DNA of 40,522 bases from a virus (taxonomy: Duplodnaviria; Heunggongvirae; Uroviricota; Caudoviricetes), in the IMG/VR virus record IMGVR_UViG_2737471847_000003, positions 1 through 40,522 of that record; one strand, given 5' to 3'. Under the pieces are notes generated by a model. The model was not told where the DNA came from and searched no databases. It saw nothing but the letters and a program-made list of their open reading frames with translations. This document shows, in pieces, positions 1 to 40,522 of the stretch (within the stretch, counting starts at the first letter, position 1; each line of letters opens with the position of its first letter). Position numbers and translations under genes: made by a program.

Positions 1-9684: not shown

Positions 9685-10128
9685 ATGAACGAATATGTTT
9701 ATAGCGCAAGGCATAATGCTTTTTTCCCTGTGGATATGATTGATAAATATAAATCAGAGGGATGGGATTTATCAGATGCTAAGGAGGTGAATCAAAATAT
9801 TGTCAGTGAGTTTATGGCTGAACCGCCACAAGGAAAAGTCCGTATTGCGGGAGAGGATGGACTACCTGCGTGGGCAGATATTCCTCCACCTACTCATGAA
9901 GAGCTTATTGAAATTACTGAATCAGAAAGACAGCTACTAATTAACCTGGCCAACGAATACATGAACAGTAAGCAATGGCCCGGTAAAGCCGCTATTGGTC
10001 GTCTGAAAGGTGACGAACTGGCGCAATATAATTTGTGGCTGGATTATCTTGACGCACTGGAGCTGGTCGATACTTCCGGTGCGCCAGATATTGAATGGCC
10101 TACGCCTCCGGTAACTCAGGCCAGCTAA
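9685..10128 (+). CDS. Tail-fibre assembly protein, alternative copy
   Basis: 147 aa; C-terminus ...DTSGAPDIEWPTPP parallels the active copy (...DTSTAPEISWPELP); tail-to-tail 29-nt overlap with it. Confidence 0.8.
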   Translation: MNEYVYSARHNAFFPVDMIDKYKSEGWDLSDAKEVNQNIVSEFMAEPPQGKVRIAGEDGLPAWADIPPPTHEELIEITESERQLLINLANEYMNSKQWPGKAAIGRLKGDELAQYNLWLDYLDALELVDTSGAPDIEWPTPPVTQAS

Positions 10129-10495
10129 TCTCAGGAGCCGTCGAAGTGTCGACGGCTTTTACTTCTTTTTTGTAGTCCATCCAGGCAGATAGTTTTTCTT
10201 TATCTGTACTGCTGATATCACCAAGCATTAATTCCACCCGCCAGTCAGCTGTGACATTATCGGCATGAGCAAGTAACTGCATTCGCTGATTTTCAGCACG
10301 TGCGACATAATCAATCGCCGGAGATTTCAGTACCGGTAAACCATTTTCATCTGACGTGATTAATTTACCCCCTTCCTGCTGTCCGGCAATTAATTCATTG
10401 TATAAGTCTGTACTTATCTCAACAATGTCAGCAGGCATGTCGCTGTTTATACCATCAAAGAAAAAACCATTAGTCGATTTTGAGAAATAAATCAT
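10100..10495 (-). CDS. G: Tail-fibre assembly protein G, active orientation
   Basis: Start set at MIYFSK (AGGT RBS, 8 nt after H stop) rather than the ORF-track start at 10525. Confidence 0.75.
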   Translation of the reverse strand: MIYFSKSTNGFFFDGINSDMPADIVEISTDLYNELIAGQQEGGKLITSDENGLPVLKSPAIDYVARAENQRMQLLAHADNVTADWRVELMLGDISSTDKEKLSAWMDYKKEVKAVDTSTAPEISWPELPEA

Positions 10496-10503
10496 AGATA
10501 TAC

Positions 10504-11919
10504 CTATACACCGATTGCTACCCAAAAACAGGACCTTTCATGTTTGACAATTTCTCCCTGAGATATACCGCCAACAATTATATAGAACTGTGATTTGCTG
10601 ATATCAGAACAGTTCGCTATGCCCATTGCAGATATACCAGCCACCGACGTTGTATGTGGCACAGCCAACAGCGCAAGTGAACGATTTGGGAATGTTACCG
10701 GGTAAGTCACCGTATAGTTTGATGCTCCACTGACAATACCCCACTGAATAATCAGACCTGAAGGGAGTTTTTGAAAACCCGTTGATGAAAGTGAACTGGC
10801 AAACGCCGCCATATCCGGAATTTGGTTTTGCCCGCTACCTACATTCCGTTTTGCCGCTTCTCCCAAACCAAGGTATGCGAGAAGACCAGCTACATCCTTT
10901 CCACTCAAATTAGTCAGCGTATTGTCCAGCGGTTGTTTACCTGCCAGCGCATTAAGCATTGTCGTGGCAAAGTTCGGATCATTCCCCAGTGCCGCCGCCA
11001 GTTCGTTCAGTGTATCCAGTGCCGCAGGTGCAGAACCCACCATTGCTGTAATCGCTGATTTCACAAAAGCTGTAGTGGCAATCTGTGTATTGTTGACCGA
11101 CTGTGCCGCAGTAGGTGCTGTTGGCGTTCCGGTGAGTGCCGGACTCGACAGCGGTGCTTTTAGTGCCAGCGCATTGTTAATGGTGGTACTGAATTTCGGA
11201 TCATTGTTAATGGCTGCGGCTATTTCTTTCAGCGTGTCCAGCGTGGCTGGCGCACCATTAATAAGAGCCGTCAGAGCCGCCTGAACAAACGCGGTGGTCG
11301 CAATCTGCGTGGTGTTATTCCCTGCTGCTGGCGTTGGCGCTTTGGGTGTCCCGGTAAATGTCGGACTTTCTTTGGGCGCATACTGTGAATGTGGGTCCGC
11401 TGCGGCAAGGTGTTTTGCCATTTGGTCATCCACATACACCTTCAGCTCCAGTGCTTTATCATCCACATACTTGCGAGTTGCTAGTACTACAGCAGGGTCG
11501 ATTTTCAGGGTGATATTGTCCGTACTGCTGGTAATCAGCACCATGCGTACGGTCTGGGTGCGCCCGCTGCCTTCAGCCAGTTGCGGTTTATAGCTTTCCG
11601 GGCAGTTTCCCACGGCAATCAATGCCCCGGACTCATCAAACAGGCCCACTTCACGTATCCACCAACCGCCCTCGTTTTCAGGGATCACCTGTTCAGCAAT
11701 AATCTGGCTACTGTTCTGCGGGTCGATATAGAGCATATTCAACGCAGCCCGGCGTTTCTCATTTACCAGTGCCGTCTGCTTTGCGTCCGGCGTTGGTAAT
11801 GTTCCGCCGCCATCGCCTACCGCCATATGGGTAATTTTTAACGGCACACCGAGCGCGGCGGCGCTGGCAAGTTTCGCCGCGCCAATATCCGTCAGCAGGG
11901 TATAAAATTTTGTGCTCAT
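10504..11919 (-). CDS. H: Tail fibre protein H (constant N-terminus plus currently fused variable C-terminus)
   Basis: 471 aa; N-terminus MSTKF...MAVGDGGG typical of P2 gpH; internal fibre repeats; C-terminal ~120 aa lie inside the invertible segment. Confidence 0.85.
   Translation of the reverse strand: MSTKFYTLLTDIGAAKLASAAALGVPLKITHMAVGDGGGTLPTPDAKQTALVNEKRRAALNMLYIDPQNSSQIIAEQVIPENEGGWWIREVGLFDESGALIAVGNCPESYKPQLAEGSGRTQTVRMVLITSSTDNITLKIDPAVVLATRKYVDDKALELKVYVDDQMAKHLAAADPHSQYAPKESPTFTGTPKAPTPAAGNNTTQIATTAFVQAALTALINGAPATLDTLKEIAAAINNDPKFSTTINNALALKAPLSSPALTGTPTAPTAAQSVNNTQIATTAFVKSAITAMVGSAPAALDTLNELAAALGNDPNFATTMLNALAGKQPLDNTLTNLSGKDVAGLLAYLGLGEAAKRNVGSGQNQIPDMAAFASSLSSTGFQKLPSGLIIQWGIVSGASNYTVTYPVTFPNRSLALLAVPHTTSVAGISAMGIANCSDISKSQFYIIVGGISQGEIVKHERSCFWVAIGV
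10858..10883. other. hix/gix-like 26-bp crossover site (right)
   Basis: TTCTCCCAAACCAAGGTATGCGAGAA; shares the inner half-site TTCTCCCAAACC-AA with the left site in inverted orientation; 34-bp inverted-repeat arms 9290-9323 and 10838-10871 with 2 mismatches. Confidence 0.7.
10930..11367 (-). repeat. Tandem ~219-bp (73-aa) diverged repeat inside the tail-fibre gene
   Basis: Two protein units NNTTQIATTAFVQAALTALINGAPATLDTLKEIAAAINNDPKF and NNTQIATTAFVKSAITAMVGSAPAALDTLNELAAALGNDPNF. Confidence 0.7.
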
Positions 11920-12521
11920 GGATTCACTCTCATTGTGTCAATAACATGGACCGCCCCGCCTTCATGCGCGGTGCCGCCGGAAATAATTGTTTCGTTGATA
12001 TACGGATAGATCGTGATTTCTTCGCCAAGATAGCTGGCAGCCCCCACCCAATGCGGGCCGCTGGTCTGCAGATTGATGGACATGCCGATCAGATGGCGGC
12101 TACATGGTTTGGCATCGCTTATCAGCCGCTCAAGTTCCAGATAGGTATCTTCAGTGATGCCCTGGTCCTGCACGCCGATATCCAGGCGAAACGTGCCCGG
12201 TGTTTCTCCGGTCTGCCACCACTCAATAATGCGGATCAGAAAGCCGAACGGCTCCACCACCCGCCGCACGGCACTGGTGGTCCCTTTATGCTGATGAATA
12301 TAAAAAGCATCCTTCACCACCTGGCGCTTGACGCTTTCTGTCCAGCCCTCGTCCCAGCGATCCACAGAGAACGCCCAGGCGAGATAAGGAAGGAAACTGA
12401 CCGGACAGGTCGCCGGATTCCACAAGTCACGCAGCGGCACCTGCAGATCAGAAATCCCGCTACAGGTCTGCGCCAGTCGGCGCTCCAGTGAAGTTGAACC
12501 CGGTGGCAGCAGACTATTCAT
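11916..12521 (-). CDS. I: Baseplate/tail protein I
   Basis: 201 aa, between J and H. Confidence 0.75.
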   Translation of the reverse strand: MNSLLPPGSTSLERRLAQTCSGISDLQVPLRDLWNPATCPVSFLPYLAWAFSVDRWDEGWTESVKRQVVKDAFYIHQHKGTTSAVRRVVEPFGFLIRIIEWWQTGETPGTFRLDIGVQDQGITEDTYLELERLISDAKPCSRHLIGMSINLQTSGPHWVGAASYLGEEITIYPYINETIISGGTAHEGGAVHVIDTMRVNP

Positions 12522-13422
12522 CCGTTCCTCCGTTGGTTACGCTCCACTGCGTACATGATGCGGCCTGTGTTTTGTTCAGGACCACATCAGCCAGCGGTGA
12601 AGCCAGTTCCACACGCTGAACACCCTCAACATGCAGCGCGGCAAAAATAGCACTACGGCGAATATCCCGACCGAGCCGCGTCTGACTGGCGATGTACCTC
12701 TGCAGGCTGACTTTTGCCGCTGCCATTACCGGCTCTGCTTCCGGTCCCGGATAAAGAAAAATGGTGGCTTCCACACGGTACGGGATGATTTCTGCGCTGC
12801 GAACCGTCAGACGGTCAGCCACCGGGCGGACGTTCTCACTGTTCAGGGCTTTCTCCACCACATCCAGCAAGTCTTTTTCTGCTGTTCCATCGCCTTCGCG
12901 GCTCAGGACAGTCAGCACCACCTCTGCAGGTGCCGGACTGGTTGCACTGGCATCCGCCACCCGACCGTCGGCGCTTCGGGCATGAAATTCATAAGCTGCA
13001 GTTGGCCCCGCAACTGAAAGTCCTTCAAATGCTGCAGGCACACGCAGGCGTAACGCTTCATCGCTTTCCATCACAGCCGCAACGGGCGGCACAGCGTCAT
13101 TATCAGCAGGCGTCACCGTCAGGCGTGTCACGTTGTAGTTGGCAGCGAGCTGGTCCAGATCGCCGCCCATCGCGTAAGCCACCATCACCGCCTGCGCGGC
13201 TTCGTTAATGCGCTGGCGCAGAAGCAACTCACGGTAAGTATTCTCCTGCAGCAATTTGGTGACGGGTTCAGATTCCAGTTCCAGGGTACGCATCACAGCC
13301 TCCTGTTCATCTTTCGGATGAAGCGCCACAAATTCTGCCTTGCGTGCGGCAAGCAGCGTCTCAAAGTCCGGCACATCCACAATCTGCGGCGCAGGCAACT
13401 GCGAAAGGTCAATCACTGCCAT
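12514..13422 (-). CDS. J: Baseplate assembly protein J
   Basis: Start moved to MAVIDLSQLPAPQIV (AGGAG RBS), giving 302 aa as in P2 gpJ, which begins MPIIDLNQLPAP. Confidence 0.8.
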   Translation of the reverse strand: MAVIDLSQLPAPQIVDVPDFETLLAARKAEFVALHPKDEQEAVMRTLELESEPVTKLLQENTYRELLLRQRINEAAQAVMVAYAMGGDLDQLAANYNVTRLTVTPADNDAVPPVAAVMESDEALRLRVPAAFEGLSVAGPTAAYEFHARSADGRVADASATSPAPAEVVLTVLSREGDGTAEKDLLDVVEKALNSENVRPVADRLTVRSAEIIPYRVEATIFLYPGPEAEPVMAAAKVSLQRYIASQTRLGRDIRRSAIFAALHVEGVQRVELASPLADVVLNKTQAASCTQWSVTNGGTDE

Positions 13423-13768
13423 TCTCTGCTCCTGTTGATACGGAAAGGGAAACAGGCACACCGTTATTCCGCCGCCCGGTCAGCGCCACCACCATTGAAC
13501 CGTCAAAATGGCTGTTGATGGTGATGGAATCCAGCGTCAGCCGTGGTTCCCAGCGACTCAGCGCCACATACACTGCCGACATGACCTGCAGACGTAACGC
13601 CGGATTTTGTGGCTGGTCTATCAGTGCCAACAGCAGGGAACCATATTCACGGCGAGCAATGCGGCTACCCTGCGGCGTCAGCAGAATGTCCCGCACCGAC
13701 TGGCGCAGATGGTCAATATCAGTAATGGCTTTACCGCTGGTATTGTTCATCCCGCTATAAAGCGTCAT
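13409..13768 (-). CDS. W: Baseplate wedge protein W
   Basis: 119 aa, synteny V-W-J. Confidence 0.8.
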   Translation of the reverse strand: MTLYSGMNNTSGKAITDIDHLRQSVRDILLTPQGSRIARREYGSLLLALIDQPQNPALRLQVMSAVYVALSRWEPRLTLDSITINSHFDGSMVVALTGRRNNGVPVSLSVSTGAENGSD

Positions 13769-14343
13769 ACCGGGCCTCCGGTTGTATCGCCGCCTTTCAG
13801 GACGCCAGTATGCTGATGCGCATCAACCACGATCCCGTTAGAACTCATCGCTCCGCCGCCCTGGGTAACGCCACCATTGATCACCACTTCACTGTTAATG
13901 CGCGTGCGGTCAGCCTCCAGTACAAACTCACTGGTTTTCATGGTGATGTTGTCAGCGGCCTCAATGACCATTGATTTGATGCCCCTGACATACCAGCGCC
14001 CGGTGGCGGGTTCGTATTCAAACCAGCCACCGTCAGGATGTTCTGTCACGCAGGCGTCCGCCGACGTCGACGGTGGCGCGAACTGATTCGAATAGATGGC
14101 GGGTAACGCAAAGGCGGTTTCCAGATTGCCGCCCAGACTCAGCAGCACCACCTGCTCACCTTCCGATGGTCGCCACCATGTGCGGGCATTCCCGGCACGC
14201 AGCGTCAGCCAGCTGATCCAGTTAGTTTCAAGCTCGCCCGTTTTCACCCGGCAAAGCCAGTTTTCCCGGTCCACTTCGGTGACTACACCTGTGCGGATCA
14301 GGTTGGTGATAAGGCGCATGATTTCGGTTAATTGTGCGTTCAT
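13765..14343 (-). CDS. V: Baseplate spike/assembly protein V
   Basis: 192 aa, first gene of the V-W-J-I-H-G operon. Confidence 0.8.
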   Translation of the reverse strand: MNAQLTEIMRLITNLIRTGVVTEVDRENWLCRVKTGELETNWISWLTLRAGNARTWWRPSEGEQVVLLSLGGNLETAFALPAIYSNQFAPPSTSADACVTEHPDGGWFEYEPATGRWYVRGIKSMVIEAADNITMKTSEFVLEADRTRINSEVVINGGVTQGGGAMSSNGIVVDAHQHTGVLKGGDTTGGPV

Positions 14344-14389
14344 AGGGAAAGGTTGCCATCAGGGGAAGAAAGGCGGCAGTGCTGCAACT

Positions 14390-14407
14390 TGTATCAGTGC
14401 TGATACA
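14390..14407. promoter_or_regulatory. Ogr-type dyad TGT-N12-ACA between S and V
   Basis: TGTATCAGTGCTGATACA, a near-perfect palindrome, centre about 55 bp upstream of the V start codon. Confidence 0.45.
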
Positions 14408-14411
14408 AAGA

Positions 14412-14858
14412 TCACCCCGCCAGCCATTGCAGAATCATGTCGCGGGTCATTGCCTCAACATCATCATTTACACCCAGAAGGCGACGCTCTGCGTAACGGA
14501 CCTCCGGTCCTTTGCGGCTGACGCGATCACGCAGGCCATAATGGTGAACGCGGGCAATGCTCTGCACCTTACCTTCAAACTGTACGCTGGCAGAATCCGC
14601 GCTGGCGGCGGTTTTCAGGTATTTTGTGGTGCGCAGCTTTGCAAACATCTGACGTTTGATGCGCCCTTTTTTACTTCGTGCTGTTACCCGTCGCGGCTCA
14701 TAGCTGCTGCCGTCAGGGTTGCGCTGCATCCTGATATTCTGCTGCTGTGTCCGGCGCAGTTCCTGCGCCAGCTGGCGCATCATGCGGCTTCTGGCGGCTG
14801 GCTCCAGATTCGCCAGCAAAGCACTCAGCCAGTCGTCCACCTTCTGCAGTTCAGCCAC
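14412..14858 (-). CDS. S: Tail completion protein S
   Basis: 148 aa, position R-S as in P2. Confidence 0.75.
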   Translation of the reverse strand: MAELQKVDDWLSALLANLEPAARSRMMRQLAQELRRTQQQNIRMQRNPDGSSYEPRRVTARSKKGRIKRQMFAKLRTTKYLKTAASADSASVQFEGKVQSIARVHHYGLRDRVSRKGPEVRYAERRLLGVNDDVEAMTRDMILQWLAG

Positions 14859-15303
14859 GTTTCACCGTCCACATTTCTTCAGGTTCATCGGGTTCCGCTA
14901 CAGCTTCAACGCTCGACACACTGCCGTCAGTGCTGACCAGCACACGTTCCGTCAGTTGCAGGTTCAGGCTGATATCACAGACATCGTTGCGCAGAATATC
15001 CACCTCAAAGGTGAATAGTTTTTCCCGTAACGCCGGGTTATTGATGGCATCGGGCTGGTTATCCCTCAGCCACAGCAAAACCGGGGCCATCAGCAGATTC
15101 TGGTCGCCGCTGAAATCCTCAATCACCGCGTTCAGGGTGTAACGGTACTCCCACGACATGGAGCTGGCCCCCGTGGCAACCAGCGAACCGTTATCCACAA
15201 ACAGATGCAGTTTGTCCGGGTTATTGCGGACATAAGGCACCGCTTTATTGAGGGCGTGGCGCAGGGATTGTGGTTTGTTCACTGTTTCGCTCCTGACACG
15301 CAA
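14851..15303 (-). CDS. R: Tail completion protein R
   Basis: 150 aa, follows the lysis cassette. Confidence 0.75.
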   Translation of the reverse strand: MRVRSETVNKPQSLRHALNKAVPYVRNNPDKLHLFVDNGSLVATGASSMSWEYRYTLNAVIEDFSGDQNLLMAPVLLWLRDNQPDAINNPALREKLFTFEVDILRNDVCDISLNLQLTERVLVSTDGSVSSVEAVAEPDEPEEMWTVKRG

Positions 15304-15535
15304 TAATCATGTCCACTTTGTCTGCACAGACCGCCCAGGCGGCCTCCGTTTCATCCAGCAACGCGTCCAGATCACCGTTAGTGCGCGGCGTTGCCTGCTC
15401 CAGCCGACACGGCGTCACTCGCGGACAACCACTGACGGTAAGCTGCACCTCCGGTGAGTGTCGGACGTTCCCGCAGCCGGATAATGTCAGCAGGCAAAGG
15501 AGTATCAGCCCAGCGGCGTAAATCCTCGTTCTCAC
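15245..15535 (-). CDS. lysC: LysC-like outer-membrane lipoprotein spanin (Rz1 analogue), embedded
   Basis: 96 aa in an alternate frame; signal peptide plus lipobox LTLSGC; overlaps the 3' part of lysB and the 5' part of R. Confidence 0.6.
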   Translation of the reverse strand: MRTRIYAAGLILLCLLTLSGCGNVRHSPEVQLTVSGCPRVTPCRLEQATPRTNGDLDALLDETEAAWAVCADKVDMIIACQERNSEQTTIPAPRPQ

Positions 15536-15806
15536 GTTTCAGCTCCTCGATCCGGTGTTGTCGTTGTCTCAGCAGCGCGCTGGTCTGTTCTGCTTCGGCA
15601 TAGAGCCGCGCCTGCTCCCGGTTATTGGTTTCAGTCAGAATGGACAGGCTAATAAGCTGGCTGTTGCTCTTTGCCAGTGCCTGGCTTTTGCTCTGCAGCT
15701 CGTCTGACTGCGTGCTGATGGTCTGGCTGGCATCAGCCAGCCGCCACGTCTGCCAGCCCAGCGCCGCCAGTAATAACGCCAGCACAACCAGCAGCAACCG
15801 GTTCAT
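15378..15806 (-). CDS. lysB: LysB-like inner-membrane spanin (Rz analogue)
   Basis: 142 aa, N-terminal TM helix then coiled-coil. Confidence 0.7.
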   Translation of the reverse strand: MNRLLLVVLALLLAALGWQTWRLADASQTISTQSDELQSKSQALAKSNSQLISLSILTETNNREQARLYAEAEQTSALLRQRQHRIEELKRENEDLRRWADTPLPADIIRLRERPTLTGGAAYRQWLSASDAVSAGAGNAAH

Positions 15807-16180
15807 GCTGCTACCTGTTGCGCCATCTGATTACGGGTGATCCAGAAGGCAATAACGGTCAGCAGATAAAAGACCAGGGTAATAGCCCACCCCGTCCAGG
15901 CGAGACTTACGACAATCAGCAATCGCATCACCCAACTGATAAATACGTTTTCTTTTCGGGTAATTGTCTTCAGCAAAGATGCCCTTAACTCCTGCCAGAG
16001 CGGGCTATTCTTAATTAACGCAGCCAGTGCTACCGGAATTACCGCCCATGTCAGCAAACAGGCTACCCAAACGCCGGACGCTGCCAGTACCGGAAAAATC
16101 CCCTGCGGATACACCATTGCTGCGATTAACAACGCCATCCATAACATCAGAAACAGTCCGCTGATTAATTTCTTTTTCAT
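15803..16180 (-). CDS. lysA: LysA-like membrane protein
   Basis: Start set at MKKKLISG (residue 25 of the listed ORF), 1 nt after the K stop; multi-TM hydrophobic protein. Confidence 0.6.
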   Translation of the reverse strand: MKKKLISGLFLMLWMALLIAAMVYPQGIFPVLAASGVWVACLLTWAVIPVALAALIKNSPLWQELRASLLKTITRKENVFISWVMRLLIVVSLAWTGWAITLVFYLLTVIAFWITRNQMAQQVAA

Positions 16181-16181
16181 T

Positions 16182-16694
16182 TCAGTTTGCTCCCTGTAAA
16201 CACCAGGCCATCTCCCGCGCACGGCGGTTATCCAGCCCCTGATTAAACACACCTTTTACATAAACCCAGCGCGGCAACTGTCGGCACGCATCCGCCCAGC
16301 GCCGCTGATTGAGCAATTTCACCAGCGTGGAGCTGCAGGCATTGCCTGTCCCCACGTTGAAGGCAAACGACACCACCGAGTCATACACCTTTTGTGGCGG
16401 CTGTTGCTTCACACATCTTTCCAGCGCCCGCTCCACACGCAGCACGTTGGAGATAAGCCCTTCTGCTGCCTGTCGTTCCGTAATGGTTTTGCCGGGAATG
16501 ACGCCCGACGTATTACCAATGCCGTCAGTCCATACACCCGCGCTGCACTGATACGGCTGCAGACGACAGCCTTCGTAATCGGCAATCAGTTTCAGTCCTT
16601 CCACGGAGGTGTGAAGCTGCTGAAAACCCGGCAGCGTGGCAGCAATAGCCAGCACGGTCCCGACAAGGCAGCGTTTAACGATTGATGGATTCAT
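16182..16694 (-). CDS. K: Endolysin K (lysozyme-type muramidase)
   Basis: 170 aa; lysozyme-like core with YQCSAGVWTDGIGNT. Confidence 0.8.
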   Translation of the reverse strand: MNPSIVKRCLVGTVLAIAATLPGFQQLHTSVEGLKLIADYEGCRLQPYQCSAGVWTDGIGNTSGVIPGKTITERQAAEGLISNVLRVERALERCVKQQPPQKVYDSVVSFAFNVGTGNACSSTLVKLLNQRRWADACRQLPRWVYVKGVFNQGLDNRRAREMAWCLQGAN

Positions 16695-16890
16695 AGTCCT
16701 CCCGCGTGATCTGCCCGTCGCGCAGAAGCTGGTAGGCTTTGTGTTTGTAGTACCAGTTGATAGCCAGCATCAGCACACCGATCATCAGGCCGCCCAGCGT
16801 TGAGGCATCCTTGATGGACAAATCGCCCAGCCAGGCCAGCACGACGGCGATGCAATACGTGATAAAGGCGCTGATTCGCTCAAGCGTCAT
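16675..16890 (-). CDS. Y: Holin
   Basis: 71 aa with two hydrophobic helices and a charged C-terminus, directly upstream of the endolysin. Confidence 0.7.
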   Translation of the reverse strand: MTLERISAFITYCIAVVLAWLGDLSIKDASTLGGLMIGVLMLAINWYYKHKAYQLLRDGQITREDYESINR

Positions 16891-16893
16891 AAT

Positions 16894-17097
16894 TCAGTCC
16901 CATAGCTGGACGGTCTGCACGGTGGTGGTTGTCGGAATGTCCGGCAGCTCCACCTGCAGCCCGTGAGGTAAAAAGGGGCCATATTCGGCAAGCCCCGGAT
17001 TTGCCTTCAGTACCTGCTCCGTGACACCCTGCGTGCGCCCGTAATGACGCCAGCAAAGCGCGTCCACCGTGTCATACTGATGCGCACGCACTTTCAT
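16894..17097 (-). CDS. X: Tail protein X
   Basis: 67 aa, same length and position as P2 gpX. Confidence 0.75.
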   Translation of the reverse strand: MKVRAHQYDTVDALCWRHYGRTQGVTEQVLKANPGLAEYGPFLPHGLQVELPDIPTTTTVQTVQLWD

Positions 17098-17561
17098 CAG
17101 ATAAGCTCCACTGTGCAGTGCGGCGCGTCCTGTACCCGGCTGATGGCCCAGCGGGCGTCACGCCATAAATCACCGCTGGCTTCCGCCAGTTCCTCGCCCC
17201 GCTTCACACCGGATGCCGTGGCGTCATAGTCCTGGTAACGTTCGTTGAGCATGGCGCGTGCCCAGCAGTAAACCGCGTTGAAATAGTGCTGAATGCGCTC
17301 ACTTTTGCCGTCCAGCTGTTCCGCCGGAACCTCTGCCAGCGAGGCATACCCCAGCATCTGCTGGCGTCTGCGAAACTCATACAGCTCTGCGTTGACCTCC
17401 GAAATTGCCGACAGCGCAACCTGCTTTAAACGCGGCTGCGTCACCGTGCCGTCAGTGCGCATGACACTGCGAAACTCCGACAGGTCCACATCAGGCCAGA
17501 ACGGCGTATTTCTGATGATTTCCGCCTGTTCCGGTGCCTGTTCTGGCGCAACAAACTTCAT
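17097..17561 (-). CDS. L: Head completion/stabilisation protein L
   Basis: 154 aa, synteny M-L-X. Confidence 0.75.
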   Translation of the reverse strand: MKFVAPEQAPEQAEIIRNTPFWPDVDLSEFRSVMRTDGTVTQPRLKQVALSAISEVNAELYEFRRRQQMLGYASLAEVPAEQLDGKSERIQHYFNAVYCWARAMLNERYQDYDATASGVKRGEELAEASGDLWRDARWAISRVQDAPHCTVELI

Positions 17562-17656
17562 GCTGCTTTCTCCTGAAATAAAGGGCGGTGGACGGGGTTT
17601 TGATGTGGCTGTGCCTTTCGCCCCCCCGTGCCGCCCGTGCGCGGGGGCACGTTCTG

Positions 17657-18307
17657 TCAGCGGCTGTCATTGCGCAGTCTGCGCTCCAGCTGCTGTTTGT
17701 CTTTTTTCACGCCACAGCGGGGATCGAGCTGTAACGCATGGTTGAGATGATTAAGGGCGGAAGCCGGATTGCTTTCACTCAGGACTGCGCCAATCGCTTT
17801 ATGCAGACGCGCCCGTGACTGGTCCGGCATATCCAGACCGTCTGTCAGCTCCAGCGTCTGCATCAACAGATCGACATCAAAGCCGGTAGTGGCAAGCATT
17901 GCGCTCTGTGCCGCGTCTGCCATTTCCTCTGCCAGCACAGTCTGCACGTTGCGGTTACCCAGCGGCATCACCCAGCCATGACGCAGAGCATGACGCCCGA
18001 TCTCCAGCGCCCCGGCATAATCTCCGGCATCAATGCGCCACAGCATCACGTACATCAGCACGTCATCCTGTTGAGCGCCTCCGGCAGCCAGGACACCCTC
18101 CGCCCAGGCGGCGTACTTCGGCAGCAGCTCTACTTTGATTTCCGCTTTTTTGACCGTGGACTGAACGCCCTTGAGACGGCGGCGATCTTCCGCCAGTTGC
18201 AGCAACATCAGGTCATAGCCCGACGCGTGGCGAACGCTGCCGCCCTCACGGGCGGCCTGTTCAGCCTGAACGCGCAGGCGATGCTGCCGTGCGGGACTCA
18301 GGCTCAT
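17657..18307 (-). CDS. M: Terminase small (endonuclease) subunit M
   Basis: 216 aa, synteny O-N-M-L. Confidence 0.75.
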   Translation of the reverse strand: MSLSPARQHRLRVQAEQAAREGGSVRHASGYDLMLLQLAEDRRRLKGVQSTVKKAEIKVELLPKYAAWAEGVLAAGGAQQDDVLMYVMLWRIDAGDYAGALEIGRHALRHGWVMPLGNRNVQTVLAEEMADAAQSAMLATTGFDVDLLMQTLELTDGLDMPDQSRARLHKAIGAVLSESNPASALNHLNHALQLDPRCGVKKDKQQLERRLRNDSR

Positions 18308-18310
18308 GAA

Positions 18311-36835: not shown

Positions 36836-38077
36836 ATGGCAAGACAAACCAAACCTCTATCCGTTAAAGAAATAGAATCAGCCAAACCCAAGGAGGCGGA
36901 CTACGTTCTCTATGATGGCGATGGCCTTGAGCTACTCATTAAATCCAGCGGGAGTAAAATCTGGCAGTTTCGCTACATTCGCCCTGTCACCAAGAAACGA
37001 GCAAAGAAGAGCATAGGCTCCTACCCGTCAGTTACCCTTGCCGATGCCAGAAACTACCGTGCAGAGTCCCGCTCACTACTGGCTAAACAGATCGATCCGC
37101 AGGAACATCAGCAAGAACAATTGCGCAGTTCGCTGGAAGCCAAAACCAACACTTTCCAACTCGTAGCTGAACGTTGGTGGAATGTGAAGAAAGCCAGTGT
37201 GACAGAGGACTATGCGGAAGATATCTGGCGCTCTCTTGAAAGAGACGTCTTTCCTGCGATTGGCGACGTTAGCGTTACAGATATTAAAGCTCATACACTG
37301 GTTCAGGCCGTACAACCGGTTCAGGCCAGAGGAGCACTGGAAACTGTTCGTCGCCTGTGCCAACGTATTAATGAGGTCATGATCTATGCCCAGAACACAG
37401 GGCTGATTGATGCTGTTCCCAGCGTTAATATCGGTAAAGCCTTCGAGAAGCCTCAGAAAAAGAACATGCCCAGCATTCGACCGGATCAGCTACCTCAGTT
37501 AATGCAGACGATGCGAACAGCCAGCATTAGCCTTTCCACACGCTGCCTGTTCATGTGGCAACTTCTTACTATTACCCGCCCTGCCGAAGCGGCTGAAGCT
37601 CTCTGGGAAGAGGTAGACATAGAAGCGCGAGAGTGGAAGATTCCTGCAGCACGCATGAAAATGAACCGCGACCATACTGTTCCATTGTCAGATGAAGCAA
37701 TTGCGATACTAGAGATGATGAAGCCGTTAAGTGGAAATCGAGAATTTATCTTTCCCAGCCGCATCAAGCCAAACCAGCCGATGAACAGTCAGACCGTAAA
37801 CGCATCGCTAAAACGCGCAGGTTTTGGTGGGGTGCTCGTTTCACACGGCCTGCGATCTATCGCCAGTACAGCCCTTAATGAGCAGGGATTTCCACCTGAT
37901 GTTATTGAGGCTGCACTTGCTCATGTGGATAAGAATGAGGTTCGTCGTGCGTATAACCGTAGTGATTATCTTGAGCAGCGACGGCCTATGATGCAGTGGT
38001 GGGCTGATTTTGTGATGGCTGCAGATCACGGTAGTATGATTGAAGGAGGGATAAAGGCAATGCGGTTAGTTGGATGA
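36836..38077 (+). CDS. intA: P4/CP4-57-type tyrosine integrase (IntA family) of a second ssrA-targeting island
   Basis: 413 aa; N-terminus MARQTKPLSVKEIESAKPKEADYVLYDGDGLELLIKSSGSKIWQFRY typical of P4-like integrases; sits right after an ssrA 3'-end copy. Confidence 0.85.
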   Translation: MARQTKPLSVKEIESAKPKEADYVLYDGDGLELLIKSSGSKIWQFRYIRPVTKKRAKKSIGSYPSVTLADARNYRAESRSLLAKQIDPQEHQQEQLRSSLEAKTNTFQLVAERWWNVKKASVTEDYAEDIWRSLERDVFPAIGDVSVTDIKAHTLVQAVQPVQARGALETVRRLCQRINEVMIYAQNTGLIDAVPSVNIGKAFEKPQKKNMPSIRPDQLPQLMQTMRTASISLSTRCLFMWQLLTITRPAEAAEALWEEVDIEAREWKIPAARMKMNRDHTVPLSDEAIAILEMMKPLSGNREFIFPSRIKPNQPMNSQTVNASLKRAGFGGVLVSHGLRSIASTALNEQGFPPDVIEAALAHVDKNEVRRAYNRSDYLEQRRPMMQWWADFVMAADHGSMIEGGIKAMRLVG

Positions 38078-38154
38078 CATGTCGTAGCTAAAACCCGTTC
38101 TGTTTTTGGGTAGATTAACCTGAAGGTCTGCAATTTTAAATGACGCTGAAAGAA

Positions 38155-38184
38155 GTTAAACCCTGCTCTTAAGCAGGGTTTTTA
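38155..38184. terminator. Bidirectional intrinsic terminator between intA and the convergent large ORF
   Basis: CCCTGCT-CTTA-AGCAGGG hairpin flanked by AAA and TTTTT. Confidence 0.7.
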
Positions 38185-38215
38185 TGATTTATTCTAATTT
38201 TGGTTTTGAATCTTT

Positions 38216-40522
38216 CTATTTTAAATCAGCCTTTGCGGCTCGAATATCTGCGTTTTTTGCTGAGTATTCCCATTCGTCAGCGATTCTAAATAGCATTGCA
38301 GAAGTACGGACGCAGTGGGGCATTGAATTTGCCCATTCTCGGTACTGCTCAGCTAATATCCTTTCTTGGTTTCCACCTTCGTAACGCATACGAGCAAATA
38401 CCCCCCTTTTATTGTACCTACCAATTTGTATACCTTGCTCTAACTCATCAGAAGATAATATTTCAATGATGTGCCGAATTGCTTCATGTGGCCAGGAATT
38501 ATCTACTGAGCTATTAGGGGCATGTGCCAGAATTTTTCCTATTACATGATCAGTGATTTCTTGGCGATGATGCAATTTTGCTAAATGGCGTACATTCTCA
38601 CACCAATCTTCAAGTTTATCTTGATCAATTTCATTGTCTATCTGCCCTGGTAGTATTCGTAATTTTTCAAGTAATCTGTATATAGAAGTAGCTCTTTTAA
38701 CTTCCAACTCCGATGGTTCTGTTTGTTCATCTTCGTCACTACGATATACAATACATATTGCTTCTATAAAAACCTCTGGCTTTTTCATCATTAGACGATG
38801 CAGGATAAGTGGCTCATCGCTATCCGGAAAACAAGGCAAGTAGGTCATTTCTTTAAATGCCAAATCTGTTTCAGAAACATCGTTACGTTGTTTGAGTTCA
38901 TCAAAAACTTTTTTTACATAGTACGATAGCATTGTATCAAATTGGATATCCTGGCTATTTATTTCTTTAACGACTATATCTAGAAGATATAAAAGTGTTG
39001 TAGATGGAATCTCAGAAAGGCGTTGATTTGCTGATATAATAGCAGCAAGACCCCGGCCCCTTTCTATATATTTATCCATAAGAACAAATAAATCCGAAGT
39101 TTTACCCATCATTGCAATGGGTTGTTTTTGCAACCAATATTTTTCGTTGATGTTATCTTCAAACCCTTCAATAATGCTCCATATCTCTTGTGAGTCTCTT
39201 AACGATGCTAAGATTTTCCCAGCCCTATCAGGGGTAATTTTAAACTGTTTAAAATACACTTTTATTTTATTAAGCCATTCAGCACCAAAGCATTCAACAC
39301 CATATTGCATTAACAACCCACAAACTTCATCAATATTTTTTTTGTTGTTAATAAGCATTACAAACAAATCATTTAATTTTTCTTCATCCAACGAGAGTGC
39401 TGATATATGCCTTGCTGCAATAAAAACATTATTAACTTGTTGAAAAAGGTCTTTCACCCCAGACAAACCTAAAGTAAAGTATATTTCCCTAAGTTTTTCA
39501 CTTCGCATTTCTTCGACAGAAGAAAAAATTCCGCCAGCATTTTCAATTGACTCTTCAATATCAGAATCCCAATCATTGAAAATCCATAAACTGGCTCTAA
39601 CCATGTCAATTGGTTTATAATTATCAAGTATTTTCGCTATTTTTTCCATAGACTCAAATTTAAATGCCCAGTTCGCATCTGAATATTTTTTATGGCGAGA
39701 ATACTCATGACGCAAAGCCTCCCATACGATGAACTGATCCTCTTCAGTTTGTTGAGAAAGGCAAAGTTCAAGATGAGAAAGTGTTTCATCTATTGCATTC
39801 TCAGGGAATGAGCTTAAATGAGAGATTAGGATTTCCCATCTTGTTGGGAGTATACCTGCAAGTTTAATTGCTTCTTGGATAATAAAGATTTGCCCCTCCC
39901 AAACAACGCCCCACGTTAGTTTTTCTACATCTTTATCCGACTCTCTGAACTTCATTTTTTGGTTTTGATCAGAGGTATCATGGGAGCGAGGAAGGAGATT
40001 TTGTAACAAACTCCACCCAATACTAGGAACAATAGTGATAATTTTTTTTATAATTGCATTTCTAACTTTTACTGGTGCCCATGTATTAGGAGACCATGCC
40101 AGAAAAATGGTTCTTAAACTATTAAGAGGGCGATCTGAGTAAGTTCCTCCGGGATCTATTACAGCGAGTTTTGCAAGACAGATTGCAGCGCGTAATAGAT
40201 ATGTTTGTTCCCAAGCCAAGGCTTCCAATGCCCATTTTAATCCATGATAATGACTTCGAGGAGTTAACAGCCCTTTATCTTCATTGAATATTGGAGCAAT
40301 CATTTCCCCATTGCCCTTAAGCAATTGCTCAAGGGCATCAAGGAAAGGGCCAGGGGCAGCTTCTGCCAGCAGCGGAAGTTGATCTCGCAAACTAACAAAT
40401 AGTCGATGGTCGTTAGCAAGTCCCGGAATACTCTGAACTATTTTGTTAACAAAATCTTGGGGTGTCATACCAGTAACCCGGAATTCGGCCTGTTCATGTA
40501 ATATGATCTTACCCAGCAATAG
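38216..40522 (-). CDS. Large hypothetical protein, 5'-truncated by the window edge
   Basis: Open frame of at least 768 codons reaching the window end with no upstream stop (track start is a TTG); AT-rich; predicted helical; no catalytic motif recognised. Confidence 0.55.
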   Translation of the reverse strand, partial: LLLGKIILHEQAEFRVTGMTPQDFVNKIVQSIPGLANDHRLFVSLRDQLPLLAEAAPGPFLDALEQLLKGNGEMIAPIFNEDKGLLTPRSHYHGLKWALEALAWEQTYLLRAAICLAKLAVIDPGGTYSDRPLNSLRTIFLAWSPNTWAPVKVRNAIIKKIITIVPSIGWSLLQNLLPRSHDTSDQNQKMKFRESDKDVEKLTWGVVWEGQIFIIQEAIKLAGILPTRWEILISHLSSFPENAIDETLSHLELCLSQQTEEDQFIVWEALRHEYSRHKKYSDANWAFKFESMEKIAKILDNYKPIDMVRASLWIFNDWDSDIEESIENAGGIFSSVEEMRSEKLREIYFTLGLSGVKDLFQQVNNVFIAARHISALSLDEEKLNDLFVMLINNKKNIDEVCGLLMQYGVECFGAEWLNKIKVYFKQFKITPDRAGKILASLRDSQEIWSIIEGFEDNINEKYWLQKQPIAMMGKTSDLFVLMDKYIERGRGLAAIISANQRLSEIPSTTLLYLLDIVVKEINSQDIQFDTMLSYYVKKVFDELKQRNDVSETDLAFKEMTYLPCFPDSDEPLILHRLMMKKPEVFIEAICIVYRSDEDEQTEPSELEVKRATSIYRLLEKLRILPGQIDNEIDQDKLEDWCENVRHLAKLHHRQEITDHVIGKILAHAPNSSVDNSWPHEAIRHIIEILSSDELEQGIQIGRYNKRGVFARMRYEGGNQERILAEQYREWANSMPHCVRTSAMLFRIADEWEYSAKNADIRAAKADLK

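Follow-up and report, generated by a model that had tools for sequence, protein, structure and literature searches.

A gene remnant split by IS3 beside an ssrA-island integrase, and its intact, putatively Avs-like allele in Escherichia coli

The gene at the right end of the window (the whole analysed stretch of 40,522 nucleotides from a Caudoviricetes record) is represented by its 3′ part, cut off by IS3, and we consider it probable that this part is an inactive remnant, while the intact gene found in other genomes encodes an Avs-like single-chain anti-phage receptor. For the locus itself the result is corrective: the presumed truncated unknown gene appears to be a remnant killed by IS3, and no working defence gene is added at this position. 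As a feature of the window, an IS-disrupted island gene is ordinary. The intact allele matters more: about 75 complete E. coli genomes carry it, those of the O104:H4 outbreak lineage among them, and there it adjoins the validated Avs8 system.

On the minus strand, 768 sense codons run without interruption from the stop codon at 38216–38218 to the window end at 40522, and the length of this unbroken frame in DNA of 36% GC excludes a chance origin. The fragment has at least 157 homologues, with E-values down to 0. The preliminary description had reported an AT-rich open frame of at least 768 codons, converging with the integrase across a bidirectional terminator, and all of these features were confirmed. 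GC content is 0.35–0.38 over 38–40 kb, against 0.50 in the integrase and 0.53–0.59 in the prophage core. The integrase (36836–38077, plus strand; WP_000113815.1) is the P4-type tyrosine integrase of the ssrA island, with the Pfam domains Arm-DNA-bind_3, Phage_int_M, and Phage_integrase, and it lies beside ssrA at the same position in the reference genomes. It converges on the gene fragment, and the two are separated by an intrinsic-terminator hairpin at 38158–38181 (10-bp stem, T-rich tails), which was scored on both strands.

The gene proper comprises only positions 38216–40503 (minus strand), since 40504–40522 is IS3 sequence: the plus strand carries there the first 19 nt of the left terminal inverted repeat, TGATCTTACCCAGCAATAG, identical to the IS3 end in E. 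coli GE3, and the minus strand of the window accordingly starts (40522–40504) with its reverse complement, CTATTGCTGGGTAAGATCA. In GE3, the same junction runs on into the IS3 transposase, and in the reference genomes the frame ends nine codons deeper inside IS3. The GE3 element is bordered by a 3-bp target duplication, ATA; the N-terminal part of the gene is still present behind it, split again by a second IS3 near nt 196. The window stops within the inverted repeat, and the far junction of IS3 and the target duplication are known from the GE3 reference.

An uninterrupted gene of 3,747 nt, encoding WP_000871158.1 (1,248 aa), was recovered through reference genomes, namely those of E. coli 55989 and of O104:H4 strains, as the preliminary description had proposed to do by extending the sequence. 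The 2,288 gene bases of the window, which start inside codon 487 and continue through codon 1248 and the stop codon, match nt 1460–3747 of this gene with zero mismatches, which places the entry of IS3 after nt 1459 of 3747, within codon 487. The inverted repeat at the break, the 3-bp duplication, and the uninterrupted allele elsewhere were thus all found. The gene had been described as truncated by the window; its frame does reach the window end, but the real cut is genomic and due to IS3. What is retained is the 3′ 61% of the gene, i.e., the “sensor” part, a C-terminal all-alpha solenoid of a 1,248-aa nuclease–STAND-like protein, and the 750-aa remainder has a RefSeq entry as a “hypothetical protein” (WP_000188801.1). 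As a consequence of the insertion, the window holds a promoter-less 3′ fragment without the nuclease and NOD modules. The lack of any substitution relative to the intact allele indicates that the insertion is recent, so that the intact frame of the fragment is uninformative on selection.

The intact protein has an Avs-like nuclease–STAND–solenoid layout on a single chain. Its N-terminal half was represented by a structure model of residues 1–502 of a homologue with 57% identity (pLDDT 92, pTM 0.88). A Foldseek comparison, suggested in the preliminary description, placed Avs3 (8DGC) and Avs4 (8DGF) at the top of the PDB matches with probabilities of 0.99–1.0 and alignments covering both the nuclease and the NTPase, followed by SAMD9, Apaf-1, and CED-4. 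Each of the three parts expected of a STAND/Avs protein was detected: an N-terminal nuclease effector domain, a NOD module with the fold order NBD–helical domain–winged helix, and a C-terminal helical-repeat sensor. The nuclease is of the PD-(D/E)xK type, with D54, E74, and K84 invariant in the alignment; the lysine K84 lies in the helix after β3 and does not form an ExK triad, the local sequence being E74-F-G. The motif that defines STAND proteins is nevertheless lacking. None of 232 full-length members has a Walker A motif GxxxxGK[S/T] in residues 150–420, the P-loop position after β1 being occupied by A-A-[DE]-[ST]-[PA]-[DE]-E-V (family-wide acidic motif A-[DE]-[ST]-x-[DE]-E-V). Only 33 of 43 sequences carry D/E at the Walker B position. 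The family therefore combines the architecture of an Avs receptor with the loss of the nucleotide-binding motif typical of STAND.

The sensor is an alpha-solenoid of about 760 aa whose structural matches are generic HEAT/ARM solenoids only. Its most variable stretch (39203–39565, minus strand; residues ~800–920 of the full protein) has a mean top-residue frequency of 0.35–0.38, against 0.62–0.68 in the flanking conserved blocks of the 43-sequence alignment, and may represent the ligand-recognition surface. The highest conservation in the sensor is seen at residues 521–640 and 1161–1200. The latter belongs to a highly conserved C-terminal block (38243–38482, minus strand; residues ~1161–1240) with the consensus ERFNMRGVYSK...EGGxQERxLA...W...PRT, in which G1187, G1196, E1200, and R1219 are invariant, as judged from the invariant and near-invariant columns of two alignments (A1 and A2); this block possibly provides an intramolecular or autoinhibitory contact.

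The search with the 761-aa product returned 157 proteins, nearly all of 1,245–1,256 aa and none with a Pfam domain; a homologue from Klebsiella pneumoniae is 94% identical to the window fragment. With a profile of the N-terminal 490 positions, we detected 4,608 cluster representatives (clustering at 50% identity) with E <= 1e-3, and 2,456 of these reach E <= 1e-30. Relatives are encoded in at least 594 species-representative genomes from Proteobacteria, Acidobacteriota, Bacteroidota, Nitrospirae, Chloroflexota, Actinomycetes, Chlamydiae, and other phyla. The absence of a recognisable motif, noted from the sequence alone, holds at the sequence level, as Pfam, NCBIfam, and PADLOC gave zero matches for the fragment, the GE3 N-terminal pieces, and the intact protein, and a profile search against PDB sequences gave chance-level matches only (E >= 0.045); the fold, however, is recognisable. 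The family accession numbers had no match in our literature searches. This Avs-like family of thousands of sequence clusters is thus without annotation: no curated protein or defence library names it, and defence annotators based on such libraries would miss the intact gene, as the PADLOC result illustrates for the predictor check that had been recommended.

The genomic surroundings argue for a single-gene system: none of the neighbour families is conserved among 77 loci, and the commonest, a tyrosine integrase, occurs in 10 of them. The partner genes that had been supposed to lie outside the window are therefore not needed. In a set of 235 ORFs lying no more than two genes away from the target, PADLOC gave strong matches to BrxHI, DpdE, ZorD, JetD, Upx, SngC, PDC-S01, PDC-S06, PDC-S13, and PDC-S39, among others. 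AbiEi occurs in six of the target neighbourhoods and AbiEii in four, and Pfam also identifies integrases, resolvases, and HipA toxins among the neighbours. In a distant clade (~28% identity; loci L067, L070, L072, L073, L080, and L087), a divergent AbiEi/AbiEii pair is found repeatedly upstream. The PD-lambda-4 A/B genes, i.e., Avs8A and Avs8B, are divergent neighbours of the gene in E. coli 55989 and of a 78%-identical homologue; they occupy 7746–11597 and 6954–7700 in the 55989 locus and 21875–26518 in the GE3 locus. The 55989 proteins have the same accessions as those of the ECOR07 system, in which Avs8A and Avs8B sense HK97-fold capsid proteins (bioRxiv 10.1101/2025.07.02.662641). From these defence-rich neighbourhoods we infer, by “guilt by association”, an anti-phage function of the intact family.

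A relative of 1,182 aa is encoded in lambdoid prophages directly after the replication genes O and P (2134–5682 in both loci L111 and L115). It shares residues 351–1238 (winged-helix domain and solenoid) with the family at E 6.5e-198, while its N-terminal 280 aa are unrelated; this part (GGGGVHFE...DTDD...QIKH) has zero Pfam or PADLOC matches and is possibly another nuclease. A DUF6602/PD-DExK protein and PDC-M28C are encoded next to it.

It is unlikely, in our opinion, that the family is a non-immune one, serving as a mobile-element maintenance or addiction factor, a regulator, or a restriction-like enzyme acting on host or element DNA. The gene is always located within mobile islands near integrases, and some of its members appear in the sources as “XRE family transcriptional regulator” or “addiction module antitoxin”. 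However, these names are automatic, neither Pfam nor NCBIfam detects an HTH or antitoxin domain in any part of the protein, and the predicted fold is that of a nuclease, a STAND module, and a solenoid. Moreover, the hypervariable middle of the sensor and the exchange of the N-terminal module in the prophage-hotspot variant are both typical of immune receptors.

The fate of the IS3-cut allele was followed in complete E. coli genomes. At >=99% identity, the fragment is present in 188 of 5,426 genomes, always adjoining ssrA and this integrase, while a 160-bp probe spanning the insertion site is uninterrupted in only 75. Strains 13P460A and IBS28 have lost the N-terminal part together with all sequence as far as ypjA, and Avs8 is gone from many genomes with the IS3-cut fragment. 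In an O187:H52 allele, codon 336 has changed from CGA to the stop codon TGA (L011, 1669–1671), a second, independent inactivation of the gene in E. coli. In the window, the solenoid region is no longer joined to its promoter, and the IS3 transposase gene points away from the fragment; together with the further decay in the reference genomes, this suggests that the locus is most likely an inactive, recent pseudogene remnant. The proposal that it is a candidate component of a defence system thus suits the intact allele, which is defence-type island cargo near the integrase, is Avs-like, adjoins a validated Avs8, and has relatives in defence-rich loci, but not the window piece, which lacks the nuclease and NOD.

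One can suppose instead that the sensor-only fragment still functions: its 750-aa solenoid, produced through read-through or under a chance promoter, would bind the phage ligand and serve as a decoy, as a sequestering factor, or as a modulator of the neighbouring Avs8 or of an intact paralogue. About 113 genomes share an intact, identical frame, which RefSeq lists as a CDS, sensors of this type are found with other N-terminal modules, and an independent split near the same boundary exists in several Pseudomonas syringae strains. Still, the identity to the intact allele reflects a recent insertion, so the open frame gives no sign of selection; no promoter is evident, and the loss of the N-terminal half and Avs8 from many genomes resembles ongoing decay. 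We regard a functional fragment as unlikely. As to P. syringae, the homologue of B728a and other strains (P0190, P0192, P0193, P0195, and P0199) is split into products of 474 and 753 aa, and the domain boundary at which it breaks almost coincides with that of the IS3 cut in E. coli.

One of the known systems closest to the intact protein is Avs8A (PD-lambda-4 A; EcAvs8A, WP_000963924.1), which senses the major capsid protein of phages. In both proteins, an Mrr-type nuclease is followed by a NOD module and a helical sensor; their lengths are nearly equal (1,283 aa in Avs8A, 1,248 aa here), and their genes are immediate neighbours in the ancestral island. BLASTP, hhalign, and hmmsearch alike give weak matches at corresponding positions, with collinear similarity at 139–165 versus 151–176 and at 529–639 versus 558–660. 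The best hhalign match has an E-value of 5e-5 and a probability of 67% over about 105–240 columns, a probability that stayed unconvincing partly because the Avs8A profile was built from sequences of >=68% identity only; hmmsearch with the Avs8 profile gave E about 0.01, and the PADLOC PD-Lambda-4_A models do not match the family protein. Pairwise identity is about 20% over short stretches. Taken together, these sequence comparisons tentatively suggest a distant common ancestry of Avs8A and this family. There are also differences: Avs8A carries GLSGVGKT at the site of AADSPDE in this family, and Avs8 is a two-gene operon with Avs8B, whereas this family has no Avs8B-like second gene, no partner on either side being conserved in the 77 loci.

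Given this proximity, one might see the gene as an accessory of the adjacent Avs8 and not as a unit of its own, a reading for which its divergent position next to Avs8A/B and the weak collinear similarity to Avs8A could be cited. We find it very improbable, because Avs8A alone gives full defence and the transposon selection hit Avs8A only (bioRxiv 10.1101/2025.07.02.662641), the gene is present without Avs8 in more than 70 other loci, and the fragment is kept after Avs8 loss in many E. coli genomes.

Avs3 and Avs4, the receptors for terminase and portal, follow the same single-chain logic of effector, NOD, and repeat sensor, with an identity to this family of about 10%. They bind ATP, comprise 1,500–2,000 aa, and have TPR sensors, while this family has lost the P-loop and has a HEAT/ARM-like sensor. 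Lee et al. (Nature 2026, PMC13581612) mention a “KpAvs8” that naturally lacks nucleotide-binding residues, and it may belong to the same family, as K. pneumoniae possesses the close homologue of the fragment mentioned above; six family accessions and the NBD motif are absent from the portion of the supplement examined. The same authors describe the Avs7 sensor in Dsr1, a case of one sensor combined with different effector backbones. The 1,182-aa prophage relative, with the family's sensor and another N-terminus, is similar in this respect, although the Avs7/Dsr1 case concerns a different sensor family.

The analogy of Avs3, Avs4, Avs7, and Avs8 suggests that the intact receptor would wrap its solenoid around a phage protein, and this binding would release autoinhibition and lead to oligomerisation, presumably without ATP, the pseudo-NOD mediating assembly in a nucleotide-free manner. 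The clustered N-terminal nuclease domains would then cut DNA, resulting in abortive infection. In the window allele, the solenoid alone is left, separated from the promoter, nuclease, and NOD. If the intact protein is an active receptor, its acidic pseudo-P-loop offers a natural test of nucleotide-free activation of a STAND-type receptor. A bolder and rather doubtful generalisation is that the family forms a large unnamed Avs-like clade in which a NOD without nucleotide binding serves as an ATP-free immune switch, and whose sensor-only fragments persist as decoys. The clade would extend to the 2,456 clusters at 50% identity recovered at E <= 1e-30, the loss of nucleotide binding being seen in every member checked.

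Three candidates were rejected: a housekeeping or structural gene, by the patchy distribution, low GC, and mobile-island setting; an HTH/XRE regulator or antitoxin, by the absence of a detectable domain of this kind; and an obligate multi-gene system, by the zero conserved neighbours.

Most of the window is occupied by a 36.2-kb P2-like prophage (405–36585), which has integrated into the 3′ terminus of ssrA and lies between this gene and the older integrase island. It is flanked by exact 47-nt direct repeats (358–404 and 36586–36632), the second of which (plus strand) represents the prophage attR and the original ssrA end at the island border. This prophage and the island occur together in no complete E. 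coli genome, the best coverage being 71%. Its P2-like genes include those for the GPA replication protein (27436–29850), portal (22125–23174), and integrase (33579–34592). Two further pieces of cargo were observed in it. Adjoining the P2-type integrase, a minus-strand gene at 34606–36363 with a GC content of only 0.32 encodes a dCMP_cyt_deam_1 domain and matches the PADLOC dCTPase model (dCTP deaminase defence) at 2e-146. In the interval between the portal and replication genes, a low-GC (0.33–0.39) cassette at 23595–26616 encodes a 652-aa HATPase_c_3 protein (PADLOC REase_II, 9e-91) and, in convergent orientation, a C-5 cytosine methyltransferase (PF00145, 5e-57); it is probably restriction–modification-type cargo in a P2 hotspot.
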